From contig CADAWZ010000001.1 in assembly GCA_902791745.1 (NCBI GenBank), positions 1-48,567 on the forward strand: a stretch of DNA of 48,567 nucleotides, in the 5' to 3' direction. The position numbers were made by a program, and so were the translations under genes. The notes under the pieces were generated by a model. That model did no database searches and was not told where the DNA came from. It saw nothing but the letters and a program-made list of their open reading frames with translations. This document shows positions 1-48,567 of this stretch, one piece after another (the first letter of the stretch is position 1; each line of letters starts with the position of its first letter). This stretch comes from an uncultured bacterium (lineage in GTDB: Bacteria; Vulcanimicrobiota; CADAWZ01).

Positions 1-1
1 A

Positions 2-142
2 TTAAAAGCAGATAAAGGCGGAAGTATTGTCATTAAAAATAATCCAAAATTTGTAAAAGAAATTGAAGTTGAATCAGATGATATTTTTTTTGACATTGAC
101 AATAAAGAAGCTTGGAAAAATTTTATTATGGAGTGTTGGTAA
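2..142 (+). CDS. 3' end of an unidentified CDS (46 codons, ...FFDIDNKEAWKNFIMECW*)
   Basis: The frame is open from the window edge to TAA at 140-142. The DIDxxE..W ending weakly resembles the C-terminus of MobA-like nucleotidyltransferases. The last codons and the stop lie inside the repeat-element end (130-152). Confidence 0.4.
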   Translation, partial: LKADKGGSIVIKNNPKFVKEIEVESDDIFFDIDNKEAWKNFIMECW

Positions 143-540
143 ACTCTATTTTTGTATATTTAAATTATTAGTTTTCTGCCTATTTTTTATTTTGTGCCGA
201 ATGTTACTTTGTTTGAAAAAGCTCACTCTAAACACTCGCAAGCTCATGATGTCGTTCGCTTTTTCATAGCAAAGCAACATTTATTTTATTTAGTGTTAAT
301 TGCTGATATTTCTTTCTACTTATGACTAATTTGCAAATCTTAGGAGTGTAATAGACTCACTAAACAATTTTACCCCAAAGTTTATATCTAAATTCTAAAA
401 ACAGCCATTCTTTTTCTAAGTGCATCTTTTATAGAAACTACTACAGAAAATTGAAATCGTTCCCTTATTACACTCCAAAAACTTTGTTTACTTGTTAAAT
501 AATGCCTATTTTTGAAAATTATTTAACTGCCAAATTAACA
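130..540 (-). repeat. Copy 1 of the structured intergenic repeat family, inverted relative to copies 2 and 3. Composite of a full unit (343-476) plus a mini unit (200-281).
   Basis: The reverse complement of 401-449 shares TTTTCTGTAGTAGTTTCT, TGCACTTA and GAATGGCTGT with 8502-8550. Helix GGAGTGTAATA 343-353 pairs with TATTACACTCC 466-476. Second helix is 365-371/447-453. Positions 130-152 match the reverse complement of 8655-8677 at 22/23. The strand shown is relative orientation only. Confidence 0.7.
200..281 (-). repeat. Miniature unit of the repeat family: a long bipartite hairpin enclosing GAACGA...TTTAGAGTGA
   Basis: AATGTTACTTTG 200-211 pairs with CAAAGCAACATT 270-281, with one A.C that becomes a U.G wobble on the minus strand. 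TGAAAAAGC 214-222 pairs with GCTTTTTCA 258-266. On the minus strand the enclosed loop starts GAACGAC and ends TTTAGAGTGA, like the junction motifs of the full units. Confidence 0.5.
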
Positions 541-568
541 ATGAGGGACGGAAGACGGACGGAATAAG

Positions 569-1111
569 TTAGATAATCTTTTTTAACAAGGCAGAGGACA
601 TGACGGCTATTCCCTCACCTCTTCCCAAAAATCCCATTTTTTCATTTGTCTTTGCTTTAACTCCAATATGATTTTCATCAATTTCACATATCAAGGCTGT
701 ATTTTGTGCTATTTCTCTTTTATATTTATATAATTTTGGTTCTTCAGCAATTATAATAGTATCAATATTAACTATTTGAAACCCCTTTAAATTCAATCTT
801 TTTACTACATCTTCCAAAAGAAATGCACTTGATATTCCCTTATAATCTGGGTCTGTATCAGGGAAAAGAGTTCCGATGTCTCCCATAGCACTTGCACCTA
901 AAAGAGAATCAATAACAGCATGAAAAAAAACATCTCCATCAGAATGAGCATAAAAACCTTTTTCATAAGGAATATTAACTCCACCAAGAACAATTCCCAT
1001 TTTAGAAGGATCAAATTTATGACTGTCAAAACCTATTCCAGTAAAATATTCAAAAGAAGTAATATTTTCTAATTTTTCTAATCTTTTTAAAATATCATCC
1101 ATAAAAATCAT
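569..1111 (-). CDS. ispF: 2-C-methyl-D-erythritol 2,4-cyclodiphosphate synthase
   Basis: Motifs GIGFDSHKF, HSDGDVFFHAVIDSLLGA and DIG..FPDTDP..KG are present. The ORF-track start at 1117 is TTG, with ATGs at 1111 and 1102. There is an N-terminal extension of about 25 aa relative to typical IspF, and no clear SD. Confidence 0.85.
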   Translation of the reverse strand: MIFMDDILKRLEKLENITSFEYFTGIGFDSHKFDPSKMGIVLGGVNIPYEKGFYAHSDGDVFFHAVIDSLLGASAMGDIGTLFPDTDPDYKGISSAFLLEDVVKRLNLKGFQIVNIDTIIIAEEPKLYKYKREIAQNTALICEIDENHIGVKAKTNEKMGFLGRGEGIAVMSSALLKKII

Positions 1112-1760
1112 GTCCAATCAAAAGAATTTAAATATAATAGAAATATTCCCAAGTATTCAGGGAGAATCAACATATCAAGGTGAGCCATGCACATTTATAA
1201 GGCTAAGTGGCTGTAATCTAAAATGTAAATACTGTGATACATTGTATTCACATGAAAAAGGAGTAGAAATTTCACAAGATACAATTATCAAAAAAGTAAA
1301 AGAATATGGCAATAAAATAGTAGAAATTACAGGTGGCGAACCACTTCTCCAAAAAAATAGTATTGAATTAATGGAAAAACTTATAGATTTAGGCTATACA
1401 GTATTACTTGAAACAAATGGAAGCATTTCAATAAAAAATGTTCCAAAAGATGTAATAAGTATAGTTGACATAAAAAGTCCTGCAAGTGGAATGAATGACA
1501 AGATGTCAAAAGAAAATATCGAAATAATCAGACCTCATGACCAAATAAAATTTGTATTAATGGATAGAAAAGATTATCTATGGGCCAAAGAATTTGTTCA
1601 AAAATTCAATTTAACATCTCGATGTAAGATATTATTTTCTGCTGTATTTGAATCACTTCCTTTAAATGAATTGGCAGATTGGATCGTCGAAGATAAACTA
1701 AATGTTAGATTAAATGTACAAATACACAAGTTTATTTGGGGAATAGATTCAAGAAAGTGA
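1110..1760 (+). CDS. queE: 7-carboxy-7-deazaguanine synthase (radical SAM)
   Basis: The N-terminus IEIFPSIQGEST and the CNLKCKYCDT radical-SAM cluster are present, and the 216-aa length is typical. The gene ends with TGA. Confidence 0.85.
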   Translation: MSNQKNLNIIEIFPSIQGESTYQGEPCTFIRLSGCNLKCKYCDTLYSHEKGVEISQDTIIKKVKEYGNKIVEITGGEPLLQKNSIELMEKLIDLGYTVLLETNGSISIKNVPKDVISIVDIKSPASGMNDKMSKENIEIIRPHDQIKFVLMDRKDYLWAKEFVQKFNLTSRCKILFSAVFESLPLNELADWIVEDKLNVRLNVQIHKFIWGIDSRK

Positions 1761-1765
1761 AAGAC

Positions 1766-1803
1766 ATAAAAAAGGTGTATGAAAAAATCATACACCTTTT
1801 TAC
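1766..1803. terminator. Bidirectional intrinsic terminator between queE and the acylase gene
   Basis: AAAGGTGTATGA 1771-1782 pairs with TCATACACCTTT 1788-1799. An A-run lies upstream and a T-run downstream. Confidence 0.75.
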
Positions 1804-1817
1804 TATTTTACAAACTA

Positions 1818-4145
1818 TTATTTTTTAGGTCTTGTATACTTCAATGTATTAGAACTCTCTTCTTTATGTCTAATATCTTCATCATAGAAAAGAACTGTTT
1901 TATATCTTCTTATGTTGTAAAGTTCTTTTTGATCATCTTTGTGAGATGGCTTTGAATCATTTCCAACATAAGCACCTTCTCCTGGTGTCAATACACTAAC
2001 ACCTTTAACCCAAAAACGATTTACTTCCCACATCATTATTGTACTTGCCCTGTTTCCACAGTAAATTTGTTCACCTGAAGGCAAAGACATATCTTCAGAA
2101 GATTGTGGAACTGGTGGAACATAAGTCGAAACTTCAGCCTTTTCTCTCCATTGAGACATATCATAACCATTTGAATTTGAAAGGGAGTATATCGTATTCT
2201 TCATTGCCTCTTCAGAAACATCTTCAATAGACCTTCCCTTTAAAAAATCATATGGAAGTGAAGCTCCACTTAGCACATTGAAAATAAAAGGAGCACCATA
2301 TTCATTTACTGCATATTCCATATATTTTCCATCTATTTCAGGACACAACAATTTTGCAAATTCATTCATCCATCTATGGAAAATAGGAATTGCAGGTTTC
2401 TCATAATATCCATTTGCACTTGCTATTTTATATCCATCCCAATCTTTGAGGTATTCAACAGCTTTCACCACATTTGAATCTTGAGATTTTGACAATTTTT
2501 CAATCAATAAAGGCTTTATTTCATTTGCATATATGTCCATATAAGCTATTTTGTAATCTATTGCATCAAGATCACCAAAAGTAAATTTCTTTTGAACATC
2601 GACATAACTTCTGACATGGTTTACTCTGTTCTGAGAACCCCATATGTAAGTTTTTTCTCCATTATCCCAAGTCAAAGATGGCTTTGAATTCCAATCTGCA
2701 TAAAATCCTCTCGATGTATTACGATAAATAGGAATCTTATCATAGCTCAAAAATTCCTTCTTATTCCCTGTATCCATTCCTCTTTGAGGCAATCTCGAAT
2801 CAACGCCTTCAGCACGAAGTGGGTATTTTCCTGTATGCATAAAAACAGGTGGATTCTTTTGATTGATATAAAATATATTTGATGAAATAGGATAAGTTTT
2901 AAATGCCTTTACAAAAGAATCTGTTGAATAACTCTTCATTGCATTATAAGTATTCATCCAAGAAGATGCTATTTCTTCAGGCGTTACAGCTACACTTTTT
3001 ACATAAGCCATAGGATTTTTAGGATCTGAAAGTTCTGTAGAAACAACAAATCCATTATTTGTCGATACTATATCAAAATCCACAGGTTCTGAATTCTTTA
3101 CATTTATTTTATATGACTTTATAGTCATATCTTTCCACACATCATCACTTCTGTATTGTGTATTATTAGAAGGATTCAACATTTCTATATAATAGTCAAT
3201 CTGATTATCACTTCCACCTGTAACTGTCCAAGCTCCATATTTATTTTGTGCAATAGAAAGACCAGGAAGACCTACTGTCTGGATTCCATAGCAATGTATA
3301 TCCTTTGAATGAAGAGAACATTCATAAAATAAAGATGGATCACTAAATCCATACTGTGGACCAGACAAAAGCATAGAATTTCCAGTAGCACTTTTTGAAG
3401 CAGAAAGAACAACTGCATAACTTCCAACACCATAAGGAACACCAAATTTTTTAGCAAGTTCCTTTGAAGCCTCAATATCTTTTTTATTATCTGCTATAAC
3501 TTTTTCTGCCATAAATGGATTTATATCAGATACAATAGAAGATGCTGTTTGATCATTCAATTTTAAAATACTATCAAAAATCAACTTTCCGTCTATTTGC
3601 CCATAATTTTCAACAAGTTTTTGAAGAAATCTTAAATTTGTAAGTTCTTCTGCTCCATCATAAATATATCTATAACGTGCAAAGCAAACTTTAAAAACAT
3701 CTGCTTCCGTCCACTTTACAGGTTCGATTCCATATTTAGCAAATTCTTCTGGAACTTTTCCCATAGAAACAACTTCATCAATTCTTGCATTTATTCCATC
3801 AGCAAATGCTTTAAATTTAGTTCTCTGAGATTCTGGAAATGATTTAACAAGTGTAGTCAACTCATCATCAATCGGGAAATAACGAAGATACATCTTGTCA
3901 TAATCAATATAACCTTTTCCAAGAACTTCACTCATCTTTCCCGAAGATGATAATCTAACCATTTCAAGTTGAAACAGTCTATCACATGCTTGTGCATATC
4001 CTTGACCATAAAAAGCCCCTTCATCTGATTCAGAGTAAATATGAGGAACTCCAAAATCATCCCTCGATATTTTTACATCTTCAGCAAATGCTGGCATGAA
4101 GGAAATTGCGACAAAAGCAATAAATGCAGAAAAATATTTTTGCAT
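1818..4145 (-). CDS. Penicillin acylase family protein (Ntn hydrolase, peptidase S45), secreted
   Basis: The 775-aa size fits the family. Signal peptide is MQKYFSAFIAFVAISFMPAFA. An internal GVGSYAVVLSASKSATGNSMLLSGPQ matches the beta-subunit N-terminal Ser region. The ATG at 4145 is preceded by AAAGGAG; the track start at 4160 is TTG. Confidence 0.7.
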   Translation of the reverse strand: MQKYFSAFIAFVAISFMPAFAEDVKISRDDFGVPHIYSESDEGAFYGQGYAQACDRLFQLEMVRLSSSGKMSEVLGKGYIDYDKMYLRYFPIDDELTTLVKSFPESQRTKFKAFADGINARIDEVVSMGKVPEEFAKYGIEPVKWTEADVFKVCFARYRYIYDGAEELTNLRFLQKLVENYGQIDGKLIFDSILKLNDQTASSIVSDINPFMAEKVIADNKKDIEASKELAKKFGVPYGVGSYAVVLSASKSATGNSMLLSGPQYGFSDPSLFYECSLHSKDIHCYGIQTVGLPGLSIAQNKYGAWTVTGGSDNQIDYYIEMLNPSNNTQYRSDDVWKDMTIKSYKINVKNSEPVDFDIVSTNNGFVVSTELSDPKNPMAYVKSVAVTPEEIASSWMNTYNAMKSYSTDSFVKAFKTYPISSNIFYINQKNPPVFMHTGKYPLRAEGVDSRLPQRGMDTGNKKEFLSYDKIPIYRNTSRGFYADWNSKPSLTWDNGEKTYIWGSQNRVNHVRSYVDVQKKFTFGDLDAIDYKIAYMDIYANEIKPLLIEKLSKSQDSNVVKAVEYLKDWDGYKIASANGYYEKPAIPIFHRWMNEFAKLLCPEIDGKYMEYAVNEYGAPFIFNVLSGASLPYDFLKGRSIEDVSEEAMKNTIYSLSNSNGYDMSQWREKAEVSTYVPPVPQSSEDMSLPSGEQIYCGNRASTIMMWEVNRFWVKGVSVLTPGEGAYVGNDSKPSHKDDQKELYNIRRYKTVLFYDEDIRHKEESSNTLKYTRPKK

Positions 4146-4162
4146 ATTTACTCCTTTCAATA

Positions 4163-5701
4163 TTAAGAAAGTTTAGAATCAGAATTTGCAAAATCTGCAA
4201 GGTATTGATAGAGAAGTCTAACACCAACAGCAGTTGCTCCCTCTTTAGGTACATAGGGATTTTTAATATACTGATGAATTGAAACATTTGTTGTAGATGT
4301 TCCAGCTATATCTATATGAGCCCATTTTGTTTCACCAACAAATTCTTTTAGGAACATTCCAGCTGTAATTGTCCCTGCTCCTCTTCCACCACTATTTTGT
4401 AGATCTGCTACATCGCTGCGAATCTGCATTGCAAATTCTTTATACAAAGGTAATTCCCAAACTCTTTCGCCACATTTTTCCCCTGCTTCTTTGATTGCAT
4501 TTACCAAAGTAGGATCTGTTCCCATAATACCAGAAAGCTGATTTCCAAGTGCTATTACAACAGCACCTGTCAAAGTAGCTATGTCAATTAAATATTCTAT
4601 ACCCTTTTTACGTATCCAAGTTAGTGCATCAGCAAGAAGAAGTCTTCCTTCTGCATCTGTACTTATTATTTCAATAGTTTTTCCTTCAAGTGATTTTACA
4701 ATATCACCAGGCTTATAAGAGTTACCTGCAACCATGTTTTCTGCAAGTGGCATAACAGCACGACAATTTACTTTAACACCGAGTTCAGCAATACTCTTTA
4801 TAGCTCCGAGAACTGCACCAGCTCCACCCATATCACAGTGCATTCTTTCCATAGAACTTGGAGGCTTTAAATCATAACCACCTGAATCAAATGTTATCCC
4901 TTTTCCAACAAGTCCAATCCAAGGACCACCAGGATTTCCTTCATAAGCAATTTCAAGCATGCGAGGTGGAGCACAATTTGCCGATCTACCAACAGCATAA
5001 AATGCTCCCATACCTTCTTTTAAAATATCATTTTCATCTAAAATATTTATTCTAACATTTAAATCTTTCATTTTTTGACAAGCAGTTTCAACAAACATTT
5101 CTGGTGTCATATAACTTGCAGGCTCATTTACAAGATCTCTCACAAAATTTGTATTACAAGCCACAGTATAACCTTCTGCAAATCCTGCTCTCAATTCTTC
5201 AATATTCTCAGAAGAACTATCAGCAATTGTCAATTCTTCTATTTTGTCTTTATATTTTTCTGCAGTTTTTTCACTCATATATTTTGTAAATTTATAAAGA
5301 CCAAGAACAACACCTTCAGCAATAGCTTTTGCACTTTCTCTTGGACCTATTCCATAAGTTGTAAAACTATCAACGGCAAGAGATTTTGCATGTATTCTGC
5401 GACAATTTCTTGCAGCTATTGCAACAACACTACGTATTTTATCTAAATTCAAATCTTCTTTTTTACCAAGACCAATTAAAAGAACTCTTTTGGCACCTAT
5501 TCCAGTTACATGAAGAGTTGAAAACTCTTTATATTGTCCTCTCACTTCACCTGTGGAAAGAAGTCTTCCAATCTGTCCACCTAAAATTCTGTCAAGCCAT
5601 GAAAGACGACCTGTAAGTTCTTTTTCGCCCTGAAATACTGTAACTAAAAGCATTTCAGCTTTTACATCTTCAAGAGGGCTTACAGTAGCAAGCAAATTCA
5701 T
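4163..5701 (-). CDS. pepA: Leucyl aminopeptidase (M17)
   Basis: Motifs VGKGITFDSGGYDLKP, STDAEGRLLLADAL and ATLTGA are present. The ATG at 5701 has GGAGG 7 nt upstream; the track start at 5722 is GTG. Confidence 0.9.
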   Translation of the reverse strand: MNLLATVSPLEDVKAEMLLVTVFQGEKELTGRLSWLDRILGGQIGRLLSTGEVRGQYKEFSTLHVTGIGAKRVLLIGLGKKEDLNLDKIRSVVAIAARNCRRIHAKSLAVDSFTTYGIGPRESAKAIAEGVVLGLYKFTKYMSEKTAEKYKDKIEELTIADSSSENIEELRAGFAEGYTVACNTNFVRDLVNEPASYMTPEMFVETACQKMKDLNVRINILDENDILKEGMGAFYAVGRSANCAPPRMLEIAYEGNPGGPWIGLVGKGITFDSGGYDLKPPSSMERMHCDMGGAGAVLGAIKSIAELGVKVNCRAVMPLAENMVAGNSYKPGDIVKSLEGKTIEIISTDAEGRLLLADALTWIRKKGIEYLIDIATLTGAVVIALGNQLSGIMGTDPTLVNAIKEAGEKCGERVWELPLYKEFAMQIRSDVADLQNSGGRGAGTITAGMFLKEFVGETKWAHIDIAGTSTTNVSIHQYIKNPYVPKEGATAVGVRLLYQYLADFANSDSKLS

Positions 5702-5881
5702 AAAATAACCTCCAAATGGCACAAAATCAATGTATAGTGCCTAAATTCTACATATTATGTTAATAAATTTTATATTTTTTGAAATAATATTCTTCTATAT
5801 TTTATAAGTTTCTTCCTTTAGAGGATTATTTACAAAATCAAAAGAATTTCTAAAAAAAAGATTATTAGAGGAGAATTTATT

Positions 5882-6388
5882 TTGAATAAATCATATATTG
5901 GAGCTTGTGGAAATTATTGTGGTTCTTGTCCTATTATGACAGCACAAAAAAAAGGAATAGAATACCAAAAAAAATTATCTTCTTCCTTATCATCTCAAAT
6001 GGGTAAGACTATAAGCATAAATGACATACAATGTCCTGGATGTAAAGACTCTATAAAAGATAGGCATTCTTGGGCATTTAGATGTAATTTAAGAAAATGT
6101 GTAACAGGTAAGGGACATGAAAATTGTTCTTCGTGTGAAGAATTAAAAACTTGTAAGAGAATAAAAGATATGTCAGACCTTTATGCTGGGACACTTTTAA
6201 AACAACTCGATGAATACAAAAATTTAGGAGCTGAAAAATGGTATTCATTGATGGAAAAACGTTGGACTTGTAAAGATTGCGGAGAAGCTATTGATGCCTC
6301 AACAAAAAAATGCATTTGTTGTAACTCAGATAATTCTAAACATGTAAATTCAACATTTGAAAAACAAAACGAAGAAAAAGAAAATTAA
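5882..6388 (+). CDS. Cys-rich DUF3795-like protein with a C-terminal zinc-ribbon-like CxxC pairs
   Basis: The N-terminal GACGNYCGSCP, CPGC, CSSC and CKDC...CICC motifs are present. The TTG start has AGGAGA upstream. Confidence 0.55.
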   Translation: MNKSYIGACGNYCGSCPIMTAQKKGIEYQKKLSSSLSSQMGKTISINDIQCPGCKDSIKDRHSWAFRCNLRKCVTGKGHENCSSCEELKTCKRIKDMSDLYAGTLLKQLDEYKNLGAEKWYSLMEKRWTCKDCGEAIDASTKKCICCNSDNSKHVNSTFEKQNEEKEN

Positions 6389-6410
6389 AAGTTAAGGAGA
6401 GTGATTTTTA

Positions 6411-8438
6411 ATGCAGAGTACTCTACAACCTGGCATGACTCTTTGCGGAAAATATAAAATTCTCCAAAAAATAGGCAAAGGTGGAATGGCATTTGTATTT
6501 AAAGCTTATTCTTTAGTCCACAATAAAGAATGTGCTTTAAAAGAAATGCAAGACCAGTATTTAGATCCAGAATCAAAAGATAAGATTACAGCTCAATTTA
6601 TGAATGAAGCTATAACCTTGAGTAAACTCAATCACCCTGGTGTTCCTTATGTTCTTGAAACATTCGAAGCAGATGGCAAACATTACCTTGCAATGGAATA
6701 TGTTGCAGGAGACACACTTGAAGATTTTGTAGTCAATTCTCCTGCCCTTTTGACTCAAAATCAAGTACTGGGAATAGTATGGCAAATAACTGATATTCTA
6801 AAATATTTACACAATCTACCTGAACCTGTTATTTTGAGAGATTTAAAACCGTCTAATATAATGTTAAATAAAGACGGAAAAATAAAAATAATTGATTTCG
6901 GAATAGCAAAAGTTTTTGAACAAGGCAATGCAAGTCGGACCATGGCCAAAATAAAAGGTTCTGGTTCAAGTGGTTTTGCCCCTCCTGAACAATATGGAGC
7001 TGGTGGAACAGACAAACGCTCAGATATATATGCCTTTGGAGTAACGATATATTATCTTCTCACAGGTCAGATATTACCAGATTCAGTTGACAGAATTTTA
7101 AGTGGTGGAAGGCTCGATCCTGTAAAAGATGTAAATCCAACTGCAGGGAATGCAATACAAATAATGATTGAAAAAATGGTTCAATTAAAACCTGCAGACA
7201 GATTCCAAAATGTTGAAGAAATAATTGAATATCTAAAACAAAATGGAATGAGTGGAGATTTCCCTCTTTTAAAACCAACAATTTCACCATACCAAGAAGA
7301 AATAAAACCAGAATATGAATTTCCTGATTTTTCCCAAGAGGAAGAAGAACAGGAAGAAGAAGATTCAAATATATATCTTCCTCGACAAGTTTACAATAAG
7401 AGAAGAAATACACAAAATGATAATAGAGACGAAGAAAATTATCAAAGAAAATCTGAAATAAAAAATAGATTTGATTCCACTTCAGTTCCTCTACAGACAG
7501 AAAAATTACTTGGTTCAAATGGAATCGCAGATGGAGTAAAATCTGATGGTTCTCTAAGAAAAAATATAGAAGAAATAGCTGCACAGGATACAACAAGAAG
7601 GCTAAATCAGTCAGATATTTCACAATTTTTAACTCAAAAAAATCCTGAACTCGCAAACAAACTATCTGCCCCTAAAAAAGAAGAAGCACAATCAGAAAAA
7701 GAGAAAAAACCTGTTAAGTGGGGATGTTTTATATGGACAATCTTAATTTTAGCAATTTTTGGTGTGGGTGGATATTATGGATATAATTGGGCAAAAGCTC
7801 ACATATTTCCAACTCCAGAAAAACAACTAAAATTAAAACAAGAAAATGAAACATCAAAAATAGAACCAAAGAAAGAAGAAAAACCTGTTATAACATATGT
7901 TGAACAGAGTTCATCTGGTAAAATATCTCAAATTGTTAAAGATGGTAATACAAAGACTCTCATATTAAAATCACTTGTAGATGGCAAATATGTAAAACTA
8001 AAACAAGGAGAAGAACCACTTCCTGAAGGATTAAAAGTAGGTGCAGAGGTAAGTGTCATATACAAAATTCCAAAAACGAATCCTCAACAACCTTATGAAA
8101 TAATAAAAATTAAAATGGCAAATCCAAATCCAAAAACAGAAGTAACACCAAAAGCTAAACCTTCATCAACGAATAATTCATCAAATTATTCGTCTGGTTC
8201 ATCAAATTATACGCCACCGAGCAGTTCTAACTACTCTTCTGGTTCATCGAGTTATACACCACCAAGTAGACCGTCTAATTACTCAGCTGGTTCATCGAGT
8301 TATACTCCTCCAAGCAGACCATCAAGTAGTTCATCTGGTACTTCATCAAGTTATACTCCACCAAGCAGTTCATCAAGTAGCTCATCGAGTACATCAGAAT
8401 CAGGTGGATTTACTCAAAAAAGATCTACAGATTATTAG
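6411..8438 (+). CDS. Membrane Ser/Thr protein kinase with an extracytoplasmic domain and a Ser/Pro-rich YTPPS-repeat tail
   Basis: Motifs GKGGMAFVF, ALKE, ILRDLKPSNIM, DFGIAK and FAPPEQ are present. The TM segment is WGCFIWTILILAIFGVGGYYGY. The tail contains 4 x YTPPS in a poly-Ser context. Confidence 0.85.
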   Translation: MQSTLQPGMTLCGKYKILQKIGKGGMAFVFKAYSLVHNKECALKEMQDQYLDPESKDKITAQFMNEAITLSKLNHPGVPYVLETFEADGKHYLAMEYVAGDTLEDFVVNSPALLTQNQVLGIVWQITDILKYLHNLPEPVILRDLKPSNIMLNKDGKIKIIDFGIAKVFEQGNASRTMAKIKGSGSSGFAPPEQYGAGGTDKRSDIYAFGVTIYYLLTGQILPDSVDRILSGGRLDPVKDVNPTAGNAIQIMIEKMVQLKPADRFQNVEEIIEYLKQNGMSGDFPLLKPTISPYQEEIKPEYEFPDFSQEEEEQEEEDSNIYLPRQVYNKRRNTQNDNRDEENYQRKSEIKNRFDSTSVPLQTEKLLGSNGIADGVKSDGSLRKNIEEIAAQDTTRRLNQSDISQFLTQKNPELANKLSAPKKEEAQSEKEKKPVKWGCFIWTILILAIFGVGGYYGYNWAKAHIFPTPEKQLKLKQENETSKIEPKKEEKPVITYVEQSSSGKISQIVKDGNTKTLILKSLVDGKYVKLKQGEEPLPEGLKVGAEVSVIYKIPKTNPQQPYEIIKIKMANPNPKTEVTPKAKPSSTNNSSNYSSGSSNYTPPSSSNYSSGSSSYTPPSRPSNYSAGSSSYTPPSRPSSSSSGTSSSYTPPSSSSSSSSSTSESGGFTQKRSTDY

Positions 8439-8440
8439 AG

Positions 8441-8684
8441 CCTGTTGGTAAACTACCAATTAGCCAATTTTGTGCGATATAAGATAGTGAACGATATCCA
8501 TTTTTCTGTAGTAGTTTCTTGCAGATTGCACTTAAATAACGAATGGCTGTTATTATAATTTAGTATTTTTGAAGAGGAAAAAATGGTCTAGTGAACATCT
8601 TATATCCAAAAATTGGCATTGGCGTAGGTAGAAAATTAACAAATTAAACATACTAAAATAGAGTTTTCCAACACTCCCTAAATA
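8441..8684 (+). repeat. Copy 2 of the structured intergenic repeat family (best-defined copy)
   Basis: Outer helix is 8464-8472/8607-8616, inner helix GATATAAGAT 8476-8485/ATCTTATATC 8597-8606, and second helix CCATTTTT 8498-8505/AAAAATGG 8579-8586. Conserved blocks lie at 8502-8550. The ends are inverted-repeat-like: TGTTGGTAAAC 8443-8453 against the reverse complement of 8663-8673 (10/11). Confidence 0.7.
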
Positions 8685-8693
8685 GTTAAATAC

Positions 8694-8729
8694 AAAAAAG
8701 AGATGTAAAAAAAATTACATCTCTTTTTT
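8694..8729. terminator. Bidirectional intrinsic terminator
   Basis: AAAAAAGAGATGTAA 8694-8708 pairs with TTACATCTCTTTTTT 8715-8729. Confidence 0.8.
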
Positions 8730-8753
8730 GTATCATAATAAAAATATAATATA

Positions 8754-9434
8754 CTAACCCATTTCAAGAATCTTTACAACAGGTGACTTTGGAAGATTAT
8801 TACAATCAACTTGTGTTGCCAAAGCATAAAGATTCTCGACATTAGTCATTTTACTCGTAAAATTCTCTATAGGTTCTTCAAGCCAAGATATATATTCTGT
8901 CAATTTCGTTTTATAGTGCATTGGAAATATTATTTTAGCTTTTAATTGGTTAATGACAAGAACAGCATCAGAAGATGTCAGGACAGTACCACCTCCTACT
9001 GGGCAGAACAAAACATCTATCTCACCTAACCACTCAATTTCTTTTCCTGTTAAAACATGACCTAAATCACCAAGAAAACAAAATTTTAAACCATCCATAT
9101 ACCACATAAAAATAGTATTAGGTCCTTTTTTCTTTCCAATAAATTTATCATGATAAGTTGGAAATCCCTTAAAAACAAGGGTTTCATCTGTTCTCTTAAT
9201 TGTCTGCTCAAATTCAACAATATAATCACTTGTTCTTTTTAAAACTAATGGATTTCCTCCAACTCTCCAATAGGCATTATGATCAGCATGTTCATGACTT
9301 TGCAAAATAATATCTGCTGAAACCATAGGAAAAGTATAAGGCATAGTTTTTCCAAAAGGATCTGTTACAATAGAAGTACCTTTAGTAGAGGAAATATAAA
9401 AAGAACTATGTCCCAAATATCTTACACTAGGCAT
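8754..9434 (-). CDS. MBL-fold metallo-hydrolase (UlaG/COG2220-like)
   Basis: The HEHADH (HxHxDH) motif is present. The N-terminus YLGHSSFYI...SIVTDPF is typical of the family. Confidence 0.75.
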   Translation of the reverse strand: MPSVRYLGHSSFYISSTKGTSIVTDPFGKTMPYTFPMVSADIILQSHEHADHNAYWRVGGNPLVLKRTSDYIVEFEQTIKRTDETLVFKGFPTYHDKFIGKKKGPNTIFMWYMDGLKFCFLGDLGHVLTGKEIEWLGEIDVLFCPVGGGTVLTSSDAVLVINQLKAKIIFPMHYKTKLTEYISWLEEPIENFTSKMTNVENLYALATQVDCNNLPKSPVVKILEMG

Positions 9435-9452
9435 ATAAATTAAATATCCTTT

Positions 9453-9701
9453 CTAAATTGTTACAGAAGGAGCAACCATAACTATTTGATTTTTATTAAT
9501 AGTTATAAAATCCAAAGAATCAAGTGGAGTATCTCCATTTAACTCATAAACAGTAGCATTAGTGACAGGTATAAAATCTCTTTCTTTATTTATTTCATCA
9601 AGCATTCTGCCACCTGGAACAACATGCATATCCCCTTCTATTCTATAAGAAGCAGTTAAAAGAATAACAGGTACTCTTTCTTTAAAAGTTTTTATTCCCA
9701 T
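9453..9701 (-). CDS. Small hypothetical protein (82 aa)
   Basis: The ATG at 9701 has AAAGGA 6 nt upstream. The gene is tightly linked to the MBL gene (18-nt gap). I recognise no family. Confidence 0.5.
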   Translation of the reverse strand: MGIKTFKERVPVILLTASYRIEGDMHVVPGGRMLDEINKERDFIPVTNATVYELNGDTPLDSLDFITINKNQIVMVAPSVTI

Positions 9702-9762
9702 AAACAATCCTTTCTAAAAATATAAATTAAAATTATAATTATGTTTTTCAAAATTAAATCCT

Positions 9763-11628
9763 TCACAATTTATGGGAAGCATTTTTAAAAAATAAAGAAA
9801 ACATTCTACTTAATACAATCTTAAAAGCCAACAACATAGCAATTCGAGCATAAAGAAGCCTCGACTCACCAGATAGAATATTTACACTATTATAATAATC
9901 ATTAAAAGAAGAAACCAATTCAAATACAAATTTAAATAAAATACCGCTATTTCTACTATCTAAAGCATCACAAACAACGGAAGGATATAAAATTAGTTGC
10001 TTAATTATATTAAATTCTTTATCTAATTCAAGTAATCTCATGTCATTTATTCCAACATTCTTTAAAATATATTCTGAATCTATTTTATATCCCTGTGTCT
10101 TAAATGACTTAAAAAGAGATGTAACTCGTGACATAGCAAGTTCTGCAGATTCTCTATATGTATTTAAATTTTTAAAATCTAAAGATAATACTGACTTAGG
10201 AGATTTATTTAAATTTTGCAGATAATACTCATCTGCAGTAATATTTTTTCCTAAATCATTTAAACCAATATATTCACCCTTCTGTTGATCTCCAAGCTTT
10301 TGAAAATTTTTAATTTCTGTTCTTTCCACAGAAACAACTTCAAATAATTTGTCATCAAATCCCAAAAAATTTAAAACTCTTGAATATTTATTATAAAATT
10401 CAACAGATTCTTCAGAAGACTTTATAAATAATAACAAATCTATATTCTCTCTCAATTTAGAAACAATAAAAGCCAAATCTACTAAATATTCTGAAGGCTC
10501 ATTATCAGGCAAATATAAAATACGGTCTTTAAAATCTCCAAAACATGTACTTTTTAGCCAAATCTGCTTTTTTATAGGATAAACAAGCTTATCATTTTCT
10601 GTAATAAAATTTAAATCTCTAATTTTTCCTTCAGAGTTATTAGGAGAATTCCAAAATTTATATAAATTAAAAAACTGTTCCCAAGAAAGTTTTTTAGCCG
10701 TTTTATCTGAAGATGCTTTTGTTGGTTTTATATCTTCATCATGAGAACATACCCAATAATTTAATGGAATTATTTCCTCTTCATATAATAATCCAGCTTC
10801 TAAAAATTTTTTATAAAGTTCTTCATAAACACCACGCTTGCCCTCAAAAGAAGAAGAACGAATCATTTTTCTAAAATTTACACCAATATCTTTAGACTTC
10901 AAAGTTATATTTTCAGAAACAAATTTAGAAATTACATCTTTTATTACAGATATTCTACCTGGTCTATCAGCAAATAACCAATCTGCAGAATATTCTTCAA
11001 TTATCTTTCGAGCTATATCAACTATTACTTGCCCGCGAAATGTAAATTTTTTACCTGCAGGCTCATCTCCCAAAAGTTCTCTATACCTCTGTTCAACAGA
11101 TGAAGCTATTAACCAAAGTGTTTCACCACTATCAAACTGCTCAATTTCACAAGAAGCTTTATAACCAGCAAATGATAATATATTTTTTAAAAAATTACCA
11201 AAAACAATTTTACGTCCATCATCAAAATTCATTGATATTAAAGAAGAGGTATTTCCCAATATCACAAGTGATTTCTTATCTTTTCCTATCGAATGAAGAT
11301 ATGAAAATCTCTCTCTCATAACAGACATAATAGCATAAAAAATAGCATCTTTTGTCAATGTTATATTTATAAAACCATTTGATGAATTTTTTATGCTTCT
11401 ACAAAAAGGAGGAATATGGTCTATTGCATTAACAATAGAAGAAGCTATAAAAGTAGGCTCCATATTCCAAGTATTTGCAATTTTTATTGCAACTGATGAA
11501 GAATAATCTCCCATATCTTTCTCATAAGATATATCAAGAGGAACTGGGAAAAAAATTTCTGTATCTTTCTCAGGAAATGTTGCTTTTATAGCTTCTTTTA
11601 ATATTGATTCTATTTTTTGTCTATACAT
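9763..11628 (-). CDS. Arginyl-tRNA synthetase-like protein with degenerate catalytic motifs
   Basis: The N-terminal MGDYSSSVAIKIA...NGFINITL matches the ArgRS Add-1 domain (E. coli FGDYQANGMMAVAKKL...GPGFINIFL). The HIGH region reads GNTSSLISMNFDDGRK, with no His. The C-terminal ...LFKFVFELVSSFNDYYNSVNIL...RLLYARIAMLLAFKIVL matches the DALR anticodon-binding domain. Confidence 0.7.
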   Translation of the reverse strand: MYRQKIESILKEAIKATFPEKDTEIFFPVPLDISYEKDMGDYSSSVAIKIANTWNMEPTFIASSIVNAIDHIPPFCRSIKNSSNGFINITLTKDAIFYAIMSVMRERFSYLHSIGKDKKSLVILGNTSSLISMNFDDGRKIVFGNFLKNILSFAGYKASCEIEQFDSGETLWLIASSVEQRYRELLGDEPAGKKFTFRGQVIVDIARKIIEEYSADWLFADRPGRISVIKDVISKFVSENITLKSKDIGVNFRKMIRSSSFEGKRGVYEELYKKFLEAGLLYEEEIIPLNYWVCSHDEDIKPTKASSDKTAKKLSWEQFFNLYKFWNSPNNSEGKIRDLNFITENDKLVYPIKKQIWLKSTCFGDFKDRILYLPDNEPSEYLVDLAFIVSKLRENIDLLLFIKSSEESVEFYNKYSRVLNFLGFDDKLFEVVSVERTEIKNFQKLGDQQKGEYIGLNDLGKNITADEYYLQNLNKSPKSVLSLDFKNLNTYRESAELAMSRVTSLFKSFKTQGYKIDSEYILKNVGINDMRLLELDKEFNIIKQLILYPSVVCDALDSRNSGILFKFVFELVSSFNDYYNSVNILSGESRLLYARIAMLLAFKIVLSRMFSLFFKNASHKL

Positions 11629-11630
11629 AA

Positions 11631-12626
11631 TTAATATGATTTATGTTCAACCAATACATTCATAGTAGTTTTTTTGCCATGTTTCCAAACTGTTAATTCT
11701 ATTGACTGTCCAGGAACACAACCATTTAACATAGCTCCAAAGTCATCTGTAGATAAAATACGCTGACCATTAAAATTTGTTATCAAACATCCTTGTTCAA
11801 TACCTGCTTTTCTTGCTGGTCCATAGTCAATTACTGTTTCTACATAAACACCATTTCTAACAGGCAAATCATAATTTTCAGCTATTTCTTTTGTTATAGT
11901 CTTTACACCTATACCAATCCAAGGCTTAGGTGAATTTTGAATTTCACCTTTCCTCAAATATTTCGAAGCTTCAATAGCAGTATTTATTGGAATAGCAAAA
12001 CTTAACCCCTGAGCATTTTTAGCTCTATACACAACAGTATTAACACCTATTACTTCTCCACTTAAATTTATCAAAGCACCACCAGAAGAACCACTATTTA
12101 TAGCTGTATCAGTTTGAATCATATTCCTATAAGTCAAATCTTTTCTTTGGATATCCCTATTTAAAGCACTTATACAACCAACAGTAACAGTCCATTGAAA
12201 TTGTAGAGGATTTCCAATAGCTATTGCAGTTTGACCAAGCTCCAATTTAGAAGAATCACCAAATTTAGGCACTGGTAAATTACTTGCCTTTACTTTAATT
12301 ACAGCTAAATCTTTTGAAGCTGAAGTTCCACATATAACAGCACTAAATGTTTTACCATTTACTAAAATAACTTGAATAGTAGAAGCATTTCTTACAACAT
12401 GTTCATTTGTCAATATATACCCATCTTTAGTCAAAACAATACCACTACCGCCTCCAGTTCTACCATCTTTTGAAGTAGTTTTAATTTTAACAACAGATGG
12501 CTTTGCCTTTTTCACTGCACTGACAACAGCAGATTCCTGACTTGGTGGGTATGCAGAGTAAACAGGAGTTGATAAAGAAAATAAAACCACAAACAAAAAT
12601 AAGATACTAAATTGTAAATATTTCAT
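11631..12626 (-). CDS. HtrA/DegP-family serine protease with one PDZ domain, secreted
   Basis: The catalytic triad context is TNEHVV, DLAVIKV and GSSGGALIN. A signal peptide and a C-terminal PDZ-like region are present. The ATG at 12626 has GGGAGAAG upstream. Confidence 0.85.
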   Translation of the reverse strand: MKYLQFSILFLFVVLFSLSTPVYSAYPPSQESAVVSAVKKAKPSVVKIKTTSKDGRTGGGSGIVLTKDGYILTNEHVVRNASTIQVILVNGKTFSAVICGTSASKDLAVIKVKASNLPVPKFGDSSKLELGQTAIAIGNPLQFQWTVTVGCISALNRDIQRKDLTYRNMIQTDTAINSGSSGGALINLSGEVIGVNTVVYRAKNAQGLSFAIPINTAIEASKYLRKGEIQNSPKPWIGIGVKTITKEIAENYDLPVRNGVYVETVIDYGPARKAGIEQGCLITNFNGQRILSTDDFGAMLNGCVPGQSIELTVWKHGKKTTMNVLVEHKSY

Positions 12627-12640
12627 AACAACTTCTCCCT

Positions 12641-13366
12641 TCAATCTTCCTGAACAGCAGTAGGTCTTTTTTTATTTTTATTTGAAGCAAGAAATTTTTT
12701 TAAAGCAAACAAATGTTTTATATAATTTATTACTTCACCTTTTCCAAGTTTGCTACTACCAAAACGCCTATCCTTAAAAATAAATGGAATCTCTATAAAA
12801 TGTTCATAATTTCCTTTTACAAATATTTCAAGCCCTATTTTAAAACCAATAGGATTTATATCAACTCCATCTATTACTTCTTTTCTAAAAAAGAAATAAC
12901 CAGAAGTAACATCTCTTACATCAGTAACAATACGCCCCATAATTATTGCAGTTTTTGAAATAAATCTTCTTATAAAAGGCCAATTTTCACTTCCTCCACC
13001 TTTTACATGTCTGCTACCTATCGAAACTTGAGCTTTATTTTTTTCAAGTGGCTCAACAAGACGAGGAATAATCTCAGGATCATGGCTTAAATCTGCATCC
13101 ATAACTCCCAATATATCACCTGAAGAAGCCTTAAGTCCAGCTACGACAGCACTTGATAATCCAGCTTTTACCTCCCTATGAACAACTTTTACATTGTACT
13201 TTTCTTTTAGCTTTTCTGCTACATCACCTGTGCCATCTGGAGAATTATCATCAACTACAACCAATTCACCATCTATATTATTTTTTTTTAAAACTTCAAA
13301 TATTTTATCTGTCAAAAATGGCAATGATTCAGCTTCATTATAACATGGAACAACTATTGAAATCAT
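12641..13366 (-). CDS. GT2 polyprenol-phosphate mannosyl/glycosyltransferase (Dpm1/Ppm1-like)
   Basis: Motifs ISIVVPCYNE, VVDDNSPDGT and GVMDADLSHDP are present. The RBS is AGGGGAA. Confidence 0.8.
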   Translation of the reverse strand: MISIVVPCYNEAESLPFLTDKIFEVLKKNNIDGELVVVDDNSPDGTGDVAEKLKEKYNVKVVHREVKAGLSSAVVAGLKASSGDILGVMDADLSHDPEIIPRLVEPLEKNKAQVSIGSRHVKGGGSENWPFIRRFISKTAIIMGRIVTDVRDVTSGYFFFRKEVIDGVDINPIGFKIGLEIFVKGNYEHFIEIPFIFKDRRFGSSKLGKGEVINYIKHLFALKKFLASNKNKKRPTAVQED

Positions 13367-13381
13367 ATTATTTCCCCTATA

Positions 13382-13858
13382 TTATATTGATATCACTTTT
13401 GTCGCAGCCATTATTTCTCTAAATATTTCTTCCATTAAAACGACTGAACCTAATGTAATTTTATCAATTAATTTATATTTTTCAGCTGATGTCATACATA
13501 TCAAAATTTTTACAGATTGTTTTTCAAGAGACGAAAAAATGCACATTCCTGTAGAACTTTCAAGTATTTTAACAGCTGTATTTAAAAGTATAACAGTTCC
13601 TGGCTTCTTTTTACTCAAATACATCTCATGTAAAAATTCAACCATTAATTTTTTACCAAACTCTGAATCATCAAGACCTATAGAATCAGATTTTAATAAA
13701 AGCACTGTCTTTTTCATTGGAGAAAAAGAACTATCAGAAGCATATTCAATATTTTCCAATACATCTGGAGAAGATGTTTTGCTGACATAATGAAGATAAT
13801 AAGTCATATCTATATCAGCAAATGCTGGAGGTAGAGCATTTTCAATCAAAAAAAACAT
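13382..13858 (-). CDS. DsrE/YedF-C-terminal-like protein (start uncertain)
   Basis: KKTVLLLKSDSIG..., ILLNTAVKIL, KILICMTSAEKY and GSVVLMEEI resemble the DsrE-like domain. The N-terminal 47 aa have no recognisable features, and M48 is an alternative start. Confidence 0.4.
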   Translation of the reverse strand: MFFLIENALPPAFADIDMTYYLHYVSKTSSPDVLENIEYASDSSFSPMKKTVLLLKSDSIGLDDSEFGKKLMVEFLHEMYLSKKKPGTVILLNTAVKILESSTGMCIFSSLEKQSVKILICMTSAEKYKLIDKITLGSVVLMEEIFREIMAATKVISI

Positions 13859-14177
13859 CTCCTTTCTAATTTTGGTACTTAAAATATTTTCACATGTTAT
13901 GTCTTGATTTAACTTTAATTTTTGGATAGTATTATTATTTTAACATGTATTTTATGAATGTGCAATATTTTTTAAAAAAAATCAAGTTAAGAAACACTCC
14001 ATTTTTCAAATAAAGGGAAAAATAAAAAATTTATAGAAAAATGTTTTTGTAAAAATTTAATGATATTTTATATTAACTTGGCAATAAAATAATAGAATTT
14101 TATTTTATACTATTCAAATTATTTAACTTCCAAATTAATAATATTTTAAATAAATATGACAGGAGAATGTTTTTGTC

Positions 14178-15692
14178 ATGAACTGGAGAACCAATCCAAC
14201 TGTATATGAAATAAATACAAGAATATGGTTAAAAGAAATTTCAAACAAATATAATATCAACATGGATATTGCCGATGTACCAGAAGAAGAGATATCCAAT
14301 ATAAAAGAAATGGGCTTTGATTCAATATGGCTCATGGGAGTTTGGGAACCTTCTTTAGCAGGAAGAGAAATTGCGGCAACTCACAATGGTTTACTTTCAG
14401 AATTTAAAAAAACTTTAAACGATTTAAAATCAGAAGATATAGTATCATCTCCATATGCTGTAAAAAGTTACAATGTCTCAAAAATTTTAGGTGGAAATGA
14501 ATCACTAATAAAATTTAGAGAAAAAATAAATAAAATTGGTCTAAAATTAATTCTCGATTTCGTTCCAAATCATACTGCAATAGACCATCCTTGGATAAAA
14601 GAACATCCAGAATATTATGTAAAAGGTACATATTCAGATTATATAAAAGATAGTGCCAATTTTTTCAATGCTGGATCTGAATCTGAACCACAAATTTTTG
14701 CACATGGAAAAGATCCATATTACCCAGGTTGGACAGATACCGCACAATTAAATTATTTCAATACAGGCTTAAGAAAAGCAATGATTGAAGTAATAAAAAA
14801 AATAGCTACTATGTCTGATGGTATAAGATGTGATATGGCTATGTTAATAATGAAAGGTATACAATATCAAGTATGGGGAGATAAGCTTTTCACTGAAAAA
14901 GATTCAAAAAGTGAATATGACGAATTTTGGAGTGAAGCCATAAAAGAAGTAAAAAAAGAATATCCAAATTTCATATTTATTGCAGAAGCCTATTGGATGA
15001 AAGAAGGACCATTGCAAGAATTAGGTTTTGACTATACTTACGATAAAGCTCTATATGATTGGCTCAAAAGAGGAGAAGTTAGAGAAATCTCTTCATATAT
15101 AAACAAAGGATTTGATGAATATCAAAAAAAATGTATAAGATTTATTGAAAATCATGATGAGGAAAGAGCAGGAAAAGTATTTGGAACAGAACATCAAAAA
15201 AGTGCACTGCTGACTATTTTATCTCTACCAGGAGCTTCATTAATTCATGAAGGAGAAATAGAAGGCAAAAAAATAAAAGTTCCTGTTCAACTATCGAGAA
15301 GACCTGAAGAGCCAATAAATAAAGATATTCAAAATTATTATCTAAATTTACTAAAAATAATATCTGAAGAAGAATTTCACGGTGGAAAATACAGACTATA
15401 TCATCAAAGAAGTGCTTGGGAAGGAAATTATACTTATACAAATTATTTGATATGGTCTTGGAGTTCTGAAAAAAATTTCTACTTAGTAGTAATAAATTTT
15501 TCGCCATTTAGAAGTCAATGTTATGTAACATTACCAAGCGAAGAAGTTGATAACCAAAACTGTACATTGGTAGATTTAATAGGTCCCAACATATATGAAA
15601 GAGATGGATGTGTATTATGTAGGCAAGGATTATATCTCGACTTACAACCATGGACAAGGCATCTATTCAAATTTGAAAGAGAAGAACAATAA
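14178..15692 (+). CDS. Alpha-amylase family glycoside hydrolase (GH13), cytoplasmic
   Basis: The four GH13 regions are present: DFVPNHTA, GIRCDMAM, FIAEAYW and FIENHDE. Confidence 0.85.
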   Translation: MNWRTNPTVYEINTRIWLKEISNKYNINMDIADVPEEEISNIKEMGFDSIWLMGVWEPSLAGREIAATHNGLLSEFKKTLNDLKSEDIVSSPYAVKSYNVSKILGGNESLIKFREKINKIGLKLILDFVPNHTAIDHPWIKEHPEYYVKGTYSDYIKDSANFFNAGSESEPQIFAHGKDPYYPGWTDTAQLNYFNTGLRKAMIEVIKKIATMSDGIRCDMAMLIMKGIQYQVWGDKLFTEKDSKSEYDEFWSEAIKEVKKEYPNFIFIAEAYWMKEGPLQELGFDYTYDKALYDWLKRGEVREISSYINKGFDEYQKKCIRFIENHDEERAGKVFGTEHQKSALLTILSLPGASLIHEGEIEGKKIKVPVQLSRRPEEPINKDIQNYYLNLLKIISEEEFHGGKYRLYHQRSAWEGNYTYTNYLIWSWSSEKNFYLVVINFSPFRSQCYVTLPSEEVDNQNCTLVDLIGPNIYERDGCVLCRQGLYLDLQPWTRHLFKFEREEQ

Positions 15693-15696
15693 ATAT

Positions 15697-15735
15697 AAAA
15701 AAAGTGGCTGCAAAAAGTATACAGCCACTTTTTTT
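15697..15735. terminator. Bidirectional intrinsic terminator
   Basis: AAAAAAAGTGGCTG 15697-15710 pairs with CAGCCACTTTTTTT 15722-15735. Confidence 0.8.
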
Positions 15736-15744
15736 ATAATAAAA

Positions 15745-16278
15745 CTAAAAACCAATTAAACTTGACACAGAAGATGCCATTGAACCTATAGATGAAAGAA
15801 CACCTGAACCAATGCCTGAAAGTAATGATGTTCCAACTTGTGAAATATTACCTAATGTATCACTACTTATAAGTTGACTTGCTGATTGAAAATCTCCTTC
15901 TATTGCTTTTTCAACAGCTTGTGCTATACTCGAATCAATACTTGTCCCTGATTGCTGTGCTTGGTTGTAGAGATTTTGAAGATTTGATATAGAAGATGAA
16001 GGATCAGAACCACTATTTACTGTACTTAAAACAGATTCAAGAGCTGATTTCAATGTAGAATTTTGATCAGACTGTCCAGATAAACTACTTAAAGCAGCAG
16101 AAGAAAGGGAAAGACTGTCTTGTATCATTGACTGTAATGGATTTTCAGAACCTTCTTGTCCCTGTCCTTGACCTGAAATCATAGAAGTTATACCACTTAT
16201 AGGATTTTGAGCCAAAGAAGATATTGAAGAAATACCATTACTTACCAAGTTAGAAATTCCACCGATTAAGTTAGACAT
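15745..16278 (-). CDS. Ser/Gly/Gln-rich low-complexity protein, function unknown
   Basis: The ATG at 16278 has GGAGG upstream. Composition is about 30% Ser with no TM segment or signal peptide. It is flanked by terminators on both sides. Confidence 0.5.
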   Translation of the reverse strand: MSNLIGGISNLVSNGISSISSLAQNPISGITSMISGQGQGQEGSENPLQSMIQDSLSLSSAALSSLSGQSDQNSTLKSALESVLSTVNSGSDPSSSISNLQNLYNQAQQSGTSIDSSIAQAVEKAIEGDFQSASQLISSDTLGNISQVGTSLLSGIGSGVLSSIGSMASSVSSLIGF

Positions 16279-16384
16279 ATAAAAAACCTCCAAAGATTTA
16301 ATTTATAAATTTATTATACAAAAAGACAGATTAAGTAAAGATTAAAAAGCGAACATTTTAAATTAAATTAAAATTAAACAAAAT

Positions 16385-16421
16385 AAAAAAATCATTGAGG
16401 TTAACAACTCAATGATTTTTT
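16385..16421. terminator. Bidirectional intrinsic terminator
   Basis: AAAAAAATCATTGAG 16385-16399 pairs with CTCAATGATTTTTT 16408-16421. Confidence 0.8.
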
Positions 16422-16432
16422 ATAAATATTTT

Positions 16433-18100
<1,668 letters not shown>

Positions 18101-18202
18101 TTCTTGAACTTCCTCCGCAATTCTTTATAATTTATATTTTATACATTTAATATAATATTTTTTTATTTTATGAAAAATACCTTTTAAAAAACACATATAA
18201 AC

Positions 18203-18226
18203 AAAAAAACCCCTAAAAGGGGTAAA
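18203..18226 (-). terminator. Intrinsic terminator of the NlpC/P60 gene
   Basis: The minus strand reads ACCCC-TTTTA-GGGGT followed by TTTTTTT. Confidence 0.65.
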
Positions 18227-18238
18227 ACATTAATATAT

Positions 18239-18826
18239 TTACCAATACCTACAAGCACCTACATAAGCATTTTTAAAATATTCAGAGTCAAGACTATCTA
18301 TAGTTACTCCTCTACTACTTGATGCATGTATAAATTTGTTATCACCAATATATATGCCAACATGACTTACACCAGGAGCATATGTTGTAAAAAATACTAA
18401 ATCTCCAACAGCAAGTTGTGATTTTTCTATTTTCTGCCCACCATAATACTGCTCATCAGCAAGTCTTTTTATATTTAAACCATGACGACCATATATATTC
18501 ATTATAAATCCTGAACAATCAAATCCTGAACTTGTTGTTCCTCCCCAAACATAGGGAACACCAATAAACCTTTTAGCAGTATTTACTATCATTCCACCTC
18601 TACTACTTAAAGATGCTCTTTTTCTCCAATCTCCTAAATTTTTCTTATCAGAAACGGAACCCATTATTGAAGAATTAAATGAATCTTCATTTCCATCAAT
18701 TATTATGATAGTTGTTGTATCTGATTTAGTCTCTTCTTTTATTTCTTGAGCTTTTAATACATCTGTAAATCCATAAAAAAATAAAGAGACAAATAAAAAT
18801 AAATATACAAATCTAAATTTTATCAA
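18239..18826 (-). CDS. NlpC/P60 family peptidoglycan endopeptidase, secreted
   Basis: YVWGGTTSSGFDCSGF carries the catalytic Cys and SHVGIYIG..KFIHASS the His. A signal peptide is present. The TTG start has AAAGGGGG upstream. Confidence 0.85.
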   Translation of the reverse strand: MIKFRFVYLFLFVSLFFYGFTDVLKAQEIKEETKSDTTTIIIIDGNEDSFNSSIMGSVSDKKNLGDWRKRASLSSRGGMIVNTAKRFIGVPYVWGGTTSSGFDCSGFIMNIYGRHGLNIKRLADEQYYGGQKIEKSQLAVGDLVFFTTYAPGVSHVGIYIGDNKFIHASSSRGVTIDSLDSEYFKNAYVGACRYW

Positions 18827-18924
18827 GAGAGCCCCCTTTATGTTTTAGAACATGCATCAGAGAACTCTTACTGCTTTACTATGAAACTGCTATAGAGAAA
18901 TAGTTCAACCAAGCATGAAAAACT

Positions 18925-18963
18925 CCACGAAATCTCAAAATGCAGTTTAGGCAGTTTTCGTGG
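18925..18963 (-). promoter_or_regulatory. Terminator-like hairpin in the 5' leader region of the NlpC/P60 gene
   Basis: CCACGAAA 18925-18932 pairs with TTTCGTGG 18956-18963. The loop holds a GCAGTTT direct repeat. On the minus strand the stem is followed by AGTTTTTC. Confidence 0.4.
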
Positions 18964-19123
18964 GATTTACAATTTATAACATTAATTTTAATTCTACAAG
19001 TAAATAAATTATCCTCTTTAGTTTTTATTTCAATGAATATCATAAATAAAGGATATTTTATAATTCTGTCAAAACAATTAAAATTCAAGTAGATTATTTC
19101 TTATTTTAATATAATTGCAAAAT

Positions 19124-19164
19124 GAACCGAGGGACAATCGGCTTGTCCCTTGTTGCTTTTTTTT
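19124..19164 (+). terminator. Terminator-like hairpin plus T8 immediately upstream of the GT2 synthase SD
   Basis: AGGGACAA 19130-19137 pairs with TTGTCCCT 19143-19150, with an imperfect extension, followed by TTTTTTTT at 19157-19164. A TATAAT box lies at 19110-19115. SD AAAGGA and the ATG at 19178 follow. Confidence 0.5.
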
Positions 19165-19177
19165 AAAAGGATGTTTG

Positions 19178-20575
19178 ATGAGTAAAAATAACTCTAAAAA
19201 AAAGAAAAACATAAAATCAACAAAAAAACTTGATTGTACGCAAACAGATAAATACAGCTCTGGTTGGAATGTTGGTTTTGCCATTATGACATTTATTGTA
19301 TTGGCAATTCTTATATATACTCTTTCTATAAGAGATATGACTCCCTATCAACTTGCTATATTATTAATTTCATTATATACAATGGGAACAATGGCTATAT
19401 GTCTTCCTTTCAAATTTAAAGAAGGAGAACAAACTAAAGAGACTCCTTTTGTATCAATATTAGTTCCTGCAAAAAATGAAGAATTAGTTATAGAAAACAC
19501 TGTTAGGTCTCTTTTTAAAATAGAATATAAAAAAAATGATGGAACTCCAAATTATGAAGTTATAATTGTTGATGATAATTCAACAGACTCTACATTTGAA
19601 ATTCTAAATGGTCTTAAAAAAGAATTTTCAACATTAATTCCTTTACACAGAGAAACTGGTAGAAAAGGAAAATCTGCTGTTTTAAATTTTGCTGTACCTT
19701 ATACAAATGGAGATTATATAGCTGTATTTGATGCTGATACTATAGTAGAACCTGATTTTTTAACGAAAACAATGAAATTTTTTTCATCTGAAAATGTTGC
19801 AGGAGTTCAAGGAAGAGTGAAAATTTTCAATAAAAATGAAAATTTACTTGCAAAACTTCAAGATTATGAATTTACTATTTATGCCCATATGCTACAATTA
19901 TCAAAAGCAATTTTTGGTGGTATAATGCAACTTTCAGGAAATGGACAAATAGTACGAAAAAAAGCGTTAATTGATGTTGGTGGTTGGAATGAAATGTCTG
20001 CAACAGATGATCAAGATTTAACTATTAAATTTTTGTTAAAAGGAAATTTTGTTAGATATGTGCCTAATGCTGTTATATGGCAAGAAGCAATAACTAAAAT
20101 ATATCCTTTGATAAGACAAAGAGTTAGATGGGCTGAAGGGATGTTTAGATGTATATATGAATATTTTTTTCCTGTTATGCTTCATAAAAAATTAACTCTT
20201 ATCCAAAAAATAGATGGTCTTTCTGGTCTTATGAGAATTGTAGCAACTCTTATTGTTTTGATTGGATATATCCAACTTTCAACATTAATTGTATTTCCAA
20301 ATCTTGAATATTATACTTGTCATCAAATAGCTCAATTAAGTAATATTTTTATGCTATTTGTGTTTGCTGGAGTCATGATCGGCGGACTTCTAAAATTTTA
20401 TGACAAATTTCAAATTATGGATTTAATTAGATTTCCTATATACTGGTTTTATAATACAATTTGGTTGATAGCTACTCCAATAGGATACTGGAATTCAATA
20501 AAAAATAAAAATACAATAAAATGGGATAAAACAGAACATAAAGTAAAAGAAATAAATATGGAATCTGTAAACTAA
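19178..20575 (+). CDS. Processive family-2 glycosyltransferase (PgaC/IcaA/NodC/cellulose-synthase-like), multi-pass membrane
   Basis: Motifs ILVPAKNEE, VDDNSTD, FDADT, DDQDL and QRVRWAEG (QxxRW) are present, with TM segments at both ends. The track's 5' extension from 19115 crosses the hairpin and was rejected. Confidence 0.8.
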   Translation: MSKNNSKKKKNIKSTKKLDCTQTDKYSSGWNVGFAIMTFIVLAILIYTLSIRDMTPYQLAILLISLYTMGTMAICLPFKFKEGEQTKETPFVSILVPAKNEELVIENTVRSLFKIEYKKNDGTPNYEVIIVDDNSTDSTFEILNGLKKEFSTLIPLHRETGRKGKSAVLNFAVPYTNGDYIAVFDADTIVEPDFLTKTMKFFSSENVAGVQGRVKIFNKNENLLAKLQDYEFTIYAHMLQLSKAIFGGIMQLSGNGQIVRKKALIDVGGWNEMSATDDQDLTIKFLLKGNFVRYVPNAVIWQEAITKIYPLIRQRVRWAEGMFRCIYEYFFPVMLHKKLTLIQKIDGLSGLMRIVATLIVLIGYIQLSTLIVFPNLEYYTCHQIAQLSNIFMLFVFAGVMIGGLLKFYDKFQIMDLIRFPIYWFYNTIWLIATPIGYWNSIKNKNTIKWDKTEHKVKEINMESVN

Positions 20576-20686
20576 TTTTATTTTAGTTAACAAATGTAAC
20601 AAAAAATTTACAAAAATGTTCTTTACCTAAATGGATAAAATAGTTATACTATTAATAATAATAATTATAAATAGGGGGCTTCTGTT

Positions 20687-21460
20687 ATGAATTTAGGAAT
20701 AACAAGTAATAATATTTCTATGATGTCTTCTATGGTAGGAATACCACATAAGGCAGCTGATGGAGCAAAACAAATAACAAAAGAAAGCGGAAGCAATTCA
20801 AATAGAATTGGAGAATCATCTGAAGGTGTTGCTGAAGGTGGTAGTGGAGAAATTGAAGATGAAGAAGCAGCTTCTTCGGGAGTAAAAAAACAACAAACAG
20901 CAAGTAAAGCACAAAGAAATCAACAATCTTCTTCAGCAAGAGTATCAAGAAAGAGAGTTTCTGATGAAACAGTTCTTGATACAAAAAATAAAGCTGGTGA
21001 AACAGCTGAATCACAAGAAGCTAAGAAATCTGTTGCTCCAAAACAAGCTCAAAGAACTGCTGCTCCTGGTGTGCTTGATAATGCAAAACAGATTCAGCAC
21101 AGTTTTTCAAAAACACTTGATGAGACTAATGCAGGAAATGAAACAAAGCAACGTCCAGAATTACAAAGAAAGAAATTTGCTCAAAATTTAAGAAAATGGG
21201 TAGATGTTGAATATAAACAATATGTAAAAGATAACAATCCTCTTTATTCACGCAGAAATTTAAGAGAAATTTTGAATGCTCTTGGAAATTTTGAAGCAAA
21301 AACAAATAAAACAAGTAAAAAAGATGATGCAAAAAATAATAGCCAAGTAAGTTTCAGTGCTTTTAACAAGTATAATGTTACACAGGCAACTAAGACTTTG
21401 CATATATTTGATGAAATTCAAGTACCTGATAACTACGAAGCATTCGAATTAGTTGCATAA
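20687..21460 (+). CDS. Hypothetical low-complexity basic protein (Ser/Gln/Lys-rich)
   Basis: AGGGGG lies 8 nt upstream of the ATG. I recognise no domain. It is co-oriented with the GT2 synthase and thioredoxin genes. Confidence 0.5.
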   Translation: MNLGITSNNISMMSSMVGIPHKAADGAKQITKESGSNSNRIGESSEGVAEGGSGEIEDEEAASSGVKKQQTASKAQRNQQSSSARVSRKRVSDETVLDTKNKAGETAESQEAKKSVAPKQAQRTAAPGVLDNAKQIQHSFSKTLDETNAGNETKQRPELQRKKFAQNLRKWVDVEYKQYVKDNNPLYSRRNLREILNALGNFEAKTNKTSKKDDAKNNSQVSFSAFNKYNVTQATKTLHIFDEIQVPDNYEAFELVA

Positions 21461-21461
21461 A

Positions 21462-21857
21462 ATGAAAAAATATATTTTTACTTTTTTATTTATTTGTATC
21501 TCATTGTTTTTGTTTTCTTCAGCTGTATATTCAGAAATAATCGATTTAAATGATTCAAACTTTCAAAAAGAAGTTTTTGATAAAAATTCAGATAAACTTG
21601 TTGTTGTAGGTTTTTATAATACTACTTGTCCAAAATGTCAAATACAAACAGTGGTCTTTAGAAATCTTGAAAAAGATTCTGCTGTTAAAGATGTAAAAAT
21701 GGTAATGATTAATGGTATTATAAATGTAGAATCTGCAAAATCGCTAAATATTAACGGTTATCCAGCTTTAGTTTTTGTAAAAAGAGGTAAAATACTTGAA
21801 ATATGTGGTTTAAGAGAGGAAGAAGCTCTTAAAAAACTAATTACAAAATATAAATAA
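21462..21857 (+). CDS. Secreted thioredoxin-fold protein
   Basis: Signal peptide is MKKYIFTFLFICISLFLFSSAVYS and the CPKC (CxxC) motif is present. The ATG is at 21462; the track start is TTG. Confidence 0.75.
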   Translation: MKKYIFTFLFICISLFLFSSAVYSEIIDLNDSNFQKEVFDKNSDKLVVVGFYNTTCPKCQIQTVVFRNLEKDSAVKDVKMVMINGIINVESAKSLNINGYPALVFVKRGKILEICGLREEEALKKLITKYK

Positions 21858-21869
21858 ATTTGATGACAA

Positions 21870-21905
21870 AAAAATAGACTTTGTAATTGTGCAAAGTCTA
21901 TTTTT
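21870..21905. terminator. Bidirectional intrinsic terminator
   Basis: AAAAATAGACTTTG 21870-21883 pairs with CAAAGTCTATTTTT 21892-21905. Confidence 0.75.
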
Positions 21906-23385
21906 ATTTTGTTTTTATAGAAATTTCAAAAAGCCTTGACCATGGAAGTTTAGCACTTACAAATTTAGGGGCAATATTTTTAAATCCAATTTTTGAAATT
22001 TTTTCGGCTTGTTGTTTCATTTCTCTATTTATATTATTAGAAATTTTTTCTTCTTCATGTTTTTTTAAATTAAGAGAAGATATGCCTTTTACAAGACATT
22101 TTAATTTCATTTTTGTTCTTATTATACTTTGATATATGTAATCATCGAGAAATCTCTCAAACATAAATTTTATGTGTGCTTTATCATTTGATATATTTAT
22201 TTTTTTTGCAATATATCTTATTATTGCATGTGAAATTGTTGTTCCTAAAGTATTTCCTGAAGTATTCCAAGCAGCATATGACATTAAAAAAGAAGGATTT
22301 ATTTTTTTTAGTAAGATTTTTGTGAAATGTATATCGGCCCCATTTGCATATTTTACATCTGCAATTGCTACATTTTTTTTATTTTTGACAAATTCTGAAA
22401 TTTTATTTATAAAAATTTCGTCTTTTTCTTTTTTTTCTAAATGCTGAACTTCTGTTTCTTTTTGCCCATTCGGATGAACTTTACAAAATAAATCTATATC
22501 TGCATTTTCCTTTACGATTTTACAGCCTGAAGCATTTATATATTCATCAACAACATTTTTTATAGGTTTGCTTTCATAAATTGTATTTTTTAAAGCTCCA
22601 TCTTCGGATGAATAATGAACTGCAAAAGTTGGATTTAAAGAAAATTCATCTTTTATAATCATTGCCTCAGCAAGCATGGCAAGTTCATCTGTACCATTAC
22701 AAACTATTGTTTTTTCATCATCTTTCATCAATAATTTTATTTTTTCAGCTTCAAATGTATTTGGTCCTATACATACCACATCATCAAGACCAATTAAAAG
22801 TCTATCTATTAAATTTTTTTTTCTCCAATCACAAGCTTTTAAATTTATATTAAAATTTCTCTTTCTACATAAAATATATTCATCAAAAAAATCTCCCATT
22901 TCAGTATCTTTTGATATTTCTTTTAATGTATCAGAAAATTCTAATTCAGATAAAGATGGAACAGGATATAATTTTTTAATATTCTTTTTTATTTTTTCAG
23001 ATTGAAGTAAAATTTTTTCATTTGTAAATGTTGGAAGTGTACGCATTATTGATGAAAAAACAATAATTTTTGATGCTGGTTTTGTTTGTAAAAAATCTTC
23101 TAACTTTTTAGCATTTTCTAAACATTCTGTAGTGGAATTATTCATATTTCGTGAAGCAACAAGACCACCATAAACCAACATATCGAGAGATAATAAAAGA
23201 ATATCTTCTTTTTGTGTATTTTCAGATAACCAATTTAATATTTTATTTGAAGCCCCACGCTTTTTAAATATTCCCAATAAATTTTCTGGAGGAATTTTTA
23301 TTTTATATCCACCTATTTCAGCGAGTTGAGAGGGGAATATCATTGTACAAGGTCTATTATCAATTGGAACAAAAATTATACTCAT
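21904..23385 (-). CDS. DUF4127-like protein
   Basis: The 493-aa size and the N-terminal IFVPIDNRPCT...PPENLLG resemble my recollection of DUF4127. This was not verified. Confidence 0.45.
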   Translation of the reverse strand: MSIIFVPIDNRPCTMIFPSQLAEIGGYKIKIPPENLLGIFKKRGASNKILNWLSENTQKEDILLLSLDMLVYGGLVASRNMNNSTTECLENAKKLEDFLQTKPASKIIVFSSIMRTLPTFTNEKILLQSEKIKKNIKKLYPVPSLSELEFSDTLKEISKDTEMGDFFDEYILCRKRNFNINLKACDWRKKNLIDRLLIGLDDVVCIGPNTFEAEKIKLLMKDDEKTIVCNGTDELAMLAEAMIIKDEFSLNPTFAVHYSSEDGALKNTIYESKPIKNVVDEYINASGCKIVKENADIDLFCKVHPNGQKETEVQHLEKKEKDEIFINKISEFVKNKKNVAIADVKYANGADIHFTKILLKKINPSFLMSYAAWNTSGNTLGTTISHAIIRYIAKKINISNDKAHIKFMFERFLDDYIYQSIIRTKMKLKCLVKGISSLNLKKHEEEKISNNINREMKQQAEKISKIGFKNIAPKFVSAKLPWSRLFEISIKTK

Positions 23386-23451
23386 AAAATTTATGTCCTT
23401 ATTTAAAAATTATTTTTCAATTTTAAAGTTTAATATAATACGATAATCAAC

Positions 23452-23826
23452 TTAATGAGCTAATAATTTTATAAAAACTCCGTTTGGATCTCTGTAGATA
23501 AAAAACTTTGAGGTTTCTTCAAAATTCAAATCAAAAAGAATTTTATAACCTAATTGCAAAATTTTTTCATAAGCCTCATCTATGTTTTCACAAGAAAAAC
23601 AAAACATTTTTATTCCTGTATTTAAAGGAGCTATTTTGTAATCAGGATTTAAAATTTCTATTTTATAACCATCTTTCTCTAAAATTACACTTTTATTTTT
23701 AAATTTTTCTGATTTTTTTATGTTTTGTTTTTGAAATCCAAGATGATTTACATAAAAATCAACTGTTCTTTCAAGGTTTGATGTTGTATAGCTTATGTAT
23801 TCAAATTTTAAATTAAATTTTTCCAT
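23452..23826 (-). CDS. VOC/glyoxalase-family protein
   Basis: The size is about 124 aa. ISYTTSNLERTVDFYVNHLGF is a typical VOC N-terminus. The ATG is at 23826. Confidence 0.6.
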   Translation of the reverse strand: MEKFNLKFEYISYTTSNLERTVDFYVNHLGFQKQNIKKSEKFKNKSVILEKDGYKIEILNPDYKIAPLNTGIKMFCFSCENIDEAYEKILQLGYKILFDLNFEETSKFFIYRDPNGVFIKLLAH

Positions 23827-23842
23827 ATCTCTTTCCAATTTT

Positions 23843-24478
23843 TTAGATCACTGTATTAAATATTCTATCTCCTGCATCACCTAATCCAGGTAATATATAA
23901 CCAGACTTATTTAATTCTCTATCTTTTGATATTGTGTATATATCAACTTGTGGGTATTCAGATTTTATTTTTTCCAGTCCTTCTGGACTTGCTGTTATTG
24001 AACATAAAGATATTTTTTCAGGTCTTACTTTGTAATTTTCAATTATATAATTTATTGCAAAACATGCACTTCCACCAGTTGCAAGCATTGGATCTAATAT
24101 AAAACAATGGCATTTATTTATATTTTCTGGTATGTTGCTGTAATACATTGACGGTAACAATGTCTCATGATCTCTTGACATACCTAAAGGTGCTATTATT
24201 GCATTCTCATAGACTTTTAAAAATCCATTTGTCATCCCAAGTCCTGCTCTAAGGATAGGAATTAAAACAATATCATCAGATATTGAGTCTTGTTCTGTAT
24301 CTTCCAGCACAGATTTTACTTTTACTTTTTTGGTTTTTAGTTTTTTGCCTGCTTCATAAGCTATTATTTCAGATAATAATAATAGCCCCTCTCTAAACAA
24401 TTTTGAATGAGATTTTTTATCTCTCAATTTTAAAAGTGCAGTTGATGTTATTGGATTATGTATTATGTTTATACTCAT
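23843..24478 (-). CDS. upp: Uracil phosphoribosyltransferase
   Basis: Motifs LIPILRAGLGM, ILDPMLATGGS and YILPGLGDAGDR are present. Confidence 0.9.
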   Translation of the reverse strand: MSINIIHNPITSTALLKLRDKKSHSKLFREGLLLLSEIIAYEAGKKLKTKKVKVKSVLEDTEQDSISDDIVLIPILRAGLGMTNGFLKVYENAIIAPLGMSRDHETLLPSMYYSNIPENINKCHCFILDPMLATGGSACFAINYIIENYKVRPEKISLCSITASPEGLEKIKSEYPQVDIYTISKDRELNKSGYILPGLGDAGDRIFNTVI

Positions 24479-24490
24479 TTCATCACCTTT

Positions 24491-25345
24491 TTAATTAGTT
24501 TTAGGATCAAATGCATCTCTAAGTCCATCTCCTAAAAAATTAAATGATATTACAAGAAGCATTATAAGTATTCCAGGAAATATAGCCATCCAAGGTGCTG
24601 TAGTCATATATTCTTGAGCTCTCATAAGCATATTTCCCCAACTTGCAGTAGGTTCTTGAACTCCTAATCCTAAAAAACTCAATGTCGATTCCATCAATAT
24701 AGCAGAAGCAATTCCTAAGGTTGCTGTAACAATCATTGGCGACATTGCATTCGGAATTATATGCCTAAATATTATATGAGTTTTTTTTGCACCAAAAGAT
24801 TTTGAAGCTTCTACAAAAAGAGATTCTTTTAAAGAAAGAGCTTGAGCTCTCATCAATCTTGTTGGACCAGCCCAATTTGTAAATCCTATCACCAAAATTA
24901 CATTCCAAACTGATTGAGTTAATAGTACTTGAAGTGCTAATATAAAGAAAAAAGTTGGAATACTTAACATTATATCTGACATTCTCATTATTAGTGAATC
25001 GACAATTCCGCCAAAATATCCAGAAATTGCTCCAAGTACAATTCCTATAAACATATATATACCTACTGCTCCAAATCCTACAAGAAGTGAGATTCGTGTT
25101 CCAAATATAGCTCTTGAAAATAAATCTCTTCCATAGTTATCTGTTCCAAATAGATGTTTAAACGATGGAGGTTGTGGAATACCATCATATGACATATTTT
25201 GTAATGCTGGATCGTAAGGTGATATTATTGGAGCAAAAAAAGCTGATATTATGAAAATTAATATCAAAAACATTGATATTACTGCCAATTTATTTTTTCT
25301 AAACTTTTTCCATATATCATTTAAATTAGATTTATCTATGTTCAT
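24491..25345 (-). CDS. ABC peptide/nickel-type transporter permease (OppC/DppC-like)
   Basis: The EAA-loop region SLKESLFVEASKSFGAKKTHIIFRHIIPN is present. There are six TM segments and ESTLSFLGLGVQEPTASWGNM. Confidence 0.8.
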   Translation of the reverse strand: MNIDKSNLNDIWKKFRKNKLAVISMFLILIFIISAFFAPIISPYDPALQNMSYDGIPQPPSFKHLFGTDNYGRDLFSRAIFGTRISLLVGFGAVGIYMFIGIVLGAISGYFGGIVDSLIMRMSDIMLSIPTFFFILALQVLLTQSVWNVILVIGFTNWAGPTRLMRAQALSLKESLFVEASKSFGAKKTHIIFRHIIPNAMSPMIVTATLGIASAILMESTLSFLGLGVQEPTASWGNMLMRAQEYMTTAPWMAIFPGILIMLLVISFNFLGDGLRDAFDPKTN

Positions 25346-26408
25346 TTTCTTGTTCTTCTAATACTTTTTTTCTTAATTGACCACAGGCCGCATTTATGTC
25401 TGTTCCACGTTCTTTTCTTATTGTTGTTCTTATTCCTTTATTTTCCATAAAAGATTTAAATTTTTCTATTTTTTCATCAGTGCTTCTTTTTTTTCCATAT
25501 TCTGTTACATTATTTAATGGAATTAAATTTATAAGGGCAGTAAATCCTTCAAGTATTCTTGCTAATTCTTCAGCAGAATTTATATCATCATTGACACCAT
25601 CGATCATAGCATATTCAAAAGTTATTCTTCGTCCTGTAATTTCTTGATATTCTTTTAATGCTTTCATCAATTCAGGAAGTGGATATTTTTTATTTATTGG
25701 CATTATTTTACTTCGTATTTCATTAAATGGTGAATGAAGAGATACTGCCAATTTAACTTGAATTCCCTCTTTTGCAAGTTTTTTTATTCCTGGAATTATG
25801 CCACATGTTGAAATAGCTATGTGTCTCATTCCTATTGCTATTCCTTCAGCACAATTTATTATATCTACCGCTTTCATTACATTGTCATAATTTAACATAG
25901 GTTCTCCCATGCCCATCATAACGACATTTGCAATTCTTCTCTCTGAAGGAGCTATTATTTTTTGCATTTGTATTATTTGATCTGCAATTTCACCTGCTGT
26001 CAAATTTCTAATAAAACCACTTTTTCCTGTTGCACAGAATGAACAACCCATTAGACAACCAACTTGTGTCGATATACAAGCAGTCAATCTCGATGGTCCT
26101 ATATGGTCTTCATAACTCATTATAACACTTTCAAGGCAATTTCCGTCAGACAATCCAAAAAGAAATTTTTCTGTGTCTTTTTGTGAAGATATAAGATGCC
26201 TCAAAGTTTTTATATCTTCAATATATGCAATATTTTTTAATTTATCTCTCAGTTTTTTGCCAAAATCGGTCATTTCGTCAAAATCAGAAATTCCTCTTTG
26301 ATACATGTGTTTGGTCATTTGAAGACCTCTGAAAGATTTTTCACCAATTTCTTCAAAGAAGGAATACAATTCTTCTTTTGTCATTCCTTTTAAATTTTTC
26401 TTTTCCAT
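25332..26408 (-). CDS. rlmN: 23S rRNA/tRNA (adenine-C2)-methyltransferase, radical SAM
   Basis: Motifs CLMGCSFCATG, MGMGEP and CGQL are present. The start is taken at MEKKNLKGMTKEEL (26408); the track's GTG at 26465 adds 19 aa atypical for RlmN. Confidence 0.85.
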   Translation of the reverse strand: MEKKNLKGMTKEELYSFFEEIGEKSFRGLQMTKHMYQRGISDFDEMTDFGKKLRDKLKNIAYIEDIKTLRHLISSQKDTEKFLFGLSDGNCLESVIMSYEDHIGPSRLTACISTQVGCLMGCSFCATGKSGFIRNLTAGEIADQIIQMQKIIAPSERRIANVVMMGMGEPMLNYDNVMKAVDIINCAEGIAIGMRHIAISTCGIIPGIKKLAKEGIQVKLAVSLHSPFNEIRSKIMPINKKYPLPELMKALKEYQEITGRRITFEYAMIDGVNDDINSAEELARILEGFTALINLIPLNNVTEYGKKRSTDEKIEKFKSFMENKGIRTTIRKERGTDINAACGQLRKKVLEEQENEHR

Positions 26409-26496
26409 AACTTTTATCGTTTGTTTATATTCTTTTTGTCCGTGTTTTTTGTTTGTATAACTCACAGAAATCGATTTTTATTATTAATTTTGCAGT

Positions 26497-26750
26497 TATT
26501 AAGTTGGCTGTTAAATAATTTGAAAGAGCAACTTTTGTGTGGTACAATACGGGCAAATTAGCTCCTTACAATAAAGGAGAAAAAATACTGGAACTGCATC
26601 ACTTTTTTTGGTAGTAGTATCTAAAAAGAAAGCTCCTACTTGAAATATTCTCTATTTTAAATAAAATTAGATAAATAAAAAGAGAAAAATTTTAAAGTGA
26701 ACATATTGTATCTCAAAAGTTGCGTAGCAAAAAATAAAACAATTATTTAA
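26497..26750 (+). repeat. Copy 3 (divergent) of the structured intergenic repeat family
   Basis: Outer helix is CAACTTTTG 26529-26537/CAAAAGTTG 26714-26722 and inner helix TACAATA 26543-26549/TATTGTA 26704-26710. The core TTTTTTTGGTAGTAGTATCT matches at 17/19. AAGTGAAC precedes the 3' helix strand and GCGTAG follows the helix, as in copy 2. Confidence 0.6.
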
Positions 26751-26793
26751 TATTTTATTTTAGCACAATAAAAAATAAAAAGCAAATTATTAT

Positions 26794-26831
26794 AAAAAAA
26801 TGCTGTGAAAATTTTTTCACAGCATTTTTTT
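26794..26831. terminator. Bidirectional intrinsic terminator
   Basis: AAAAAAATGCTGTGAAAA pairs with TTTTCACAGCATTTTTTT. Confidence 0.8.
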
Positions 26832-26838
26832 ATACACT

Positions 26839-28404
26839 TTAATAGAGATACATTGTTTTTATTTTCCAATTATTGTTATCATCAGATTCAAGAACTAATT
26901 CACCTATTCTCAATCTTATGAAAAAATATTTACCATCTTCTACAATTTCAAGCCTGTCAGTTGCAATAATAGGAACAACACTTGTTATTCTGCAAAGTTT
27001 TCCTTTTTTTCTAAATGTTATATCAGAAAGATTTATAGGAAGCATTTTAAATTGCTTATGTTCCATTATTTCTTTTGTTGCTGCTCTATATGCATCTCTT
27101 ACATCTTGGGCTTTACCCTTTCCTTGTTTTTCATATTCTAATGCAGATTCTTCTATAGAATTTTTCTGCATTTCCATTACTTTATCTAAATCTTTCGAAG
27201 CATAAGCATCATAAAATTCTTTTATAACAGAAATTATTGCTTCTTTTTCTTCAGCAGTTAATTCATTTGGATTTTTCTTTTTTTCCTTCTCTGCTTTTTC
27301 TTTTGCAATTCTTTCTTTTTCTGCTTTTTCTTTTAATGCTTTATCTTTTGCTTCTTGTTCTTTAACCTTTTTTTCTTTTAATGCTTTATCTCTAAGAGCT
27401 TGCTCTTTTTGAGCTTTATCTTTTGCTATCTGTTCAGGTGTTTTTTGAACTTTAGTATCTTTTTTGTCAGTTGCTTTTACTCCTAAACCTTTTACAACTT
27501 TATCTCTTATTGCTTGTTCATATTTAGCTTTTTCTTTAAGAGTCATAGGTTTTTGAGTTTTTTCTTTAGCTATTTTGTCTTTTTCAGCTTTCTCTTTAGC
27601 TATTTTGTCTTTTTCAGCTTTTTCTTTAGCTATTTTGTCTTTTTCAGCTTTCTCTTTAGCTATTTTGTCTTTTTCAGCTTTCTCTTTAGCTATTTTGTCT
27701 TTTTCAGCTTTCTCTTTGGCTATTTTGTCTTTTTCAGCTTTCTCTTTGGCTATTTTGTCTTTTTCAGCTTTTTCTTTAGCTATTTTGTCTTTTTCAGCCT
27801 TCTCTTTAGCAATTCTTTCTTTTTCAACTTTTTCTTTAGCTAATTTTTCAGCTTTTTTTCGTTCTTCTGCATTCTTTTTTATTCCAGTTGTATTGAATAT
27901 AGTTTTTTTATTTTCTTCTCTTATTTCTTTAATCTTTTTTTCTTCGACAGGAGTTCCCTTTGCTGTTACATTACCTTCATTTTTATTAAAATAATATGCA
28001 GAAGCATTATGAAGCCATGGATTTGGACATTTTATCATGTAATTGTTACCTAATGGAAAATATTGGTATGTATTTTCTTCATCACAACAATACATAGTTT
28101 TTTGACCAGTTCCACTGCCTGTTTTTACAATATAATTAAAAAAATCTTCAGAAATAAACTCTTCTTTTGTTGGCAATTTTCCATTATGATCATTTGCCCA
28201 TAATTCGATCGCCATAGAAATAACTTGTATTCTGTCTTTACAAGTTTTTAAATGTTCAGGATTAGGTTTTACAGCTGGGGCTACTACTGTCTTTTTTTCA
28301 TTGTTTGTATTTTGTTTTTTATTATTTTGAGCATTTACAGTTGAAAAACAAATACAAATTGATACAATGAATATTATTAATGTAAAAATAGTTGTTTTTC
28401 TCAT
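26839..28404 (-). CDS. Secreted Lys/Glu-rich coiled-coil repeat protein with an NTF2/SnoaL-like C-terminal domain
   Basis: A signal peptide ending FSTVNAQ is present, followed by 8-10 x [10 protein letters not shown] decapeptide repeats. The C-terminus [21 protein letters not shown]... resembles an NTF2-like fold. The gene overlaps fmt by ATGA. Confidence 0.6.
27571..27810 (-). repeat. Eight near-identical in-frame 30-nt tandem repeats
   Basis: The unit TATTTTGTCTTTTTCAGCTTTCTCTTTAGC repeats with 0-2 differences per copy. Degenerate units lie on both sides. Confidence 0.95.
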
Positions 28405-29345
28405 TCTTTTACCTTTCCTATTTTTTCACCAGTTTTTGGTTGACATCCGCAGGCAAATTGCCAAGAAGTCATTATTTTTTTACCTTCTGGTTTTACATCT
28501 CCCAAAAGGATTGTTCCATCTTGCGATGCAATACAGATTCCTTTATTTTTTATTGTCTTTATAACTGTTCCTGGTTCCAAATCTGATTTTTCATCAATTA
28601 TTTGAACAGGACCAATGATTAAGTTTTTCCCTCTAAAAGTTGTTCTCGCTCCAGGTTCTGTCCAAATTGATCTTATGTGATTCTTTATCTCTTCAGAAGT
28701 CATGTCCCAGTTTATTTCCATATCTTCATTTTTTATAAGTTTTGTATATGAGGCTTCAGAATCAATTTGTTTAATTCTTTTTGCTGTTCCATTTTCTATC
28801 AGTTTTACTGCCTGTAATGTTAAATCTGAAGCAAAAGGAGCTAATTTTTCTCTTAAAGTTTCTCTTGTGTCATCTTTATCTATACTAAATTTTTCTTGTA
28901 TTATTATATCTCCTGTATCACAACCTTCGTCCATATAAAATATGGATACTCCTGTTTCTTTTTCTCCCATTTTTAACGCCGATTCTATAGGAGTTGCTCC
29001 TCTATATTTAGGAAGCATTGAAGGATGTACATTTATACATCCCTTTGGAGTAGCTTCTAATATTTCTTTAGGAAGTATTTTCCCATAAGAACATACAACA
29101 GATAAATCAGCATTTATATTTTTAAAGTCTTGGATATATTCTTCTGCTTTTAGTTTCGCTGGTTTTAAAACTTTTATTCCATGTTCTAAACCAAAATCAG
29201 AGACAACAGTTGAAGTATTATTTTTACCACGACCTTTAGGAGCATCTGGCTTAGTTGTTATTGATACTATTTCAAAATTTGATTTAAATAATTTTTCAAG
29301 AATATAAAGAGAAAATTTTTCTGAACCAAAGAAATTAATTTTCAT
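28401..29345 (-). CDS. fmt: Methionyl-tRNA formyltransferase
   Basis: Motifs [17 protein letters not shown] and [17 protein letters not shown] are present. The gene lies downstream of def. Confidence 0.9.
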
Positions 29346-29871
29346 CTTTTTTCTCCATTCCTATTTCTTTAGTATCGAGTTCTTTCATAGGTATTTCTTC
29401 TTTTACTTCTTGATCTGGTTTTACTTCATGGAGATTTGTTGCTAAATCAGAAAAAACTTTTCCATCAAGGTGGTCTGTTTCATGTTGAAATATTCTTGCA
29501 AGTAATCCTGTAGCTTCAATTTCTATATATTCTCCCTTTATATTTTGAGCTTTTACTTTTACTTTTTCTGCTCTTTCAACATCTCCATATATATCAGGAA
29601 GACTTAAACAACCTTCTTCTCCACATTGTGTGCCTTCTTTTTCTGTAATAACAGGATTTATGAGCTGTAGAAGACCATTTCCATCATCTACAACTATAAC
29701 TCTTTTTAATACTCCTACTTGATTTCCAGCCAATCCAACACCATTATTTTTATACATTGTATCAGCCATATCATCAAGTAAATTTTTTATAAATGTATTT
29801 ATTTTTTCTACTTTTTTGGCTTTCTTTCTTAATACATCATCGCCAAGAAGTCTTATAGGTCTTAAAGCCAT
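29335..29871 (-). CDS. def: Peptide deformylase
   Basis: Motifs GVGLAGNQVG, EGCLSLP and HETDHLDG are present. Confidence 0.9.
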   Translation of the reverse strand: MALRPIRLLGDDVLRKKAKKVEKINTFIKNLLDDMADTMYKNNGVGLAGNQVGVLKRVIVVDDGNGLLQLINPVITEKEGTQCGEEGCLSLPDIYGDVERAEKVKVKAQNIKGEYIEIEATGLLARIFQHETDHLDGKVFSDLATNLHEVKPDQEVKEEIPMKELDTKEIGMEKKDEN

Positions 29872-29919
29872 ATTTTTTGCCTTTCAATTTAAATTTTAAC
29901 CATTCGGTCAATTATACAC

Positions 29920-30375
29920 TTAATTTTTTTCACTGTCAATATTTTCATTTTTGACATTTTTTTTCTTTTTCTTTCTTGTTTTCTTTTCTTCTTTTTCTCT
30001 TTTTTCAGCTTTTTTTAATTCTTCAATTAAATTGTTATAATCTATTTCACACTCTTTAGTTATATTTTTCCTCAATTTACTTGTTTCACTTATTATATCC
30101 CAAATACCAATAGCTGTTATACAAATTAAACTTAGTCCTGCTAATACCCATACAAGTAAATTAAAATTATGCTTTTGTAACTCATATATTCCAACTGTTA
30201 TTAATAATGCTGTCAAAAACATTATAAATATTCCTATTTTTCTTCTGACATTGCGAACTCTATTTTGAGGATCAGATAAAGCGATCTTATTTTTATTTTC
30301 ATTTATATTTAACAATGTTGCTGCTATTATTAATATCAATGGAAATATATATTCAGTCATATTTTGAATGGTCAT
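29920..30375 (-). CDS. Small membrane protein with a Lys/Glu-rich C-terminal tail
   Basis: There are three or four predicted TM segments. The tail reads KKAEKREKEEKKTRKKKKKN. Confidence 0.5.
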   Translation of the reverse strand: MTIQNMTEYIFPLILIIAATLLNINENKNKIALSDPQNRVRNVRRKIGIFIMFLTALLITVGIYELQKHNFNLLVWVLAGLSLICITAIGIWDIISETSKLRKNITKECEIDYNNLIEELKKAEKREKEEKKTRKKKKKNVKNENIDSEKN

Positions 30376-30389
30376 ATTGCCTCTAAATT

Positions 30390-32207
30390 TTATCTTATTC
30401 TTCTCATTTTTCTTATTTCTTCTCTGTACAGTTCTATTAACTTATCTGTCATTTTATCTGCTGAGTAAGATTCAGCTATTTTTATACTTTCATTACTCAT
30501 ATTTTTTAATTTTTGATCATCATTTAAAATTTCTAAGACTTTGCTGGCAAATTCATCTCTATCTTCAGATGTTAAATATCCATTTACACCATCTATTATT
30601 GTGTCTGAAGCTCCACAAGCTGAAATAGCTACAACAGGAAGACCTGTTGCCATTGCTTCCAAAAGAGCAAGAGGTTTTACTTCTGTTTTAGATGTCATTA
30701 TAAATAAATCTGAAGCTCCATAATAATTTGGAATGTCTTTATATTCAATTCTTCCTGTGAATATTACTTTATCTTCAAGTTGATGCTCGTTTGCATATTG
30801 TTTTAAATTTTCATATTCTGAACCTTCTCCAACAATCAATAATTTTGAAGATATTTTATCTGAAATTTTCTTGAAAGAATCGAGCATAAATGGAATATTT
30901 TTTTCAGGTGCCATTCTTCCTACATAAATAAGAAGTTTTTCATCATCTTTTATTTCATATTTTTTTCTTATTATTTCTCTATTTGGATTTTGAAAATCAT
31001 CTAAATCTATTGAATTTTTCATGTATATCACATTTTGTGTTATGCCATAGTCATTTTTAATTAAATCAACAATAGCTGTTCCAGGAGTTATTATAACAGA
31101 ACATTTTTTTGTAAATGAGAATACAACGCTTTTTGAGACAGATTTTACAAAGTCTTGAGGTAATGGAATATAATGTGAATACATTTCATATTGAGTGTGA
31201 AATGTAAAAAATAGTGGAACATTTAATTTTGTTGCCCATTTTGCTCCTTCTTCTCCCAATATAAATGGATGATGGCAATGTATTATATCTATCTGGTTCT
31301 CAGACAAAAATTTTTCGGCTTTGGGATAAAATGGCAATGGAATTGGATATTTAACTTTATTTGTTAAATTTAGTGAAGGATATCTAAAAACATTTTCATC
31401 TTTCGGATCTTCATAATCTTGAAAATTTGGTGCAAATATATATACATTATGACCTTTTTTCTGCAAGTTTTTCCTCATTAAATCAATACAATTTACAACT
31501 CCACTTATTATAGGTTTATAGGCATTTGTAAATATTGCAATATTGAGAGATTTTGATGTTTCATCACTTTTTATAAAAGGTGGTATATCTATAGAATTAT
31601 TTGATTCTGGTGTTTCTAAAGAATTTTCACTTATTTTTGATATTTCTTGTTCTATTATTCCACAGATTATATGAATTATTATTCCATGAAGTTCTTGAAT
31701 TCTACAAGTTCTTGAAGACGGTACTTTTATTTTAATATCAGAATAAATGTCTACCTTTCCATTTGAAGAACCAGAAAACGATATTGTTTTTATTCCTTTT
31801 TCTTTTGCAAATTTTAATGCTTCAACTATATTTTCAGAATTTCCAGATGTAGTTATTCCGATTAATACATCTTCTTTTTTCCCCAATGCTTCAACTTGTC
31901 TTTTGTATATATTTGCAAATGAATAATCATTTGCAATTGATGTTATATTTGATGTATCTGTTGAAAGTGCTATTGCTGGCATTCCTTTTCTATTCTTTTC
32001 AAATCTGCCAACTAATTCAGCGGCCATGTGCTGTGAATCAGCTGCACTTCCTCCATTTCCGCAGATCATAACTTTTCCGCCTGAAATTATTGAATTTAAA
32101 ATTAATTCAGAAGCTCTTTCTATATCTTTTCTTATTAAAAAAAGTAACCCTGTTGCTTGAAATGCTTCTCTTATTTCTGATGTTATGTAATTATTATAAT
32201 CTCTCAT
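30390..32207 (-). CDS. Fusion of a SIS-domain phosphoheptose isomerase (GmhA-like) and a GT4 glycosyltransferase
   Basis: The N-terminal 190 aa carry ICGNGGSAADSQHMAAELVGRF, STDTS and ITTSGNSENI, i.e. a full GmhA-like SIS domain. The C-terminal roughly 390 aa carry TEVKPLALLEAMATGLPVVA, the GT4 E-x7-E region. Confidence 0.75.
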   Translation of the reverse strand: MRDYNNYITSEIREAFQATGLLFLIRKDIERASELILNSIISGGKVMICGNGGSAADSQHMAAELVGRFEKNRKGMPAIALSTDTSNITSIANDYSFANIYKRQVEALGKKEDVLIGITTSGNSENIVEALKFAKEKGIKTISFSGSSNGKVDIYSDIKIKVPSSRTCRIQELHGIIIHIICGIIEQEISKISENSLETPESNNSIDIPPFIKSDETSKSLNIAIFTNAYKPIISGVVNCIDLMRKNLQKKGHNVYIFAPNFQDYEDPKDENVFRYPSLNLTNKVKYPIPLPFYPKAEKFLSENQIDIIHCHHPFILGEEGAKWATKLNVPLFFTFHTQYEMYSHYIPLPQDFVKSVSKSVVFSFTKKCSVIITPGTAIVDLIKNDYGITQNVIYMKNSIDLDDFQNPNREIIRKKYEIKDDEKLLIYVGRMAPEKNIPFMLDSFKKISDKISSKLLIVGEGSEYENLKQYANEHQLEDKVIFTGRIEYKDIPNYYGASDLFIMTSKTEVKPLALLEAMATGLPVVAISACGASDTIIDGVNGYLTSEDRDEFASKVLEILNDDQKLKNMSNESIKIAESYSADKMTDKLIELYREEIRKMRRIR

Positions 32208-32376
32208 AAAATAATTTCCTAAGTGTAAATTAATTTTTACAAATTTCTTTATTTAATCTTATTTTCCCTTTAAAAAAGGATTTATATAATATTTGAAAGA
32301 AATTATTCTATTCAATTTATTATATATTTCAAAAAATATAAAAATCAAATTATTTACTAAAAAAGGCTGGGTACTT

Positions 32377-32898
32377 ATGTTTAAAAGAGTCAACCAAAAA
32401 ACTAAACCTAAAGAAATGAAAAAAACATACAATGCAAAGCCTTCTAAGTATATATTAATTATGGGTTCTCTTTTGCTTGTTTATCTTTTCTTCTTTCTAA
32501 AGGATATGATGTTGTATGAAAAAATACCACCTATAGACGAAGGACGAATTGTTATCACGGCAACTCTTGGTACTTCATTTCTATTAATTTTTATATCAAC
32601 ATTATTGGTATTACTTAGTAACTCAAATAAAACAATTGTTTTAACTCCAATTTATTGTGAATATTCAAATGGTAATATTCGTTTTAACACCCATTGGCGT
32701 GAATTGCAACCTGAAAGTTCAAGTTTTTTAGGCTATAAATGGCTTATTTTAAATGGAGTAATTCCTGATAAAAAAGGAAATAGGAAAGATATAACAGCTT
32801 ATGTTGATTCTATATTTTTTAAGGAATATGACGACATGCTTAATCTTATTAATAAAGCAACAGCTACAGTTGCAAAATCTGCTATAGATATTTCTTAA
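32377..32898 (+). CDS. Hypothetical membrane protein
   Basis: There are two TM segments. The start is taken at the ATG at 32377 (MFKRVNQ); the track's TTG start at 32293 is less likely. Confidence 0.45.
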   Translation: MFKRVNQKTKPKEMKKTYNAKPSKYILIMGSLLLVYLFFFLKDMMLYEKIPPIDEGRIVITATLGTSFLLIFISTLLVLLSNSNKTIVLTPIYCEYSNGNIRFNTHWRELQPESSSFLGYKWLILNGVIPDKKGNRKDITAYVDSIFFKEYDDMLNLINKATATVAKSAIDIS

Positions 32899-32938
32899 AG
32901 AATGAATTTTTATTGATATTAATTTGTGAGGCTTTGAT

Positions 32939-33604
32939 ATGGAGTCTATTTATATACCAGAAATAACACAGTCTATGCCAGGATATATAGAAGGTGGAAC
33001 TGTTTTTAAAAAGGATTCTGACTCTTTTGATTTGAGGATTTCATTAGTTGGAGTTCATCCTTCTGATGAGAAAAAACTTGGTTGTTTTGATGGATATTCT
33101 GCAACAGTTTTACTTCATCCTAAGACTGATTTTAAGCATTTTGCTAATTTGTCTCCAGAAGCAAGAAATGATTTTAGAAAGCAATCTGAATATGCGGGTA
33201 TATGTGCTTCACTTGCTATGATGCCATGGCAAAATACAGATATTGTCTTGGTTGTTGATCATGCTGGAGAATTAATTTCAAGATTTGTATATACTATGAA
33301 GGAAAAAACTGCTGTAGAAGCAAGAAGGGATAAAGTTAAAAATTCTGATGGTACTGTTACAGTTAAAAAAGTTGAATTTTATCCTGATATTGATTTTACA
33401 GATAAAAATATTTATATTTTAGATGAGTTTATAGGTTCTGGTTATACATTGAGAATAATAATTGATGCTGTACATAAAAAGGGCGGAAGAGTAAATGGCA
33501 TTGGAGTAATAGCTACTATTGAAGATAAAATAGAATACCTTTCTTCTCATCCATATAGTATGATTCCTATAAGAACATTGACAGGTAGTATAGGGAAGAA
33601 ATAA
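32939..33604 (+). CDS. Phosphoribosyltransferase-domain protein with an unrecognised N-terminal half
   Basis: IYILDEFIGSGYTLRIIIDAV matches the type I PRTase PRPP-binding loop pattern. Confidence 0.5.
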   Translation: MESIYIPEITQSMPGYIEGGTVFKKDSDSFDLRISLVGVHPSDEKKLGCFDGYSATVLLHPKTDFKHFANLSPEARNDFRKQSEYAGICASLAMMPWQNTDIVLVVDHAGELISRFVYTMKEKTAVEARRDKVKNSDGTVTVKKVEFYPDIDFTDKNIYILDEFIGSGYTLRIIIDAVHKKGGRVNGIGVIATIEDKIEYLSSHPYSMIPIRTLTGSIGKK

Positions 33605-33627
33605 AATTAAATATATTAAATTTTTTG

Positions 33628-33674
33628 AATCTCAGATTTAGGGCTATTAATTATTATGTCTAAAATCTGAGATT
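33628..33674. other. 12-bp perfect inverted repeat with a 23-nt loop upstream of tgt
   Basis: AATCTCAGATTT 33628-33639 pairs with AAATCTGAGATT 33663-33674. No flanking U-tract is present. Confidence 0.6.
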
Positions 33675-33703
33675 TGGCATATATTTGACTAATTATAACA
33701 TAG

Positions 33704-34846
<1,143 letters not shown>

Positions 34847-34898
34847 AGAAAATTATAAAATAAATATATTTATTTAATTTTATAGAAAGGGGAAATTT

Positions 34899-36161
34899 AT
34901 GACTAAGCAAGTCAAAAATTGGATTTATTTGCTTATTGTTATCGTTATAACAGTTGCAAGTTGTTTTTTAATTTACAATCCAAATACAAAAAAAGTAAAT
35001 ATAAAACTCGGTCTTGATTTGAGATCTGGAACACATATAGCAGTTCAATTATTGCCTACTATAGATTATTCTACAAATCAACCTATACCTATTACAGATG
35101 ATATTATTGAAAACTCTATAGGTGTTTTTGAAAAGCGTTTGAACCCAGAAGGCAATAAGGAAATTTTGATTCAAAAAGAGGGCGAAGACCGTCTTATTAT
35201 TGAAATTCCTGAAGAGACAGATGTTAGAAGAGCAGAAGAACTTGTAAAAAAAGTTGGTCTTTTGGAATTTAAAGAACAAGATATTAGATCAAATAGATGG
35301 AAAACTGTATTAACTGGAGCAGATTTAAAACCAAATTCAGCAAAAGTTGGAATAGATCAGGCTGGAAAATCTTATGTTTCTTTAGAATTTAACCAAAAAG
35401 GTGCAAAAAGATTTGGTGAGGTTACAAAAAGGAATATCAAAAGACCTATAGCAATTTATTTTGATAAAAAGGAGATAAGCGCTCCTGTTGTTCAGCAAGC
35501 TATTTTAACTGGAAGTTGTACAATAAGCGGTGAGAACATGACTCCTGAAGAATGCGAAAATTTAAGAGTTTTGATGAATTCGGGTTCTCTAAGGGCAAAT
35601 GTTAAAATTCTTGAAAGCATGACAGTTGATCCTATGTTGGGACAAAAGTCTTTGACATCGAGCCTTGAAGCTGGAATTGTTGGTCTTATAATAGTTGGTT
35701 TATTTATGCTTTATTATTACAGACTTCCAGGTCTTACAGCTGATTTAGCATTGATTGTTTATACAATAGTAAGTCTTGCGACAATGGTTGTTGGTGGATT
35801 TGTAATGACTCTTCCTGGTATTGCTGGATTTATTCTTGCAATCGGTATGGCGGTCGATGCAAATGTTCTAATTTTTGAGAGAATCAAAGAAGAACTTTGG
35901 GATGAAAAAAGTCTTGAAAAATCCATAGATATTGGATTTAAGAGAGCTTTTGTATCTATTTTAGATAGCCATGTTACCACATTTATTGGAGCTTGGATCA
36001 TCTATGCCCTTGGAGCTACTTCAATGAAAGGTTTTGGTCTAACTTTGATGATAGGTACTTTCTGGAGTCTTATAACCAATACAGCTGGAACAAAAGTATT
36101 TTTAGATACATTTTTCCTAAATAATATTTTTACAAATAATAGAAAAATGTATGGTGAATAG
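34899..36161 (+). CDS. secD: Protein translocase subunit SecD
   Basis: The LGLDLRSGTH start of the periplasmic domain is present. The six-TM architecture includes AGFILAIGMAVDANVLIFERIKEE. Confidence 0.88.
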   Translation: MTKQVKNWIYLLIVIVITVASCFLIYNPNTKKVNIKLGLDLRSGTHIAVQLLPTIDYSTNQPIPITDDIIENSIGVFEKRLNPEGNKEILIQKEGEDRLIIEIPEETDVRRAEELVKKVGLLEFKEQDIRSNRWKTVLTGADLKPNSAKVGIDQAGKSYVSLEFNQKGAKRFGEVTKRNIKRPIAIYFDKKEISAPVVQQAILTGSCTISGENMTPEECENLRVLMNSGSLRANVKILESMTVDPMLGQKSLTSSLEAGIVGLIIVGLFMLYYYRLPGLTADLALIVYTIVSLATMVVGGFVMTLPGIAGFILAIGMAVDANVLIFERIKEELWDEKSLEKSIDIGFKRAFVSILDSHVTTFIGAWIIYALGATSMKGFGLTLMIGTFWSLITNTAGTKVFLDTFFLNNIFTNNRKMYGE

Positions 36162-36175
36162 AGGAGGGATAAGAA

Positions 36176-37942
36176 ATGACTTTTGATATTTTTTCAAATA
36201 CAAATTCAAGTAATTGGATTATTATGATTTGTATAATTCTTGCCCTTACTGGTCTTTCTATTTATACAACAAGGTTTCGTAAAAATCCATTAAAGATAAT
36301 TGATAATAAAAATTGGTTTTTAACAATTTCTGGTCTTATATGCGTGATTCTTTTAGGTGTGATTATCTATAAATTTTCAACTAAGACAATGAATTTTTCT
36401 CTTGAATTCACTGGTGGAACAATGATTGAAATAGGTTTTCCACAATCAATTGAAAAAAGCAAAATATCTGAGATTATTACAAAATCTGTTAATTCTTATA
36501 ATGAGGAGATGAAAGCCAAAGGGTTGCTTGACAAAGAATTAAAAACTCCTACAGTTCAGCCAGAAGGTTCTCCAAGAATTATGGAATACCAAAATGATAT
36601 GAATACCATAAATATGGTTTTGGCAAAAAAGAATGGTACTTTAACTAAAGAAGAAGTAAAAGGACTTTCAGCTGTTTTATTTAGTCGTCTTCCTAAAATA
36701 AGAGTTGATGAAAATTCTATTGTTGAAGAAAATGGAAAAGTAAAATATTCTTTCGATGTAGAAACATCACAAGAACTTTTTACAACAGAAGAACTTGATT
36801 CTGAAGAAACATCTACAGAACAAGTAGAACAACCAAAAGATGAAAAAGCAAACAAAGATGAAGAACAAAAAGAAGTAAAAAGAATAGTTGTTCTTGCTGA
36901 TCCAAAGAATTTTGAAGATATTCTTACTTCATTTAATGAGAATTTAGTTTTAGATTCAGTTACTGTTTCCAATCCACATAAGGTTGATGCTAAAGATACA
37001 TTCAATGCTGCATTTGTCAGAATTGCAACAGTTTCTTCTGGTAAAAAAGTAGAAGATAAACCTGAAGAGAATGTAAAAAATAAAGTTACTGAAGATGATG
37101 TAGGCTTAGGAGATACTGAAATTTCTCATTTACTTGTAAAAGTAACTGAAAATTCAGGAAATTTGTATATCTTCAAAAAAGAAAGTATAGGTCCTTCAAT
37201 TGGTAAAGAACTTTCAAGTAAAGCATTACTTGCTCTTGTTGTTGCCCTTGTTCTTCAATTAGTTTATATTACAATAAGATTTAACAAAAAATGGCATTAT
37301 GGTGCAGTTGCAGATATAGGTCTTTTCCACGATTTGGTTTTGATGTTAGGTATCTATGCATTAATGGATCTTGAATTTGATTCTCCATTTGTATCTGCTA
37401 TGATGACGATTATAGGATATTCTGTTATGAATTCTATCGTTATTTTTGATAGAATAAGAGAAAATTTGAGATTCCTTGCTGGAAAGTCATTCCCAGAAAT
37501 TGCAAATACTTCTTGTAACCAAACTATGACAAGAAGTGTCAATACAACATTGACTGTTTTGATTACATTATTTGCACTTTATTTCTTTGGTGGAGCAACA
37601 TTAAAGAATTTTGCTTTTGCTCTTTTGATAGGTTGTACAGCTGGTGCTTATTCTTCAATATTCCTTGTTCCTTCTTTACTTGCTTTATTTGAGACTTTTG
37701 TAAAGAATAATACTGCTTTTGAAACAGAAGAGGAAATAGAAGCCAGAAAAGAGGCAGTAGAAGAAAGAAGACTAAAAAGACTTGCTAAGAAAAGAGCAGA
37801 AGAATTAGCAGAAGAACTTCCTCCAGAAAATGAAGATGATTATATTGATAAACCTAAAAAAGCAAGAAAAGAAGAGTCTGATGACGATGAAGAAGAAAGA
37901 CCAGCAAGAAGAAAAAGAATTATAAGAAGAAAAAGAAGATAA
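36176..37942 (+). CDS. secF: Protein translocase subunit SecF, unusually long (588 aa)
   Basis: Motifs FSLEFTGGTMIEIGF and IGYSVMNSIVIFDRIRE are present. The periplasmic region is expanded to about 270 aa and the charged C-terminal tail is about 80 aa. Confidence 0.85.
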   Translation: MTFDIFSNTNSSNWIIMICIILALTGLSIYTTRFRKNPLKIIDNKNWFLTISGLICVILLGVIIYKFSTKTMNFSLEFTGGTMIEIGFPQSIEKSKISEIITKSVNSYNEEMKAKGLLDKELKTPTVQPEGSPRIMEYQNDMNTINMVLAKKNGTLTKEEVKGLSAVLFSRLPKIRVDENSIVEENGKVKYSFDVETSQELFTTEELDSEETSTEQVEQPKDEKANKDEEQKEVKRIVVLADPKNFEDILTSFNENLVLDSVTVSNPHKVDAKDTFNAAFVRIATVSSGKKVEDKPEENVKNKVTEDDVGLGDTEISHLLVKVTENSGNLYIFKKESIGPSIGKELSSKALLALVVALVLQLVYITIRFNKKWHYGAVADIGLFHDLVLMLGIYALMDLEFDSPFVSAMMTIIGYSVMNSIVIFDRIRENLRFLAGKSFPEIANTSCNQTMTRSVNTTLTVLITLFALYFFGGATLKNFAFALLIGCTAGAYSSIFLVPSLLALFETFVKNNTAFETEEEIEARKEAVEERRLKRLAKKRAEELAEELPPENEDDYIDKPKKARKEESDDDEEERPARRKRIIRRKRR

Positions 37943-37964
37943 TACATAATTATTTAATTAGTAA

Positions 37965-38010
37965 AAAAACGGAATCTGTTTTCTTTGCAGATTCCGTTTT
38001 TATTTTTTTT
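37965..38010 (+). terminator. Intrinsic terminator after secF
   Basis: AAAAACGGAATCTG 37965-37978 pairs with CAGATTCCGTTTTT 37988-38001, followed by ATTTTTTTT. Confidence 0.85.
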
Positions 38011-38093
38011 AAATATATTTAAAATTCCATCAAAAACTTAGATATTATATTTAATCTATAATATGTTTATTAATTATTATTTATCAATCTATA

Positions 38094-39524
38094 TTATTTA
38101 GAACTAGGTTTACCTAAGAGGCGAAACATATTCTTTTTGTATGCTTCAACACCAGGCTGGTTAAATGGGTTTACATTTCCCATATATCCACTTACTCCAC
38201 AGGCATATTCAAACATATAGAATAGGTAACCCAAATAGTATTCATCTATTTCAGGGACAACAAATGTCATGTTTGGAACTCCACCGTCTTTGTGGGCTTC
38301 AGCTGTACCTTTTAGAGCAGTTCTGTTAACATATCTTAATGTTTTGCCTTCGAGATATCCAAGACCGTCATCATTTGTTTCAGCATGTGGAACTTTAATA
38401 TCGTATTTGCCACTTTCTACATCAATAAATGTTTCCATCAACATTCTTTCGCCTTCTTGAATATATTGTCCCATAGAGTGAAGATCTGTTGAGAAATCAA
38501 GACTGTCAGGGTAAATACCTCTGTTTTCTTTTCCTTCACTTTCTCCATAGAGTTGTTTCCACCATTCGCCAAAATAGTGAAGTCCATCTTCAAATGTTGA
38601 CATTATTTCAACTTTTTTGCCTTTTTTGTAAAGAATATTTCTGAGAGCTACATATAAGCAGGCTATATTCTTCTTAATGTCATCTTCTTTTGCATCTTCT
38701 CTTGCATCTTTTGCACCTTGAAGCATTGCCTTTATATCCATTCCAGTTGCAGATATTGGGAGAAGACCAACTGGTGTAAGTACACTGTAACGACCACCAA
38801 CATCATCAGGAACAATGAATCTCTTCCAGCCTTTTGAATCTGCAAGTGTTTTCAATGCACCTTTTTTAGAATCTGTTGTTGCAATTATTCTCTTATTTGC
38901 TTCTGCTTCGCCAACAGCGTCTTTTAATGCTTCATAGATTACTCTTAAAGCGATTGCTGGCTCTGTTGTTGTTCCAGATTTAGAAATCACATTTACAAAA
39001 ACTCTTTTATTTTTGATAAGATCGAGAAGAGATCTCAAATGTGATGTTGACATATCACAACCTGAATAGCATATTGCAAGACCTTTTGAATTGAGAAGTG
39101 ACAATTCATTTGAATAAGTTCCATTTACAGCAGATATTGCTGCTCTTGCTCCTAAGTAAGAACCACCAATTCCTATTGAAATGAGAATATCGCTTGTTTC
39201 TCTTATTCTCTTTCCTGTTGCTTCTATATCATTGATGAGGTCTTGACTTAAATTCTCAGGAAGATCAAGCCACCCTAAATAATCTTTACCAGCTCCAGAT
39301 TTTTCAACAAGAATTTTTTTTGCTTCTTTTACTTTTGGAATGATATTGTCAATATCATTTCCATTTATGAATGGCATTATATTTTCATAGTTGAGTGTTA
39401 TGCTTTTTTTCATTTTTTTTATACCTTTCTTTCCTGCTACTTCTTTTGCTTCTCCTGTTCCCATAAGAAGTGATAAGCCAGCAACAGTAATAGCACTATT
39501 TATTAAAAATTCTCTTCTTTTCAT
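38094..39524 (-). CDS. pgi: Glucose-6-phosphate isomerase (short bacterial type) with an in-frame Tat-signal-like N-terminal extension
   Basis: Motifs GIGGSYLGA, ISKSGTTTEP, GGRYSVL and ESEGK are present. The ATG at 39524 gives MKRREFLINSAITVAGLSLLMGTGEA. An alternative internal start at 39413 (MKKSITLNYENI) matches canonical Pgi N-termini. Confidence 0.85.
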   Translation of the reverse strand: MKRREFLINSAITVAGLSLLMGTGEAKEVAGKKGIKKMKKSITLNYENIMPFINGNDIDNIIPKVKEAKKILVEKSGAGKDYLGWLDLPENLSQDLINDIEATGKRIRETSDILISIGIGGSYLGARAAISAVNGTYSNELSLLNSKGLAICYSGCDMSTSHLRSLLDLIKNKRVFVNVISKSGTTTEPAIALRVIYEALKDAVGEAEANKRIIATTDSKKGALKTLADSKGWKRFIVPDDVGGRYSVLTPVGLLPISATGMDIKAMLQGAKDAREDAKEDDIKKNIACLYVALRNILYKKGKKVEIMSTFEDGLHYFGEWWKQLYGESEGKENRGIYPDSLDFSTDLHSMGQYIQEGERMLMETFIDVESGKYDIKVPHAETNDDGLGYLEGKTLRYVNRTALKGTAEAHKDGGVPNMTFVVPEIDEYYLGYLFYMFEYACGVSGYMGNVNPFNQPGVEAYKKNMFRLLGKPSSK

Positions 39525-39779
39525 AATTTGCACTTTCCAATTTTTTGCAATGATAATTATAATATTTTTGCTTTTAATAGAATTTCCTTTTTATTATATA
39601 TTCTATAAAACATATTTCCATTAATAGAATCTTACATCACTCAGTATGTTTTTTGAAAATTATTATATTAAAGGGAGATAAAACATTTCTGACGAATTAA
39701 AATAATATATATAAGATACTTTTATAACAATTATTTAATAAGAGTAAAAAATGTTAATGCCTTTGTTTATGGAGAGATA

Positions 39780-41315
39780 GTGCTTATAAATATTTTAGCT
39801 GTTGTTACTATTCTTATTTTAATAGTATCAACAATACTGAATTTGACTTTAATTTCTAATATAGCCCTGTCTTTTCTTGTTCTTTTAATTCCTGTTTATA
39901 TACTCAAAGACACTAGATTAAAACAACTTGAAGCTGAAAGAAGATTTATTGATGAGTATCAAATTCCTGAAATTTTTAAGAACATAATAGAAAATAAGCC
40001 TAAAACTATAAAAGAGTCTTATGAGGTTATAAACAAATTAGCTGAAAATATAGATAAATTACAAAAATATGATGATTTATCTATCCAAAAATTAAATGAG
40101 AGACTTGCATTAATTCAAGATAAATTTCTTGAAAAATATAATGAATTAAATCAACTTTATGAAAAATATTTAGATGAAGTAGAAAAAAATAAAGAATTAT
40201 ATAAATTTTCAGATATAATATCTGGAACAAAAAATATAAATAAATTATATGCGTTGACGGCTCAAAAGTTATTTGAAGATTTTACCTGTAAATGTGCTTT
40301 TGTTTTAAGCATAGAAAATAAAGTTTTTAAGTTAAAAGTAAACAAAGGTTCTATGACTGATGAAACACTTAGAAACTTAGAAATTTCAAGTATCTTAGAA
40401 CCTGTTTTAAATCAAGGAAAACCTGTAATTCTTCATAGAGAAGATTTAGAAAGAAGCAATTACAAAATAAATGGTATAAAAGAACCTATATATAATCTCA
40501 TTTGTATTCCATTGATCACAAAAAATGATTCGAGAGCATTTGGAGCTATTGGGGTAATAAATAATATAAATGGCAATGATTTTTCAGAAGACCAAGAAGA
40601 AATTATAAATTTAATTGCCATAGAGGTTGCAATTTCAGTAAAAAATATTGTATATGTTTCACAACTTGAAATAAGTTATGAAGAAACTATGACTTGTCTT
40701 GCACAAGCTCTTGAAGGTAGAGATAAATATACATATGGTCATGTTGATAGAGTGAGAGATTTTTCTGTAAAACTTGCAACAAAAATGGGACTTTCCAAAG
40801 AAGAAATAAAAATGATAAAAAGAGCTGCAACATTGCATGATGTTGGTAAAATTGCAACTCCTGATAATATTCTTCATAAGCAAAGCGAATTAACTTCTGA
40901 AGAGTGGAATATAATGAAAATGCATCCTGAAATGTCTGCAAAAATACTTGAACCGATAAGCAGCTTACCAAGAGAAGTAATTGCTATGGTAAGAGCTCAT
41001 CATGAACGATGGGATGGTAAAGGTTATCCACATCATCTTTCAAAAAATGCTATTCCGAGAGGGGCTCAGATAATATCTGTTGCAGATGCATTTGATGCAC
41101 TTACGACAGATAGACCATATAGAAAAGGATTAAGTTATGAATCAGCACTTGCAAAACTCAAGAGAGAATCAATAGGAACTCAATTTGATCCAGAAGTTAT
41201 AAATAACTTTTTAACCATGATGCAAGATGAATTAGTGGAAATGAGAAAAAGAAAAGCAAGAAATGACGATTTATTTTCTGATAATGATGAAAAAATAAAT
41301 ATGTTAAATCTTTAG
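39780..41315 (+). CDS. HD-GYP domain protein (probable c-di-GMP phosphodiesterase) with N-terminal TM, coiled-coil and GAF-like regions
   Basis: Motifs HVDRV, LHDVGKIATPDNIL and HHERWDGKGYP are present. The start is GTG. Confidence 0.8.
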   Translation: MLINILAVVTILILIVSTILNLTLISNIALSFLVLLIPVYILKDTRLKQLEAERRFIDEYQIPEIFKNIIENKPKTIKESYEVINKLAENIDKLQKYDDLSIQKLNERLALIQDKFLEKYNELNQLYEKYLDEVEKNKELYKFSDIISGTKNINKLYALTAQKLFEDFTCKCAFVLSIENKVFKLKVNKGSMTDETLRNLEISSILEPVLNQGKPVILHREDLERSNYKINGIKEPIYNLICIPLITKNDSRAFGAIGVINNINGNDFSEDQEEIINLIAIEVAISVKNIVYVSQLEISYEETMTCLAQALEGRDKYTYGHVDRVRDFSVKLATKMGLSKEEIKMIKRAATLHDVGKIATPDNILHKQSELTSEEWNIMKMHPEMSAKILEPISSLPREVIAMVRAHHERWDGKGYPHHLSKNAIPRGAQIISVADAFDALTTDRPYRKGLSYESALAKLKRESIGTQFDPEVINNFLTMMQDELVEMRKRKARNDDLFSDNDEKINMLNL

Positions 41316-41351
41316 AAAATATGTTATAATATAAAAGTTAGGGTAAAAAAT

Positions 41352-44021
41352 ATGAATATTGAACTTGAAAAAAATTATAATTACAAAGAAGCAGAAAAAA
41401 AGTGGTATGAATATTGGATTTCAAATAAGTTATTTTCAGCTACTTCAAATTCAAACAAACCACCATTTGCAATAGTTATACCTCCTCCAAATGTAACTGG
41501 AGAACTTCACATGGGACATGCAATGGATCACACACTTCAAGATATCATCATAAGAGGAAGAAGAATGATGGGATTTGAGGCTGTATGGATTCCTGGTACT
41601 GACCATGCTGGTATTGCAACTCAGAAAAAAGTTGAAGATAAAATCAGAAAAGAAGGGCAGACAAGATATACATTAGGTAGAGATGAATTCATAAAAAAAG
41701 TATGGGAATGGAAAAATCAATATGGTAGCCAAATCATAGAACAGTGCAAAAGATTAGGTGATTCATGTGATTGGGACAGACTCAGATTTACCATGGACGA
41801 AGGTTGTTCAAGAGCAGTAAAAGAGGCTTTTTACAGACTTTATAAAAAAGGCATAATCTACAAAGGACGCAGACTTATAAACTGGTGTCCAAGATGTCGC
41901 ACAGCTCTTTCAGACCTTGAAGTAAATCATAAGAATTCAAAATCAAAATTGTACTATTTGAAGTACAACTTTAAAGACCAAGAAGGTTGTATAACAATAG
42001 CAACAACAAGACCTGAAACGATACTTGCTGATTCAGCTATATGTGTACATCCAGAAGATGAAAGATATAAAAATGTTGTAGGAAAAGAAGTTATAATTCC
42101 TATTGCAAATAGAGCAATTCCTGTAATTGCTGACGATGTTGTTGAAAGAGATTTTGGAACAGGTGCTTTAAAAATTACTCCTGCACATGATCCAACAGAT
42201 TATGAAGTTGGTAAACGCCACAATTTGCCAACATATATTGTTATTGATGAAAAAGGATGTATGAATGACGAAGCTGGAGTTTATGCAGGACTTGACAGAT
42301 TTGAATGTAGAGAAAAAATAGCAGAAGACCTCGAAAAAGCAGGTCTAATGGAAAAAGTAGAAGATTATACAAATGCTGTAGGTGTTTGTTACCGTTGTGA
42401 TACAGTAACAGAGCCTTATCTCTCTTGGCAGTGGTTTGCAAAAATGGATGATTTAGCAAAAAAAGCACTTGAAGCCGAAAAAGAAGGTAAAGTTAAATTT
42501 ACTCATCCACGATATGCAAATACATATAGAACATGGCTTGAAAATATAAAAGATTGGTGTATTTCAAGGCAGCTTTGGTGGGGACATAGAATTCCTGTTT
42601 GGACTTGTGAAGATTGCGGTCATGTTGATTCATACCTTGAAGAACCAACAAAATGTCCAAAATGTTCAGGTGAACATCTAAAACAAGAAGATGATGTTCT
42701 TGACACTTGGTTTTCATCAGGTCTTTGGCCTCTTGAAACACTCGGTTGGCCAGATAAAACAAAAGATCTCGAATTTTTCTATCCAACAAAAGTTTTGATT
42801 ACAGCAAGGGATATTATATTCCTTTGGGTTGCAAGAATGATAATGTTCGGACTTGAATTTGAAGGCAAAGTTCCTTTTGAAGATGTACATGTACATGCAA
42901 CATTGATGGATAAGAGCGGAAAGAGAATGAGCAAATCCCTTGGAACTGGAATTGATCCACTCGTTCTCATTGACAAATATGGTGCAGATGCTCTTAGATT
43001 TGCACTTGCTCAAATGACAGGTCAAGGACAGGATATTAAATTTCCTGTTGACTATAAAAAAGGAACAAAAGAAATTGAAAGAGCAGAAAGAGTAGAAACA
43101 GCAAGAAATTTTGCAAATAAAGTTTGGAATGCAACAAGATTCTGCTTAAGCAATATCCCTTCAGATATAAAGATAAAAGAACTTGATTTTTCAGCAATGA
43201 CAGACCTTGATAAATGGATTTTATCAAGACTAAACAAAGCTTGTATGACAACTAAAAAGGCTTATGATACATATTCATTTGATGTAATGGCAGATGAATT
43301 ACTTGAATTCTTCTGGTATGATTTCTGTGATAAATATATCGAAACAGTAAAACCAATAATTACATCAGAAAATGGAAGTCAAACTGTTCAAGCACAGATT
43401 TTATTGTATGTTTTGAATAGTTTTGTACGTCTTCTTCATCCAATAATGCCTTTCATAACAGAGGAACTTTGGCATTTACTTCCCCAAACCGAAGGTTCAA
43501 TAATGAAAGCAGATTATCCACAGTATGATGAAAAATTTAATTTTGCAAATGAAGAAAAAATTGCAGAAATTGTTTTTGAAACAGTTCGTGGAATAAGAAG
43601 TTTGAGAAGTGATGCTGGTATTGCTCCAAAGAAAATTGTAAAAATAAATGTTTCAACAAAAGATGAAAACTATTTAGAAGTTGTAAAAAAATATGCTGAT
43701 ACAATAAAAATTCTTGCAGGTGCAGAGATAATAATATCTTCTGAAGATAATGTTACTAAGGCTCTTGTATATATGTATGGAGTAAATCAAATTTTGTTAT
43801 CCGCTGAAGAGATAGATAATCTTGAAAAACAGATTGCCGATATGGAAAGAGAAGCAAGTAAAATAGCAAAATTGGTTGAATCTTTAAATAAAAAGTTGTC
43901 AAATAAGGCTTTTATTGAAAATGCAGATCAAAATATTATAGAAAATGAAAAGGCAAGACTTGCCGAAGCACAAGTCAAGGAATCTAAATTGACTGAGCAA
44001 ATAAAAATATTAAAATCATAA
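41352..44021 (+). CDS. valS: Valyl-tRNA synthetase
   Basis: Motifs PPPNVTGELHMGH and KMSKSLGT are present, along with a CP1 editing domain and a C-terminal coiled coil. Confidence 0.95.
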   Translation: MNIELEKNYNYKEAEKKWYEYWISNKLFSATSNSNKPPFAIVIPPPNVTGELHMGHAMDHTLQDIIIRGRRMMGFEAVWIPGTDHAGIATQKKVEDKIRKEGQTRYTLGRDEFIKKVWEWKNQYGSQIIEQCKRLGDSCDWDRLRFTMDEGCSRAVKEAFYRLYKKGIIYKGRRLINWCPRCRTALSDLEVNHKNSKSKLYYLKYNFKDQEGCITIATTRPETILADSAICVHPEDERYKNVVGKEVIIPIANRAIPVIADDVVERDFGTGALKITPAHDPTDYEVGKRHNLPTYIVIDEKGCMNDEAGVYAGLDRFECREKIAEDLEKAGLMEKVEDYTNAVGVCYRCDTVTEPYLSWQWFAKMDDLAKKALEAEKEGKVKFTHPRYANTYRTWLENIKDWCISRQLWWGHRIPVWTCEDCGHVDSYLEEPTKCPKCSGEHLKQEDDVLDTWFSSGLWPLETLGWPDKTKDLEFFYPTKVLITARDIIFLWVARMIMFGLEFEGKVPFEDVHVHATLMDKSGKRMSKSLGTGIDPLVLIDKYGADALRFALAQMTGQGQDIKFPVDYKKGTKEIERAERVETARNFANKVWNATRFCLSNIPSDIKIKELDFSAMTDLDKWILSRLNKACMTTKKAYDTYSFDVMADELLEFFWYDFCDKYIETVKPIITSENGSQTVQAQILLYVLNSFVRLLHPIMPFITEELWHLLPQTEGSIMKADYPQYDEKFNFANEEKIAEIVFETVRGIRSLRSDAGIAPKKIVKINVSTKDENYLEVVKKYADTIKILAGAEIIISSEDNVTKALVYMYGVNQILLSAEEIDNLEKQIADMEREASKIAKLVESLNKKLSNKAFIENADQNIIENEKARLAEAQVKESKLTEQIKILKS

Positions 44022-44057
44022 TTTTTCTGCTTTCGTAACTTTTTTGATATAGTAAAA

Positions 44058-44097
44058 TTTTATGGAGATCAATTTTTAAAAATTGATCTCCATAAAA
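44058..44097. other. Perfect 40-bp palindrome (20+20) between valS and the TPR gene
   Basis: TTTTATGGAGATCAATTTTT is directly followed by AAAAATTGATCTCCATAAAA. It could act as a terminator hairpin or an operator. Confidence 0.7.
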
Positions 44098-44150
44098 GTG
44101 AAAAAACAAAATAAAATGAGAAAAAGAGTCTTTGGAAGGAACATTAAATT

Positions 44151-45626
44151 TTGAAAAAGACAATCTTATTATTTACTGCTATATTCATGTTAATTTCTCC
44201 AAGTGTTTTTGCAGATAATGTAAATATTACTGAAAAAGTAAAAAATAATATTGAAGTAAAAACAAGTGAAATCAATACAGAGTTAAAACTTGAAGATAAG
44301 ACAGAGTTAAATTCTGAGGACAAGACTAATTTAGATTCTGAAGATAATACAGAGTTAAAACTTGAAGATGAGACAAAGTTAAATTCTGAGGATAAGACTA
44401 ATTTAGACTCTAAAGATAATACAGAGTTAGAACCTGAAGATAATACAGAAGCTAAAGAAGATTCACCTGAAAAGATTTTAATGCAAAATCTTGAAAAAAA
44501 GATCGGAAAATATGGTTCTAATAGAAAAGATTTATATAATTATTATAAAGTCGCTATGGCTTGTGGGGAATATGAAAAAGCAGATCATGCCCTTTCAAGA
44601 TTATGCAGTCTTGAAAAAAAGAATTCTTCTTTGCTTTCAGACAGAATTGCTCTTCTTAGAATAATGAAAAAATATGAAGAAGCAGAAGCACTTGGCAAAC
44701 AACTTGAATTTATGGATTCAGATTATGTTCCTGGATTGATAAATTATGCTTTGGTATGTTCTGATATTGGAAAATACGAAGAAGCCGTTAGGCTTTTAAA
44801 TATGGCTGATTTAATACAACCAAATGATGTTAAAATAAAATTAAATCAATCAAGAGTTGAATCAGAACACGGAAATAAAAGAAATGCAAAAAAAATTTTA
44901 AATGAAATTTTAATAAAATATCCAAAATATGCAAAAGCCATAAATAATGAAGGTGTTTTAAAATACAATTCTGGTGAAAAAGAAGGTGGAGAAATTTCAT
45001 TTAATGAAGCAGAAGAAGTTTCAAAAAATTCTAATTTTTCTGCTGAAATAAATAAAGCTATTGCTATGTTAAATAGAGGGCTTTATGAAAAAGCATATAG
45101 AAAATTATATTCTGCTGAAGAAAAAAATTCAAATTCTTTTTTACTAAAAAAAGCTATGGCTTTATCTCTAATGTATCTTGGCAGATATTCAGAAGCATAT
45201 AATAAAGCTCTTGAAGCAATGGACTTGCCAAATGGTAAAAATAATGTAGATATATTAAATATACTTGGTGCTTCTAAATATATGAATGAAGATTATGATG
45301 AAGCTGAAGATTGGTTTGTTCAAGCGTTAATGATTGAACCAGATAATGCAGAAGCAAATTCAAATCTCGCACTGTGTTTTAAGAGAAAAGCTCTTTTTAC
45401 CAAAGCGGAATTATTTCTAAATGAAGCTATAAAAAAAGAACCTCACAATGCAAATTTTTACTATAATTTAGCTACTGTTTATGAAGGACATGGTAGAAAC
45501 ACAGAAGCTATTAAATCTTACAAAAAATATCTTGAATTATCACCTGATACAAAAGATAGAAAAGGTGTAAAAGCAAGGATAGAAAATCTTGAAATGCGGG
45601 ATAAACCAAATCCAAAAATTAAGTAA
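44151..45626 (+). CDS. Secreted TPR-repeat protein with N-terminal acidic tandem repeats
   Basis: A signal peptide is present, with about 2 x 24-aa ELKLEDKTELNSEDKTNLDSEDNT repeats. Multiple TPR-like 34-aa units end with ...NFYYNLATVYEGHGRNTEAIKSYKKYLEL. The start is TTG. Confidence 0.7.
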   Translation: MKKTILLFTAIFMLISPSVFADNVNITEKVKNNIEVKTSEINTELKLEDKTELNSEDKTNLDSEDNTELKLEDETKLNSEDKTNLDSKDNTELEPEDNTEAKEDSPEKILMQNLEKKIGKYGSNRKDLYNYYKVAMACGEYEKADHALSRLCSLEKKNSSLLSDRIALLRIMKKYEEAEALGKQLEFMDSDYVPGLINYALVCSDIGKYEEAVRLLNMADLIQPNDVKIKLNQSRVESEHGNKRNAKKILNEILIKYPKYAKAINNEGVLKYNSGEKEGGEISFNEAEEVSKNSNFSAEINKAIAMLNRGLYEKAYRKLYSAEEKNSNSFLLKKAMALSLMYLGRYSEAYNKALEAMDLPNGKNNVDILNILGASKYMNEDYDEAEDWFVQALMIEPDNAEANSNLALCFKRKALFTKAELFLNEAIKKEPHNANFYYNLATVYEGHGRNTEAIKSYKKYLELSPDTKDRKGVKARIENLEMRDKPNPKIK

Positions 45627-45650
45627 AGATAAAAAAAATGGAGGAAACTG

Positions 45651-47168
45651 ATGGAATTTAGGGTTCCTGCCCCAGATGGCAGAATGGAAGAGGGACAGCC
45701 AATTCTCGTTCTTCCTGATAACACTGTTTTACGAGGTTATAGAATAAGTTATATGACCTGTGGAGGAATGAGTGTTATATACAGGGGATTCAGAGATGGG
45801 AAAAAATATGTCATAAAAGAAGTTTCTTCTACAGATTCAAGAAATGTAATTTCGCTTATACAAGAGAAAGCAGCTTTAGAAAGACTTGATCATCCTGGAA
45901 TTGTAAAGGTTATAGAGCTATTCGATGAATCAGGTTATTATTACATGGTTACGGAATTTATAGATGGTATTACTGTCGATAGAAAACTTCCTCAAGGAAA
46001 TGACAATTTTATAGATGAAAAAATAGTTAGAGATTGGGCTTATCAACTATTTGATATTTTTGAGTATCTACATAATCAAAATCCTCCTATTATATATAGG
46101 GATTTAAAACCTAAAAATATAATGGTTGATGACACAGGACATATAAAACTTATAGATTTTGGTATTGCAAGAGTTGAAAAGAAAAAAAATCAAGATACAG
46201 AACATATGGGCTCTATGGTAACTGCTTCTCCAGAGCATTATGCTGGATTGACAGATGCAAGGTCTGATATTTATACCATAGGAGCAACTCTTCACTATAT
46301 TTTGACAAATGGTCAAACTTTAGAATGTAATGCTTTTGATATACCTTCTGTAAAAAATTATAACCCTAATGTTACAGACCAATTTTCAAAAGTTATTGAT
46401 AAAGCATTAATGGTACAACCCAAAGATAGGTTTCAAACTATTGCAGAAATGAGGGATGCATTAAAAGGATCGAATTATTTGGTATCATCTCCTGTAACTT
46501 CAGTTAAAATTGAATCTGCAAGAACTCCAGTAAATTCAGAATTAAATACAACTGTTGTACCTCCTACTACATTGACAGATAAAGAAAAAGAATCTGAACA
46601 AAAAAGACAAATCGCCAGAGAAGCTATGAGAGGAATACAGGAAATGCAAGGAATGATAGATGCATTTCCTGCGAATAGAACAAAATCTGAAAAATCGTAC
46701 CGTTCCAAAGAAAATACTCAAAAAAATTTCAGTACAATTTTGACAATATTTTTTGGTATAATTGGAGGAATGGCAATAGCAGGAGCAATCATTTATTTTA
46801 CAGTTTTTGCTAAGTATGTTCCAGATGTTGTACCTTGGACAGATGCACAAAAATATATAGGAAAAGAGATAACAGTTGAAGGTGAAGTACGTGAAGTATA
46901 TATGACATCAAAAGAAAATATCTATTTATATTTTAATGAAGACAAAAAGAACACATTTAGAATAGGTATATTTACAGAAAATTTTGAAAAATTTCATTGT
47001 ACAAAGCAACCTAAAGAATTTTTTATTAATGGCTATTTGAATAGAATAGTTAGAATAAAAGGAAAATTGAAAATTGATTCGGTTGGAAATTATGAAATAC
47101 CTACAATGTTTGCAGAAAAACCTGAAGATATTGAAATAATACAAAGCCGTCCAAATACAGGAAAATAA
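45651..47168 (+). CDS. Membrane Ser/Thr protein kinase with a C-terminal extracytoplasmic domain
   Basis: Motifs YVIKEV, IIYRDLKPKNIMV, DFGIAR and SPEHY are present. The TM segment is FSTILTIFFGIIGGMAIAGAIIYFTVF. Confidence 0.85.
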   Translation: MEFRVPAPDGRMEEGQPILVLPDNTVLRGYRISYMTCGGMSVIYRGFRDGKKYVIKEVSSTDSRNVISLIQEKAALERLDHPGIVKVIELFDESGYYYMVTEFIDGITVDRKLPQGNDNFIDEKIVRDWAYQLFDIFEYLHNQNPPIIYRDLKPKNIMVDDTGHIKLIDFGIARVEKKKNQDTEHMGSMVTASPEHYAGLTDARSDIYTIGATLHYILTNGQTLECNAFDIPSVKNYNPNVTDQFSKVIDKALMVQPKDRFQTIAEMRDALKGSNYLVSSPVTSVKIESARTPVNSELNTTVVPPTTLTDKEKESEQKRQIAREAMRGIQEMQGMIDAFPANRTKSEKSYRSKENTQKNFSTILTIFFGIIGGMAIAGAIIYFTVFAKYVPDVVPWTDAQKYIGKEITVEGEVREVYMTSKENIYLYFNEDKKNTFRIGIFTENFEKFHCTKQPKEFFINGYLNRIVRIKGKLKIDSVGNYEIPTMFAEKPEDIEIIQSRPNTGK

Positions 47169-47170
47169 TT

Positions 47171-47866
47171 ATGAAAAAATATAGATTTATAGATTCTTTA
47201 AAAGAAAAGATGACACTTGTAGTCAGTCTTACTGAAAATAATTTGCAATGGGCTAAAAGCATTGAATCAGCAGGAGCTCATTCAGTTAAAGTGCATATAA
47301 ATGTATTATCGCATCGTGCTTCAAAAACACATTTTAAATCTTGGGAAGAAGAAAAAGAAAATATAAAAGAAATTCCAAATGAACTTTCTATTCCTGTCGG
47401 TATTGTACCTGGGGCTGAAGTAACAGCGTCACTTGAAGAAATGGAAGAAATTAAAAAATGTGGATTTGATTATCTTGATATTTTTTCACATCATATGCCT
47501 CCTGCTTATCTCGATATAAATGGAATGTCAAAAAGCGTTGCTCTTGACAATCATTATCCATTGGATTATGCTCCAATTATAGAAAAATTAGGGGCAGATA
47601 TGATTGAAGCCTCAATCATTCCACCAGAGGAATATGGACAGCCACTTACAGTTAAGGATATTTCTTTTTATCAAAAATTAATATCATCTGTTTCAATTCC
47701 AGTATTTATTCCAACTCAAAGAAAAATTCAACCAAATCAGGTGAAATATTTGAGAAGAATTGGGGCATCTGGCATTGCAATAGGAGCTGTTGTAACATCA
47801 AAAAATATAGATACAATTTTGCGAACAACAGAAGAATTCAGAAAAGAAATAGATAAATTGACTTAA
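47171..47866 (+). CDS. TIM-barrel-like protein (NanE/ribulose-phosphate-binding barrel-like), function unknown
   Basis: There is a 2-nt gap after the kinase gene. The C-terminus IPVFIPTQRKI...GASGIAIGAVVT resembles the phosphate-binding end of NanE-like barrels. This call is weak. Confidence 0.35.
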   Translation: MKKYRFIDSLKEKMTLVVSLTENNLQWAKSIESAGAHSVKVHINVLSHRASKTHFKSWEEEKENIKEIPNELSIPVGIVPGAEVTASLEEMEEIKKCGFDYLDIFSHHMPPAYLDINGMSKSVALDNHYPLDYAPIIEKLGADMIEASIIPPEEYGQPLTVKDISFYQKLISSVSIPVFIPTQRKIQPNQVKYLRRIGASGIAIGAVVTSKNIDTILRTTEEFRKEIDKLT

Positions 47867-47927
47867 TAAAAAACAGAAAAATATATAAATATTTATCAAC
47901 AATCTAGGTTTTAAGGTTTAGATTTTT

Positions 47928-48567
47928 ATGATAAAAATTTGTTCATCTATTGGTTTTTGTTTTGGGGTAAAAAGAGCTATTGAAAAAGCTGAAAATATAA
48001 AAAAAGAAAATCCAAATTTGAATTGTTATACATTAGGTTCTCTTGTTCATAATGAAAAAGTTGTGAAAAATCTTGAAAAAAAGGGAATAAAATGTATCAA
48101 AAATTTGAATGAAGCTGATAAAGGATTTATAATTATAAGGTCTCATGGAGTTAACCCAAACATTATAGAAGAGGCTAAAAACAAAGGTTTTGAGGTGATA
48201 GATGCAACTTGTCCTTTTGTAAAAAAAATACACAATATAGTAAATAATTTAAAAGAAAAAAAAATACCTGTTATTATAATTGGAAAAAGAGAACATCCAG
48301 AAATTCAAGGTATTATTGGTTATACCGATAATAATTTTTTCATTATTAATTCTATTGAGGAAGTAAATAATTTACCAAATTTAAAAGAAGCTGGCATTGT
48401 AGTACAAACTACAAAAATTAAATCTGAATATATTTCTATAGTCACAGAACTTGTAAGTAAAATTCCTGTTTTACATATTTATAATACAATATGTGCAGAG
48501 ACTATAAAAAGACAACTTGATTCATATAATTTAGCAAAAGAATCTGATTTTGTTTTTGTTGTTGGAG
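47928..48567 (+). CDS. ispH: 4-hydroxy-3-methylbut-2-enyl diphosphate reductase, 5' part (runs off the window)
   Basis: Translation from the ATG at 47928 gives MIKICSSIGFCFGVKRAIE...LGSLVHNEKVV...IRSHGV...DATCPFVKK. The frame is open to the window end and is not in the ORF track because no stop is reached. Confidence 0.85.
   Translation, partial: MIKICSSIGFCFGVKRAIEKAENIKKENPNLNCYTLGSLVHNEKVVKNLEKKGIKCIKNLNEADKGFIIIRSHGVNPNIIEEAKNKGFEVIDATCPFVKKIHNIVNNLKEKKIPVIIIGKREHPEIQGIIGYTDNNFFIINSIEEVNNLPNLKEAGIVVQTTKIKSEYISIVTELVSKIPVLHIYNTICAETIKRQLDSYNLAKESDFVFVVG

Follow-up and report, generated by a model that had tools for sequence, protein, structure and literature searches.

Bacterial MITEs carry inverted repeats and TA at their termini, duplicate their target, and yield transcripts with long stem-loops (PMC2229807). 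The Correia elements of Neisseria (CREE or NEMIS) are often located beside genes, are co-transcribed, and form long stem-loops cleavable by RNase III (PMC2229807). In REPINs, the two sides of a hairpin commonly show compensatory changes, which were interpreted as the result of selection on a mobile element in folded form, as ssDNA or mRNA (PMC3116915). A stretch of 48,567 nucleotides from an uncultured bacterium (contig CADAWZ010000001.1 of assembly GCA_902791745.1), here called the window, contains a candidate for comparison with these systems in the spacer between a Ser/Thr kinase gene and the gene for an MBL-fold protein. An earlier sequence-only reading had noticed co-varying helices in this spacer, had used the compensatory changes as an argument for selection on a folded RNA or ssDNA, and had mentioned a MITE-like mobile origin as a secondary idea. 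This secondary idea is now the best-supported answer, on the basis of filled and empty alleles, a TA duplication, and terminal repeats; the evidence for insertion favors a MITE, and the co-variation does not single out an RNA. With a probability of about 0.8, positions 8438 to 8678 are a non-autonomous DNA transposon, of the type known as bacterial MITEs.

The comparison of strains carries this assignment. Contigs encoding an MBL-fold protein identical to that of the window (8754-9434) were used as the strain set, and their kinase-MBL spacer came in two lengths, 316 bp or 71 bp. The exact difference between the filled and the empty allele was 241 extra bases, as seen in the allele comparison and the alignment gap. 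When the window was compared by BLAST with the empty strains, the alignment stopped exactly at 8438 and was picked up at 8679. The empty site GATTATTA|AATAGTT (in a wider view ...CAGATTATTA|AATAGTTAAC...) contains a single TA, and the filled site reads GATTAT-TA-[GAGCCTGTTGG...CCAACACTCCC]-TA-AATAGTT (in a wider view ...CAGATTAT-TA-[GAGCCTGTTGGTAAAC...GTTTTCCAACACTCCC]-TA-AATAGTTAAA...). The empty allele was found in L018, L021, and L023 and in sister species (L044 and L047), the filled allele in L015, L016, L017, L022, and L026. Flanks were 97.0 to 99.9% identical between the window and the empty strains (99.3 to 99.9% for L018 and L021; 99.9% and 97.0% for the two sides of L023). The element is polymorphic among near-identical strains and absent from the sister species, the ArgRS of which is 77% identical and in which the short empty spacer is composed of the kinase stop codon followed by a terminator. 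Because the sister species are empty, the empty state is supported as the ancestral one, which argues against deletion of an ancestral sequence. Evaluation of this polymorphism needs to consider that the flanks of the window are closer to those of the empty strains than to those of the other filled strains (96.8 to 98.4%), so that it may reflect recombination or loss as well as gain, and that the clean filled/empty pair comes from one locus only.

Insertion changed the kinase stop codon from TAA in the empty strains to TAG in the filled strains and left the protein as it was. It also moved the host terminator, a 19-bp perfect inverted repeat (8690-8708/8715-8733), to a distance of 243 nt from the kinase stop codon, with the element upstream of it. 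The terminators downstream of copies 2 and 3, noted in the sequence-only reading, are host terminators, and the one following copy 2 is present in the empty site. The earlier extent, 8441-8684, marked the right region with the wrong bounds, which were corrected to those in Table 1.

The ends of the element form the inverted repeat that had been noticed before. In the 12-bp cores of the two terminal repeats, 11 of the 12 positions pair, with one mismatch, and the complementarity extends imperfectly to the very ends; the terminal motif can be written as GAGCCTGTTGGTAAAC / GGGAGTGTTGG(T/A)AAAC. The left core TGTTGGTAAACT also occurs exactly at 134-145, and the repeat was seen at these two loci only. 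As ssDNA, the complete element folds into a single tip-to-tip hairpin of -30.8 kcal/mol (z = -4.06), and none of 200 shuffles was as good. Open reading frames within the 241 bp were 20 to 37 aa long and mostly had non-ATG starts; mini-ORFs such as MAVIII/MAVFRI or MV* and SD-like AAGGAG followed by ATG, TTG, or CTG were rejected, their frames not being conserved between copies. Promoter and terminator scans gave no terminator within the element and no higher counts than in shuffles. Small size (~100 to 300 bp) without a gene, terminal repeats, a target duplication, strain polymorphism, and a stem-loop of the whole element are among the properties by which a bacterial MITE is recognized, and these were found here. 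Another such property is a large number of copies per genome with the same ends; in ~130 to 150 kb of unique sequence, the terminal repeat was seen at 2 loci, and 4 loci carried the hairpin core.

Table 1. Positions of the inserted element, of its hairpin core U2, and of related units in the window and in other strains
Feature	Position	Strand	Basis or remark
Left TA of the duplicated target	8436-8437	+	Bases 1-2 of the kinase stop codon; filled/empty alleles
Right TA of the duplicated target	8679-8680	+	Filled/empty alleles and alignment break
Inserted element, MITE-like, 241 bp, non-coding, end-to-end hairpin	8438-8678	+	Filled/empty alleles, fold, ORF scan
Left terminal inverted repeat, core TGTTGGTAAACT; extended GAGCCTGTTGGTAAACT from 8438	8443-8454	+	Repeat search
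Right terminal inverted repeat, core TGTTGGAAAACT; extended GGGAGTGTTGGAAAACT ending at 8678	8662-8673	-	Repeat search
Host bidirectional terminator of kinase and MBL genes, outside the element	8689-8734	.	Present in empty alleles; inverted repeat
Hairpin core, unit U2	8463-8617	+	RNA fold -38.4 kcal/mol, z = -3.2; co-variation
U2 P1a, GCCAATTTT/AAAATTGGC	8463-8471 with 8609-8617	+	Outer helix around the helix of the sequence-only reading
U2 P1b, 10 bp	8476-8485 with 8597-8606	+	Enclosing helix of the sequence-only reading
U2 junction motifs, each containing TAGTGAAC	8486-8497 and 8587-8596	+	
U2 P2, including CCATTTT/AAAATGG	8498-8506 with 8577-8586	+	
U2 apical part with 18-mer, TGCACTTA, GAATGGCTGT, AATTTAG	8507-8576	+	
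U1 (copy 1 of the sequence-only reading)	486-336	-	Downstream of ispF
U1 P1b, GGAGTGTAATA/TATTACACTCC	476-466 with 353-343	-	
Truncated composite element downstream of ispF, U1 and its tail	127-541	-	Strain comparison
Upstream motif TTGGCAGTTAAATAATTT in the composite element	516-533	-	
Right terminal repeat and TA of the composite element	127-145	-	
U3 (copy 3 of the sequence-only reading), three strain variants	26528-26723	+	No flanking TGTTGGTAAACT repeats
U3 P1a, GCAACTTTTG/CAAAAGTTGC	26528-26537 with 26714-26723	+	
U3 P1b, 5' arm GGTACAATA	26541-26549 with 26704-26712	+	
U3 extra SD/anti-SD-like hairpin	26561-26580	+	
U3 possible outer pairing	26510-26522 with 26740-26751	+	
U4b, U4c			ispF spacer of other strains (L027)
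U5			3' of a glyoxalase gene in L034, L036, and L040
U6			93%-related species (L051), same site as U3; P2 entirely different, TTATTACACTC/GAGTGTAATAA
Solo copy of the 30-44 nt segment preceding U1 and U3 (TTAATTTGGAAGTTAAATAATTTGAA)	14113-14156	-	Similarity
Remnant similar to a unit's 3' half (..TATATCAAAAAAGTTACGAAAGCAGAAAAAT..)	44004-44051	-	

Between the terminal repeats is a hairpin core, unit U2, the plan of which recurs in the other units. From outside to inside, a unit is composed of helix P1a (GCNANTTTT/AAAANTNGC), a small loop, helix P1b, a junction, helix P2, and an apical part. P1b is a variable stem of 9 to 11 bp, and of the two junction strands, the 5' one contains ..GAACGA.. and the 3' one ..TAGTGA(A/G)... 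The two helices and the junction motifs seen by the sequence-only reading were recovered in U2, with P1a as an additional outer helix, and so were the shared blocks, the 18-mer, TGCACTTA (8527-8534), GAATGGCTGT (8541-8550), and AATTTAG (8557-8563). Exact copies of the 18-mer TTTTCTGTAGTAGTTTCT are located at 8502-8519(+) and 433-450(-), and one with three mismatches at 26605-26622(+). Allowing up to three mismatches, four matches were obtained compared to 0.13 expected, and none of 100 shuffles reached four. By our own estimate, a run of this length has a P of ~0.1 at ~72% identity over 150 nt, which makes the exact 18-mer less telling.

The motif TAGTGAAC is a perfect 8-nt direct repeat at both junctions of U2 and U6. 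It could be a conserved internal-loop motif or, alternatively, the target duplication of an older nested insertion. In the latter case, the hairpin without its inner part would read ..GGTGTAAGA-TAGTGAAC-ATCTTATACC.., and the fetched sequences contained no such empty form with a single copy of the 8-bp duplication. Assignment of the junction to a K-turn or sarcin-ricin motif was rejected, the sequence being suggestive only and the loop lengths variable.

A profile search of ~600 kb of fetched loci and the window located units at four loci; they represent at least six diverged versions, with hairpin cores of 140 to 235 nt. No member of the family was found in ~35 kb from the sister species or in ~35 kb around the far end of the window in other strains. 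Copy 1 of the sequence-only reading matched as unit U1, albeit as part of a larger, truncated composite element, one end of which is the terminal repeat known from the 241-bp insertion. In the window, this composite lacks its left terminal repeat and a second unit by deletion, both of which are present in other strains. Judged from the sequence and a gene call taken from L015, the converging NTP-transferase gene appears to end at a stop codon (140-142) inside the terminal repeat, so that a related element end appears to supply the last codons and the stop of this nucleotidyltransferase gene. Copy 3 needed a correction: its supposed arm TACAATA sits in the loop of the extra hairpin of U3, and the better 5' arm is GGTACAATA. 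The sequence TTGGCnGTTAAATAATTT was rejected as a sigma-54 or Bacteroidetes-type promoter since neither its spacing nor its -12 element fits; it is more likely one half of an outer inverted repeat, the other half being CAATTATTTAA downstream of U3. The solo copy at 14113-14156 is probably the remnant of an element end.

These units are often nested and recombined. The contents enclosed by this terminal repeat (TGTGTTGGTAAACT...TTTACCAACACTCC) in the ispF spacer differ from strain to strain, namely, two units plus a 90-aa ORF in L027, a U4b/U4c recombinant in L015, a GC-rich inverted-repeat element plus an orphan hsdS gene in L025, and the 5'-truncated version in the window. A 152-bp insertion with the ends GGAGTGTGTGCAG... 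and the 8-bp duplication GAAAATTG was seen beside U5 in one strain, and a ~190-bp insertion between TA dinucleotides in three. Strain comparison thus showed units that had recombined, deletions from one unit to another, and small insertions lying nested next to units. Another terminal repeat, CAAAAATGTTTTGCC, with a longer, imprecise direct repeat, surrounds U5 and U6, and U3 may be enclosed by a third one, TTAAATAATT. The same hairpin core is located in at least two different terminal-repeat shells, that of TGTTGGTAAACT with TA and that of CAAAAATGTTTTGCC, an arrangement that a simple one-family MITE model does not predict.

Co-variation of the helices was evaluated in a hand-registered, arms-only alignment of 10 distinct units with artificial anchors between the arms, which leans toward the proposed structure because it was fitted to it. 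In this alignment, 84.3% of the cells were paired compared to 70.5% ± 1.6 in shuffles, and 23 of the 33 pairs showed two-sided changes compared to 12.4 in shuffles; none of 500 shuffles reached either value. Shifting the partners by 1 to 3 columns decreased pairing to 43 to 55%. Cognate arms paired far better than non-cognate arms, with mean values of -10.2 versus -4.0 kcal/mol for P1b, -5.7 versus -1.2 for P1a, and -6.9 versus -2.8 for P2. With dinucleotide-preserving shuffles as reference, the z scores of the seven full units tested were between -1.9 and -9.4. Truncated copies gave z scores of only -1.2 to -1.5. The compensatory change described in the sequence-only reading holds with more copies, pairing being kept through changes on both strands. 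That reading had listed target-site duplications together with non-compensatory arm differences as evidence against it; the duplication is present yet the arm differences are compensatory, and the result falls between its two poles.

Could the hairpin core nevertheless be a functional structured RNA, an sRNA or a cis-acting element of a 3' or 5' UTR, that is carried along by mobile shells? This is unlikely, although the co-variation in three helices is strong, tandem G·A pairs are conceivable between the conserved junction motifs GAACGA/UAGUGA, and the same core is retained in different terminal-repeat shells. Among the non-Watson-Crick cells inside the helices, 11 were G·U and 3 A·C on the sense strand (p of ~0.06 with cells that are not independent), and the sense strand folded at least as well as the antisense strand in all seven units, which weakly indicates a strand-specific folded form, RNA or ssDNA, for which a model of purely double-stranded DNA has no need. 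The orientation of the units is mixed. U2, U1, and U4 are sense-oriented downstream of genes, but U3, U6, and U5 are antisense to both neighbors. Upstream of U3, a single good sigma-70-like promoter was found, with the 5' arm of P1b serving as its -10 box; its transcript would lack this arm. In the U3 orthologue of L034, P1a and P1b together contain two C·A mismatches without compensation. The element contains no terminator of its own, the conservation of the blocks is little above the expectation at 70 to 75% identity, the 18-mer included, and the lack of a unit in the ~35 kb from the sister species counts against this reading, too.

Database searches did not support a known RNA family either. 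At the gathering threshold, Rfam gave no match for the whole window, and in E-value mode for the three copies and two related loci only terminators and one unit-length hairpin model of a miRNA precursor, far below threshold, which agrees with the earlier statement that no known family matches. Hammerhead and twister ribozymes, a retron msr/msd, 6S RNA, and an IS110 bridge RNA were considered and rejected, since their defining motifs or partner genes are absent. A scan for tRNA and tmRNA found none, a Pfam search with the neighboring small ORF gave nothing, and BLASTN of the element against plasmids and phages gave no match. The pattern TTTTNNGTAGTAGTNTCT-N5-12-GCNCNTA had 1, 3, and 10 hits in viral, genome, and metagenome collections, respectively, which do not contain the source genome, all of them chance hits as judged by BLAST.

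In a more far-reaching reading, the core would be a transposon-borne structured RNA or ssDNA module kept by several different small transposons, with the hypervariable inner stem P1b as specificity determinant and more than a structural stem. This would explain how one core came into at least two unrelated shells, the co-varying stems with fixed junctions, and the wobble bias of one strand. If true, the module would serve the element itself and might control or target transposition or protect the transcript; we regard it as quite improbable.

It is very improbable that the unit is an ssDNA substrate of recombination or transposition, similar to an integron attC site or the ends of a REPIN or IS200/IS605 element, with one strand folded and recognized by a tyrosine recombinase or an HUH enzyme. 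The significant ssDNA fold, the strand-asymmetric wobble bias, the arrays at the ispF hot spot, in which small ORFs separate the units, and an outer stem GCAAC...GTTGC that loosely resembles R''/R' of attC would agree with such a substrate, but terminal inverted repeats plus a TA duplication are not produced by HUH or attC mechanisms. The attC consensus RYYYAAC/GTTRRRY is not matched by GAGCAAC and GTTGCGT as compared by eye, the outer stem being (GA)GCAAC / GTTGCG(T/A), and the TA-duplicating insertion occurred at a non-attC site. A conserved interior with variable stems is, moreover, the reverse of what unrelated attC sites show. Genes for an integrase, RAYT, TnpA, or a Y1/HUH enzyme were absent from the gene tables of the fetched loci. 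A decaying, non-functional repeat with helices by chance in AT-rich DNA is hardly credible: A/T runs pair easily at a GC content of 30% and the truncated copies folded poorly, but the z scores of the full units, the advantage of cognate over non-cognate arms, and the shuffle and slide controls, which never reached the observed pairing, all contradict it.

For the MITE as the preferred reading, a mechanism can be outlined. A DDE transposase encoded elsewhere in the genome would bind to the terminal repeats and paste the element into a TA. We infer this partner since none was found in any fetched locus: the ~600 kb contained no transposase with matching ends, and the gene tables of the loci agree with the earlier statement that no transposase, RT, TnpB, or Cas gene is nearby. 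Candidates are the IS630/Tc1-mariner family or a subgroup of the IS5 family with duplications of 2 to 4 bp. The TA duplication fits IS630/Tc1-mariner, albeit the use of TA is not specific to that family, and the repeat GAGCCTGTTGGTAAAC may be more similar to IS5/IS903-type ends. Complementarity of the stems would be kept because the spread or persistence of the element depends on its fold-back form, which may be ssDNA during replication or transposition or hairpins in a transcript. Unequal recombination and nested insertion between copies would shuffle the modules. Because copy 2 is sense-oriented between the kinase stop codon and the terminator, it would be transcribed as part of a kinase 3' UTR that is longer by 243 nt and carries a stable stem-loop. 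By analogy to Correia and ERIC elements, this stem-loop could alter mRNA stability, as a side effect of the insertion and not as an RNA gene.

To understand the meaning of these data, the host has to be considered, which is known from rumen and gut metagenomes, has a GC content of 30%, and has its nearest ArgRS outside the clade at 42% identity. The kind of element is already known, and what is new is a MITE family in an almost unsampled rumen and gut lineage. For annotation, this means that such intergenic blocks should carry the label of a mobile repeat rather than that of an sRNA gene or a riboswitch. Mobile DNA that folds back on itself yields a convincing "compensatory" co-variation, so that co-variation alone cannot establish a functional RNA, and comparison of filled and empty sites is a quick way to discriminate between a mobile repeat and an RNA. 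At the kinase gene, the 3' end was remodeled by another stop codon and a predicted structured 3' UTR of 243 nt, and the ispF spacer is a strain-variable landing pad. The insertions are convenient for telling strains apart and may also give rise to regulatory variation.

Concerning known systems, the terminal motif ..G(C/G)TGTT(T)GG.. and the short A/T target may resemble those of the Tourist or PIF-Harbinger-IS5 type. Nesting of one MITE in another is common in the Tourist-like group. These MITEs are eukaryotic and have 3-bp TWA duplications, in contrast to the 2-bp TA of the element in the window. Assignment to IS200/IS605-type elements or omega RNAs, which are characterized by subterminal hairpins, does not agree with the terminal repeats and the duplication, nor with the lack of TnpA and TnpB in the gene tables. 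Imperfect palindromes that fold into long hairpins are shared with ERIC/IRU and REPIN sequences. REPINs are, however, REP doublets that are moved by the HUH enzyme RAYT without target duplication, and the element in the window possesses a TA duplication and terminal repeats, with no RAYT or other Y1/HUH gene in the gene tables. The RUP elements of Streptococcus pneumoniae have the TA target, the terminal inverted repeats, the non-coding character, and the presumed DDE transposase acting in trans in common with this element (PMC2229807). Their ends match a resident IS630-family element, IS630-Spn1, whereas the ~600 kb searched contained no insertion sequence with such a match. Compared to the Correia elements, there is no sequence similarity, the element is longer (241 bp versus ~107 to 155 bp), the perfect core of its repeats is shorter (12 bp versus ~24 to 26 bp), and its host is an uncultured low-GC lineage of rumen and gut. 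Size variants that differ by internal segments occur in both. Like the Correia elements, it is small and non-coding, carries terminal inverted repeats and a TA duplication, and is defined by its filled and empty sites (PMC2229807).

In the spacer that separates ispF from the converging nucleotidyltransferase gene, a hot spot with the same terminal repeat at both sides, the contents differ by strain. A single truncated unit of the repeat family occupies this spacer in the window, two units plus an open reading frame of 90 amino acids occupy it in the related-strain contig L027, and an orphan hsdS, a type I restriction specificity gene (Methylase_S), is located there in contig L025. A Pfam search with the 90-residue product of L027 yielded no hit.

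On the side of the nucleotidyltransferase gene, the terminal inverted repeat GGAGTGTTGGTAAAC appears to encode the last codons of this gene (..M E C W) and its TAA stop codon. This 3'-end reading was made by eye from the gene call in L015, the coordinates of which mapped uncleanly to the window. If the register holds, the 3' end of the host gene is a former element end.

Location of the features in the window and in contigs of related strains (L numbers)
Feature	Location	Strand	Comparison
ispF-nucleotidyltransferase spacer	window 127-569; L015 18867-19660; L025 7093-9125; L027 3635-5050		
Terminal inverted repeat GGAGTGTTGGTAAAC	window 127-145 (apparent stop codon, 140-142)		
Motif TTGGnnGTTAAATAATTT	window 516-533; 14116-14133; 26504-26521	-; -; +	
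CAATTATTTAA	window 26740-26751		
Kinase C-terminal tail	window 8300-8420		
521-aa repeat protein	window 26839-28404	-	
tRNA gene (by eye)	L051 about 1560-1640	-	
152-bp insertion	L035 about 12290-12440	-	with L036
~190-bp insertion	L034/L035/L036 about 12200-12390		with L040
~300-bp GC-rich element	L016 18960-19294; L025 7165-7440 and 8860-9125		

The motif TTGGnnGTTAAATAATTT occurs three times in the window with 0 to 1 mismatch. Two of the three copies are immediately upstream of units, and the third is solitary in a divergent promoter region. Since the copy at U3, the third unit of the window, is able to pair with CAATTATTTAA, the motif may be the terminus of a further repeat shell enclosing a unit, rather than a promoter.

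The Ser/Thr kinase (675 aa) carries a Ser/Thr/Pro-rich repeat (..YTPPSS..SSSS..) in its C-terminal tail and is 675 to 679 aa long across strains, 701 to 703 aa in the sister species. A 521-aa protein with a signal-peptide-like N terminus contains a long stretch of tandem repeats of a 10-letter type; its called length ranges from 491 to 530 aa across strains, with two separate gene calls in some contigs. In L051, from a 93%-related species, a tRNA gene recognised by eye follows just past the terminator adjoining unit U6; the counterpart place in the window holds the repeat-protein gene. The order of the genes 3' of the glyoxalase gene also depends on the strain (DUF4127 versus an EF-G-like gene). 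The host lineage, sampled from rumen and gut metagenomes, is deep and sparsely sampled: relatives of its ArgRS were found at 99, 86, and 77% identity and, beyond those, none above 42%, and the nearest named matches of two proteins were from Eremiobacterota/Armatimonadota MAGs (30 to 66%).

Directly upstream of U5, the unit downstream of the glyoxalase gene, an insertion of ~190 bp with the ends CGGCAATTTTCAG.../...AAAATTGATG and TA on either side is present in L034, L035, and L036 and missing from L040. A second small mobile family, separate from the main element between the kinase and MBL genes, is represented by a 152-bp insertion in L035 that is absent in L036. This insertion has GGAGTGTGTGCAG.../...ACACACTC as its ends, which also begin with GGAGTGT, and shows a target duplication of 8 bp, GAAAATTG. 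An element of ~300 bp, the inverted repeats of which are long and GC-rich (..CACTTTGTCATTGCGAGGCGTAGCCGTGGCAATC.. / ..GATTGCCACGGTCGC..CTCGCAATGACA..), resides in a genome of 30% GC; it had no match in Rfam, and one copy of it flanks hsdS of L025 on each side. Its terminus, ..TAGAGG(C/T)TGTTTGGTT(A/G)GAT, is similar to the main element's own terminal repeat.
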